NCBI RefSeq assembly: GCF_963921235.1
Contig: NC_086128.1
Coordinates: 33,728,001 to 33,792,000 of the forward strand
Source of the DNA: Mobula hypostoma
Lineage: Eukaryota
Direction: 5' to 3'
Length of the DNA stretch: 64,000 bases
Shown: positions 1 through 64,000 of the stretch, in pieces
Numbering within the stretch: the first letter of the stretch is position 1
Layout: each line of letters starts with the position of its first letter
The notes under the pieces: generated by a model
Seen by the model: the letters and a program-made list of their open reading frames with translations, nothing else
What the model was told of the DNA's origin: nothing
The model's database searches: none
Translations under genes and position numbers: made by a program

Positions 1-1030
1 CTGTTTCTCATCCTGACCGTTCTTGTTTTTGTGCATCATAGTCTCCTGCCTGATGGTAGAAAGTCAAAGAGGACGCTGGATGGATAGTACAAAGAGCCCT
101 GTGTATGAAGTGCTCCTGATAAATGTCCCCGATAGATGGTAGGGAGACCCCTATGATCCTCTCAGCTGTTCTCACAGTCCTTTGTAGGGACTTCTGGTCC
201 GATACTCGACCGCTCCCGTACCAGATGGAGATGCAACTTGACAGGACTCTCTCAATGTGCTCCTGTAAAATGCAGTTAAGATGGAGGAAGGGGTGGGAGC
301 CTTGCTTACCTTAATTTTCTTAGGAAATGGAGACGCTGCTCTGCCACCTTGTTCAGGGAGGTGATATTAAGGGACCAGATGAGGTCATCCGTGATATGAG
401 CTCCTAGGAACTTGGTGCACTTAATTCTCAGTAGAGGAACCATGTGTTCGCAGAGGGGGACGGTTTGTCTACACCTTCCTGAAGCCCACAGTGATTTCCT
501 TCGTCTTCTCCATGTTCAGGCTCAGATTGTTCTTCTCACACCAATCCACCAGCGACTCCACTTCCTTTCCGTACTCCATCTTGTCATCGTTCTTGATAAG
601 GCCAGCCATTGTGTCATCTGCAAACTTGATGACACAGTTTGAGCTGGATCCTGTGACAGTCATGCATCAGCAGTGTGAACAGCAGCGGGCTGAGCACATA
701 GCCCGGGGGAGCACCAGTGCTCAGTGTAATGGGACGAGAGACGTTGCTGCCCATACGGACTGACTCTGGCCTGTTAAGATGCCCAATATCTAATTGCAGA
801 GGGAGGTGTTGGGACCCAGTGAGGACTGTTTCCTCATCAGTTTCTGAGGTATGATGGTGTTGAACGCCGAACTGAAGTCTACAAACAGCAGCCTGGTATA
901 TGAGACCACATTTTCCAGGTGGGGCAGGAGAGAGAGTGGAGGGCAGAAGCTATTGCATCATCAGTGGATAGATTTGAGTGATAAGCAAAATGGAAAGGGT
1001 CCAGTGTAGCTGGGAACATGCAGTAAGGAA
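1..1030 (-). mobile_element. Degenerate Rex1/Babar-type LINE reverse-transcriptase fragment
   Basis: Minus ORF 469-663 reads CVIKFADDT...LVDWCEKNNLSLNMEKTKEITVGFRK, an RT core/thumb typical of this clade; it is broken by stops. Confidence 0.75.
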
Positions 1031-1317
1031 TAAGCACATGAAACTGCCCTAACTAGTTGATTTGTCATTTCTGTGGAAACTGGGGAGCTCCCTCTTTCAA
1101 ATATGTTCATTATGTACACTATCCGTCACCCCAACCATTCGCTTCCCCACTATTGCCAAACAGTGGTTTCAGTGTATGTCATCAAACAAAACACACTGTG
1201 GTTAATTGCCTGGATTACTCCAGCAATACCTCCCAAACCTGCAACCTCTACCACCTGGAACGAAAAAAGCAAGAGTGCAAATGAACTCAACCAGCTGCAG
1301 TTCTCTCTGTATATATA

Positions 1318-2150
1318 AGTTCAAATTTCAAAGTAAATTTATTATCAAAGTATATATATCACCTGAGATTAATTTTCTGGCAGGCATTCACAGTAAATAC
1401 AACGAAATGCAATGGAATCTATGAAAAACCGCACACGAGATGGACAAGCAACCAATGTGAAAAAGGCAACACACTGTGCAACTACAAAAAGAATAAAAAC
1501 AAACAATAAAATATTAATAAGAATTAAATAAATAAGCAATAATTATTGAGAATGAGATGAAGAGTCCTTGAAAGTGAGTTCATAAGTTGTGGGCCAATCA
1601 CAAACAAGAGAAAATCTACAGGTGCTGAAAATCCAAACACACACAAGGTGCTGGAGGAACTTAGGTTCTGCCGAAGGGTCTCGGCCCGAAACGTCGACTG
1701 TATTCTTTTCCATAGATGCTGCCTGGTCTGCTGAGTTCCTCCAGGATTTTCTGTGTGTTCCATAGGTTGTGGGAACAGTTTAGTGATGGGATGAGTGAAG
1801 TTGAGTGAACTGATCCCCTCTGGTTCAAGAGCCTGATGGTTGAAGGGTATTAACTATTCCTGAACCTAGTCGTGTGGGTCCTGGGGCTCCTGTACTTCCT
1901 TCCTGATGGCAGCAGTGAGAAGACAGCATGGCCTGGATGGTGGAGGTCCTCGATGATGAATACTGCTTTCCTGCAACAGCGCTCCTTGTAGATGTGCTCA
2001 ATGGTGGGGAGGGCTTTACCTGTGATGGACTCGGCTGTGTCCTCTACTTTTTGTAGGCTTTTCTGTTCAAGGGCATTTGTGTTTCATACCAGGCCATGAT
2101 GCAACCAGTCAGTATACTCTCTATCACACATCTATAGAAGTTATAACCAC
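1318..2150 (-). mobile_element. 3' part of Rex1/Babar-type LINE with a nested Penelope remnant
   Basis: Minus ORF 2044-2229 contains FYRCVIESILTGCIMAWY; the tail resembles other copies in the window. Confidence 0.65.
1594..1760. mobile_element. Penelope-like terminal-repeat remnant, partly inverted
   Basis: Contains ctgccgaagggtctcggcccgaaacgtcgac (degenerate hammerhead core). Flanked by cataagttgtggg / cataggttgtggg (13-bp TSD, 1 mismatch). Confidence 0.7.
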
Positions 2151-2599
2151 TGTGAGATTTCCGTTCAATGGAATGCTTTTGAAATGCTGTTGCTTTGTAA
2201 GATTGACCATTTACATCGGATGAAAACATTCTCCCTTAATAAGGAGGATACACCTAAGTGTTTAGGAAAAATTTGACTGAATGAAGTAACATTCTTCAAG
2301 CAGTAAACATTATTAAAATCAATATAAAACAGCTAAAGTAATATTGAAGCATATAGCATTTCCAACCTTGACAAAGTGATATAATTTCTGTCACTGTGGG
2401 AAATTCAATACATTCCTCACACTGACACTGGTGTAATATTTCACCAAGGTTGCTTAATTTTTTAAGAGACTGATGGCAGGATTCATAGCATCCTTGAGAC
2501 ACTCCGGACACTGCTCCCTAAAAGGGGATTGGGTTTAAATTCATTTGTGTGAGCAACCCTTACAGGGGCATAATCTATCGTTCCAACTCTGGCTCTCTT

Positions 2600-3350
2600 T
2601 GGAGATGCGGTGACGTGGTGATGAGAAGGTGTACAGGAGTGAGATAGATCAGCCGGTTAAGTGCTGTTGCAACAATAATCTTACACTCAGTATCAATAAG
2701 ACCAAGAAATTGATTATGGATTTCAGGAAGGGGAAATCGAGGGAACACACACCAGTCCTCATTGAGGGGTCAGAGTGGAAAGGGTGAGCAGTTTCAATTA
2801 CTTGGGTGTCAACATCTCTAAAGATCTATCCAGAGCCCAACATATTGATGCAATTACAAAGAAGGCATGACAGCAGCTATACTTCATTTGGTATTTGAAG
2901 AGACTTGGTATGTCATCAAAGAATCTAGCCAATTTCCACAGCTGTACCATGGGGAGCATTCTAACGGGTTGCTGTTGCAAGAAGCACCAGAGAAGACATT
3001 GTAATGATCAATAAACCAGTTATTTGGAATCAAATGACCTTGCCGGGTGTCTCGGGGCTGGGAGTGTCTACAACTGCGCCACCACCATCCTCCCACACCC
3101 AGGCAGTCTTTCTCTGCCACTTGTCCCACACCCCTCCCACAGTGCTCCACCCTCACCATTCCCAAAGTCCTTTGTTCCCACCAGATTTACAAATTCACTC
3201 TCCGCTCCACATTGACAAATACAGTACTGTGCAAGTCTTAGGCACCCAAGGTATAGATATGCTTTAGACTTTCATGCAGTACTGCTGCAAAACATCAAAG
3301 TTCACAACATATGTCAGCGATAATAAATCTAATTCTGATCCTGAATCTGG
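2600..3350. repeat. Rex1-type LINE fragment followed by a dispersed repeat also present, inverted, near 28.0-28.5 kb
   Basis: ORF 3004-3267(+) NKPVIWNQMTLPGVSGL matches 28046-28435(-) NKPIVWNQMSLPGVSGL. The 2600-2975 part resembles the RT thumb regions of other LINE copies. Confidence 0.6.
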
Positions 3351-4849
3351 AAAGGGAATGGTGACCCACCTTCCTGAAATGCTTCTTTCTGTGTTGTGAC
3401 ACCATAGTTTTTTTAAAAAACGATTTGACTTATTACATTTTTTAAGAAGGATCAAGCACATTGATCTGTGTCTGATGTGAGTAAAGATGGAAGATTCTCT
3501 CCCTAAAGGACATTTGTAAAACATGCAAGTTTTTATGAAAACTCAGCAATTTTTGGTCATTGATACTTATTGTTTTGGATTTATTTAATCAACTGAATTT
3601 AAATTCCCTAGTTGCCGCAGAGGGGTTTGAACTCACATTCTGGTTACAAAACTACTTTACTATCTTACATTTCTAACAATAAGGAAGGAGGTCCTGTGGC
3701 CCATGCCTGCTCTCAGTCGAACAATCCATTAATCTCATCAGTCCTCTTCCTATATATCTGTGCTTATTCTGTTTTGCACGTACCCATCAATTCCCCTCAG
3801 GTATATCTGGCAGCAACCTTTACTCATGGGTAATTTAAGCAGGCAATTAACCTACTAACACATCTTTACGATGTATGAGGAAGCCAGTGCTGTAAATGGG
3901 AGAACATGCTGATTCTGCACAGACAGCATCTAAGGTCAGGACTGAACCCAGTTCACTCACATTCTGAGGCAGCAACACTAACTGCTGCCCCACTGAGTTA
4001 CCATGTATCATTAAGGGAAGAAAATGTCCTCAATAGTTTGCTGAGACTTACTAGCTAGAGTCGCATATGTGGAATAGCTGGAGTCCACATAGTAGCAACG
4101 GAGCATTTAACTTACTTGCCATTTCAAACAACACGAGGAAGATTATCTTAAGCAGTAAGTACTTAGAATCTGGAATAAGTACATGAATAGGAGAAGTTTA
4201 GAGGGCTATGGGCCAAATGTGGGCAGAAGGAACTAACTCACAAGGCAACACAGTTGGCATTCACAAATTGGGCCATAGAGCCTGTTTCCATATGCTATGA
4301 ACTTCTACAGTTGTTGAATGAGATATTAAACCAAGGGCTGTCTGCTCATTTAGATGATGTAAAATATTATATGGCATTATTTCAAACAGCAGGGAATTTC
4401 ATCTAGATATCCTATCCAATATTTATCCCTCAGCTAATATCATTGGGAAGCACATAACAATACAGCCAATGGGTCCATGCAAGATAATTGGGGGACAACC
4501 TCTTTAGTCCTGTTGGTTCTCCACTACCTGCAGAACACCCAATGAAACCCTAATCAGTCACAGACAGAACTTGCAAATTCCACACACACTCAGCCCTCGA
4601 GGTCAGCATTGAATCTATGACCAAAATCAGCAGGTCATGATCACATTGTTGTTTTTGACAGCTTTCTGTGCAACAATCCCACTAAAATAGCAGTAAATAC
4701 ATGACAAACACTTTGGATATTCTAAGATTGTGAAATATGCTATCTAAATCCTCAAGTCTTGCCAATGTTTAAGATTGATTGAAGGAGAAATGAGAGGTGA
4801 GGGGGCAAATATTTTCAAACCCCAGTGGAAGCTGAAATCCTCTCAAACG

Positions 4850-4960
4850 AAGGGCGCAGAACGCTGATTGATGGGCGAACCAGATGGCGTCACGGCGCGC
4901 TGACATCACTGAAAGGGTGACGTCAGGAGCATGGGGGCGGGGTGGAGTGGAAATTCGGCG
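4850..4960 (+). promoter_or_regulatory. CpG-rich ORMDL3 promoter with CRE and GC box
   Basis: Local CpG cluster; palindromic CRE TGACGTCA at 4918-4925, CRE-like CGTCA near 4888 and TGACATCA at 4901-4908, GC box GGGGCGGGG at 4934-4942. Confidence 0.7.
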
Positions 4961-5138
4961 AACTCGAACAGTCGGAGGCGATCCGCGGTGGGGTTCGGTT
5001 GAGGAGTGGCGAGTGGCTGGTGAACAGGGGCAGAGTAGAGGCAAGAGAAGCTGAAGGGAGGGGGAGGGAAGGGGCTGACAGGAGCTAAGGGCCGGCCTCT
5101 GGGCGCCCGCTGTCATCACGTTAACAGCCCGTCTGCAG
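4960..5138 (+). other. ORMDL3: ORMDL3 non-coding exon 1 (5' end approximate)
   Basis: Consensus donor CAG|GTAAGT at 5138/5139 just downstream of the CpG promoter. The first coding exon starts with an acceptor, so an upstream exon is required. Confidence 0.7.
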
Positions 5139-6990
5139 GTAAGTGAGTCTAGGAGCTCGGTGCTACCGCTGTCAGGAGAGAGGTTGTTATAGTTAAAGCC
5201 ACGGGCCAGGAGGGGGTGGGGGGAGGGGGAGCAAGGCTGACGCAGACAGACGGGCACTGACTGCTCTAGACAGTACATCTCAGACAGACAGGCCAATGTT
5301 GTCCGTCAGGTAGACTCATGGAGGCAGGCTGACGCAGGCAGATTCTTGCAGGCACAGATGGCTTTCATCATCGTCAGGCCTTGACCTCCAGAACTCTTCT
5401 GGCCCAGCAGATGTTGAAAGAGGCAAACTTGGATGAGGCAAACAGTATTGAGGGGTTGCCGTGCTGTGTGAGTGACTGAACCAATTTTCCAAAGAACTAA
5501 ACAATTGATTTGGAGGCAAAAGTTTAAACCTCTCTCTCCCCCCCCCCCCCAAAAAAAACAGCAGATCAGGCGAATTGGGTTATTGAGGGATAAAAATCTG
5601 ATTTGGGGAGACAGAACTGTCATTCTTGCCGGGTTTAACTAGCACTTTTTTTTTCCACTCTGAAATCTATTAAAATGATTACTGAAGTATCCTATGAAAT
5701 ATCCCATAGACTGATTGGAAATGAATAGTTGGGATTATTCATGGCCACGATTGCTAAAGTTTATTGGAAATATTTTTGTGCGAATGTTGCTTTGCAAGCC
5801 TTAAGTTACAATACAAATGGTGCGGTGCTTTCTTATATGGCAACAGGATTGCTGTTAAATAAAGGCTTTTGGTTCATTCCCAGAACATTTTACATCTGCC
5901 ATTGAGTTCTCAGTTGACTGATTGAAAACAAAATCTTGCAGTTGCTTGCCATGTGTTATGCTGAGCCTATATCCCTTGCTGGGGTATTGAGAACCCTTTG
6001 AATCTAGGAAATGAAGAGGCCAGTGCTGCATATCTAATGGACCAAATGGTTTAGAATTACAATAGATGTGTAAAATAGCTAGACTACTCTGGGGGCTGAA
6101 TTTTGGAAATGTAAATGCTGTAGAGAAATTTATTAAAGAAGCTATTCATCCCTTTGTGCCTGTGCCAATTTCCTTTTCGAACGGGGATAGTTAGTAGCTT
6201 TCGCTTCCCACTCCTGCGCATGTTTCCATTTCTGAGTATTTTCCAGTTTTCTTTTGAAAGCTACAGTCCTATTTCTGCCACCTTTCCAGGCAGTGAATTC
6301 CAGATTGCCAGAGCCTGTACTGTATTTTAACTTTATGACTTTGTTTTTTGCAGGGAGTTTTTGTGTCAGAATAGTGGAGTATTTTCAAGCAGACATATGA
6401 TGAACTTTGGCTTGACTCGTAGTAACTCAGCAAATTATGTTATCTGCATTGGTTTTGAATTTCTATTGTTAATAAATTGAATAGTGGTTTGTTTGTATTG
6501 TGAGTTTTAGTGTGAGAATGATGGCAAATCAGGCTAATAATTGAATCGTTGCCAGATTAATCCTTCATTAAGTTAAAGTACTGCCACTATATCTTAAGGG
6601 ATAAATAGCCTTCCTCATTTGTACCAGTGTTCTAACCACAGAGTATGCAATACATGCTCTCCATCACCAGGTCTCTGAGCTGTTGGTTCATGCTCTTGGC
6701 ATTCTCTGGAAATTCCTTTCATTTGTAACATGATGGAGTTGTGTTGACAGAATAGCAGATTTTGAAGTACACTGCAACGAGGCCTGATTTCTTTCCACTC
6801 AATTTTGTTTTACAAATTCAATCATGAGACATGGGCTTTTGCTGGCAAGGCAATATTTTATGGCCAATCTGGCATCCTTGAGAAGGTGGTGGTGCTGAGT
6901 TGCCTAGTTGAATTTTTTCCACTCGTGGTGAAGGTAGTAGCACATCTGAGGGTTACAGTGACTTAATGATGAAACAAAACCACTATATAT

Positions 6991-7151
6991 TCAAAATGCT
7001 GGAGGAACTTAGCAGGCCAGGCAGCATCTATAGAAAAGGGAAAACAGTCAACATTTCGGGCTGAGACCCTTCATTAGGACTGCTTGAAGGGTCTCGGCCT
7101 GAAACGTCAACTGTGTGGATTTCCAGCATCTGCAGATTTTCTTGTGTTTGG
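6991..7151. mobile_element. Penelope-derived inverted-repeat remnant
   Basis: Two degenerate hammerhead-like arms in opposite orientation; TSD actatatat at 6982-6990 and 7152-7160. Confidence 0.7.
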
Positions 7152-7384
7152 ACTATATATCCAAATTAGCATAGCGTGTTGATGGAAGGCAGCTTGGAGT
7201 TAAAGTATTTCCAGGCACCTGATACCCTTGTCATTCTAGGTGGTTGAGGTCACTAGATGGGAGATACTGTTGAAGAGGGCTCAGCAGATTACAGGAGTGC
7301 AACCTGGAGGTAATTAATTTTGCAACAAGTCCCTCTAAAGGGAGATTGGGTATAATAACCTTAAATTATGTTTAAGATTGTAAA

Positions 7385-7655
7385 CATGGTAGCATAGTGG
7401 TTAGCACACCACTTTGCAGTACCAGCAGCCTGGGTTCAATTCCCATCGCAGCTTGTAAGGAGTTTGTACTTTCTCCCTGTGACCTCATGGGTTTTCTCCA
7501 GGTGCTTTGTTTCCTTCCACATTCTGAGTGTACTGGTTGGTAGGTTAATTGGTCATTGTAAATTGTCCCATGATTTGTCTAGGGTTAAATTGGGGATTGC
7601 TGAGCGGCATAACTTGAAGGGCCTACTCTGTGCTGTATCTCAATAAATAAAAATT
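7385..7655 (+). mobile_element. tRNA-derived SINE
   Basis: A-box-like tagcatagtgg, B-box-like ggttcaattccc, and an aataaataa tail; a related copy is at about 47770-48510. Confidence 0.7.
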
Positions 7656-10600
7656 TGTGTCCGCCTTTACACAAGTAATAACTCTGATTTCTCAGAAATT
7701 GTGCACATCAATCTTAACTCAGATAATTCATAGAGTCCCAAAGTTGAATTGCCAGCTGTTTTTTCTTTAGAATCTGGTCTTTTAACTGTTGATATTTGTG
7801 GTGTAATTTTCTCTCCAAGCTTTAATAGCACAGTCCATTAAAGCTCCATCCAAGGCACCAGTTACTACTTTCTCTGATTATTGAATTAATAATCTCAGCA
7901 GTGTCCAGTGAAGTTTGCAAATCTGGTCCTGTTTCTGTGAGCTTCTACAGAAACTCACGTAGATAGAAAAGATTACAAAGCATTTGAGATAAGCAATCTC
8001 AACTGCTACCTGTCTTTTCAGCCTATTATCTTGATCAACTCCAGTTGGTTATTGCTTAAGGCTTTAAAACGTGAAATCCTAGACACTCTTCCCAAATGGT
8101 GTGGTATTCAGGCTTTTACAGCCCAGACTTGACACCAGTCAGTTATTAACTGAATTTTTTTTTAAAAAGTCACTGGATGTTGCAAGTCTGGTATTAAAAA
8201 CAGAAAATGTTGCAAAAGCTTAGTAGATCAGGCAGCATCTGTGGAAAGAGAAACAATGTTTCAAGCCTAACTGGGAAAGACAAAATGCAGATTGGTTTTA
8301 AGTGGCAGAAAGAAGTAGAATGGTCACAGATGGATAAAACAAAAGGAGCATCTCTGTTAGAATGATCTCAGGGTTGCTGTGGGAATAAGTAGTTAATGAA
8401 GTAATCTGGTCGGTAGATTACTGAGATCAGGTATCAAGTACTGAGATGTTAGAGACAACTAACATGAACAAAGAAACTTAAAAGATGTGAGAAAGAAAAC
8501 ATGGTCAAACAAATGTAAAATGTGGAGCTATAAGGAATGTTAATCATCTTTACCTATGATGGAGAGGGACAACTGAACCAAAATTACAGATGGATGACCT
8601 GTGGCAGAATTGGCTGATTTTGATAAAGGTTGCAAAACACGCACAAAAGGGAGCTGAGGTGCTGTTCCTAAAGGTTACATTATGCCATGTATAGAGGTTC
8701 AGACAGAAAAGGAGCGCTGTCAACTTTCTCTTGATCTTTCTTCTCTTTTTTTTAAACTCAACTGTCTATTAAATCCACAAAACATTACATAGTGATTTAC
8801 GTAGAGAGGACCATTAAGACTCAGTGCTCTTTGGAAAAGTTGGAAGTGAAAGCTTGTAGTTCTCGGTTGTAATCTTTACTGAAAACTTAGGATACTGTAA
8901 CTGGCTTTGGTTCTGTGCTGTGAAAGGGAAGAAACATTCCTCCTTCAATCATCTCTGTTGGAATTGAGTGAAAATATCTGTTTCATGAGAACTGGAGGAT
9001 GCTTGCCATCATTAACTTGCTAACTTATCCAGAACTTTGTGTGAGTGTTTAAATGCAAATATGTTACCTCAGACGCGCAACTGCCTTTAAGATTGCACAG
9101 CAGATAGGTTGGTAACAATGCAGGTAATATTTTTTCTGTTTGTTTTCCATCCCTGTTTCATGCAGAATAATTAATATTTCAAAAGAGAAATGGAGTTCAA
9201 AATCCCTCATTTTGCAACACTCAGCTATGATGACTAAACTGCTGTCAAAAGATTAAACAAAGCCAATTTTGTTACTATTTCAGCTAGGTTAACTTGGCAG
9301 TATATATGGAAAATATGCTTAACAGTAATTGCTGTAAATGCAGAACTGTGCTGGTTTTGGAAATGTATGCTCCCAAATTATGTAACTTTAAATATGTTAA
9401 ACAGAACACTTAAAAATAGACATATTTCAATGTAAGAGATTGACATCAAGAGTTTGTTTATAAACTGTACTGGTGCATATTTTTTCCAGCTCTACATTTC
9501 ATTTCATGCATACGTTTTTTTCCATACTGTGAGACTGTACTATATAGTTCAAGGACTTTTTGTGTTATCAAGCAGTTAGCAAAGCACAACAGCTGTACTG
9601 CAAGGTGGCTAAGAGTGGCAGAGACCATGTAAATCAATTAGGGATTTTAAAGACTCTGCATGTTTACCATGCAGAGTGAGGAAAGTTTGTCTATTGCAGT
9701 TTTGAACTACTGGAATTTTGTTTTTGAATACCTGGTTTTAGTTTTTGAAACACAACACTCTTTTACCTCCCTCCTCTTTTAAAAAAATATATATATAAAT
9801 AAATCAAGATTTTGATTGGGCACCTTTCACTGATGAGATTACACAGTTAGCAAACTGGTCTATCACTCTATCTAGTCAAAGTGTCTCTTCCAATAATGTA
9901 TTTCCATTTGCTTTGAACTAAATAAAATATTGGAACATAGAATACCCAGAGGGAAATTAAACTAAGAGTATTGAGTGTTGGACTACAGAATCTATGGCAC
10001 ATTACTACGATGCATCTGACCCACAGTGATCTCAGCGTCTGGTTCTTTGACCACTGTTCTGACTTGCTAAATATGTCCTGTGGGTTTTTGTAGCAGAATA
10101 AAACCTCATGGTGATTGTGGCCACAATTGGCCTTTCATAATTATGGCATGATTTTTTTCAATACTGTTCTGACCCAAACATTGGTTTTAGAACAGCAGTA
10201 GACAAATGCTTCTTGCTACCAGAGAATTTAGGATTATGCCTAGATTAAAGGATTTGTCCTTGAGGTCAATTTTTGTGACATTGATTTTTTGATGATGTAC
10301 CGCAAATGATTTGTAGGGCTGTGGTTATCTGAGGCACTCTGTACAATTAAATATATTTCTACTCACCCAGGGTTCTCTCATCAAAGGAAAATGAAGTGAT
10401 TTTAATCAGCCTTGGTATATTGTCAAGTAACACTTGATCTATAGGAGATGAGTGTGGTTACAGTGTAGGGCAGTCCATATATTTCTAGTGGAATAAGTAC
10501 AATTGAGGATGTGATTACAGTATTGACACCCTTGAGCCACAGCTGGAATTATTAAAATTTACAATGGCTTTGATACATCATGTACTATCTTCCTCTCATG

Positions 10601-12789
10601 GTTTTCCATAGTTCCTGTAAAGTCAGTAGAGTGAAGACAAATCCTTTGATCTAGTCCAACAAGCAGATTTTTTTTCCCCCAGAAATAATCTTTGCTTTCT
10701 TAAGAAAATATCTCTGGAACTATGGAAATGTTGCAGTTAGTTCAAAATATAACTAGTTTTCTTCCCAATTTTTTTTTTGCTGTTTTTCACCTTCACTGTT
10801 GTTTTACTGAGTGCCTGGCATTAGATCAAGCTTTTTATCTTATTGCACTGGGCCAGGTGATGTCCTGTTTTAATCAGTGAACCTAAGCACTTACTGAAGC
10901 ACAGAACATCAGAATTTAGCTTGACAGTATTTCTATCTGATATTTACTTGCATACATCAGATTGGAAAAACTAGCTAATTTTGCTTTGCCATAATTTGGA
11001 AACTGCAATATCACCTATCATGGACATACTATGGTGGGGGGTGCTTAGAGAATTTTCCCTAGGTGACCTGTGTTTAGAATAGCTAGATACTTCATTGCTG
11101 AGTGTCTCTTGGTGGAGTTTAAGCTAATGGTGTAAGTCTGGAAGTCCAGCAAATATCAAGACTGTCAAGATGTCCTGTAAACAGTAAATAGTAAGTAGGC
11201 CTCTGTGGTTTCTCCATTTAACTATGAAGATGCACTTAGCTGCAGAAAAAAGAACAGTGCATTATTGCAGAAAGTACATATAACACAACTGTGAAAAATA
11301 ATGCATGAAGTGCGTGTGTGCAAGTGGATGGTATACTCTTTTTAATTGGTGAACGTATATAGACAGTGCTATAGGCAGATGAAGAAAACCACACAAATCA
11401 GGAGTTGGAATAGACCTACTTGGCTCCTTGAACCTGCTCCACTATGCTACTAAGTCACCGTGGATCTGCTTGTAACCTGAAATCCTTTTTCCCAATTATC
11501 CTTGGTAAACTTGTACACACTTACTAAAAATTTGGTAATTGCTTTACTATTATCATGTGTACCAAGATAACCATGAAACATTTCATTTGGCATGCCATCC
11601 ATACAAAGTATTTAAAAACAGTACAAAGGGAAAAGCAATAACAGAATGTGGAGTATAGTGTTACACTTACAGAAAAAGTGCAATGCAGATAGATACTAAG
11701 ATGCAAGGACCATGACTAAGAAGATTGTGAGGTCAAGAGTACATCCTGTATTGTACAAGAAATCCATTCAAGGATCTTATGGCAGTGGGATAGAAGCTGT
11801 CCTTAAGCCTGGTGGTGCATGTTTTCAAGTTTTTGTATCTTGTGCTTGATGGAAGAAAGAAGACCTGTTGTAAAAAAAACAAAGCTTAAGCACATTTATT
11901 GGAGCTGGATCAAAGGAAAGATAATGACTAGAACAGTTAAAATATAAAATTAGGAGACACAAGAGAATGCAGATGCTGGAATCTGGAGCAATAAACAACC
12001 TGCTGAAGGAACTCAGCAGGTCGGTCACCATCTTGGGGGGGGGGGTGAATGTTTGACATTTGTTTGAATTCCTGCATCAGGACGGATTTCATTTAAAATC
12101 GTTTCCCCTACCATGTATGTTGTAAAGAGTGTAAATTTACAGAACCTGTAATGTTCTGTCACTCATTGTGCCTTGAACAAGCAAGAAAATCAGACATGGG
12201 TACCCGATGCAAAACTTTGTATTGAGTAGGGTACAGGCTCCTAATAAATATGTTTGAAGTACACGGAAGTAAGATGGTACTTAACATCCAACCACAAAGT
12301 GCTCAAAGAAAATATTATGTATTCATGGAATAAATGGTTTATATGTTATACTTTGAATATTTGGGTATTCCGTTTTGGGAAAAATAGTGTAGTAGGTTTC
12401 AATCACTTGAATGCAAGGGAAAATTGTATTTGAAATTTTGTGGTCTGAGGTGTACTTACAATGGATGAGTAAATTTATAAACAATATGTTCAAAGATAAT
12501 ACTTGGTATTTCTTCACTTGTGCTGTCCATTGGGTAATGCCCAATCATCAGATGTTGTTGAGGGATTAGTATGCTTTCTCTCAAGTTCGAAATCTGATCT
12601 GGTTGTTGCACATGACTAGGAAGGAAAAGACTTCTCTGGCCCAGAAACTATTTAAATAGAAATTATTCTGCTTTACTGAGCTGATGAATGTGGGTCTACA
12701 AAACAGAAATGGTCAAGTTTCTAGAGCATAGTACAGTCATGAAAGAGCTTTTCAGTGAAGTAGAAAAATAGAATGATGCAGGAAAAAAG

Positions 12790-13670
12790 TCATAGAAAGA
12801 AAGAACTGTCTGTATTGTCTATCCTGCTGTGCTGTACTTATTTAAAAGGTCAATTGGTCTTTTAAATTGTCACCAGGATGCAAAAACTGATCTGTTAATG
12901 TCATAGAGCCTGGAACCAAGCCCTTCACCCCATCTATTCCACATGACACTATCATTCTGCCTAGACCTATTGCCCTCCATATCCCTCAGATCCATGTACT
13001 TAACCAAATTTCTCGTAAATATTGAAATTGAACCCACATCCATCAATTCTGCTGGAAACTCATTCCACATTCTCACCATCCTCTGAGTGAAGAAACTCCC
13101 CCCTTGGGCTCACCTTAAATATTTCTTCTTTCACTCTTAACCCATGACCTCTAGTTCTAGTCTCACCCAACCTCAGTGGAAAACCCTGCTTGCATTTACC
13201 CTATCTATACTCATGATTTTTACACATCTATCAAATCTCCCTTCATTCTTCTACATTCCAGGGAATAAAGTCCTAACCTATTTAACCTTTCCATGTAACT
13301 CGGGTCCTCAAATCCCAGCAACATCTTTGTAAATTTTCTCTATACTGTTTCAATTTTATTGCCATCTTTCCTGTAGGTAGGTGACCAGAACTGGACACAG
13401 TATTCCAAACTGGGTCTCACCAGCGCCTTGATACTCCTGTACTCAATACTCTGATTTATGAAGGCCAATGCGCCAAAAGCTCTCTTTACAACCCATTTAC
13501 CTGTGGTGCCAGTTTCAAGGAATTATGGGTCTCTATTCAACCACACTCCTCAGTGTCCTACCATTCTCTGTGTAAGTCCTTCCCTAGTTTGTCCTCCCAA
13601 AGTGCAACACCTCACATTTGTCTGCATTAAATTCCATCTGCCATTTTTCAGCCCATTTTCCCAGATTGTT
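12790..13670 (-). mobile_element. CR1/HER1-type LINE 3' fragment
   Basis: Minus ORF VRMWNEFPAELMDVGSISIF matches the CR1 ORF2 C-terminus. Confidence 0.75.
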
Positions 13671-15621
13671 AAAGAACATCAGGTGTCCTACAGTTATCTT
13701 TGCAGAAAATGCATGTTGTGCAATGTAAACACACAAACACAAATGTTATTCCTTGATGGTATGCATTAGGGATATCAAGAATAAACATGCTTTGTAATGG
13801 AATTCAATAATCTTTAGTATTAAAATATTAGTTGCTTTGAATATTTTATTGTATCCATTTGATTTGCCCATTTAATGATCTGTGATTACAAAAAGTCTTC
13901 AATTTATTTGTACCAAATCTGGTTTATTGTTGAAACTTCCTATTTTGAAGATTTTTTTTCTTGTAAAAATGGACTGAATACTAGGGCTGAGATTCATGGG
14001 AACTTGCAGCTCACTTGAATCTCTCAGTACAAATTTAATACCTGTACCTGAATGATTCATGTCAGGAGAACTTTTTTTGTTTGCTTGTTTTGAGTCCAGT
14101 ATTGGAAAATGATGATGGTAACTAGTTTATTATTTTCACATGTACCAACTTACATTTTGCGTTACATCCTAACAGGTTAATCCAAACATAATTACATCAA
14201 TGTAGTACGAAGTGGAAAAGCAGTATCAATGCAGAACATATTGTTACAATTACCCAGAAAGTGCAGAAAAGGCGATGATGAGGAGATTGAGTTCATCTCA
14301 CCAGCCTCTAAAGAATCCTACAAACTGATCCATTTGGATTTCTAAGATATGAAATTCATCTTTATTTGTTAGTTTCTATTTTGTTAAAGGTGTATTAAGG
14401 GAGAATTTCAGTGACTTTTCCTCCTATCCTTACACAGGAGTTGCATGAGTATTTTAGTATAAAATCAACAATTGCAATTTCTTTATGGTTGATAGTATTT
14501 ATTTGTAGCATTAAGTATTGGATTGAAGCTATAAAGTTAAACAATGTGGGTTTGTCACATGATTATTTTTCCACCAAACACTCAGCATTTCCCTCATGAA
14601 AGCAAAGCCTAGTTTGTAATTAGTTTGTCATATTACGATCGAGGAACGTGTTTGTAGACTGGATATTGAAGTTTTTACTGTTGGACTTCGGCCATATTCC
14701 ACCGAGATACAACACTGGGCGGTACGGGAGGTTGTTCCTGCCTGTGGCCATCGAACTTGCAGCTCCTCCCGTGGAGGGTCAGAGGCCCTGAGCCAATAGA
14801 CTGGTCCTGGACTTATTTTCCATCTGGCATAGTTTGCATTTTGTTGTTTGATTGTTTGTGGTTTTTGTATTGCTATATTTATGCTCTATTCTTGGTTGGT
14901 GCAGCTGTAACGAAACCCAATTTCCCTTGGGATCAATAAAGTATATCTGTCTATCTATCTAAACTTTTAATTATTCTCTCAACTCTGAACTATCCAAACT
15001 ATGTATTTTGAAAACCCCAAAAAACTATTGTCTTAAGCCAGTAATAGCAAATAGATTTCTTGCCTTCGCTGTAGTGTAGTCTATAGTCAGACTTTAAGAT
15101 TACCATGGCTAAGCTCATCATCCACTTTTTTTTAAAAAAAGAACTGTCTGGATTTTCCTAAGGCTCTAAAGAACCACATCCAAGGCTTTGCAGTTTCTGC
15201 AATTGATATGCAAGATTCGTGACAATTAATCTCCGTAGTCCCACTCCTATCTTTCACCTTCTGCAACACTGCAACTTGTGGAAATACCTAATTATGTATA
15301 AGTCCACTGTCTATAGAGATTGTATTTCCATCTAATTCAGTACTGTGTCAGTATCTTCCTTATTTACCAGCCTTATTGATCAGAATTGTTACTACCTCAA
15401 TATTCACTTTCTCTGCAGGATAGAGCTAGTTATCCAGACCCCTTGTTTTATTTCATTATTTTCTGTGCAACTCTTCTTACTATTCCCTACCAAAATTAAG
15501 TGCACAGCCCTGAAGTGTATACTGGATTGCAAGTTTACGTAACAAGTGGAATCATAAATCCAAATTTTTTTCTTTGAAATACCAAGGTTTTGTTGACAGA
15601 ACAGATCAAGAATTTACAGTA

Positions 15622-17252
15622 CAGTGGCATGCAAAAGTTTGGGCACTCCTGGTCAAAATTTCTGTTACTGTGAATAGTTAAGTGAGTAGAAGATGAACTG
15701 ATCTCCAAAAGTCTTAAAGTTAAAGATGAAACATTCTTTTCAACATTTTCAGCAAGATTAGTGTATTATTTTTGTTTTGTACAATTTTAGAGTGGGGGGG
15801 GGGGAAAAGGAAAGGAGCACCATGCAAAAGTTTGGGTACTCCAAGAGATTTGAGCTCTCAGATAACTTTTACCAAGGTCTCAGACCTTAATTAGCTTGTT
15901 AGGGCTATGGCTTGTTCACAGTCATTGTTAGGAAAGGCCAAGTGATGCAATTTTCAAAGCTTTATAAATACCCTGACTCCTCAAACCTTGTCCCAACAAT
16001 CAGCAGCCATGGGCTCCTCTAAGCAGCTGCCTAGCACTCTGAAAATTAAAATAAATGATGCCCACAAAGCAGGAGAAGGCTATAAGAAGATAGCAAAGCG
16101 CTTTCAGGTAGCAATTTCCTCAGTTAATGTAATTAAGAAATGGCAGTTAACAGGAACAGTGGAGGTCAAGTTGAGGTCTGAAAGACCAAGAAAGCTTTCC
16201 GAGAGAACTGCTCGTAGGATTGCTAGAAAGGCAAATCAAAACCCCCGTTTGACTGCAAAAGACTTGCAGGAAGATTTAGCAGACTCTGGAGTGGTGGTGC
16301 ACTGTTCTACTGTGCAGCGACACCTGCACAAATATGACCTTCATGGAAGAGTCATCAGAAGAAAACCTTTTCTGCATCCTCACCACAAAATTCAGCATCA
16401 GAAGTTTGCAAAGGAACATCTAAACAAGCCTGATGCATTTTGGAAAGAAGTCCTGTGGACTGATGAAGTTAAAATAAAACTTTTTGACCGTAATGAGCAA
16501 AGGTGTGTTTGGAGAAAAAAGGGTGCAGAATTTCATGAAAAGAATACCTCTCCAACTGTTAAGCACGGGGGTGGATCGATCATGCTTTGGGCTTGTGTTG
16601 CAGCCAGTGGCACGAGGAACATTTCACTGGTAGAGGGAAGAATGAATTAAATTAAATACCAGCAAATTCTGGAAGCAAACATCACACTGTCTGTTTAAAA
16701 AAAAAAGAGCTGAAGATGAAAAGAGGACGGCTTCTACAACAGGATAATGATCCTAAACCCACCTCAAAATTCACAATGGACTACTTCAAGAGGCACAAGC
16801 TGAAGGTTTTGCCATGGCCCTCACAGTCCCATGACCTAAACATCATCGAAAATCTATGGATAGACCTCAAAAGAGCAGTGCATGCAAGATGGCCCAAGAA
16901 TCTCACAGAACTAGAAGCCTTTTGCAAGGAAGAATGGGTGAAAATCCTCCAAACAAGAATTGAAAGACTTTTAGCTGGCTACGGAAAGCGCTTGCAAGCT
17001 GTGATACTTGCCAAAGGGGGTGTTACTAAGTACAGACCATAGCAGGTGCCCAAATTTTGCTTTGGGCCCTTTTCCTTTTTTTGTTATTTTGAAACTAAAA
17101 GATGGAAATAAAAAAAGTAATCTTGCTTAAAATATTAAAGAAATGTCTCATCTTTTTAACTTCATGCCTTTTGGAAATCAGGTCATCTTTTACTTAGCTA
17201 TTCACAGTAACAGAAATTTTGACCAGGGTACCCAAACTTTTGCATGCCATTG
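15622..17252 (+). mobile_element. Full-length Tc1-family DNA transposon (IR/DR-type ends)
   Basis: Ends TA|cagtggcatgcaaaagtttggg ... cccaaacttttgcatgccattg; long inverted repeats with an inner direct repeat near 15821; encloses a transposase. The right-hand TA reads TT. Confidence 0.95.
16009..17042 (+). pseudogene. Tc1 transposase (DD34E), disrupted
   Basis: Paired-like HTH, WTDE, QQDND and NIIE with exactly 34 residues between the second D and E. Premature TAA at 16648-16650 and a further disruption at the poly-A run near 16700. Confidence 0.93.
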
Positions 17253-17379
17253 TTTATACTAAGAATCATCAGATCTCGATTATGGACTGAAATTCTGATG
17301 AATTTATACTGTGAAGTGCCAGTTTGTTTCCATTAACTTTCTTCTGTTGCCTTTTTTTGTAGTATTGTTTTCATTTCAG

Positions 17380-17755
17380 GTTACCCCATTATAGGAAAGA
17401 TGTGGAGGCAGAAGAGGTTTATGAAGATTCTGCCTGGATTAGAGAGCATGTGCTATAAGGAGCAGTTGAACAAACTTCGGTTGTTTTCTCTGGAATGGTG
17501 GAGGCTGAGGGGAGATCTGGTGGAGGTTTGTAAGATTATCAAGGGCGTAGATAGAGTAGACGGCTGGTATTTTTCCACAGGGCTGTAATGTCTAAAAAGG
17601 CAGCATGCATTTAATAAGAGGGAGTAACTTCAAAGGAAATGTGCAGTTCAAGTTTTCGTTTTACAAAGGGTGATGGGTGCCTGGAATGCACTACCATGGG
17701 GTGATGGCGGAGGCAAAGATAATAGAGGTGTTTAAAAGGCTCTTAGATAGGCTAC
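17380..17755 (+). mobile_element. CR1-type LINE 3' fragment
   Basis: ORF 17400-17588 LRLFSLEWWRLRGDLVEVCKIIKG. Confidence 0.8.
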
Positions 17756-19774
17756 AGGACTGATCATTGCCCAACAGAACAGAGACCAACATATGAGGAA
17801 TAATATGTTAAGAATTTTTGAGAGCTATAGATGCCTATCTGACACTGTTTGGACATCTTGCTCTGTGCTTAATGTGTAAAATTCTTGTGCTTTGTCCATA
17901 TAATTTTGTGTGCCTAATCTTTGATTTTGCTTTTTAGTACCAAACATATAAAATTCAAGAATAGTACAAAATATTCTGGTTGTTTGGATATTTGGTTGTA
18001 AGAGCTTGCTGTGCTTAAGTGTGCTTACTGTACCATGCATTTAATGTGGCTGAGCTAGAGGCAGAGATAACAGTGCATATAGATTAGATGGAGCATTGTT
18101 ACCCATAAAAAACTTAATTGCACTAATAGAGAATAAAATAAACACCACTGAAGTGGTTAAGTATCTCCAATATGTTACTGCTTACTGGGCCAATAGACAT
18201 TGTTTGTCCTTGTCTTTGAAATATAATAAAAATGGCTAGTCCTATTAGTCTTTGATAATTTGGTTCAGATATAGTAAAATATTTTGATGGATTGTGGGCA
18301 TGAACTGTATAGCAAATTCAAAGAAAATAGTGGTTGGAAGAATGATAGATAATCCTGTATATGCTAATGCATTGTATGCTTATGCAGCAATAATGATTAG
18401 ATGCGTTAGAATTCTATGCTGATGTTGTTTCTAGTGCAGGATCAATACTAATTTATAAAGTAAACCTCTTCCCTTCAGGAAGCTGATATTCTAAGCAGTT
18501 CCAACTTCTGGTTGATGCAACACGGAATTATACTGTAGCACAGAACTGTGTCCATGCATTTTCATCTGATTATGCTTCTGTAGATGTATTGTCTTCAGGA
18601 ATTTAGGATTTCAAAAACAAGAATTGCTTACAAAGTGCCAGAGTTTGAAGTTCCCAAGGTAATGCAGGAGTGAGAGTTAATTGTGAGCTTTATAAAGGAG
18701 CTGACTTCAAAGTATTTTGGAAGAATGATTCCTGTGAATGAATGGTCGGACTGCTGCTTAAGTGTTGCCTAGATTGGCATTAATACTCTTCTTAAGGCAA
18801 ATCAAACTGCTTTATAGACTTGGGTTTCTAAAGGTTGTATTTTTGTTGTTAAATTTTCAAACTTGCACTACATACACTTTGACACATGGATTATTCCACA
18901 TAAACTTCTTTTGAGATTATTTAATACCGTAAGCGGTTTTAGATTCCAGGAACAGAAGCTGCATTGTTCTCTATTTTTATTCACAAATCAAACACAATTG
19001 TCAATAGACTTGCATGAAAGAAGCGGTACGGTGTGAAATTCCCATGCTTGTGTTCAGTTGAACTGTGGGAAATATACAACTAGACATTGATTCTGGCAAT
19101 CCAAGTCAGGAGACTTATTCCTATGTTTTTACATTGTTGGTTCTGCCATTGCGCTGATCTGTTGCTGCTTGTGAAAACAGCTAATTGCAACCTGATTTTT
19201 AAATCATGGTTGTAACAGAAATGCTGCTTCAGATAACTTTCTCCAAAAGTATTTATTTTAATTTGACATATTGTTAGAAAATCATTACAGTATTAATTTC
19301 AAGAATGTAATTCCTTTGGAATAAAAGATCTTAAAGCAATATTCTTGCAAGCCATGCTCTTTGGAATAACATATTTGTGTTGCCCTTTTTATGACCACGT
19401 TATTTATGTCTTCTCTTCTGAATTTAAGTATTTAAGCTAGGTATAGCCCAGTTTAGAATGTATGTCTAGCGAGCCTATTTGCTTACATTTGAATTGAGTG
19501 GATCGTTACATGGAACATGCCTCTACTTGTATGCACAGAATATATAAATGAACATGCATTTATATGATCCTCCCGATAACTTCAGAAGTTCTAAAATATT
19601 TTACACCTCATCATCTGATTTTTAAGTGAATGCATAAGTTTCTCAATGAACCATTTTAGGCTTTTGTAGAAATTGATGCTTTTATCCAGATGTTCTCTTT
19701 AAACATGTGTAATTAAATTTAAGATGCTGTGATCTTTGAGAAATATGCTAAAGTTAATCAGATTGGGCTTTTAT

Positions 19775-20065
19775 TTTATTTAGTGATACAGTGCAGAGAA
19801 GGCCCTTCTGACCCTTTGAGCCACGCTGCCCTAGCAACTCCCGACAAACCCAATTTAATCCTAACCTAATCTCGACAATTTATGATGACCCTACCCAGTA
19901 GGTCTTTGGACTGTGAAGAAACTAAAGCACCCAGGGAAAACTCACACATTCCATGGGGAAGATGTATAGACTCCTTACAGACAGCGCTGGAATTGAACTC
20001 CGAACTCCAGAATGCCCCAAGCTGTAATCGTGTTGCACTAATCGCAATGCTACCATGGCGTGTCT
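19775..20065 (-). mobile_element. SINE, reverse orientation
   Basis: The reverse complement begins with a tRNA-like head (ggtagcattgcgattagtgc...gagttcaattcc) and continues with a SINE-like body. Confidence 0.55.
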
Positions 20066-20503
20066 CGTTGCATGCTCCTCAATAAGAGGGACATGCCTTT
20101 TCATTCCCCTCTTATTACAACTAGCTTGTCTTTATTTTTTGCAGAATCCAGATCCATAACATGAAATTCGCTGAATCACCACAAATTTCTATTTTGAGAC
20201 CAGAGTGTTGGATGTGCAGAGTGGAACAGGAAATTATTATCTGACTTGAATGTGATTTACAGTATTTGTAGTAGACATTTAAATTGAAACCTGTGCTATC
20301 ATGACCTGAGTGGCTGCTAACAATGTGGACATTTTTTTTTTCTCTCTAATCCTTGGCTGTGATGTTTTTGATCACATTAGGTTTGCATTCAGTCACAAAT
20401 ACTGAAAATACTTTATACAGCATAACCACTGTTATTGATTAAAGATATAAATTGGGAACAAAATAAACAAATTAGATTGTTTTGTATGATAGCAACTTAA
20501 ATA

Positions 20504-21305
20504 CAGTGGATTCTGGTTAATTGTGCCATTGACACAGCTGTTATTTGGGAAAACTTTTAAAGAACAAAAATTAAATCAAGAAAATAGCCGCGATTCCCTT
20601 TGTTTATTTGGGACACTACCCTGCTTAATTGGGACAGGAGACTTGCTGAACAGTTTCTCACTAGCATCTGTTGTGTGCACTTATGTGGCTGTTAGATACT
20701 ACACCATGCTTAGAGCAATCAGTTTTTAAATAAGGTCGGTTGCGTGTGTTTGTATTCAAAAAGCAGTGATTTTTGTCACTGATAGTTGGCAAAGAATAAG
20801 CAGTAAGACAATTCAGAACTGTTTTGCTCACTGTGGTTTCAAGCATTCAGGCTTGGAGATGCCAGAAATGGCCGGGAGTGAAAATGAAACGATTTCACAA
20901 CTTCAAGTTAGGAACTACGAAGACTTTGAAGGTTCAATCGGCGATCATCTTGAATGTTACAATGAAAATGAAGATTTGGAGGATGCGTTGTATGAAGGTA
21001 GTCCATTATCTGCATTAGATGTCTGTGTTGATTTCGTTCATTTTTAGTCAATCAAAAACCAGATGAATTCTTTCATTGATAACTATTAGGAACTAATATA
21101 GTTTTGTAATACTGTAGAGGTATTGATAGTTTTCTAATTTGTTCTGTATTTCAGTTAAACACATAAATTGTTACTCAATTAAATAATAGTTTGTCTTTTT
21201 TATGCCTTTTAACTATTTCTATGAAACTTCAGCTAATTGGGACAGCAACTTAATTAGGCCAAAACGTACTGGTCCTGATGTGTTCTATTTAACTGGAATC
21301 CACTG
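20504..21305 (+). mobile_element. Non-autonomous pogo/Tigger DNA transposon
   Basis: TA|cagtggattctggttaa ... ttaactggaatccactg|TA inverted ends. Internal remnant SWQRISSKTIQNCFAHCGF resembles a Tigger transposase C-terminus. Confidence 0.85.
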
Positions 21306-23832
21306 TATTGAAGAAGCATGAAGAATATACTTGATTGGCAACATAGCTTCAGTCTTCAAAAATGATCATTTCAATCTTTTTTCTTTACCAAGACAATTTA
21401 GTGTAAGGCCTAATTGATAGCTTACAGTATTTGACAAAACTAAGTGCTGGGATTTTTTTTTAAATCTCAAGATAATTTTCTCCCTGAACCTTTGGTATGG
21501 GAAAAGCCCTGACCAGTGTCTGTTGCACTGAATAGGCTTCAAACTCAGAGTCAACCTTTCCCTTCTCAAAGATGCAGTAATGTTGAGGGGGGGGGCGTTG
21601 GTAGGAGAGTACAAATGGTGCTGTCTCCCTACAGGTGACTACCTTCTTCCGTGTTTCATTTCATACATTAAATGGTTCCCAACAACTACATACCCATACC
21701 TTCGAAGATGAAAAGCACACCTCCCACAGTCTTGTTTTTCTATGCCAAAGTATGACTCATAAATATTTCATATCTGGTATATTCCTCAACTTGCATTTTC
21801 AGATTTTACTGGCTCCTCTGCTTAGCATACTTTGTGTTCCTGTTCCTTCCCACCACTCATGTTGAGAAGTTTTAAACATGGTTTTAATATTAATCTCCAT
21901 TTTGCAGGAAGGTGCACCTGGCAGTCATCAGACGCTTTTCTCGTAGGAAATTAAAACAAGAAGACATGCAAGCTGATGCATTTTGTGTGCCTCTTAGCAA
22001 CCAGTCCATTGAAAAAGAGGCCTACCTTAGAGGTGCAAGATATAGTCCGGAGTGAAGTGGAAGTCTTATTATACAAACTACCTTTCCATGTAGATTCTTG
22101 GACTCTTAAGTGAATACACACAATATGAAAAAGTATTAAAGAAGTCTTTGTCCACCAGCCATCGGTCCATAAAGAAATATTTAACTCAGTGCATTGTTAA
22201 ATACCTTTGCATGTAAGAAAGCCATTGAAATCTTATTAAAATTAAATTAAAATAACTAATGAAGAGCAAGTTTAACATCCCCACTGTGCTAAGTGTATGA
22301 TTACTGACACATTTCTATGCCGAGATCCTGAGAGGGACAGCAAACACCATTTTGAAGTATTAATTATATTTGTACTTAATTAGTTCAAGCACTATACAAT
22401 ATAGAGAGGTTTCATTACTTTGCCATTTCATGTCCTGTTGTTTTACTGCATTGATAAGTTGGACCATTAATCTTAGACCAGGGTTGCCGTAACACATCAG
22501 AGCAGAATTCAGCCCATTGAGTGTGCCATTCAATCATGGCTTTGATCATCAAGGACCCCCACCATCTCTCTTCACTTTTCTCGCTGCTGCCATCAGGAAG
22601 GAGGTTCAGGAGCCTTGTGTCCCATACCATGTTCAGGAACAGTTATTACCCTATAACCATCAGACTCCTGAACCAGCATGTATAACTTCACTCACCTCAA
22701 CTCTGAACTGATTCCACAATCCATGGACTTGCTTTTAAGGACTGATTTTTTTTTTAAATCAATTTTATTATTTTTTATTTGCACAATTCGGTAGCTTTTA
22801 CACATTGGTTGTCAGTTTTTGTTTGTAGCTTTTCATTGATTGTATTTCTTTGTTTTCCTGTGAATGCCTGCAAGAAAATGAAACTCAAGGTACCATATGG
22901 TGACAGAAACTTACTTTGAAGTTTGATTTATTTTTCTTTCTCAAACACATTCTCCTGCCTTCACTCCATAACCTTTGATACCCTTACTAATCCACACTCT
23001 GTCAACCTCTGTTTTAAATATATTCAAAGCCAAATGTGATGATAAATTCAACAGGTTCACCACCCTCTGGCTAAAGAATTCTACTTCATCTTGGTCCTAA
23101 AGGAACATCCTTTTATTCTAAGAATGTGTGCCCTCTGGTCCTAGACTCTTCCATTACTGGAACCATCCTCTCCATGTTCACTCTATCCAGGCCTTACAAT
23201 CCAACTATAGTTTGATGTTGATTTTTGAACAGAAAAAACTGAATTATTATATAATTTTAATTGATAATAGGTGATTAATTATGCAAATAACTGACAAAAT
23301 TTCCTGTTTATAAACTTAAGTAAACAGTTTGTTGGAAATAAGTTTTTGCATTAAAAATAGTTTAGATCTTTTGATTCCAAACTACAGCGATTTTTTTTTT
23401 AAATTATTATCTCTGCATGCTGAGCTATCACAATGTAGGATCCAATCTACATAGGTTAGTTCCTCAAATATTCTGAAAGGTATTGTGGAATTCCAGACAT
23501 TTTAAGTTAAATGTGTATATTATTTTTACCACTGTTTTGTAATTGGAGGTTTTGAAATCTATAGATCAGAAAAGACATTCATCAGTGTCTTACCAGGCCA
23601 GGAAGTCATATATGATATTTCAGACATGGTATAATTTGCAGCCATAATTTGAATTTCTGTCTTGTGCATGTTGCTCTGTAGGTTAGTATAAATTCATTTT
23701 AAACTTGGGTGTACACTGTTGCATGCAGAAGACTTTCATTAATTTATCACTAAGTTGGTTAATTGAATTGACCCTTGATTTAATAGGGGTGTGGAGACCA
23801 CAGTCTGTTTTAGCTGAAATGCTAATTAAATT

Positions 23833-24140
23833 GTTGGCGCGTGGCCAAGTGGTTAAGGTGTCGGTCTAGTGACCTGAAGGTCGCTAGTTCGAGCCTCAGC
23901 TGAGGCAGTGTGTTGTGTCCTTGAGCGAGGCACTTAACCACACATTGCTCTGCGACAACACCAGTGCCAAGCTGTATTGGCCCTAGTGCCCTTCCCTTGG
24001 ACAACATCGGTGGCGTGGAGAGGGGAGACTTGCAGCATTGGCAACTGCCGGTCTTCCATACAACCTTGCCCAGGCCTGTGCCCTGGAAACCTTCCAAGGC
24101 GCAAATCCATGGTCTCGCGAGACTAACGGATGCCTGTAAA
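23833..24140 (+). mobile_element. Young tRNA-derived SINE
   Basis: A box TGGCCAAGTGG, B box GTTCGAGCC, CpGs retained, TSD aattaaatt at 23824-23832 and 24141-24149. Confidence 0.85.
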
Positions 24141-26505
24141 AATTAAATTAGAGCATCATGATTGCTGCTTCTCAGCCTGCTATTAGCTTAACTACTTTGG
24201 TTAATATTCTAAGAGTTAAGGTTGGAATTAAGTAGCTCCTTTTTCTCTTTTGAAAAATTAATTCCAGTAGTTAATTTCTGGTACCTTTAGTTTGTACAGA
24301 GTAGGCTATTCTAGAACTTTTGATTACCCGAAGCTTTCTCTAATATTGAGCTACTCTGCATCAATAATATTTTCTTTGTAGACTGTTGTGCAGCAATTTA
24401 TTGACACTCTGCAAATTGTATTATATTATGTACAGAGCAAAAATCTAATTATTGCAGTTGCTGGAAAATTAATCTTATTAATGACCTAAGCATTTACTCT
24501 TCATAGATATCGCCCAGCTTGCTGTGAATTTCCAGCATTTTCTGGTTTTATTTCTGTTGTATAGAATTTTATAGGGAAGTATTTTTGCAGAAGTAAATTG
24601 GTTTGTTTTATTTTTGAGAAGACACTTCTGTTCACTAAGCTTTAGAGTTTCAGCAGGATTGACTATTGAGACACCTTCATGTGTTTATAAATGTAAGTAA
24701 TTGCAACAGCACTATTGAGATATAGTTTCAACAGTGTGTTAATGCTCTCGTGAGGAAGATGAGGATACCTGCTGTTAAATTATCCCGTAAGCAAATTGAC
24801 AGTTTTAGCTGTGTTTCAGGAGTTTCATACGTATTAATACTAAGCATCCTCTAGTGCTAGTTCGAAATCATTAGGGCATCCCATCCTAATGACTGTGTGG
24901 GGGAGAGTGAAATATAGAGCATAAAATTTGTAGAAATTGATGTATCAGTTAAATCCATGAAAGGAAAAGGGCTAATGTGAAAAGTCCTAAAGAATTAACA
25001 TTTTTTCAGTTCTGATGAAGGATCCCAGCTCAAAACATCAGCTATTTATTTTCCTTCGTAAATGCTTCCTGACTTGCTGAGTTCCTCCAGCACTTGTGTT
25101 GCTCACAATTTCCAGCATCTGCAAGGTCTCGTGTTTAACACTTTTCACCCTTGAATAACGTACACATTGTACTGTGACCAATTGTCTATTTGTCCTTCAT
25201 CCAGTATAGCCACTTTAAACCACCTGCTGTGTGTTTGGCTGGCTAGTCATGTAAACCACTTGAATATACTGTTTAGAATATGCATATCTAAAATGCCACG
25301 TATTATGATTAATAGTACTGATCATTTAGAGTACTGAAATTCCAATTAATTTCAGTGCCTCTGGACTAGTAAGGAGAAGGGAGAAAACAGGAAAAGTATC
25401 TTCATTTTGATCACTATCCAGTAACTCCTAGTGATGCATATGCATGTAAATGAGGGGTCGATGTATGGTCAGAGTCCTATGCAAGTTCTTGTCACAGTGC
25501 AAACTGCTGCTCACTTATCAAGTAAATTCATGAAAGAGCAAATGATTAGCGAGTATTAGCCAGAAGGAGCGGTGAGACAAATAGGGATTTTTTTTTCCTC
25601 CTTTGGATTTGGAGCAGGGAAAAAATATGTTGATCACCTGCCAGTTCTTTCAACTGGCTTTTTGCAGGTATCAATTTTTCATCTATTGATGATTTGATAA
25701 CAAAAGCTAGATATTTTTAAAATTGTGAGAAGATCATTAATTATGAAGAAGAGTTGAATGACTACCTCCATTTAAATTTAATAATTCAAGTTTTAATCAA
25801 AATATGATATGAATTTTACTTTGTCTTAAAAGGTCAACTAAATCTTCTGTTTAGCAAGCATACCTGGTAACTGACAAGATTAATTTTAAGTTCATTTTTA
25901 GAATTGAGCAATTCTCATTCTCTGTCAAGAACATAGTTCCTTTCTGTAGGCCTTTCACCTTTGTTATAATATTTGATGCTTTTGAATACTGACAATTGTA
26001 AATTAGTATCTTAATATTCCCGGTTTGCTTTTCACTAAATTAACTATTGAAAATAGTTGTGGGCTAGTTAGTTATCAGGACTGCACTAATCCAGGCAAGT
26101 TTTCCTCTATATACCTGATTTGGGCCTTGTAAATGATTGAAGAGCTTTGGGGGAGGTGATCCAGTCATTGCCGAATACCCAGCTTTTTGCCTACTTTTGC
26201 TGACACAGTATTCACGAGTTAAGTTTCTAGTCAGTGGTCACTCCCTCGCCCCTCTTCTCTCTAAGGTTATAAGTTTGCTGTTAAATAATGCCGTTTATTT
26301 TTTTAAGAAACGGCTTGCATTAGTGAAAGCTGAATTTTCATCTTTGACTTGGTTTTTATTGGTGGGGAGGAGTTGCGGGGTGGAGCGTTAGTTGACGTTA
26401 TCGTATTTCTTTAACCACAGATGATGTTTGGTGTGCTTTTTTATTTTTTGGGAATTGCTAATTTTATATTTTTTTTTCCCTTTTTAGGTTGTAAAGAAAC
26501 AAACC

Positions 26506-26679
26506 ATGAATGTGGGTACTGCTCACAGCGAAGTGAATCCAAATACCCGAGTTATGAACAGCCGTGGGATTTGGCTGTCTTATATCTTGGGAATTGGATT
26601 ACTTCATATCATTCTCTTGAGCATCCCATTCTTCAGTGTGCCAGTAGTATGGACTCTCACCAATATTATTCATAATACG
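26506..26679 (+). CDS. ORMDL3: ORM1-like protein 3, coding exon 1 (exon starts at 26488)
   Basis: [26 protein letters not shown]...TNIIHNT; polypyrimidine acceptor tttag|G at 26487/8, donor ACG|gtaagg, phase 0. VGTAH, GIWLSY and adjacency to PSMD3 favour ORMDL3 over ORMDL1/2. Confidence 0.97.
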
Positions 26680-27904
26680 GTAAGGCCATCTGAAGTATAA
26701 CGTGCTTTTCAGTCTGTTAAATGCTTTTTTTAGCCAAATAATTACTATATTTTTGAATTGAGGTGGCGTGCACCCTTTTTGTAGTGCTTGTTTTATTTTA
26801 ATTTTGTTACATTTGTATCATTTTCCTAAGCTTAATTTTTCATTGTCAGTTGCCATCATATTTCATAACATTGAACCTCTGTCATAGATCATGGAGGTAA
26901 AATACTTTAAAAACAGTCAGGAAAATGCTACCAGTGAAAATATTTTGTCTCTTGATTTTTTTTTTCCAAAAAAGTTTTCACTTCCAAAATCACTTGGTTC
27001 CAAACAAACACCAGCATTCAATATGTACTCAGATTTTATCACTTAAAATGAAAACCCATAGTCTTTTTATAAAGATTTTTAAATTTCTAAAACTAAGAAA
27101 CGTTCATGAGGTGGTAGAATGCAGGTTGGTGCGTGCTTCAGTAAGTAATGCGTGCGCTTCCAATGCATCATTTACTCATTTTAAAAATAAAAACATTGGC
27201 TTGCTGAGATTGCTGCCTTCATTTTGATCCTTTGAAGGATTTTGTCTTGGAGGATAGATGGAAGAATTATTCCTGAAATTGATGAATGCCCCATTATAAC
27301 CCTGCAATGGCCACTGCTCAGGTGGCCCAATCTCACTCCTTGATGGTGGTCAAAATTAATTGATTGTTCCTTTTAAACACCTACAGTATGCCAGATTTCT
27401 AATATTATAAAACTCCAGTCCTAGTTTAAAACTATGTCTGGTGTATCTACACTTGTTCAAACCTGATAATGACAGATTGTACCTGAATCACTCTTAAAGT
27501 ATGTTTTGGTAAGAATAAATATATTTCAAGGTGATTGCAATCATTTTAGATAAAATAGTGGCAATCAATAAAACAGTCTGTACCTTGTGGCTTAAGTGTG
27601 CACTTATGATGGAGTTGACCCTTTTAGGAGCATCAAAGCGAATCAGCAAATTTATTTTAATTTCCAATGATCTTTGTAAACAATTTGCTGAATGCTGTCA
27701 TGTTTTATTTTTCCTAGGTTGGCAGAGATTTTGTGATCTGTGCAGTTTCCATTCTTTCCACACTACTTTTCTTTGTGATGTTCTTTATTCATGATGTTCC
27801 CAGAAATGGTGCTATTTAAAAAAAAAAATTAGCATTGTCAATCACTTTGCATGATTTCTGCAGTTTGCATACAAGGTTAAAAACCTTTTGTAAATCTGTA
27901 TGCA

Positions 27905-28525
27905 AACTCAGGTTCAAGTTTATTATCATCTGACTGTACATATTAAACAACGTTCCTCTGGACCATGGTGCACCCACAATACATATATCACACACAGCAC
28001 TTGTATATAGCTAGGGTGCCTAAAACTTGCACAGTAATGTATTTGTCAATGTGGAGCAGACAGCAAGATTGTAAATCTGGCGGGAGTAAAGGATATTGGA
28101 AGTGGCAAGGGTGGAGCACCACATGAGGAGTGTGGGACAGGTAGCAGAGAAGGAGTACCAGGGGCGGGAAGTGGCGTGGGTACAGACACATCCAGCCCTG
28201 AGACACCAGGCAAGGACATTTGATTCCAAACAATTGGTTTATTGCTCATTACAGAGTATCTTTCTGGTGCTTCCTGCTCCCTCCCCTCTTCCTTGCCCTT
28301 TTCCCAACTGTGATTCCCCTCTCCCTGCCCCCTTCCCACTCTCAGACCACAATTGAGACCCATATCAGAATTGGATTTATCATTTGCATAAGTCATGAAA
28401 TTTGGCTTTTTTTGTGTGGCAGCAGTACAGTGCAATACATAAAATTATTACAATACTGTGCAAAAAACAAAGTCTTGGGTGCTCTAGCTATATATGTATG
28501 TGCCCAAGACTTTTGGGTAGTTCTA
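27905..28525. repeat. Composite dispersed repeat with short MITE-like inverted ends
   Basis: tatatagctagggtgcctaaaacttgcacagta (about 28005) is mirrored by tactgtgc...gtcttgggtgctctagctatata (about 28455-28495). The body is homologous to 2980-3350. Confidence 0.55.
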
Positions 28526-28699
28526 TAAAATAAAATATTACCACAAATAAGTTAAAATATAATTCAAAATACAAAACTGCAGCACTGTCTTCACTTGTAA
28601 GCAAATTACAGCAATCTAATCACGCAAGTGCTTGGCAATACAAAACTATTTATCTCTCTTCCAAAAGACTACCTCTTCCTGAGAATGATAGTCTTCCAC

Positions 28700-29250
28700 T
28701 CTTGAATGTGGGAAGTTGCATGGTGGTTGTCCGTCATGTCTGACGATGACAGGAAACCTGTGCAGGAGAGTTTTTAAAGTGGAAAAGCTGTTGTTCTGGG
28801 TCAGTTCCACTCTCTCGACCTTACGAGTCCGGCGGTACAAACAAGTGTCACAAACAAAGGTCCTCCTTGGTTGCAGTGTATGACCTTGACATCTCCTGTG
28901 CCTTGTCATCGTGCCCTTGGCTCTCTAGGGAGTGTTGCAGTATTGCTTTCCCGGCTGTTGGATCTCACTGTAGATCTCATCTGCCCAGTTTGCCAGAGCT
29001 GCCTCTGCATACCAGAACAGGTATGTCACTATCTCACTGGGGTGTGAGGCCACCCTCACCTGGTTTAGTGTCCCCCTTGAAGCAGCATACTAGGGTGTGG
29101 CTGCTGTCACATGCAAACAGCTACTTGGAGTCACAGGTGAGAGCTCAATGTCTGGTGGGGACCAAAGGTGAGTGAACTGCCCCAGAACAGGCATGACAAG
29201 CTCTTTCACCAGAGGTGCTACCCTTCCCTGGACACCTCATATACCCCAAG
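28700..29250 (-). mobile_element. Probable internally deleted RTE-type retroelement
   Basis: GC-richer island in an AT-rich intron; tggttgtccgtc...gatgac resembles a reverse RTE 3' end. Family assignment is from pattern recognition only. Confidence 0.4.
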
Positions 29251-30277
29251 TGTAGTTGCGTAGGTTACATTTAAACAAGTAGTGATTAGGAAAATCAAGC
29301 CACTGTTTTGTAAACAAACTCTTTAATATTTTCTGTTGTCTTTGTTGAGTCACCTGCCTGGAAACAGTCAGAGAACTCTGCCTAAATGAAGGAATAGAGC
29401 TATGTGGCACAATAGCTAAAGAAACAGGAAGTAGAAAATTACAATGGGGCACTGGTAGGTTAAATAAATGGAAAGCAGTGGAGGAGCAAAGAGACTCAAG
29501 GTCTTTGAACAATAATTACAAAAAAATTATAACATTAAGAAAATATTATCTTTTATCTTGATCAGATTTGGACACAATATTCATGTTACAGTTCTATAAA
29601 CTGGTTAAATCTCAACTAAAATACTGTAACACATCAGGAAGGATCTGGCCTTGGAGGGGGCAAAATGCAGATTCGCTAGTACAGAATGGGGACAACAGAA
29701 TGCATAGGCTAAGGTTGTATTTTCTTGAATGCATATGACTGAGTATATATTGTTATGTTTAAAGTGATTAGAATATGATAGAATAAGTCTGAACCATTTT
29801 TTTTATAGATGGGAATCCAGAATAAGAGCTTATTAGCTTGGAATAAGAGAAAGGTTGAATGTAATGATTTCAGGAAGCATTACTTCAATAAAATGTTTTG
29901 GCAATCTGAAAGACCTACTTCTGTTCAAAATAGCTGAGGTAATAGTGCTTGCATTTTGTAACAAGCTGAGCTAATCACCAACTGTCTGATGACTATAACA
30001 TCCATGTTCTTTCTCTCAATAGTTTACTTCTCACTATTCATCCCCACCCCACCCAAATAATTAAGTAACTGAGACGTTTCAAAGTTTCAACTTCATTATT
30101 TAAATGTTACTTTAATTAGGGCTGCTACCTAAATAGAATGTTTGTTGTCATTGATGTCTTATGGTACCTGGAATTGTCTTACTAAATATTTACTGCCTCC
30201 ATTCTGTTCCCTTCTGATCAACTGTTAATTAATCTATTATGTGATCTCAGTTTCTAGAAGCCAAGAGTTGCCTATAA

Positions 30278-31183
30278 GGCTACGTCCACACTAGACCGGA
30301 TAATTTTGAAAACGCCGGTTTCGCGTAAAAACGATAGGCGTCCACACCAGGCGTTTTTTAAAAATATCTCCATCCACATTAGAACGGATATTTGGGCGAA
30401 TCTCCTCCTACTGGGAATGCGCAGGACACACAGAAAACAAGCGAAGAGGAAACGGTATACTTGGTGCGCATTTGTCCAGTTACAGACTAGAAAAACTTAA
30501 AAGGAATCGCTGTTGGCTTTCGTGCAGGAGGACTTAAAAACAAAAAAAACACATACTGGAGCAGATGGAGGCAACCGACAGGGAGTTCACGGACAGTATG
30601 ACCCGGCTGATGACGAACATTGAAAAACTGACTAACTCTGTTGCATTAATAAAGCACCTTGTTAAATGTATAAAACATGTCTGCATCAGTGTTATCTTGT
30701 ATTTCCATACAACTTTACGTTAGGCTGTTACACATCTATTGTCAGAGAAGTACTTGCATAAATAGGTAAACCACCTTCATACAAGCAAGGATATAAAACA
30801 GGGCAAAGTGAGTATACTTATTTATTTAGTAAGTTATGGGTTAAAGTATTTGGTGAGTACATTTCTAACTCTTCTGTCTTCAGTCTCATTGCAGTCTGTT
30901 CTGAAATTGTTAGGTTGTGTGGGGTGTTGCGTTCGAGAAAACAATGAAATGCCGCACTGCCACCATCTGTTCCGGCACGTCATGATGCGTTTTTAAAAAT
31001 ATCTGTTTACCCTGTCCACACTTCTCTGCACAATCGGCGTTTTCAAATTTACACACACTGGAGGGCGTTTTAGAAAATATCCATTTTCGGGGGAGGAAAA
31101 CGCCGGTTCAGTGTGGACAAAGGGTCAAAACGAAGAGAAAAAGCTTCGGTTACGGATTTATCCGGTCTAGTGTGGACGTAGCC
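30278..31183. mobile_element. Non-autonomous PIF/Harbinger element
   Basis: Perfect 26-bp TIR ggctacgtccacactagaccggataa; TAA on both sides (30275-30277, 31184-31186); CpGs retained. Confidence 0.9.
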
Positions 31184-33749
31184 TAAGTTTCCTAATGACA
31201 GTAATCAGAACTTTTTTTTTCATAGCTTACTGGTTTTGTGATACTTTGAAGACTCATTTTATCCTAAGGTTATGACAAATGTTTTCTAAATTCAAGCTTT
31301 TTGTCTATTCATTAGTTTAAATATCTAAAAATGACCTGTGCAGCTTTTTTCCTTATTCACCTTTTCCTTGCATGGTGCATGTTAACCCAAAGAAACTGCA
31401 CCCTTTTAGACAGTATGATATTGAACCAGTCTGTTAAATATCCTGGACTACTGTATTTTTCTTCTTTGAGAGCATCTTGATCTGTTCTGCAATTGAAAAG
31501 TCCTCATCTTACAGTCAATTGTTGCCACAGAAAATGTGCACGGCTGTACCATCTGTCATTGAAAGATGTTCTTGGGTCTCAATGACTAAGATTGGCTCTA
31601 AAGTGGGAAGTTGGCTTTCTTTGTAGAACCCCTGCTAGATTATCCTCGCAGATGATGTGTACTACTTCAGTGTTGTTGTTGCTGTTGTTACTCTCTTTCT
31701 TGGCTCGTCATTCCAAATTTGCTGCTTTTTCTCCTTTAACCAGTAGAGAAAAACAATTTTGACAGCCAGGTAATGTTTACTGAGAGTTTGTGGTTGGACA
31801 CTGTAGGAACATTCTGCTCACATCAAATGATATCAGTTTCTCTCAAACATCAAGCCCTTGAGGTATTATTCAGGTTACCTGAAGAAATGTTCAAAGTGGC
31901 GGATGCAAAGTCATTGACCTTCACTGGGTAAACATGTACTGGGTATCTTTGTTCACCTGTGAGCACTGTATCTGCTACACAGATTAATGCTAGGATGTTT
32001 TCTAGCCTTATTTAGAAACAGCTGCCACCAGCCCCCAAAGGTGTGGATTTTTCTGTGACAGTGGTTCCCAAACTCATGCTCCAGCTAGCCACATACTCTT
32101 ACCAGCATATGTTTTGTATTTTATCCCTTGAATCCCTCAAGTCTTAATTTTATTCTTTTGTTTAACATTATTAAATACTCCTTCATGGAAGCTTATAAAG
32201 TCCACATTAATTAGGGCTAATGTGTGTTATGTAATATTTAATTACAGTAAATATCCTTGATGGTATCCAACAATGAAAATTAAATCAATTGCTTATCGTA
32301 TATACAACCCTGTTTGTTTTGTTTTTAAGGGTACATTTTCTACATATTGAGTATCTCTTGCATGTTGCAGATAGTTTGGAAATTTGCCCATAAAACCACC
32401 TAATATCTGGAGGCCTGACCTTTGGTCTACTGAAATAAGTTGATATCCCACCATGACACAGGAAATTTCAATGTATTTAAATATCCAAGCTGTTATTAGT
32501 AATAGTAGCCATGTTATTGTTGTGACCAATTCGTCACTGTCATTCAGGGAGTAAATTCTGTCATTTTTACTCAATCTGGCCCTTGTGTGACTCCAGATCT
32601 ATTGGTATGCTTGACTCTCGACTAGCCAACGAAACCACCCAGCTCGTCCAATCATTTTGAGGTGCGGCCTTGCAATATCCATATCCAGACAAATTAAACA
32701 AAAACAATTAAGTTGGACTTTGATGCAGCCAAGACCTAGATTTTATACTTTCGTATATAGGGTACGTAAAAGTGCTGTCCAGATTGTTGGAACCCCAACA
32801 CTCACCAGTCTTCAATCTCAGTCTGTTTCTAATAGATATAAACCAATGTGACTGCATTCAAAATCTTTCTTAAAGGAATCATGTGGTAGAAGGTTCATAA
32901 TACTCCATTTAAAATGTTCCCTCCAAGGTTGAGACTAAGGCAGGCAAAGGATTAAAAAGTGGAGTCTACTTTATTCATTTGAATTTTAATCTCGATCTTT
33001 TAGTGCACAATACTGGCAAGCTGCTCAAAATATCCCAATTCTGAACCATAATTGGAGCCAATTATAACAATTTGACTTCCTTTTAACTACAGTATGAACA
33101 AAGTGTAGAGATGGTAAATATAAAATTTTGGCATAATTGGGGGTTTATGTAAGAAGACTGATTGGAAGCTCTAATTTGTAGTGACTGAGCACCACATACT
33201 GCACAGAATGTTTATTTAGATGTATTAAAAGTTATTTTACATTGTGGGCACAATTCTTTTGCCAAAAATTACATTATGATATACTTTATATAGTTCCTGG
33301 TAATATCTTGCTCATTAGCATATGACACATGCTTGCTCTAATTTTAGATAATGCTGTGACTTTCTTTCCAATTTATATTCCTTTAGAACATAATTTCGGA
33401 GGCTGAGCTACATTTTACAGAAAAGCTTTATAGTGTCATCTGGTAAAATGATTCCATATCCAGTTATGAACATTTTAATCATTTACTTACCAGATGCCAA
33501 TGAGCAGTTACCATGGGCCAAACACTTGCTTCCTCCCATGAATCCATGAATCTTAAAGAATCAAGATGAAAAGTGCTATCTGATTACTCTTGACTAATGA
33601 CTTTCTCCAAATCATTTTGTTAAAATTCTAGCACACTTTCTCTGGTGCTTTAATATAATTTGTGGTAGGGCATCATTTTGGGTTGCAACTACTGGTGCAA
33701 AGTTTTTTTTTGCTATTGGATTTGAGGAAAGGAGTTGATGCGCTGTGAT

Positions 33750-34190
33750 TTCAGGAAAGAAAGGGGTAACATATGAGGAGCATTTGATGGCTGTAGTGGG
33801 GGTGGGGCAGATCTCATTGATACCTATCGAATGTTTAAAGGCCTAGGTAGAGTGGATGTGCACAGGGTGTTTCCTATAGTGGGAAAGTCTAGGGTCAGAG
33901 GGCACAACCTCAGAATAAAGGACGTCCCTTTAAAACAGATGAGAAGGAATTTCTTTAGCCAGAGGGTGGTGAATCTGTGGATTTCATTGCCACAGACAGC
34001 TGTGAAGGCCAAGTCATTGGGCATGTTTAAAACAAAGGTTGATAGTTTCTTAATTAGTAAGGGTGTCAAAGGCTATGGAGAGAAGGCAAGGGAATGGAGT
34101 TGAGAGGGATAATAGATCATCCATGATGGAATAACACAGCAGACCTGATGGGCTGAATTCTGTTTAAGGTCTTATGATTTCTATAACATC
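33750..34190 (+). mobile_element. CR1-type LINE 3' end
   Basis: ORF 33831-34103 RGHNLRIK...RRNFFSQRVVNLW. Confidence 0.85.
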
Positions 34191-34699
34191 TTGAAGCAAT
34201 TCCATGGAAGCAGATACAGGAGGTTGTCAGTGTGTAGAAGTATGCAGAAGGATTAAATGATGGGTAAGAGGGTTGCACTCATTCATATAGATGGGCTACA
34301 AATTTAATAGATAGAGTAGACAGTAATTGAAGATGGAAATTTGCTTTTGAAATGCATTTGTGAAATCTGGACAGTGATTGAGATGTGTGATTAATGACAG
34401 ATTTGCAAGACTAGTGCTGAGAAATGCAAATAGACCAAGTGAGAATTTTAGCAGGTGAGAATGCAGAGGCAGAATTAGTTGTTTTTGTAGATCTACAAAC
34501 AAACAGTCCTACCAATATAGTGGTGCAAATATGGGGCTGTCAGATTTCTGAAATTTGAAGGAAAATCCAAAAAGGAACCAGAATGGAAGGATTGTGAGAG
34601 AAAGTAGACAAAGCTCAGAAATACCCACATTCTGAGTAGCAAAGTAAGTATGGGGGAACAAAAAAATCTGATCCTACTTCTAGTTCTGATATTCTTAAA

Positions 34700-35020
34700 G
34701 TGGCCAAAGTGCTACATCTGCCCATTCACCTCCTCCCTCAACTTCATTCAGAGCCCCAAATAGTCCTTCCAGGTGAGGCAACACTTCACCTGCAAGTCTG
34801 CTGGGGTCGTCTATTGTATCCAGTGCTCTTGATGCAGCCACCTCTACGTTGGCGACACCCGTGGTAAATTTGGGGACCACTTCATTGAGCACCTCCGCTC
34901 CATCACCTAAAGCGGAACTCACCAGTAGCCCAATATTTTAATTCTGACATGTCAGTCCATGGCCTCCACTTGTGCCAAAATGAGGCCACCCTCAGGGTGG
35001 AGGAGCAGCACCTTGTATTC
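34700..35020 (+). mobile_element. Penelope-like element GIY-YIG endonuclease remnant
   Basis: Manual + translation FQVRQHFTCKSAGVVYCIQCS*CSHLYVGDTRGKFGDHFIEHLRS shows the VVY...YVG..T..R..EH signature, with stops. Confidence 0.8.
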
Positions 35021-35595
35021 AAACAAACCATACTTTGTAACTCCAGCTCAGTGGGTAAAATGAATGGTGTAGATCTGATTTGTCAAATAAAGGAAGCTCA
35101 GTTGATTTTCTCCTCTAAGGAAGAGAAAATGTTGTTCAATAGGTACATTTAATGTCAGAAATATATACAATATACATCCTGAACATCCATGTTGTATCCC
35201 ATATGTTCATGCAAGTAGCTGAGGGAATCACATCTCAAAATGTGTTATTCCACATCAATGGTGCCAGTTGCAATTCTAGTGAAAATTTTGTAATTCTGTG
35301 GAATAGTGTTTAATTCATTTTTCTAAATATTATTAGTCTGAGAATTTTCTAAATTCCAAGTTAGCTGAAGCTCTAAGTAGGGTAGTGAACTTTTGGAAGT
35401 CCCAGTTGTGCTTGTCAGAGGTATACAGACCAGTAAATTTAGGAACGTGATTTGTGCTAGCCTTCTGAATGGAAACACTGGCATCTTGTCTGTATTGCTG
35501 TTCTGTCAGTTCAGTTTATCTTCATTCCAGTATTTGCTGCAAGGTAAGAACACTGAATGTATGCATATATAATTCTTTTTCCCTTCTACCTCCAG

Positions 35596-35747
35596 GGAAT
35601 GTATATATTTCTGCACACCGTAAAGGGAACGCCATTTGAAACTCCAGACCAAGGAAAAGCACGGCTGTTAACCCACTGGGAGCAGATGGATTACGGAGTG
35701 CAGTTTACAGCCTCGCGCAAATTCCTTACTATCACACCCATTATCTT
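35596..35747 (+). CDS. ORMDL3: ORMDL3 coding exon 2
   Basis: ctccag|GGA ATG: [50 protein letters not shown]; donor TT|gtgagt; 152 nt. Confidence 0.97.
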
Positions 35748-36521
35748 GTGAGTTTGAGATATAATCTTTGAAGACTGAATCAGCTCGTGGAATTGTGACC
35801 AATCTGGAACTTGCAAGTTTTTTTTTCCTTTTAACATAACTTTGCTGAAATGTCAATTCTGTAAAATCTAAAAGAACATTTCCCTTTGTTCCTGTTCTCT
35901 ACAATACACCCCAAAATGTTTCAGTGCCGGAAATCCACCTTGCATAATCTTGGGCTGCACACTTCAAAAATTTAAGAACAGCTCAACCAGAAATACATTG
36001 AGGACATTACAATCTCTCAAACCAGAGAAGTTGGTGGGAGGGTAAATAGGTTATACTACTGGGAAGATTAGATTTGTGGTGACGCATTGGCATGGAGTCC
36101 ACCATATTCTCTGGATATCCTCAGTTATATTTGCAGTCACTCCTTGGATGTGATAGTCTCTGAGCTTGATAACTTGATAAGATGGTTCTCACAGGATAGC
36201 AGTAAAAGTGGTGAGTTTTAGGAAGATACTAAGACCCACTGCACCATGTCACAAAGTGCTTGATAGAAATAAGGGTGGATCAAAGGCTTAACAAAATTAT
36301 TTCATTATTGCCTGTCTTAATTAGTGTCAAGTTTAAACTTATGTTGAGTATCCAAAAATTTAAGCAAGGTATTTATCAAAATTAGAAACCATATGAGTGT
36401 TAAAATTTGGCAAGTTTCTACTGGTACCATAGAAACCCATGAATTATATCTTGGGCTATTAAATGAAAATGCTACAGATTCTGGGAAGGTTTTCATGCTT
36501 TTTGTCTTTTTTCAAAAACAG

Positions 36522-36657
36522 GTATTTTCTTACCAGTTTTTACACAAAGTACGACAAATTACATTTTGTTATAAATACGATTTCGTTGATGAGCGTCCTC
36601 ATCCCAAAACTCCCTCAACTTCATGGAGTCAGAATCTTTGGCATCAACAAGTACTAA
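36522..36657 (+). CDS. ORMDL3: ORMDL3 last coding exon
   Basis: aacag|G TAT: [11 protein letters not shown]...[17 protein letters not shown]. Exon lengths 174+152+136 = 462 nt give 153 aa plus stop. Confidence 0.97.
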
Positions 36658-39600
36658 AAACAGCAATGTCGGCAAGTAAGAAAGAAAAAGCTATTGGGCC
36701 AACCAGCAGCAGAAAGGACACATCACGATGTTTAGATGTTTATATTCTACATCCTTCAAACTCTTAGCATGGATATTTTATTATGATTGGTATATTTGTG
36801 AGTGAAGCAGCTCATTTTGCTTGCTGAGCTATCACATTAAATATTTGCAGTGCTTGGAACAGGAAGCCTGCTTTTTTTATTACTGCCTGTAGATCCCATT
36901 TTCTCAAATATTTTTGATTCTTTGGTTGCCATATTAAGTTACGGAGATTTTGATATAGTAGACATTTAGTTGATGTGGGGTGTGATTTTTACTGTCCATT
37001 GACCAAACAGTTATCAAAGTATAACTTGTAAATATTGTAATGGAAGTAGACCTATGAAGGTACACAGTTTGAATGATATTTTAGAAAATGTGTTTTCATT
37101 GTCATAATGGAGGCAACAGGTGAAAAATGTAATATCAAAGTATTTGGTGCTCATGCTCCAACACGGCAGAATTAGGGGCCTTTACTTTGTTGGGGTACTT
37201 GTAAACATGGTCTATATGGCATAGGTGCCCCTCAAGAAACAGTGCTGGTCTTACTGTGCATTTTAATTGCTTTTTTTTTGCAGATTATTTATTTTCTTTG
37301 ATCTCATATGTTCAGTGTTGTACGCGAAAATTACTAGGGAGAATGTAAAACACTAGTAAGGGTGTGTTTTGAAGCACAGCTCATGAATATTTGATTTAAG
37401 AAGGTGGCTTCTGGATACATTTTCTAAAATATATAAAAGTGTTATGTAATACAGAGCCCATATGTTAACTGAGGACAAGTGGGGCTGGATGATTAAACTT
37501 ATCTACCCAAGATATAGAGAATCTCAAAGTGATTTATTTTTTTAAACATACATAAATCAGGATGTTAATTGTTGGAATACTGTAAAACTTTAGCAATCAT
37601 GCAACTTTCCTGTAAATTTGCCTTTTTAAAAAAAAAAAAATCTGTACCTATTCTGTCAGAGTATATTGTAATTTGACTGATTGAAAAATGCGGTACAATT
37701 CTCATTGATTCTCTTTATTACGAGATGATAGTGATGTACCTGACTTTTGTATTCTTATAAAGTACCTGCTGCAAACTTGAAGTACAGGCTAGTACATTCA
37801 GCTCGTCCTCCTTGAAGTCTGTTAGGACTACAAAAAATAATAGCACTGTGAATCGTGATTTTTAAGCAATAACATAGGGGAAAAAATACCACAACAAAGG
37901 ATCAAAGATAAGTCTGGACAGTGAAGCCTTGTGTGGTATAGTATATAGCTTGCTGGACCTGTCTTTAGTGATGGTAATTTGAAGCCAGCACATCCTAAGA
38001 GCCATTTTTCTATCGAATCATTTTAAAAAGTCCTGAAATTCTGGAATTGTTCAATTTGATGCAATTTGACAAAAATCTATAAGCCATTAAATTCACTGAT
38101 TGAGGAAATGTTCTCACAATTGAACATAACCTGATTACAATGCTGTTACAGACAAGAGGTTACAACATTTTTCTTTAGAAGATGTGGATTTTTTGCTTTC
38201 CTTACTGGTGTCAAAGACAAAAATGCTATCATCCATTCAACCAACTGATTCATTTCAAAAAAAAAAGATTAGCAGCTACCAACATGTGGGTATGAAGCAG
38301 AAAATGCATCCTTTTCAGTTAGATCTCTGTAACTCAGATGGTGGTACAGAGCCCAGTCTCTTCATCTATAAATTATTGAAGATAAAAATCAACCTGTTGC
38401 TGCACTCTGTGAAGCAATCTCTTCTGAGGATATGTTTGTATGAAAGCTGGGCAGGACAAGCACTGAACTCTAATAATTCTTTACCCCACCCCCCCACACC
38501 ACCAAGGAAATTGCTATGAATGTGGGAATAACATGAAACCAAACCAACAACTGATGGATATACGTATAGTCACATGGGAGTCACAGCCACCTGAATAGTA
38601 ATTTGTGTATGGTACAGGACACCCATGAAAAGTTTGGGCATTTAAGCCAGCCTGAGAAAGGAAAAATTGGTGCACAGGGGGAAAATAGAGAACCAGTAAA
38701 CCAGTTCCTGTTCCCACCTTTGATTTTCCGCTGGCTATGAATGTGAATGATTACTACTTTTAAGTTGGACTTTCAAAGTCTTTAAGAGTACTAATCTTTG
38801 GATAAAATCTGCCATACCTTTTGATTTTAAAAATTATGCTTGCATTGGAGGGAGGGTTTTTTTTTCCCGGTTAGGAGCCAGCATGTCTACCAGTATAATC
38901 AAATGAGATTATACAGGTAGACATGTTTGGGGGGAAAAAACTTTTTCAAAAAGCGGGTAGACATAAAATATTTTTTTACATTTTCTGATTTAATTATAAA
39001 CCTATTTCTTGCACTTGTTTTTTTTTCATAGAAGAAAAGTTAAAGTTGCTCCATTAAAATATTTACAAGCTGACACCAGTCTGTTCCATTCTAAAGGAAA
39101 GCAAAAAGAGAACATTTGGACCTCAGGCTTTCATTGAAAATAAGATCCAAAACTGGATGACTTTCTTTTTTAAAAAAAATGCATTTTAATTTAAAAATCT
39201 GAAATAATATAGGAATTAAACCTTAACATCTGTAGCAGTTAAGCATGCCATTGCAGAGTTCCTGCATAAGCAAGGATCATGTACACAATCAGCTGCATTT
39301 TGACTATCAATTACTGAAGGTTACTTATTGAATTGCATTCACAAGCTACCATGAAGCTATTGGAAAATTTAGCTTTGTGTCACATTATGTAAATGCTAAT
39401 AAGGTGGTAGTGAAAATGTTAAATTTATGTATTCAGGGTTTGTTAACATTTTAAAATATTACTTTACTATACTATTTTGATTCCTTGTACGAAATAGTTA
39501 AAGCCTTGAATTTATAGATTTTGAATACTGGTAAATATGCTAAGGAAGGTTGTTTTATTATGGGTTCTGTATTGTCAAAGTATGAAAACTGGTAAAGTAC

Positions 39601-40062
39601 AGTATTTTTAAGTTTGGATCGTCTTTCTACTTCCAATATGTATCTTGTCAAATAGTAGCAGGTAATTGGGTGGTATGAGCAATAACAGTGCCAGTCCAAA
39701 GACAGCAAACATGGGCAAGTTCAGGATAACCCAGGGTCAAACTACTGCACTATTTTTATAGTGGCTATCAGAGGTACAGATTCCAAATTTACTTTGGTGA
39801 AATCTAAATAAATTGTGTGCCAGAGTGGGGATGTTTGGAATTTTATACCAGATGTGTTTATGAACTATTGAATTATTTGCATTGGGGACTAGTGTTTGAA
39901 CATTGTCATGTATTGTAAATAAGGGTTAATTGAGCATCTGGTGGCAAAAGGGTCTTGTAAGCCAACTGCCCTTCTCTGCAGATGATTTTCATCTATCATC
40001 TAGATCTTTATAAGAAAGTGTGAATAATATTTTTGATTCCTTTGTACAGTATTCTGATATTT

Positions 40063-40068
40063 AATAAA
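40063..40068 (+). terminator. Probable ORMDL3 polyadenylation signal
   Basis: AATAAA closing a 3.4-kb AU-rich stretch with no recognisable TE; upstream TGTA motifs; an alternative AATAAA at 39807-39812. Confidence 0.55.
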
Positions 40069-43000
40069 GGTCAGTATTCATGTAATATGCTGTCTCCTGC
40101 TTTATTCACATGCACTGAAGTATTCACTAGAACTTCCAGCTTTTAAGGTGTAAGCAATGGATCTGCCACCACATTCAAGCTTTTGTTTGTTTTCTCTCTC
40201 CTCCAGATTTGAACTGAAACAAATGAGCAGCCCTGCCCTTTCTTTCCAACCACTACCCAGCAGAAATTCACTTTTCACTTGCCAGTTGCAAATTTTGCTC
40301 ACATTTGATCATTGAATTATTATAGTAAACATTTGTTCTATACTGTATTACACAATGCAGCTAGAAAGTGCAAAATGTGATTATAAGCCCTTTGCATTTC
40401 ACAGAAGTCTCATGGTGTATTTCCCTGCTAAGATTTGAAACAGGCAACTATTTTCACCAGCACCAATTGTTTTTGGCCAGTCAATATTGACATAATTGTT
40501 AGAAACAAGGCCCCTCAAGTCCAGTATTTTAAGACACCTAACAAAATCACTCGAAGTAAACCTTGCACTGAAGTTGAACAACAATTTTAATCAGATATTA
40601 AGTCTTTGAGTTTGATGACAATCTAATAGTTTCAGTGTCCATTACTAATAGTATGTTCATTTAACCAAATTCAAATTCCAATTCCTCAGCTGCCATGGTG
40701 AATTCATTCTCTAGTCTCTGAATCATTAGCCTTTGCTTGTCCAGTAATTTAACCACTTCCTTATATGACAATCAGTACAAATGATTCGTCAGTTAATATT
40801 GCTTTTTTAAAATTGAGTTGGAACTGTTAGCTCTGTGGACAGAGTAATCCATTTTTATGTCTGTACGCTTAAATCGTGACTCTGGCAAATCTGTCTGGCT
40901 ATTGGGATTCTAAATGGAACAAAGTTGGGCAGGTCCAACCCAATTCTAACTGGGCATGCTTCAGCAGTTCAGAATTGGCTTCTGCAGATTTACTTGAGAC
41001 TACAAGACATTTTGTGAATCTAAATCATTCGCAATGAAATTAAGGTATGTTGGGGCACCATAGAACTTTCCTACAGCTGGTTTTATATTTGCAAACATAC
41101 ATTATACTGGCACAAAGATTTTGTGCTTTATTATGAATAAAGTTGATTGTTTAAATGAATAAAAATATTTAATTACCTCCCCCAAATAACATTATCCTGT
41201 CTTTGACGATTACAAAATTGATTACCTTGTCCTACAAAACTGGCTAAATGTGATAAAACCTAATGATAAAATCATAATCTTGTTAGTATTCTACCATTTC
41301 TAAATCTAATACAGCACAACATTTCATCTAGCTTCTTTCAAATAGGTTAAGAGTTAACATTATATTAGGCAAAAAGTTAACATATTAGGCAACAGCAAAG
41401 CCAATCAAAAAGATGCATTTGAATGAATTGTAAGAGACAAGGGCTTGACACCGTGAACAACAGCAGGTTTTATAAGTACGTGATAACATGACATGATAGA
41501 GAATATGCTGGCTTAAATTGCAGACTTTACAATATAAAAGTGATGTTAATAGCTAGCCATGTAATCCTAAACTCCTCTATTATGGTGGCTTGGCTAATAT
41601 ATCGATCTCTGAGTCAGCAAGTTATTGGTAAAGTTTTCAGGTCAAGGATCAAAGCAAGTTTTTCAGTGCAATACTGAAGCATTATGATGTTACGAGAGAT
41701 GTTATTAAAGGATTATTATGCTATAAGAGGTACGAATAAACTGATCCCCATTCACTTACTGTGAAAGTAGTGTTTGACTGGAAGTATTCAAGATTCAAAA
41801 TTGTTTAATGTCATTTTCAGTACACAAGTGTAAAGCAGAACAAAATAATTGTTCTGAATCTGATGCAGCACAAAAAAACAAAGATAAAATAATAATAATA
41901 AAAATCACAAATACATAAAATGTCTTGTATACATAGACAATATGTCCATAAAGTGATGCTAGGCACATGAATGTCTGTACAAAAGGTGACTGATAGGAAA
42001 TGATAAAGTAGTGGTGGTTGGCAGTGTAGTGGAGTGGGTTAGTGGGTGGAGGTGTTGATCAGCCTTACTACTTGGGGAAGCTAACTGTTTCTGAGTCTGG
42101 TGTTCTGGCGCGGATGCTACGCTTTCAGGAATCTCTTAAAGCCACAAATGAACAGGACACCCTGCTGCTGAGGTTGGGAGAAGGAGAAAGAGGAAAGTCT
42201 GAAGGATCAGCTGTGGCAGAGGTTTTTGGGTAAGAGAGACCAAGCACTTGGAAGAAGAAGCTGGATTTGAAGCTAGCCATGGATTATGCAGCTCAGGACC
42301 AGAGCAGGCACAGATATGGCTGTGAGTGCCAAGGTTCCCATAGGACCAATTGGAATACAATGACATGGTGATTAACCTACTGGATAGTAAGCTAGTTAGT
42401 GTCTAACCAGGTGCACTTTTTAATGTGTGGGTGAATATCCTGTAGTTTAACTTGTAGTGAAGGAGTCCAAAACACCTGGATTGCGTTGATAAGAGCAGAT
42501 CAGACCTGGTCTGGCTTATAGTACAAACAATGTCAGATTCCCAGCAAAGTATTTGATTCTTAACTGCCCTATGAAGTAATCCAGAAAGCTGATCAGTTGA
42601 AATAAATGGTATGGCTTGAATATTTTTTAGTTTTAACTGATAATAGGAAACAAAATGCTCTCAAAAACCAGGTTAGATTTTTTTATAGTGGTAAACAAAC
42701 CTATTTGATTCATAAGCAAAATGAACAAATTTGACGATATGTATTTTGTGTTTTGTCTCATTAAGCAGTCTCTAGTAATTTTGGTTGGCAGGGACACCCA
42801 ACTGAAAAGGATAACCATCCTGTTTAAGTTGAATAATTTAGAATAATATTATCAGAGACATTGGTATTGTACATGTGAACAATAGAGCTCAGAGTCTTTA
42901 GTTTAAGGAAGCACTGTAAACACCTCCCCTGTCAGCATATGTATCATCAGTAATTCCTGTTTCAAAAGCGGAAATGTCACTAATCTTGGTAACAACACCG

Positions 43001-44195
43001 ACATCACTGTATTACCAAGTTTGCTGGTTTACATAACACATTAAAAAAAAAGTGATGAACCCTAAACAGTTTCTGCTCATCAACAATTTAATTCTCTTAA
43101 AGACACCTAACATAGTCAAGCCATGGACTACTGTGCATAACCTCTCGAACTCAGAGATAGTTTATTGTCAATTTCAGGCTTGGTTTAGAAGAATGCAACA
43201 TTATTTTTTACAATGATTCTACATTTATAACAGTGATTCTTATCTTTTACTGTATTTGGGATACTATATATGATGTGTTACAGTAATAGATGATATTTTA
43301 CAGTAAAGAAATTTTCCTTACTAATTATATCCATAATGCCTCTTATAGGAAACCATATACTTTACTAATAACCTTCATAGCGTCAACTGCTCTTTTTTAC
43401 ATGGTCTGGTTTACATACAAGGCGTTGTATGAAATAATCCAGCATGCCATTTCAAGAATGGGAATAAAGAACGTTTGGGCTTGAATTTTTCAGTCAGTTT
43501 TAACCATTAATAATGGGAAAAATGTTCTCAAAGACCTGGTTGGAATTTTTTAAATAGCAATGAGCTATGTTTATAATATTTGGAATCAGAGTCATAAAAA
43601 GATACAGTGTGAAAACAGGCCCTTCAGCTCACCAAGACCATGTTGGCCATCAAGACTTCATATTTTATACTAATCCTACCCTAATCCATTTTAGTTTCCC
43701 ATATTTACCATAAACTACCCTGACCTCACAGATTCACCTACTAACAGTAGCCAATTAACCTATCTGTGTGCATGTCTTTGGCATGCAGCATGAAACCAGA
43801 GCATTCAGAGGAAACTCATGTGGTTTACAGGGAGAATGTGCAAACTCTGCACAGCACCAGAGGTCAGGATTGAATCTGGGTCACTGGAACAGTTAGGCAG
43901 CTGCTCTACGAGCTACTCCACTGTGCTGTAATGTTAACGATACCTTAATCAACTGACCTTCAAATTGCATTGTTCAGTTTGTAGATGTATAGTAGAATAG
44001 CCAATAATGAAATAAAATACCCAGCATGTCAAGTAGTATCCATGGAGGGAGAAACAGATAATGTTTCAGGTTGATAAACTTTCATCAGAACAAGGATAAG
44101 ATAGAGAGCAGGCACTTTCTAAAATGCAGAAAAAGGAGAGGAGTGGAGGGAAGAAAAGGGAATATCTGCATTGGCGTGGAGCCCATGAGAGATTG

Positions 44196-45612
44196 AATCA
44201 GAATCAGGTTTAATATCCCTGGCATATGCCATGAAATTTGTTAACTTAGTGACAGCAGTACAATGCAATACGTGATAAATATAGGAAAAATAAATCAATT
44301 ACAGCAAGTATATATGTATATTAAATAGTTAAATTAAAAATAGTTGTGCAAAAACAAATTATAAATAGTGAGGTAGTGTTCATGGGTTCAATGTCCATTT
44401 AGGAATCGGATGGCAGAGGGGAAGAAGCTGTTCCTGAATCGCTGAGTGCGTGCCTTCAGGCTTCTGTATCTCCTTCCTGATGGTAACAGTGAGAAGAGGG
44501 CATCTCCTGGGTGGTGGGGGTCCTTAATAATGGACGCTGCCTTTCTGAGACCCTGTTCCTTGAAGATGTCTTGTTTACCATGGTGGCTAGTGCCCCTGAT
44601 GGCGCTGACTAATTTCAATCCATGTGCAGCAGCACCACCCCCACCCCTGTCCCCCATACCAGCCAGTGATGCAATCAATCAAAATGCTCTCTGCAGTACA
44701 TCTGCAGATATTTTTGAGTGTTTTAGTTGACAAAACAAATCTCCTCAAACTCCAAATGAAATATAGCCACTATCATGCCTTCTTTATAGCTGCATCGATA
44801 TGTTGGGACCAAGTTAAACCCTCAGAGATCTTGACATCCAGGAACTTGAAAATGCTCACTTTCTCCACTCCTGATCGCTCTGTGAGAATTGGTTCATGAT
44901 CCCTCGTCTTGCCCTTTCTGGTCCATAACTGGTTCTTTGGTTTTACTGATGTTGAATGCCAGGTTGTTGCTGTGACACCACTCCACTAGTTGGCATATCT
45001 CACTCCTGTACGCCCTCTCATCACCACTTGAGATTCTACCAACAATGATTGTATCATCAGCAAATTTATAGATGGTATTTGAGCTATGCCTAGCCACACA
45101 GTCATGGGTATATAGAGAGTAGAGCAGTGGGCTAAGCACCCCTGAGGTGCGCCAGTGTTGATCGTCAATGAGAAGGAGATGTTATCACCAATCCGCACAG
45201 ATTATGGTCTTCAGGATAGGAAGCCGAGGATCCAATTGCAGATGGAGGTACAGAGGCCCAGGTTCTGCAACTTCTCAATCGTGATTGTGGGAATGATGGT
45301 ATTAAATGCTGAGCTATAGTCGAGGAACAGCATCCTGACATAGGTGTTTGTGTTGTCCAGATGGTCTAAAGCCATGTGAAGAGCCATTGAGATTGCATCT
45401 GCTGTTGACCTATTGTGGTGATAGGCAAATTGCAGTGGGTCCAGGTCCTTGCTGAGACAGGAGTTCAGTCTAGTCATAACCAACCTCTCAAAGCATTTCA
45501 TCACTGTCGATGTGAGTGCTACCAGACAATAGTCATTAAGGCAGCCCACATTATTCTTATTAGGCACTGGTATAATTGTTGCCTTTTTTGAAGCAAGTGG
45601 GAACTTCGCCCA
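44196..45612 (-). mobile_element. Rex1/Babar-type LINE, 5'-truncated (copy R1)
   Basis: RT ORFs 45211-45567 and 44894-45139 (LSPLLYSLYTHDC, KFADDT) and C-terminal ORF 44388-44678; tail gaatcagaatcagg. Confidence 0.9.
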
Positions 45613-46444
45613 CTTGGAATAGCTGTCACATGTACATCATGCAGCACCTGTTTATACATTGATGGTCTTGCACAAATGTTGATAATATTGAGTCGAATGA
45701 TCGTAGAATAGTACAAACCCTTTAAACTACTTCAAGGCCAGTCTAACCCTTCCCTCCTACACAGTCCTCCATTTTTCTTTCATCTGTGTGCCTATCTAAG
45801 AGTCTCTTAAACATCCCTAGTCTATCTGCCTCTACCGCCACTCCCGGCAGCATGTTCCACACACGCACCTCTGTTTTTTAAAAAAACAAGCAACCTCTGG
45901 TATTCCCCCCCCCCGCCATACTTCCCTCTAATCATCAATATGACCTCTTGTATTAACCATTTCTGCCCTGGGAAAAAGGCACTGGCTGTCCACTCTCTGC
46001 CTCTTATCATCTTATACACCTCTATCAAGTCACCTTTTGCTTCAAAATAGAAAAACCCTAGATGATACCATTTATTTGAGTGTCTGAATCAAGAGATTTT
46101 TTTCAGTCAGAGGACGCTATAATGGTAAATTAGGTGGTGGTGGGTTTGTGTTTTTTGATGGATTTGGTAAGAAGACGGAGGAGCCACCTTCTTGGATAGT
46201 CAGATAAGGCCTGTATTTAATGTCTCGTGACATAAACACAGTCAATAGATGAAATGCTGCAGTAGTCCTGGGAGGGGCACCCAATTTTGTTCACACCGTA
46301 GGGCAGTGATACTGAGCAAACTAGGTGTGGGCCACATCTGTGATGTGGCAAAGATGTGCTCTAGAAATAGCCACACCTCAGAGTAGCTACAGCACTGACA
46401 TCTGTGTTTGCCCCCTAAAAAACACAATCAGGAAACATCCTATC

Positions 46445-47605
46445 AGCAAGGCATTTGATAAGGTACCCCATGCAAGGCTTATTGAGAAAGTAAGGAGGCA
46501 TGGGATCCAAGGGGACATTGCTTTGTGGATTCAGAACTGGCTTGCCCACAGAAGGCAAAGAGTGGTTGTGGACAGGTCATATTCTGCATGGAGGTCGGTG
46601 ACCAGTGGTGTGCCTCAGGGATCTGTTCTGGGACCCTTTACTCTTTGTGATTTTTATAAATGACCTGGATGAAGAAGTGGAAGGATGGGTTAGTAAGTTT
46701 GCTGATGACACAAAGGTTGGAGGTGTTGTAGATAGTGTGGAGGGCTGTCAGAGGTTACAGCAGGACATTGATAGGATGCAAAACTGGGCCAAGAAGTGGC
46801 AGAGGGAGTTCAACCCAGATAGCTGTGAGGTGGTCCAATTTGATAGGTCAGATATGATGGCAGAATATAGTATTAATGGTAAGAATCTTGGCAGTGTGGA
46901 GGATCAGAGGGATCTTGGGGTCCGAGTCCAAAGGACGCTCAAAGTAGCTGCACAGGTTGACTCTGTGATAAAGAACACATACGGTGTATTGGCCCTCATC
47001 AATCGTGGAATTGAATTTAGGAGCCGAAAGGTAATGTTGCAGCTATATAGGACCCTGGTCAGACCCTACTTGGAGTACTGTGCTCAGTTCTAGTTGCCTC
47101 ACTACAGGAAGGATGTGGAAACCATAGAAAGGGTGCAGAGGAGATTTACAAGGATGTTGCCTGGATTGGGGGGCATGTGTTATGAAGACAGGTTGAGTGA
47201 ACTCAGCCTTTTCTCCTTGGAGCGACAGAGGGTGGGAGGTGACCTGATGGAGGTATTTAAGATGATGAGAGGCATTGATCGTGTGGATAGTCAGAGGCTT
47301 TTTCCCAGGGCTGAAATGGCTGCCACAAGAGGGCACAGGTTTAAGGTGCTGGGGAGTAGGTACAGAGGAGATGTCAGGGGTAAGTTTTTACACATAGAGA
47401 GTGGTGAGTGCGTGGAATGGGCTGCCGGCAACGGTGGTGGAGGCGGATACGATAGGATCTTTTAAGAGACTTTTGGATAGGTGCATGGAGCTTAGAAAAA
47501 TAGAGGGCTATGGGTAAGCCTAGTAATTTCTAAGGTAGGGACATGTTCAGCACAACTTTGTGGGCCTAAGGGCCTGTATTGTGCTGTAGGTTTTCTATGT
47601 TTCTA
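46445..47605 (+). mobile_element. CR1/HER1-type LINE RT and 3' end
   Basis: KAFDKVPH, SGVPQGSVLGP, KFADDTK, RPYLEYCAQF; frameshift and stop. Confidence 0.92.
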
Positions 47606-47852
47606 ATAGTGTCCTCTGGTCACTAGTTAAGTGATTAAAAATGTCCTCAACACCTACAGTCAAGCAATTAATCACCTCCCTCATGTAAGAAGCAAAAGGC
47701 TTGATGGAATTCTTTCCACTGTCCTTGATGGGTTCAGCCTCAATAATGCTGAAGCTCAACACCAAGGCTTGGTAGTGTAACACCATTACAGTGCTAGTGA
47801 CTTGGGTTCAATTTCCACTGCTCTCTGTAAGGAATTTGTACATTCTCTACAT

Positions 47853-48298
47853 TACATAGAAACATAGAAAATAGGTGCAGGAGTAGGCCATTCGGCCCTT
47901 CGAGCCTGCACCGCCATTTATTATGATCATAGCTGATCATCCAACTCAGAACCCCGCCCCAGCCTTCCCCTGACCCCCGTAGCCACAAGGGCCATATCTA
48001 ACTCCCTCTTAAATATAGCCAATGAACTGGCCTCAACAGTTTCCTGTGGCAGAGAATTCCACAGATTCACCACTCTCTGTGTGAAGAAGTTTTTCCTAAT
48101 CTCGGTCCTAAAAGGCTTCCCCTCTATCCTCAAACTGTGGCCCCTTGTTCTGGACTTCCCCAACATCGGGAACAATCTTCCTGCATCTAGCCTGTCCAAT
48201 CCCTTTAGGATTTTATACGTTTCAATCAGATCCCCCCTCAATCTTCTAAATTCCAACGAGTACAAGCCCAGTTCATCCAGTCTTTCTTCATATGAAAG
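47853..48298 (-). mobile_element. Young CR1 3' end nested in a SINE (about 47770-48510)
   Basis: ORF 47927-48265 YSLEFRRLRGDLIETYKIL...; catagaaa tail repeats; SINE head to the left and SINE body to the right. Confidence 0.85.
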
Positions 48299-48799
48299 TC
48301 CATGTGGGTCTCCTCTGGTTTCTCAGATTTCCCACATTCCAAAGACGTATGGGTTAGGGTCGTAAGCTGTGCGCATACTACTTTGGCGCCGGACACATGG
48401 CGACACTTGCGGCTGCCACCAACACATCCTTGAACTCTATTGGTCAGTGATGCAAATGACATATTTCACTACAAGTGTTGATATACAGGTGACAAATAAA
48501 GCTACTATTTAATCTTCATCATCCAGGGCAAGGCAACCTGTTAGCTCGTGATGGGCCAAACTAATCTTCTGCATGTTGTATTTTTTTTTAAAAAGCAAGT
48601 CATTGAGATAGCACCTTGCACGTTCCTTTCAGGACATCAGTGGGTGTCCTGCACTTAGAAATATAGTCACTTGTCATTTAAGACTCCCTGAAGTAAATGT
48701 GATCCAAAGATGTCAGTTACAGTAGTATATCAGGAAAGAAAAGTTTCAATTAATGAAGGTGGAGGTCATGATAAGTAACCATATGTGTACCTTTTTTAG

Positions 48800-49219
48800 G
48801 TTGTTGAACGATCCCTTTCAAAATCCTTTGTCCTGAAGGTTTCAGCATTGTTTGTCACACCCAGAACAGCGGGAGCCCGTGTTTTGATGGACGAGCACCA
48901 GAAGCAGCTCTGGCCTGAAGAAGAAGAGCACGAAGGTGCAGGTAGTTGTGGAGATGAGAAGGCACTGCCACGTGGCAGCAGATCCCACATCACATTGGCA
49001 TGTGCTCCTGGAGTGCAGGCTGTTCAGACCGGAATCGATCTGCTCAGTATCTTGAAGATCGAGGAAGAAAAACCCAACCCTGAATTTCACATCACGTTGG
49101 AAGAAGGTCAACTTTTGGGCTTAGGTCAAGGGGTGTGGATCGTCAACCTGCCCAAACCAATTGAAGTTAACACCATTTTCTCTGGGTTTTATGCAAAAAA
49201 GGAATCCACCAATGAATGA
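48800..49219 (+). CDS. CNP: CNP-like phosphodiesterase, terminal coding exon (located upstream of the earlier exons)
   Basis: cttttttag|GTT, phase 0: VVERSLSKSFVLKVSALFVTPRTAGARV...LPRGSRSHITL...VQAVQTGIDLL...IFSGFYAKKESTNE*. Contains the second 2H motif HITL and is collinear with the vertebrate CNP C-terminus. Orthologue versus paralogue is uncertain. Confidence 0.9.
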   Translation, partial: VVERSLSKSFVLKVSALFVTPRTAGARVLMDEHQKQLWPEEEEHEGAGSCGDEKALPRGSRSHITLACAPGVQAVQTGIDLLSILKIEEEKPNPEFHITLEEGQLLGLGQGVWIVNLPKPIEVNTIFSGFYAKKESTNE

Positions 49220-50046
49220 AAGAATGTTTTAAAAACAAATTCCTCGTGTTGACAATTTTTACTTAGTTATGAGGCACAAAACTTTCAAATAGTTAAAATC
49301 TGTGGTACATTTGATGTAATCTCTTCCAAACACAGTATGGGGAATCTTGTTTTAAACTGTTGGGCTAGACTTTTCTATTTTCGTCTAAAATTGTTCTGTA
49401 ATTGCAATATTCTGGTAAGCCATTTGCTTTGCTTTAAGTGTAACCATATGCTTAGGGTATAATTTCACTACCAAGCCAAATCAGCTACCCTGCCAGATCA
49501 GATCCATTGGTGATTTAACCAAGGCAAGGTTACCTTATGGCAAGGCTGCATTTAACTGTTCTGTTGTGGCCTGTTCAAGTTTAGATGACAGTGTAGAGGG
49601 AATTAGAATTTGTTTGTTGTGTAGTGACATAATTTGGGGAAGAATACTGCACAAAACAAAACAATCAGACATAAATCCATGGTAGTGTGAAAGGTAGTCT
49701 GCTGTATTCTGTTGCTGAGGTAGGGTTAGGATACTGTAGGTTGGTTCAAGAACTTGGTGGTTGTAAGAAAGTAGCTGTTCCTCAACCTGCTAGATGTGGG
49801 ACTTCAGGCTTTGTAGCTCCTGCCTGATGGTAGCAGTGAGAAGAATGCATGACCTGGATGGTGGGGATCCTTTGCTCCAAAGAGAACAACTCCAGTATCT
49901 CCAGACCAAATCCTTCATCAATTCTTCCTTCCTGCATTGTAATCAATGTGGTGACCAAAATTGGATGTAATACCAGTAATGGCCTTGCCTTGCTGTCACA
50001 CAGATTCAACGCAACTCCCCTGCTTCTTCACCTATGCCTCATTTTA

Positions 50047-50991
50047 TCAGAATTAGGTTTAATATCACCAGCGTATGCTGTGAAATTTGTTGTCTTTGCG
50101 GTAGCAGCACAATGCAATACATATTAGGAAAAACTGTGAATTACAATAAATATATATATTAAATAGTTAAGTAGTACAAAAATAAAAATTAGTGAGGTAG
50201 TGTCCATTCAGAAATTGGATGGCAGGGGGGAAGAAGGTGTTTCTGAATTTTTGAGTATGTGGCTTCTGGCTTCTGTACTTCCTTCCTGATGGTAACAGTG
50301 AGAAAAAGGCATGACCTCGGTGATGGGGATCCTTAATGATCGATGCCACCTTTTTGAAGCATCGCTCCTTGAAGATGTCCTGGATACTGTGGAGGCTAGT
50401 GCCCATGACTGAGCTGACTAATTTTACAACTTCCTGTAGCTTCTTTCGGTCCTGTGCAGTCATCCCCCTCTTCCCCACTCCTCTCCCTCATACTAGATGG
50501 TGATACAGCTAGTTAGAATACTCTCCAGAGTACATCTGTAGAAATTTGTGAGTGCATTTGGTGACAAAACAAATCTCCTCAAGCTCCTAATGAAATATAG
50601 CCGCTATCATACCTTCTTTGTAGCTGCTTCGATATGTTCGGCCCAGGTTAGATCCTCAGAGATCTTGACATCTAGGAACTTGAAACTGCTCACTCTTTCT
50701 GCTTCTGATCCCTCTATGAAGATTGGTGTGTGATCCCTCATCTTATCTTTTCTCAAGTCCACAATCAGTTCTTTGGTCTTACTGATGTTGAGTGCAAGGT
50801 TGTTGTTGCCTAGCCACACAGTCATGGCTGTAGAGAGAGAGCAGAGCAGTGGGCTAAACACAGATCCTTGAGGTGCAGCAATGTTGATTGTTAGCGAGGT
50901 GGAGATGTTATTTCCAATCTGCACAGATTGTAGTCTCCTGGTGAGGAAGTCAAGGATCCAGTTGCATATGGAGGTACAGAGGCCCAGGTTA
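50047..50991 (-). mobile_element. Rex1/Babar-type LINE fragment (copy R2)
   Basis: ORFs 50167-50478 and 50607-51017; same family as R1 and R3. Confidence 0.88.
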
Positions 50992-51159
50992 TGAACTTCA
51001 GTGCCTTCTAAGCTCAACTAATCATTCTCCCAATGTATCCTTCTGACTTCAAATGTTTGCACAGAATTGGGAATAGCCTTCCTCCCTGAGTAGCATAGCC
51101 GACCATATGTTTACCATCTGCAAGATGCTCTGCTTCAGAAATGTGAGTTGCTCTTGAAA

Positions 51160-51947
51160 TTCATAAAAACATAAGACCACAAGATATAGGGGCAGAATTA
51201 GGCCATTTGGCCCATCAAGTCTGCTCTGCCATTTTATCATGGCTGATCCATTTCCCTCTCAGCCCCAATCTCCTGCCTTCTCCCCATAACCCTTCATGCC
51301 CTGACTAATCAAGAATTTATCAACCTCTGCCTTAAACATACCCAATGACTAGGCCTCCACAGTCAACTCAACATGCAAATTAACCTTTAGAGAATCCTGC
51401 AAGAGGACTCCCAAGTCCCTTTGCACCTCAGATTTGTGAATTTTCTCTCCATGTAGAAAATAGTCCACACCTTTATATCTTCGACCAAGTGCATGACCAT
51501 ACACTTCCTGACACTACCGACACCTGCCGCTTCTTTGCCCATTCTCCTAATCTAAGTCCTTCTGTAGCCTCTCTGCTTCCTCAAGACTACCTGCCCCTCT
51601 ACCTATCTTCATATTGCCCACAAGCCTGGCCACAAAGCTATCAATTTTGTCATCCAAATCATTAACATATAACATAAAAAGTGGTCTCAACGCAGGCCCC
51701 TGTGGAACCCCACTGGAACACCACTGGTCACTGGCAGCCAAGCAGAAAAGGCTCACTTTATTCCCACTTTGCCAGTCAGCCACTGCTTCATCCATACTAG
51801 AATCTTTCCTGTAATACCATGGGCTTGTAGCTTGTTAAAGAGCCTCATGTGTGGCACCTTGTCAAAGGCCTTCTGAAAATACAAGTATACAACATCAACC
51901 AGTTCTCCTTTGTCTATCCTGCTTGTTATGTTTTCAAAGAATTCCAA
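51160..51947 (-). mobile_element. CR1-type LINE fragments
   Basis: VDVVYLYFQKAFDKVPH and SGVPQGP motifs. Confidence 0.85.
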
Positions 51948-52310
51948 ATTCAGGTTCAGATTTATTTGTCACATGTACTTCGAAATACAGTGAAATGTGT
52001 CATTTGCGCTAACAATACACCCTAAGGATGTGCTGGGGGCAGTCTACAAATATCGCCACACATTCTCGCGCCAATATAGCATGCCTGCAATGCTCAACAA
52101 AACTACACAAGCAACAATAATAATAATAACAACAAAACAACAGCAAACAAACCCCTTTCCCACCCGCACACACACACAGAAGGCGTCCAATTCCAGGACA
52201 GGCCACCTCTGGGCCTCCAGTCCTTGGCATATAAAGGAGAGTTTGAACTTGGCATTCCCACTTTTTCTCACTTGTTTCCATTTCTTTTTTAGATCAGAAG
52301 CTTATTCAGA

Positions 52311-52935
52311 ATGGGCGGAAAAACATCCAAGACTAAGCCTGTGCCATACACCAGTTTCCCTTTCCTTGATGACAGCGATACCATAGAAGCAATCAAAGCA
52401 GTTCACTCCCTCTTCATTCTGCGTGGCCTTCCAGGCAGCGGGAAGTCTACCATTGCCAAAAAAATCACAGAAAAATATTCGGGGATCTCTGCTGTCGCTT
52501 CTGCTGATGACTTCGAGCTCATTCCCCAGGTGGATGAATCTGAGGCAGACCGTAGTAGGTACGACAGGTTGGACCAGAAAATCCATCAGTGGTTTGAAGA
52601 AGATAAGAAGGTCCTTGTGGTTGATGACACCCATCATGATTTGAAACGCCTGGACTATCTCTTTGATCTTGCCAGAGACAAGGACTACATTGTCTTCATT
52701 GTTAACTGTAGAATGGAGGAGAGCAACAACTTCCAGCTTCTGGTCAAAAACAGCCACTGGAAATTCTCTGTGGAGATGATGGAACAGCTGGAGCCAATTT
52801 TGAAGAAGAACATAATCCCATACTACTTTGGTTGGTTCTTGGTGAAAGAGGATGGGGAGAAGATGCGCAGAATTGCAATGCAATTCCTGGATCAGCTCAG
52901 CAAAAATGAGACATTTCTGAAAGAGTTTGTAAAAT
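52311..52935 (+). CDS. CNP: CNP-like, large exon encoding the N-terminal polynucleotide-kinase-like domain (exon starts at 52293)
   Basis: FPFLDD...LFILRGLPGSGKST (P-loop)...VVDDTHH...PYYFGWFL. Acceptor tttttag at 52292, strong Kozak agaATGg, phase-1 donor AAAT|gtatat. Confidence 0.92.
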
Positions 52936-53517
52936 GTATATAGTTTTTTTTGTTATTGAATATTTTTTTGGTGTTGGGATGGGCTGGACCTTTGTCTCAC
53001 AGGCACAGTCCTGGCTGATTTAATTCCACTGAAAGTTTTTTGCAGTGCCTGAAGCACTGCTTTATATATTGTAATCCAGTGACCAGCCTCTTCCTGAAGG
53101 CTGAGGCAGGGTTACGAGGTCAGAGCAGCTGTCCAGAGTGTCTCCATCCTCTGTTGGCAAGCTGTAGAGACATCACAACACTGCCTATTGCAGTCCTCAA
53201 CCAACCTACTGAACACAAACAGCAGGGAAAGTCAATGCTAGCTTGATAAGAATGGATTGGAGTGGATGAGCCTTTAAATGCATATGCGATAAATAAACGA
53301 TAAAATTTGAGATATCTGCAGCTGTGAGATGGCCTTTCAGCTCATTACATCAATGCCAGCCAATCACCAAAAATAAAAATAAAGCAAAAAAGCCCAGGTA
53401 GATTGAACTAGGCAGAAAAACAGGTTGGCAAGGACTTGATGGGACGAAGGGTGTGCTTCTGTGCTGTAGTGCTCTATGACTCTTGGCTGTGCATTAAATG
53501 TATTTTGTTTACTGCAG

Positions 53518-53651
53518 ATGTGGAATGGGACTCCAGCAAGGATTTCAACCTGCAGGAGTATTTCCAGAAGACCCCCAGGATGTTGCATTGTACCACAAAG
53601 TTCTGCAACTATGGAAAGGTTCCAAATTGTGAATCTTATGCTGAGGCCAAG
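53518..53651 (+). CDS. CNP: CNP-like, middle coding exon with the first 2H motif
   Basis: ctgcag|AT GTG: (Y)VEWDSSKDFNLQEYFQKTPRMLHCTTKFCNYGKVPNCESYAEAK|gttagt; phase 1 in, phase 0 out. Confidence 0.92.
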
Positions 53652-54504
53652 GTTAGTAACTGGCTCTTCAATTGCAACTTATTGTTAGAATACAAATTGA
53701 CTAGAAGTTCAAGCTCATTGCCATGAGTGAACGTACCCAGGGTATAATGCCATAAAAATTAGCCTTTTGCAGCAGCAGCACAGTGCGTTACAAATATAAA
53801 TCATACAAATTTAAATTAACAAATTATATGTAGCTTACACAACACAGTAAACAAAAACAACAATAACATTCAAACAAGTTGGGGAAAATATAGTCTGAGG
53901 TTTTTTCACGTCAGCTCAAGAATCTGATGGCACTGGGGAGAAAACTGGGGCTTCAGGCTCTTGTACTTCCTGCCTGATGGCAACAATGAGGAGGTGACAT
54001 GGCCTGATTTGGTGGGGCTCCTTAATGATTGCTGTTGCCTTCCTGATACATTGCCTCTTGTCGACGACCTCAATGGTGGGGAGAGCGGTACTCATGAAAG
54101 AATTGGCAGAACCTACCACGCTGTAGTCTATTGTGTTCCTGTGCATTGGAGTTTCCATACCAGGCCTCAATGCAACCGGTCAGAACTGTATGTATGTACA
54201 ATTTGTCAGTCATCGATAGCAGACCAAACTTCCCTAACCTTCTAACAAAGCAGAGACACTGGTGAGGTTCTCCCTGGTAGGTTCCAGTACAAGCTGCGCT
54301 AAGAATCCATCTCGGAGGCACGCCACAAACTCCCTTATCCGGATTATTTCAGAAGGTTATCCTTCCAGCTCCAGAGTGTTTATTCTGCATGCTAAGGTTC
54401 TATTTCTCAGGGAGAGTGGGGTGGTGGGGGTGGGGGTGGAGAGAGAGAGAATTAATCTAAATCTGTAGGATTACTTTTGTAGGGCTTTGAAGGAGGTGCA
54501 AAGT

Positions 54505-56200
54505 GAATCAGAATCAGGTTTATTATCACCGGCATGTGACGTGAAATTTGTTAACTTAGCAGCAGTTCAATGCAATACATAATATAGCAGAGAAAAAAAT
54601 AAACAAGTAAATCAATTACAGTATACGTATATTGAATAGTTTTTAAAGTGCAAGAACAGAAATACTGAATATTAAAAAAAAGTGAGGTAGTGTCCAAGGG
54701 TTCAATGCCCATTTAGGAACCGGATGGCAGAGGGAAGAAGCTATTCCTGAATCACTGAGTGTGTGCCTTCAGGCTTCTGTACCTCCTTCCTGATGGTAAC
54801 AGTGACAAAAGGGTATGCCCTGGGTGCTGGAGGTCCTTAATAATGGACACTGCCTTTCTGAGACACCACTCCCTGAAGATGTCCTGGGTAATTAGTAGGC
54901 TAGAACCCAAAATGGAGCTGACTAGATTTATAACCCTCTGCAGCTTCTTTCGGTCCTGTGCAGTAGCCCCTCCATACCAGTCAGTGATGCAGCCTGTCAG
55001 AACGCTCTCCACAGTACAACTATAGAAGTTTTTGAGTGTATTTGTTGACATACCAAATCACTTCAAACTCCTAATAAAGTATAGCCGCTGTCTTGCCTTC
55101 TTTATAACTACATCAATATGTTGGGCAACATACATCAAAGTTGCTGGTGAACGCAGCAGGCCAGGCAGCATCTATAGGAAGAGGCGCAGTCGACGTTTCA
55201 GGCCGAGACCCTTCGTCAGGACTAACTTCCTGACGAAGGGTCTCGGCCTGAAACGTCGACTGCGCCTCTTCCTGTAGATGCTGCCTGGCCTGCTGCGTTC
55301 ACCAGCAACTTTGATGTATGTTGCTTGAATTTCCAGCATCTGCAGAATTCCTGTTGTTTGCATCAATATGTTGGGACCAGGTTAGATTCTCAGAAATCTT
55401 GACACCCAGGAACTTGAAACTGCTCACTCTCTCCACTTCTGATCCCTCTATGAGGATTGGTATGTGTTCCTTCGTCTTACCCTTCCTGAAGTCCACAGTC
55501 AGCTCTTTCATCTTACTGACATTGAGTGTCAGGTTGTTACTGTGGCACCACTCCACTAGCTGGCATATCTCACTCCTGTACGCCCTCTCCTCACCATCTG
55601 AGATTCTACCAACAATGGTTGTATCATCAGCAAATTTATAGATGGTATTTGAGCTATGCCTGGCCACACAGTCATGGGTATAGAGAGTGTAGAGCAGTGG
55701 GCTAAGCACACACCCCTGAGGTGCGCCAGTGTTGATTGTCAGCGAGGTGGAGATGTTATTTCCAATACGCACAGATTGTGGTCTTCCGGTTAGAAAGTTG
55801 AGGATCCAGTTGCAGATGGAGGTACAGAGGCCCAGGTTCTGTAGTTTGTTGATCAGGACTGTGGGAATGATGGTGTTAAATGTTGAACTATAGTCAATAA
55901 ACAGCATCCTGACATAGGTAATAGTATTGTCCAGGTGATTTAAGGCCACATGAAGAGCCATTGAGATTGCGTTTGCCTTAGACCTATGTGGCGATAGGCA
56001 AATTGCAGTGGGTCCAGGTCCTTGCTGAGGCAAAATTTGATTCTAGCCATGACCAACCTCTCAAAGCATTTCATCACTGTCGATGTGAGTGCTACCGGGT
56101 GATAGTCATTAAGGCAGCTCGCATTATTATTCTTAGGCATTGGTATAATTGTTGCCTTTTTGAAGCAAGTGGAAACTTCCAGACGTAGCAGTGGGAGATT
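54505..56200 (-). mobile_element. Rex1/Babar-type LINE, 5'-truncated (copy R3), with a nested Penelope palindrome
   Basis: 244-aa RT ORF 55299-56033 ([27 protein letters not shown]); same tail and nearly the same 5' end as R1. Confidence 0.92.
55126..55360. mobile_element. Penelope-derived palindromic insertion with two hammerhead cores
   Basis: About 96-bp inverted arms (1 mismatch seen) around a 6-nt loop; perfect 15-bp TSD catcaatatgttggg (55111-55125, 55361-55375). Confidence 0.85.
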
Positions 56201-56789
56201 TCAGAACCTTACCAGGTACTTCATCGGGAATGACGCAAATGATGTGGTGGGTGGAGAAGGCGTGCAAAGTTTAGCCAAATTGTCTGGAGGAGGTGTAAAT
56301 AGAAGGAGAAGAATCTGTATGGAGGAGAAAGTTGTTAAAAATACTGCATCTATGAGGTACAGAACATTGTTGGGAATCTGAAATAATGCTGGAAATACTC
56401 AGGCAGGTCTGCATCTGCAGAGAAAGACTGAATTATTGTAATGCTAGCTGACTTTACATTAAAACTGACCATTTTTAACACAAACTGGAAAGGTTAGTTA
56501 TCTAAGATTGTTGAATATAATGTGAGTCCTCGAGAGAGGTGAAAGTAAACCACCGCAGGACAGTACAGAGTTATGGTAAACAAGTGATCAAAAATGTGCC
56601 TTTATCACACGTGGTTGACTTACTTCTTTGCTCTGTTTTTGACGTTTGTGGGCTAATACAGTAATTAGTGAAGTGTTTCAGAAAATACAGAACAATGACA
56701 ACTATGATGGGGAAAAACATCAACAGCTGTTAGAACATTTAATGCATAAGAATTATCTTAATATGTTAGTTATTGCAGAAATTTAAAGT

Positions 56790-57530
56790 CTTTACATCTA
56801 ATAATGAGGCCGCCTACAGAGAAGTCATCACCCTGATACAGTGGTGTCAAGAAAACAGCCTCTCCCTTAATGTCACAAAAACAAAGGAGCTGATTGTAGA
56901 CTACAGGAGGATTGGAGACAGGCTAGCCCCTATTGACACCAATAGATCTGGGGTTGAGAGGATGAACAGCTTTAAATTCCTCGGCATAAACATCACTGAG
57001 GACCTCATACGGTCTCTACATGCCGGCTGTGTGGTGGAAAAGGCACAGCAGTGCCTCTTTCACCTCAGACGATTGAAGAAGTTTGGTTTGGGTCCCCAAA
57101 TCCTAAGAACTTCCTACAGGATCACAATTGAGAGCATCCTGACTGGCTGCATCACTGCCTGGTATGGGAACTGTAGATGTGAACTTCCCACTATTCAGGA
57201 CATTTACAAAGACAGGTGTGTAAGAAAGACCCGAAGGATCATTGGGGACCCGAGTCACCCCAACCACAAACTGTTCCAGCTGCTACCATCTGGGAAATGG
57301 TACCAGAGCATAAAAGCCAGGACCAACAGGCTCCGGGACAGCTTCTTCCACCAGGCCATCAGACTGATTAATTCATGCTGATGTGAGTGTATTTCTATGT
57401 TACATTGACTATCCTGTTGTACATAATATTTATTATAAATTACTATAATTGCACATTGCACATTTGAACGGAGACGTAAAGATTTTTACTCATGCATATG
57501 AAGGATGGAAGTAATAAATTCAATTCAATC
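56790..57530 (+). mobile_element. Rex1/Babar-type LINE 3' end
   Basis: ORF 56773-57381 ([30 protein letters not shown]); tail aattcaattcaat. Confidence 0.88.
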
Positions 57531-58643
57531 TGAAGTATCTAAGCATTGAAACTACCATATTTTAATAACAAAATTAAAACAAACAGTAAGAAAGAATTAG
57601 TATCAAGTGGATAAGCAGCACTCGTTTCCCAGGGCAGCCATAGCCATAACAAGAATATGATATTTTCAGGTAAGTGGAGTAAGGTTTAGGAGAGAGGTAG
57701 TCTTTTTAAAACATGGAGATTGGTAGGTGCCTGGATACCACTGCTGGGGGTAGTGGTAGATACAACAGGGACGTTTAAGGGTCTCTTAGATAGGAACATG
57801 GATGTAAATGTCCTGATAAAGTGTCTCGTTCTGAAACGTCAACAGTTTACTCATTTCCACATAGCTGCTGCCTGGCCTGCTGAGTTCCTCAAGCATTTTG
57901 CGTGTGTTACTTGGATTTCCAGCATCTTTATATTTTCTCTTGTAGGGTTTTTGGGTTGTGTAGGAGGGAAGGGTTAGAGTGATAGCTCATACTGTGCTGT
58001 ACTCCGTTCTTATTAAATCAGACATCCCACCCTGCAAAAACTCATTTCAGGGAGATAGCACCACCATTTCATGGAGGTAGCAACTCCCCCCCCCCCCCCC
58101 AGTCGACCTCCAAGGGCGCATGTATACTGGACATTTGATTATGAAAGAACACAACAATTTATTTGACACATATTGAAACTATTTATACACACACACACAT
58201 ATATATATATTCCTTGTTGAGTATTTTGTTGGCAATCTCAATGCTAATGCAAATAGCTTTTATATTTCTTTCGCAAACTTTCCTTGTACTGTTATGTGGC
58301 TCTGCTGAAAAGAACTGTGAAATACTTGAGCAGCCTTCCGAGATTAGCCTCCCTAATATGTCGTGGTCCCTAAAAGAAATAAAAGCATGAGGTGTACCCT
58401 TATTATATTGTCTTATGTAATACTTTGTTTAGTGATTTGTCTAATTTGTAAACCAATCTGTAACCTGTAAACTGCGTATATGCAGAAAATGTAACATTAA
58501 AATACAGTATGTACTTATATATTATCATGGAGTCGTTTCTTAATTCTATTACAACTTCAAGCAAGTCTACAGGGAGTTTGGCCTCATCACGTAGGACATC
58601 AATAGAGTAGCTCCTTAGCAGCTAACCAGCTCGTTTAAATAAC

Positions 58644-58949
58644 ACACATCAAAGTTGCTGGTGAACACAGCAGGCCAAGCAGCATCTATAGGAAGAGGCG
58701 CAGTCGACGTTTCAGGCCGAGACCCTTCGTCAGGACTAACTGAAGGAAGAGTGAGTAAGGGATTTCCTCCAGCTTCCTCCAGCTTTCAAATCCCTTACTC
58801 ACTCTTCCTTCAGTTAGTCCTGACGAAGGGTCTCGGCCTGAAACGTCGACTGTACCTCTTCCTAGAGATGCTGCTTGGCCTGCTGCGTTCACCAGCAACT
58901 TTGATGTGTGTTGCTTGAATTTCCAGCATCTGCAGAATTCCTGTTGTTT
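58644..58949. mobile_element. Penelope-derived palindromic insertion with two hammerhead cores
   Basis: About 120-bp inverted arms; perfect 13-bp TSD tcgtttaaataac (58631-58643, 58950-58962). Confidence 0.85.
58816..58851 (+). ncRNA. Minimal type I hammerhead ribozyme motif
   Basis: agtc-CTGACGA-agggtctcggcct-GAAAC-GTC-gact: stem I agtc/gact, conserved core boxes, loopless stem III. A mirror copy lies on the minus strand at 58702-58737. Confidence 0.75.
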
Positions 58950-59669
58950 TCGTTTAAATAACGTTAGCTATGCCGTAATGGCACCTGTTAAACTCACTTT
59001 AACATGTCTTTTACAGTCATTTAACCCACCATGGGCAATAGAAAAGTCACTGTTGCAAACAGTGCAGCGAGCAACACTGTCATTATTTTGACCCCTATTA
59101 GGCAGGGGTACACTTTAGTGTAGTCTGGGGTGAAATGTGTTTGATATATTTTTTTTAAACGCTCTGCCATGGCGGTGCAGGACACGAAACTGAACTGATG
59201 GAGAGACAGGGGTCGACTGTAAAGCCCGCCCACAGAGAAAACTGATAGGTCTACTTAGCACAAAGAGAAACCAATCAGGATGCTCACTCTCGCTCTCGAT
59301 CTCGATCTCGCGAGAACGGCTCTCCCTCTCAAAAAAATCAATTTCCGGGATATTGCATATAATTTCCGGGCGTCAGGGAGTTGCTATTAATATGCCGGAG
59401 GCTCCCGGAAGTTCCGGGAGAGGTTGGATGTCTGCTATTATCATTGAGATATGTCATGATGTGGTTTTGTGACAGCAGCGCAAGTCGTAAAAAATTACTG
59501 CTACAAAATAGTGGTAAAGAGGAATAATGAGTTAATGTTGATGGGCAGTTTGAAGTCAGGAATGTTGTAAAAAGCTATTTTTCATCGCATTTCTATCCTA
59601 TACCTATAACAATGATCTTGAAACGCTCTTTACTCCTTGCAACACAAATATGAATTATATCAGCTCTGC

Positions 59670-59851
59670 TGATCGGGACGCCTGCGCTGAACGAGGCGCC
59701 GATTGATAGTGGCTGGTGGTTTTCCCGGCGTGCAGTGCGTTGCGTTGCGGCGTGGCCTCTCCCCGGTTTGTGCTCAGTCATCGTACCCGTGTGAAAGCAG
59801 CTCAGAGCTTGGTGCAGACTCCACCGTCCCTCCCTCCCCCCCCCCCACAGT
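59670..59851 (+). promoter_or_regulatory. PSMD3 CpG-island promoter / 5' UTR with an antioxidant-response element
   Basis: CpG-dense; tgctcagtcat at 59771-59781 reads ATGACTGAGCA on the minus strand, matching RTGACnnnGCA. Confidence 0.7.
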
Positions 59852-60029
59852 ATGAAAGACACCACGGGAAAGCACAAACCCAAGGAGCCCACCTCCGAGA
59901 AGGTGAAGGCCGCTGGCGGCCTCCCGGCCCTCGATGTGGAGATGAAGGACGTGTCCGCCGAGCCTGATGGCGAGCCGGCCGACAGCGGCGAGAGAAGCCA
60001 GAAGGAGCTGGATCTACTCACATTGGAGG
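59852..60029 (+). CDS. PSMD3: 26S proteasome non-ATPase regulatory subunit 3 (Rpn3), first coding exon; gene continues beyond the window
   Basis: MK...LDVEMKD...ERSQKELDLLTLE matches the PSMD3 N-terminus (DVEMKE...SQRELDTVTLEDIK). Phase-1 donor GAG G|gtaaaa; lies in a CpG island; syntenic with ORMDL3. Confidence 0.9.
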
Positions 60030-60914
60030 GTAAAATCCGGCTCTAGTGACGGACTATCCAGTGCTGGGAGCCGGGGCCATTGAAATACCCGGAACAGGGC
60101 GTTTGGTGAAAGGGATAGATCTAGTGAGTGAGAGGGAGGGGGTCAGGTCACTTAGTGACTGGGATCATTTTGATAAGCAGGCGGAGTAGGTCACTTAAAG
60201 AGACTTAGCATTATTATCCAACACAAGTCTGAATTATTTCTACTCTGAAGTAACAAAGTAGATAGGTATATGGAGGAATTTAAGGTGGGGGGGTTATATG
60301 GGAGGCAGGGTTTGAGGGTCGGCACAACATTGTGGGCCGAAGGGCCTGTACTGTGTTGTACTGTTTTATGTTCTAAATCTTTCGTCATTGGGTGGCTGGG
60401 AGCAGTATTCTACGTGGACAATCACTTTGGGGAATGAAACAGGATATTTACAGAGAGGAGAGTATTTAGTGAAAGGAATATAAAGTTATTTTCAAATGTC
60501 TGAATTGCATCTGCACTAAAGTGTCATAGTTCCAATCACTGGGCAATAAAGTTGCCTGTACTGGAATAAATAAGGTTTACTCGTCACTGCGCTGATCTGA
60601 GGCTGTGGCCTGCAACTAATGGGCTCCCAGACCGGCTGCAGTGGTGACCGGCTTAATGGCTGTGAACTTACTTTCATAATCTTTAGTTCTGAATATTAAT
60701 TGCCTTTTTATTGCTTGCACAGTTTTTTTTGCATATAGGGTGTTTGGTCTTTTTTTCATGGGTTCTATTTGCTTTCATTTTTTGTGGCTACCTATAAAGA
60801 GGCGAATCTCAAATTTGTATATAATATACATTGATAATAAATATAGTTTGAACTTTAAACTTCAATTTGGGTAGAGGCATAACAGGTTCCATTAGCTGAA
60901 ACAGTGACAGACTG

Positions 60915-61570
60915 CCCAGTGTTGGCTTTGTTGCAAAGTTTACAGACCATACAAAGATTGGTGGAAGGGCAGGTAGTTTTGAGGAATTGGAGAGACCACA
61001 GAAGGACTTAGACAGATTAGGAGAATGAGCAAAGAAGCGACAGGTGGAATACAGTGTCAGGAAGTGTATGGTCATGCGCTTTGGTAGAAGAAATGAGAGG
61101 GTTGACTATTTTCTAAATGGAGAGAAAAATATATTAAATAAAAATAGGTGGAAAGGGACCTTGGGAGTCATTGTGCAGGATTCCCAAAAGGTTAATTTGC
61201 AGGTAGAGTCTGTGGTGAGGAAGGCAAATGCATTGTTAGCATTCATTTCAAGAGGAGTAGAATATAAAAGCAAGGATGTAATGTCGAGACTTTATAAAGC
61301 ACTGGTGAGGCCTCACTTGGAGTATTGTGAGCAGTTTTGGGCCCCTTATGGAAAGAATGTGCTGAAACTGGAGAGGGTTCAAAGGAAGTTTGCGAAAATG
61401 GTTCCAGGATTGAATGGCTTGTCATCATATGAAGAGATGGCTCTGGGCCTGTACTCACTAGATCTCAAAGGAATGAGGGGTAACCTCATTAGAACCTATC
61501 GAATGGTGAAAGGCCTTGATAGAGTGGATGTGAAGAGGATGTTTCTCATAGTAGGAGAGTCAAGGACTGG
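60915..61570 (+). mobile_element. CR1-type LINE fragment
   Basis: ORF 61044-61607 LYKALVRPHLEYCEQFWAPY. Confidence 0.88.
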
Positions 61571-62592
61571 GTTTGGGGGGGTGGGGGGAGGAGTGATAGG
61601 CAGGTGAGAAGAGGTAAGAGGCCAGAGTAGAGAATAGATGAAGAGGGGAGGGGATTTTTTTTTAAACCAGAAGGAGAAATCGCTGTTCATGCCATCAGGT
61701 TGGAGGCTACCCAGGCGGAATATAAGGTGTTACTTTGTTGTAATGGGAAATCAAAATGAAAATATTGGGCCACTGGGAAGTTCCGCTTTTGCCGAAGCAG
61801 TCCCCCAAAAAGTATGTATCTGTACTAAGATAACAAATCACCTGTCTTTAGGTGTGGGTCATTGGACATGGACTGACCACCACGTTTAAAACTCGGAGAA
61901 GGAAGGAATAAGTGTTTTAAATCTTATACCTCTTTTAAATACACCTGAGTAAAATAGGGGTTGAGGGTGAAACATTGGATGGAGTGATCACCCTGGTGGC
62001 TACGACATTGCAATCAGTGAGGGATACGAGTCGAGTTTTACAAAATATAATCTATTGTGAGTGTGTTAGTGGAATAAAAAAAACAGTGAAAGTGGGCTGG
62101 AGATTCTAGAGTAAAACATTGTACTTGTTTAAAATATTTTCCCTATGTAATTATTGCAGATAATAAAACTGCCAGTAAATGTGGTTAGGAGCAGACAACT
62201 CTGACCTCTAATCACCTGGTTTTCTGACAAATTTGAGGCAATTGAGAAAACAGATAATCCAAAGCACTTGGGTATATATGCACTAGTATGTGAAGCAGAG
62301 TGATTCCAGTGACAGGCAGGACGACTGTGTAAGAAAAAATAAGGTCAACAAAATTCGTATGGACTAGAGCTTAGGAAAGTGCAAGGTGATCCAATTCAAC
62401 CTTGTAAAATAATATCATTGCACCATCTGGACATTTCCCCTGACTGCTGTGTCTAGAACAAGTGGCCGTGCTCTCAGATTTCAAGTTTATTGAGCTTTTT
62501 TGGGGAGGATGAAGAGACCTTTCCTTGCACAGAGGGGAATGAACCTGAGGAATTCACTAATACAGGGCTGGTGAGACCAAGTTGCTAAAAAA

Positions 62593-62623
<31 letters not shown>

Positions 62624-63119
62624 TATAATGTATATATGTGAAAGAGGTGGGTAAAGTTCAAGATGAAAAAGGCATTTAGATGGATTGGGAAAGGATGGTA
62701 CTGAAATAGATGATCAGCCAGGACTATATTGAATGGTGGAGTAAACTCAAAGGGTCAAGTGAACTACCCAACTGCATGGGTTTTCTATGGAACAAAATGT
62801 CCAGTAATTGTGCTAAAGAATAGGGCATGCAGTAATGTAAGCCACACCGTGCTCTACAATGTCATTGTTTATGCACTGGTGTAATAACATATTCTGTAAA
62901 TGGAGTAGAAAAAGAAAGCTGCATGAACTAAACTCCCAGTGCAACAAAAACCCAGTCAGATAAAGTAAAACAACCCACATGTACAGCAGAAACAGGGCTA
63001 ATTCACTCTACCTGCCACAGAGAAATAGACCCATCATAATCTATCCATGAAATTAGGATCAGTGATAGAAAGCTGAATGAACTGATTACCTAAACTATTA
63101 CTACTTGAAAGGAAGTGAC

Positions 63120-63950
63120 TTATACTTACTTTATACTTTATTGTTGCCAAACAATTGATACTCGAACGTACAATCATCACAGCAATATTTGATTCTGCAC
63201 TTCGTGCTCCCTGGAGCACAAATCAATAGTAAACATTAAAAATTTAAATTATAAATCATAAATAGAAAAGGGAAAGTAAGGTAGTGCAAAAAAAAACGAG
63301 AGGCAGGTCTGGATATTTGGAGGATACAGCCCAGATCCGGGTCAGGATCCATTCAGCAGTCTTATCACAGTTGGAAAGAAGCTGTTCCCAAATCTGGCCG
63401 TATGAGTCTTCAAGCTCCTGAGCCTTCTCCCAGAGAGAAGAGGGACGGAAGGTGTGTTGGCTGGGTGGGTCATGTCCTTGAGTGTCCTGGCAGCACTGCT
63501 CCGACAGTGTGCGGTGTAAAGTGAGTCCACGGATGGAAGATTGGTTTGTGTGATGTGCTGTACCGTGTTCACGATCTTCTGCAGCTTCTTTTGGTCTTGG
63601 ACAGGACAACTTCCATACCAGGTTGTGATGCACCCTAGAAGAATGCTTTCTACGGTGCATCTATAAAAATTAGTGAGGGTTTTAGGGGACAGGCCAAATT
63701 TCTTTAGTTTTCTCAGGAAGTAAAGGCGCTGGTGGGCCTTCTTGGCAGTGAACTCTGCTTGGTTGGATCAAGTCAGGTCATTTGTGATATTGACCCCGAG
63801 GAACTTAAAGCTTTTGACCTGTTCCACTTGCGCACCACTGATGTAAATTGGGTCATGCGGTCCGCTACTCCTTCTGAAGTCAACAACCAATTCCTTCGTC
63901 TTGCTGACGTTGAGGGATAGGTTATTGTCTTCGCACCATGTCACCTGAGT
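63120..63950 (-). mobile_element. Rex1/Babar-type LINE 3' fragment
   Basis: ORF 63342-63572 LSGRRLRSLKTHTARFGNSFFPTVIRLLN. Confidence 0.8.
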
Positions 63951-64000
63951 TAAACAGTGGGACTATGGGCAGAAGTCTGTATTTCTAATATTACATCAGT

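Follow-up and report, generated by a model that had tools for sequence, protein, structure and literature searches.

Segmental duplications can arise via circular DNA intermediates that turn an A-B order of blocks into B-A (Chicote et al. 2020, PMC7450558), and the KIT translocations behind color-sidedness in cattle are described in the same terms, with circular DNA intermediates and a B-A order (Durkin et al. 2012, Nature 482:81, as related in PMC12235870). A 64-kb stretch of the Mobula hypostoma genome (GCA_963921235.1), which was analyzed as a whole and is referred to here as the window, carries a locus with likeness to these cases: a collinear donor gene, CNP, persists, a distant copy on the same chromosome has two rotated blocks, and the inner junction of the copy brings the distal end of the donor up against its proximal start, across a short filler and with no long homology. 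The locus differs from the known cases in that the copy spans from a few kilobases to at most about 18 kb, as opposed to tens to hundreds of kilobases, and lies inside a single gene, so that its exons are scrambled; under a circular route its outer ends would be expected to abut in the donor. Fork stalling and template switching (FoSTeS/MMBIR) also copies pieces of a distant locus into a new site out of collinear order, leaving microhomology or short fillers where they join. The noncollinear CNP blocks, inserted from a distant locus with a short filler, resemble such events too, although under template switching the outer ends of the blocks need bear no set relation to each other. We conclude that the window very probably contains a young, partial, duplicated and rotated copy of CNP between ORMDL3 and PSMD3, and that the enzyme and its mRNA come from the collinear parent gene.

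Three intact CNP exons are present on the forward strand in the genomic order last, first, middle (48800-49219, 52293-52935, and 53518-53651), as was noticed from the sequence alone. Joined as first, middle, and last (625 + 134 + 420 = 1,179 nt), they give an open frame of 392 amino acids with the P-loop GLPGSGKS and both catalytic motifs, HCTT and SHITL, again as first read. The first coding exon has its ATG at 52311, lies between the acceptor ttttttag and the donor gtatat, and encodes the P-loop as well as the beginning of the CNPase domain; the acceptor on its 5' side, at 52293, implies that an upstream exon, exon 0, is to be expected. The middle exon (acceptor ctgcag, donor gttagt) encodes HCTT and takes part in RNA joints on both sides, and the last exon (acceptor ttttttag) has 139 codons, including those for SHITL, and a stop (TGA, 49217-49219). 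Intron 1 (52936-53517) is of the GT..AG type and is spliced, as the joint 52935>53518, in four of four RNA runs, and all splice sites of the copy are intact. Segments 1-38, 47-85, and 88-219 of the Pfam CNPase profile (PF05881) match the first, middle, and last exons, respectively, with E values from 8e-7 to 6e-42 (the last exon giving 6e-42), and as each segment occurs once, the pieces amount to one gene's worth, in single copy each. A tblastn search of the window with the joined protein, taken up to E 10, returned nothing else at E<1 and no second copy of any exon, in line with the sequence-only reading, and the window contains no N runs. The annotation also agrees with the flanking genes named from the sequence, with ORMDL3 exons at about 26.5 and 35.6 kb and PSMD3 exon 1 at 59852-60046.

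The sequence-only reading took these permuted exons to be the animal's only CNP gene, and this premise is refuted by a collinear, NCBI-annotated gene spanning 30,510 bp on the same 73,079,903-bp chromosome record and encoding an identical protein. Its product, XP_062894108.1 (406 amino acids), consists of MQRGICSAIRSLFR followed by exactly the 392 amino acids joined from the window; it reads MQRGICSA-IRSLFR-MGGK... across the acceptor of the first coding exon, and its residues 268-406 are 100% identical to the last exon of the copy. A DNAJC7-like (DnaJ/TPR) gene lies 6.5 kb downstream of the parent on the opposite strand, and gene tables place CNP next to a DNAJC7-like gene in Hemitrygon akajei and Mobula birostris as well. 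At 30.5 kb, the annotated parent is about as long as CNP in two other rays (29.0 and 33.3 kb), and the assembly thus has no extra unit at the parent locus. The suggestion of a collapsed tandem array falls on this normal length and on the presence of one unit only, bounded by ORMDL3 and PSMD3. Parent-locus DNA contigs were also sought via the products of last-exon open reading frames in the protein database, with no matches.

Set against the parent, the copy resolves into two forward-strand blocks. Block B comprises the end of intron 2 (48332-48799, ending in the last-exon acceptor), the last exon, and 402 nt from the start of the 3' untranslated region (UTR; 49220-49621), which is truncated ahead of any poly(A) signal; neither AATAAA nor ATTAAA occurs between the stop codon and 50000. 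It is joined head-on, via a 4-nt filler (TAGT, 49622-49625) that forms the novel inner junction, to block A. Block A opens with the final 2.7 kb of intron 0 (49626-52292; 2,667 nt, with many LINE fragments) and continues through the first coding exon, intron 1, and the middle exon into the start of intron 2 (53652-53900). On the left the copy extends to 48332 or beyond, and on the right to 53900 or beyond, necessarily ending before PSMD3 (∼59.8 kb). A processed retrocopy is ruled out, as the copy retains intron 1 and portions of introns 0 and 2, splice sites included. The copied exons carry the coding sequence for the P-loop domain and the two H-x-T motifs of vertebrate CNP, a member of the 2H phosphoesterase fold, but unlike vertebrate CNP the window copy is not a working gene: its exons are rotated, it has neither exon 0 and promoter nor the end of the 3' UTR, and so the locus offers no first exon and no 3' end of its own. 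HCTT and SHITL are both intact in the copy and are joined on one polypeptide only in XP_062894108.1; the early observation that linear splicing at this locus cannot join them stands, given the rotated exon order.

DNA contigs contain both the parental and the rotated junctions at 49621. In the M. hypostoma runs, which are probably from the assembly's own sample and represent one sample of the species, one contig (X24 rec 9) matches 48332-49841 with no differences, crossing the window junction from 3' UTR to intron 0, and another (X23 rec 1) matches 48332-49621 with one difference and then continues into >10 kb of nonwindow DNA, the parental continuation. A contig made from reads, of the Logan type, thus reproduces the odd junction, and the join is not an invention of the assembly. 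In a second organism (organism B), four DNA contigs carry parental junctions alone, of the forms 49621>other DNA and other DNA>49626, with 49626-49850 preceded by 551 nt of nonwindow DNA; one contig (X27 rec 24) matches 52199-53900 and then continues. Organism B matches single-copy pieces of 49626-52292 at 98 to 99% and is probably the sister species M. birostris, whose CNP its exon differences match. X23 also contains a second version of the block with the first and middle exons, distinguished by one single-nucleotide polymorphism and a G inserted after 52975, and this G is shared with organism B. X23 rec 1 and X23 rec 6 each have a single differing letter, and our guess is that it corresponds to the allele seen in RNA.

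These runs back the inner junction, yet they give no independent support for its position between ORMDL3 and PSMD3, and it is conceivable that a real 49621|49626 junction has been misplaced or that the block was falsely duplicated, with the junction deriving, for example, from a rearrangement at the CNP locus or from an extrachromosomal circle. LINEs are abundant on either side of the block (44.2-48.3 kb and 53.9-57.4 kb), only one M. hypostoma sample is represented, and word depths of the duplicated blocks (8.5-11.9 in X23 and 5.1-7.1 in X24) do not show a clear doubling. Against such an error, the window has no gaps, the repeat-rich flanks of about 6 kb are within the span of ordinary long reads, the surrounding LINE copies are too dissimilar to confuse accurate long reads, and the annotated parent is of the usual length, with no extra unit there. 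We therefore regard misplacement or false duplication as unlikely. The LINE copies at 44194-45607, 50046-50808, and 54504-56179 were also considered as substrates for recent recombination or misassembly and were set aside, being only 71 to 86% alike and ordinary dispersed copies.

Transcripts joining the middle exon to the last do exist, as the sequence-only reading had proposed should be sought. Four RNA runs were checked for joints, and the backward joint 53649>48798 (which goes back 4852) is present in every RNA run examined, with first, middle, and last exons joined in that order on one RNA contig per run. Together with the intact splice sites, this is what would be expected if the donor at 53651 were back-spliced or trans-spliced to the acceptor at 48800, yielding the full CNP frame from the permuted copy, and an mRNA aligned to the window does give a backwards exon join like those of exon scrambling and circular RNAs. 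However, the junction-bearing contigs extend 150 to 180 nt beyond 49621, diverging from the window exactly at that position, and 33 to 160 nt upstream of 52292, where the letters encode MQRGICSA, that is, exon 0 of the parent. A search of the 64-kb window found neither the 3' UTR continuation nor the exon 0 coding letters. The RNA also differs from the window at 49533 (window C), at 52850 (GAG>GAA, silent; window G), and at 52167, where the RNA is 2 nt shorter. With exon 0, the 3' UTR continuation, and nonwindow alleles, the transcripts derive from the parent CNP. The joint occurs just as much in organism B, where the DNA contigs are without the permuted junction, and a collinear DNA template for the RNA exists, which sets this case apart from exon scrambling, circular RNA, and trans-splicing. 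Non-linear expression of the copy, one of the explanations first offered for the layout, is thus not needed and is exceedingly improbable; CNP mRNA is explained by the parent gene with no exotic splicing, and the backward joint is an artifact of the rotated copy. More generally, aligning a parent's mRNA to its rotated duplicate mimics back-splicing. No gene dependent on non-linear splicing is revealed by the permuted exons, and in this respect our result is mainly a correction.

The copy could, alternatively, be transcribed linearly, to give either a chimeric or truncated protein or, from an internal start, a P-loop protein with half of the catalytic domain. The NCBI annotation pipeline has built a protein of the former kind between ORMDL and PSMD3, XP_062893895.1 ("CNP-like," 458 amino acids), by following part of the last exon with the first and middle ones and an exon at 56163-56378. 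For the latter, one RNA contig (X2 rec 18) covers 51831-52935 and reads through 51831-52292 unspliced, at high depth in one tissue; this segment of the parent is a possible internal start region, and such a start may have come along with the copied DNA. Neither of the joints needed for XP_062893895.1 (49135>52293 and 53651>56163) is among the RNA joints listed, however, RNA depth is ∼0 after 53722, the RNA contigs carry parent alleles, and the first and last exons of the annotated protein have no homology support. A 2H active site needs two H-x-T motifs, and from knowledge of the fold, a lone motif cannot form one. Contigs drop rare variants, and weak transcription of the copy is possible for that reason, but a linear protein product is very unlikely, and XP_062893895.1 is best regarded as a chimeric annotation artifact on a gene fragment.

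The duplicated and rotated copy is also very recent. It differs from the parent by about one position per kilobase (about 0.1%), compared with 1.5 to 2% between the two Mobula species, and its exons are intact because the duplication is so young. The earlier suggestion of a recent block transposition is accordingly right as to recency and the movement of blocks, and wrong in that the event was duplicative, since the parent CNP persists. The B-A order probably came from one event: a circularized copy of the donor segment would have been re-opened inside intron 2 and inserted, or, as the alternative, replication would have switched templates (MMBIR/FoSTeS). Two features expected of a circular intermediate are present: a collinear donor persists elsewhere (the 30.5-kb parent), and the inner junction links position +402 of the 3' UTR to a point in intron 0 that precedes the first coding exon by 2,667 nt, with TAGT between. 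It is plausible, although we put this forward tentatively and as a less than even prospect, that a small extrachromosomal circle, cut or copied out of CNP (intron 0 to 3' UTR), was re-opened in intron 2 and re-inserted a few megabases away in the germline to give the copy. If so, it would be among the smallest and youngest natural vertebrate cases of a circular intermediate with donor and copy both intact, caught at the above divergence in one devil-ray species. As a clean and very young B-A duplicate, the locus is suitable for studying which of these two origins applies, and for asking whether the copy still segregates in M. hypostoma, in which it may still be polymorphic.

We note in addition that M. 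hypostoma CNP shares 97% identity with the M. birostris protein and about 42% with mammalian CNP. Mammalian CNP has a C-terminal CaaX box; the ray protein, which starts MGGKTSK, lacks this box and ends in ...KKESTNE.

The window carries three CNP exons on the + strand between ORMDL3 (exons at ~26.5 and ~35.6 kb) and PSMD3 (exon 1 at 59852-60046). The last coding exon (48800-49219, stop codon at 49217-49219, AG acceptor) precedes the first coding exon (52293-52935, ATG at 52311) and the middle exon (53518-53651), each of the latter two with an AG acceptor and a GT donor. Joined as first, middle, and last, they give 1179 nt and 392 amino acids, including the P-loop GLPGSGKS and both catalytic motifs, HCTT and SHITL, with the Pfam CNPase profile partitioned over the three exons (positions 1-38, 47-85, and 88-219). 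We thus reproduce the coordinates, splice sites, and reading frame of the sequence-only reading, which described three intact permuted exons with phases fitting this order. Its failure to find a further last exon between 53651 and PSMD3, or further copies of the other two between ORMDL3 and 48800, is borne out, as tblastn over the whole 64 kb returned no extra copy of any CNP exon; the window contains no N runs.

Protein searches with the first exon, and then with full-length ray CNP, identified two NCBI CNP models on one 73,079,903-bp record of Mobula hypostoma (GCA_963921235.1). One (XP_062894108.1), the collinear parent gene, spans 30,510 bp and codes for 406 amino acids, MQRGICSAIRSLFR followed by exactly the 392 residues joined from the window. 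A DnaJ/TPR gene lies 6.5 kb downstream on the opposite strand, a layout found likewise in Hemitrygon akajei (33.3 kb) and M. birostris (29.0 kb); human CNP also adjoins DNAJC7. Full-length collinear CNP models also exist for over a dozen further sharks and rays. The second model (XP_062893895.1, 'CNP-like', 458 amino acids) lies in the window, between ORMDL and PSMD3, and follows its linear exon order. It links an exon at 42114-42230 to part of the last CNP exon (48866-49135), continues through the first and middle exons, and finishes with 56163-56378; its Pfam order is CNPase, AAA, CNPase, and both terminal exons are unsupported. This model is a chimera, an annotation artefact to which the rotated fragment gave rise, and is worth flagging.

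RNA runs were picked by the first coding exon, and four were compared with the window: two from M. hypostoma (~99.9% alike) and two from relatives, organisms B (probably M. birostris) and I (~98% alike). Every run has one transcript contig with the joint 52935>53518 followed by a backward joint, 53649>48798, so that the middle-to-last junction, proposed earlier as a check, is present in four of four runs at depths of 41 to 737. These contigs extend 150-180 nt past 49621, beginning GTAAGTTTCATG, and 33-160 nt 5' of the acceptor at 52292, and neither extension matches the window with up to three mismatches allowed. The letters 5' of 52292 (ending ATGCAACGTGGGATCTGCAGCGC) translate to MQRGICSA, the parent's upstream exon 0, and the CNP mRNA is therefore the transcript of the parent gene. 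The suggestion that CNP depends on non-linear splicing is thus refuted, as the collinear parent yields the identical 392 amino acids and the RNA carries the parent-only exon 0. Three sites further distinguish the RNA from the window: 49533 (3' UTR), 52850 (GAG>GAA, silent), and a CA run at 52167 that is 2 nt shorter in the RNA. The alignment of an intron-1 RNA contig ends exactly at 52976, adjoining an indel site. Weak transcription of the window copy would be compatible with the contig data.

DNA contigs of M. hypostoma (a single sample, probably that of the assembly) and organism B were compared over 48300-53900, and 49621 is a breakpoint in them. One M. hypostoma contig (X24 rec 9, 1510 nt) crosses the window-type junction and matches 48332-49841 with no differences. 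The other form is also present in M. hypostoma, in an 11,469-nt contig (X23 rec 1) matching 48332-49621 followed by >10 kb of non-window DNA. The block's placement between ORMDL3 and PSMD3 is taken from the assembly, and its misassembly is improbable. Word depth over the duplicated blocks (8.5-11.9 in X23, 5.1-7.1 in X24) is not clearly doubled and fits more than one copy number or zygosity. In both organism B runs, the only forms are 48441-49621 running on into 5.8-10 kb of other DNA, and 49626-49850 preceded by 551 nt of other DNA; organism B has the remainder of 49.6-53.9 kb at 98-99% likeness. Exon differences in organism B (H>C and T>M in EFHITL) agree with M. birostris CNP. M. hypostoma has two versions of the first-plus-middle exon block. 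One (X24 rec 14) is the same as the window, and the other (X23 rec 6) carries one SNP and an inserted G after 52975; this G also occurs in organism B.

The window locus is a partial CNP duplicate with rotated block order. Block B (+ strand, up to 49621) contains the last exon, with the tail of intron 2 before it and 402 nt of 3' UTR after it; a TAGT filler (49622-49625) links it to block A (+ strand, from 49626), in which the first coding exon, intron 1, and the middle exon lie between the final 2667 nt of intron 0 and the head of intron 2. Exon 0 is absent from the copy, and there is no poly(A) signal from the stop codon to 50000. The copy differs from the parent by ~1 change per kb, versus 1.5-2% when the two Mobula species are compared (24 differences over 1180 nt and 26 over 1703 nt), and this comparison points to a duplication much younger than their split, in agreement with the copy's absence from organism B contigs. 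The intact reading frames reflect youth, not selection.

The duplication may have arisen through a circular DNA intermediate. Its blocks stand in B-A order, their join lacks long homology, and the collinear donor survives, a combination described as the signature of such events. PMC7450558 offers a precedent for block-swapped duplication by this route, and another is the work of Durkin et al. 2012 (cited in PMC12235870). Replicative template switching is an alternative that would leave the same picture. The locus is a gene fragment, young and rotated, and adds a new member to a known kind of segmental duplication.

Three 3' LINE fragments of one family (44194-45607, 50046-50808, and 54504-56179) lie in and around the copy in the same orientation and are 71-86% alike. 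The family is extremely abundant (its word depths reach 10^5-10^6 in DNA runs of both Mobula species), and we read these copies as unrelated old insertions. Two near-perfect hairpins share common sequence, one at 55125-55324 (97-nt arms, 99% complementary, 6-nt loop), which sits inside and breaks a LINE copy, and one at 58634-58919 (132-nt arms, 95% complementary, 22-nt loop). Either strand of both translates to ...LVLTKGLGLKRRLRLFL, and the pair resembles a foldback or MITE-like repeat family.

A CA-type microsatellite (52105-52170) 5' of the first coding exon is length-variable: the RNA and one DNA contig are 2 nt shorter there, and organism B has an additional 6 nt (CACACA). One RNA contig (run X2, depth 398) continues from 51831 into the first coding exon without a break, leaving the acceptor at 52293 unused, which suggests an internal start region in 51831-52292 of the parent for the short (MGGK...) isoform; this putative region is also present in the window copy. 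The long and short ray forms recall the two mammalian CNP isoforms arising from two start sites. The short N-terminus, MGGKTSK (52311-52331), has Gly2 and Ser6 and resembles an N-myristoylation motif, and the longer exon-0 isoform X1 (MQRGICSAIRSLFR-M...) would hide this Gly2. The C-terminus (49196-49219) reads ...KKESTNE, without a CaaX box.
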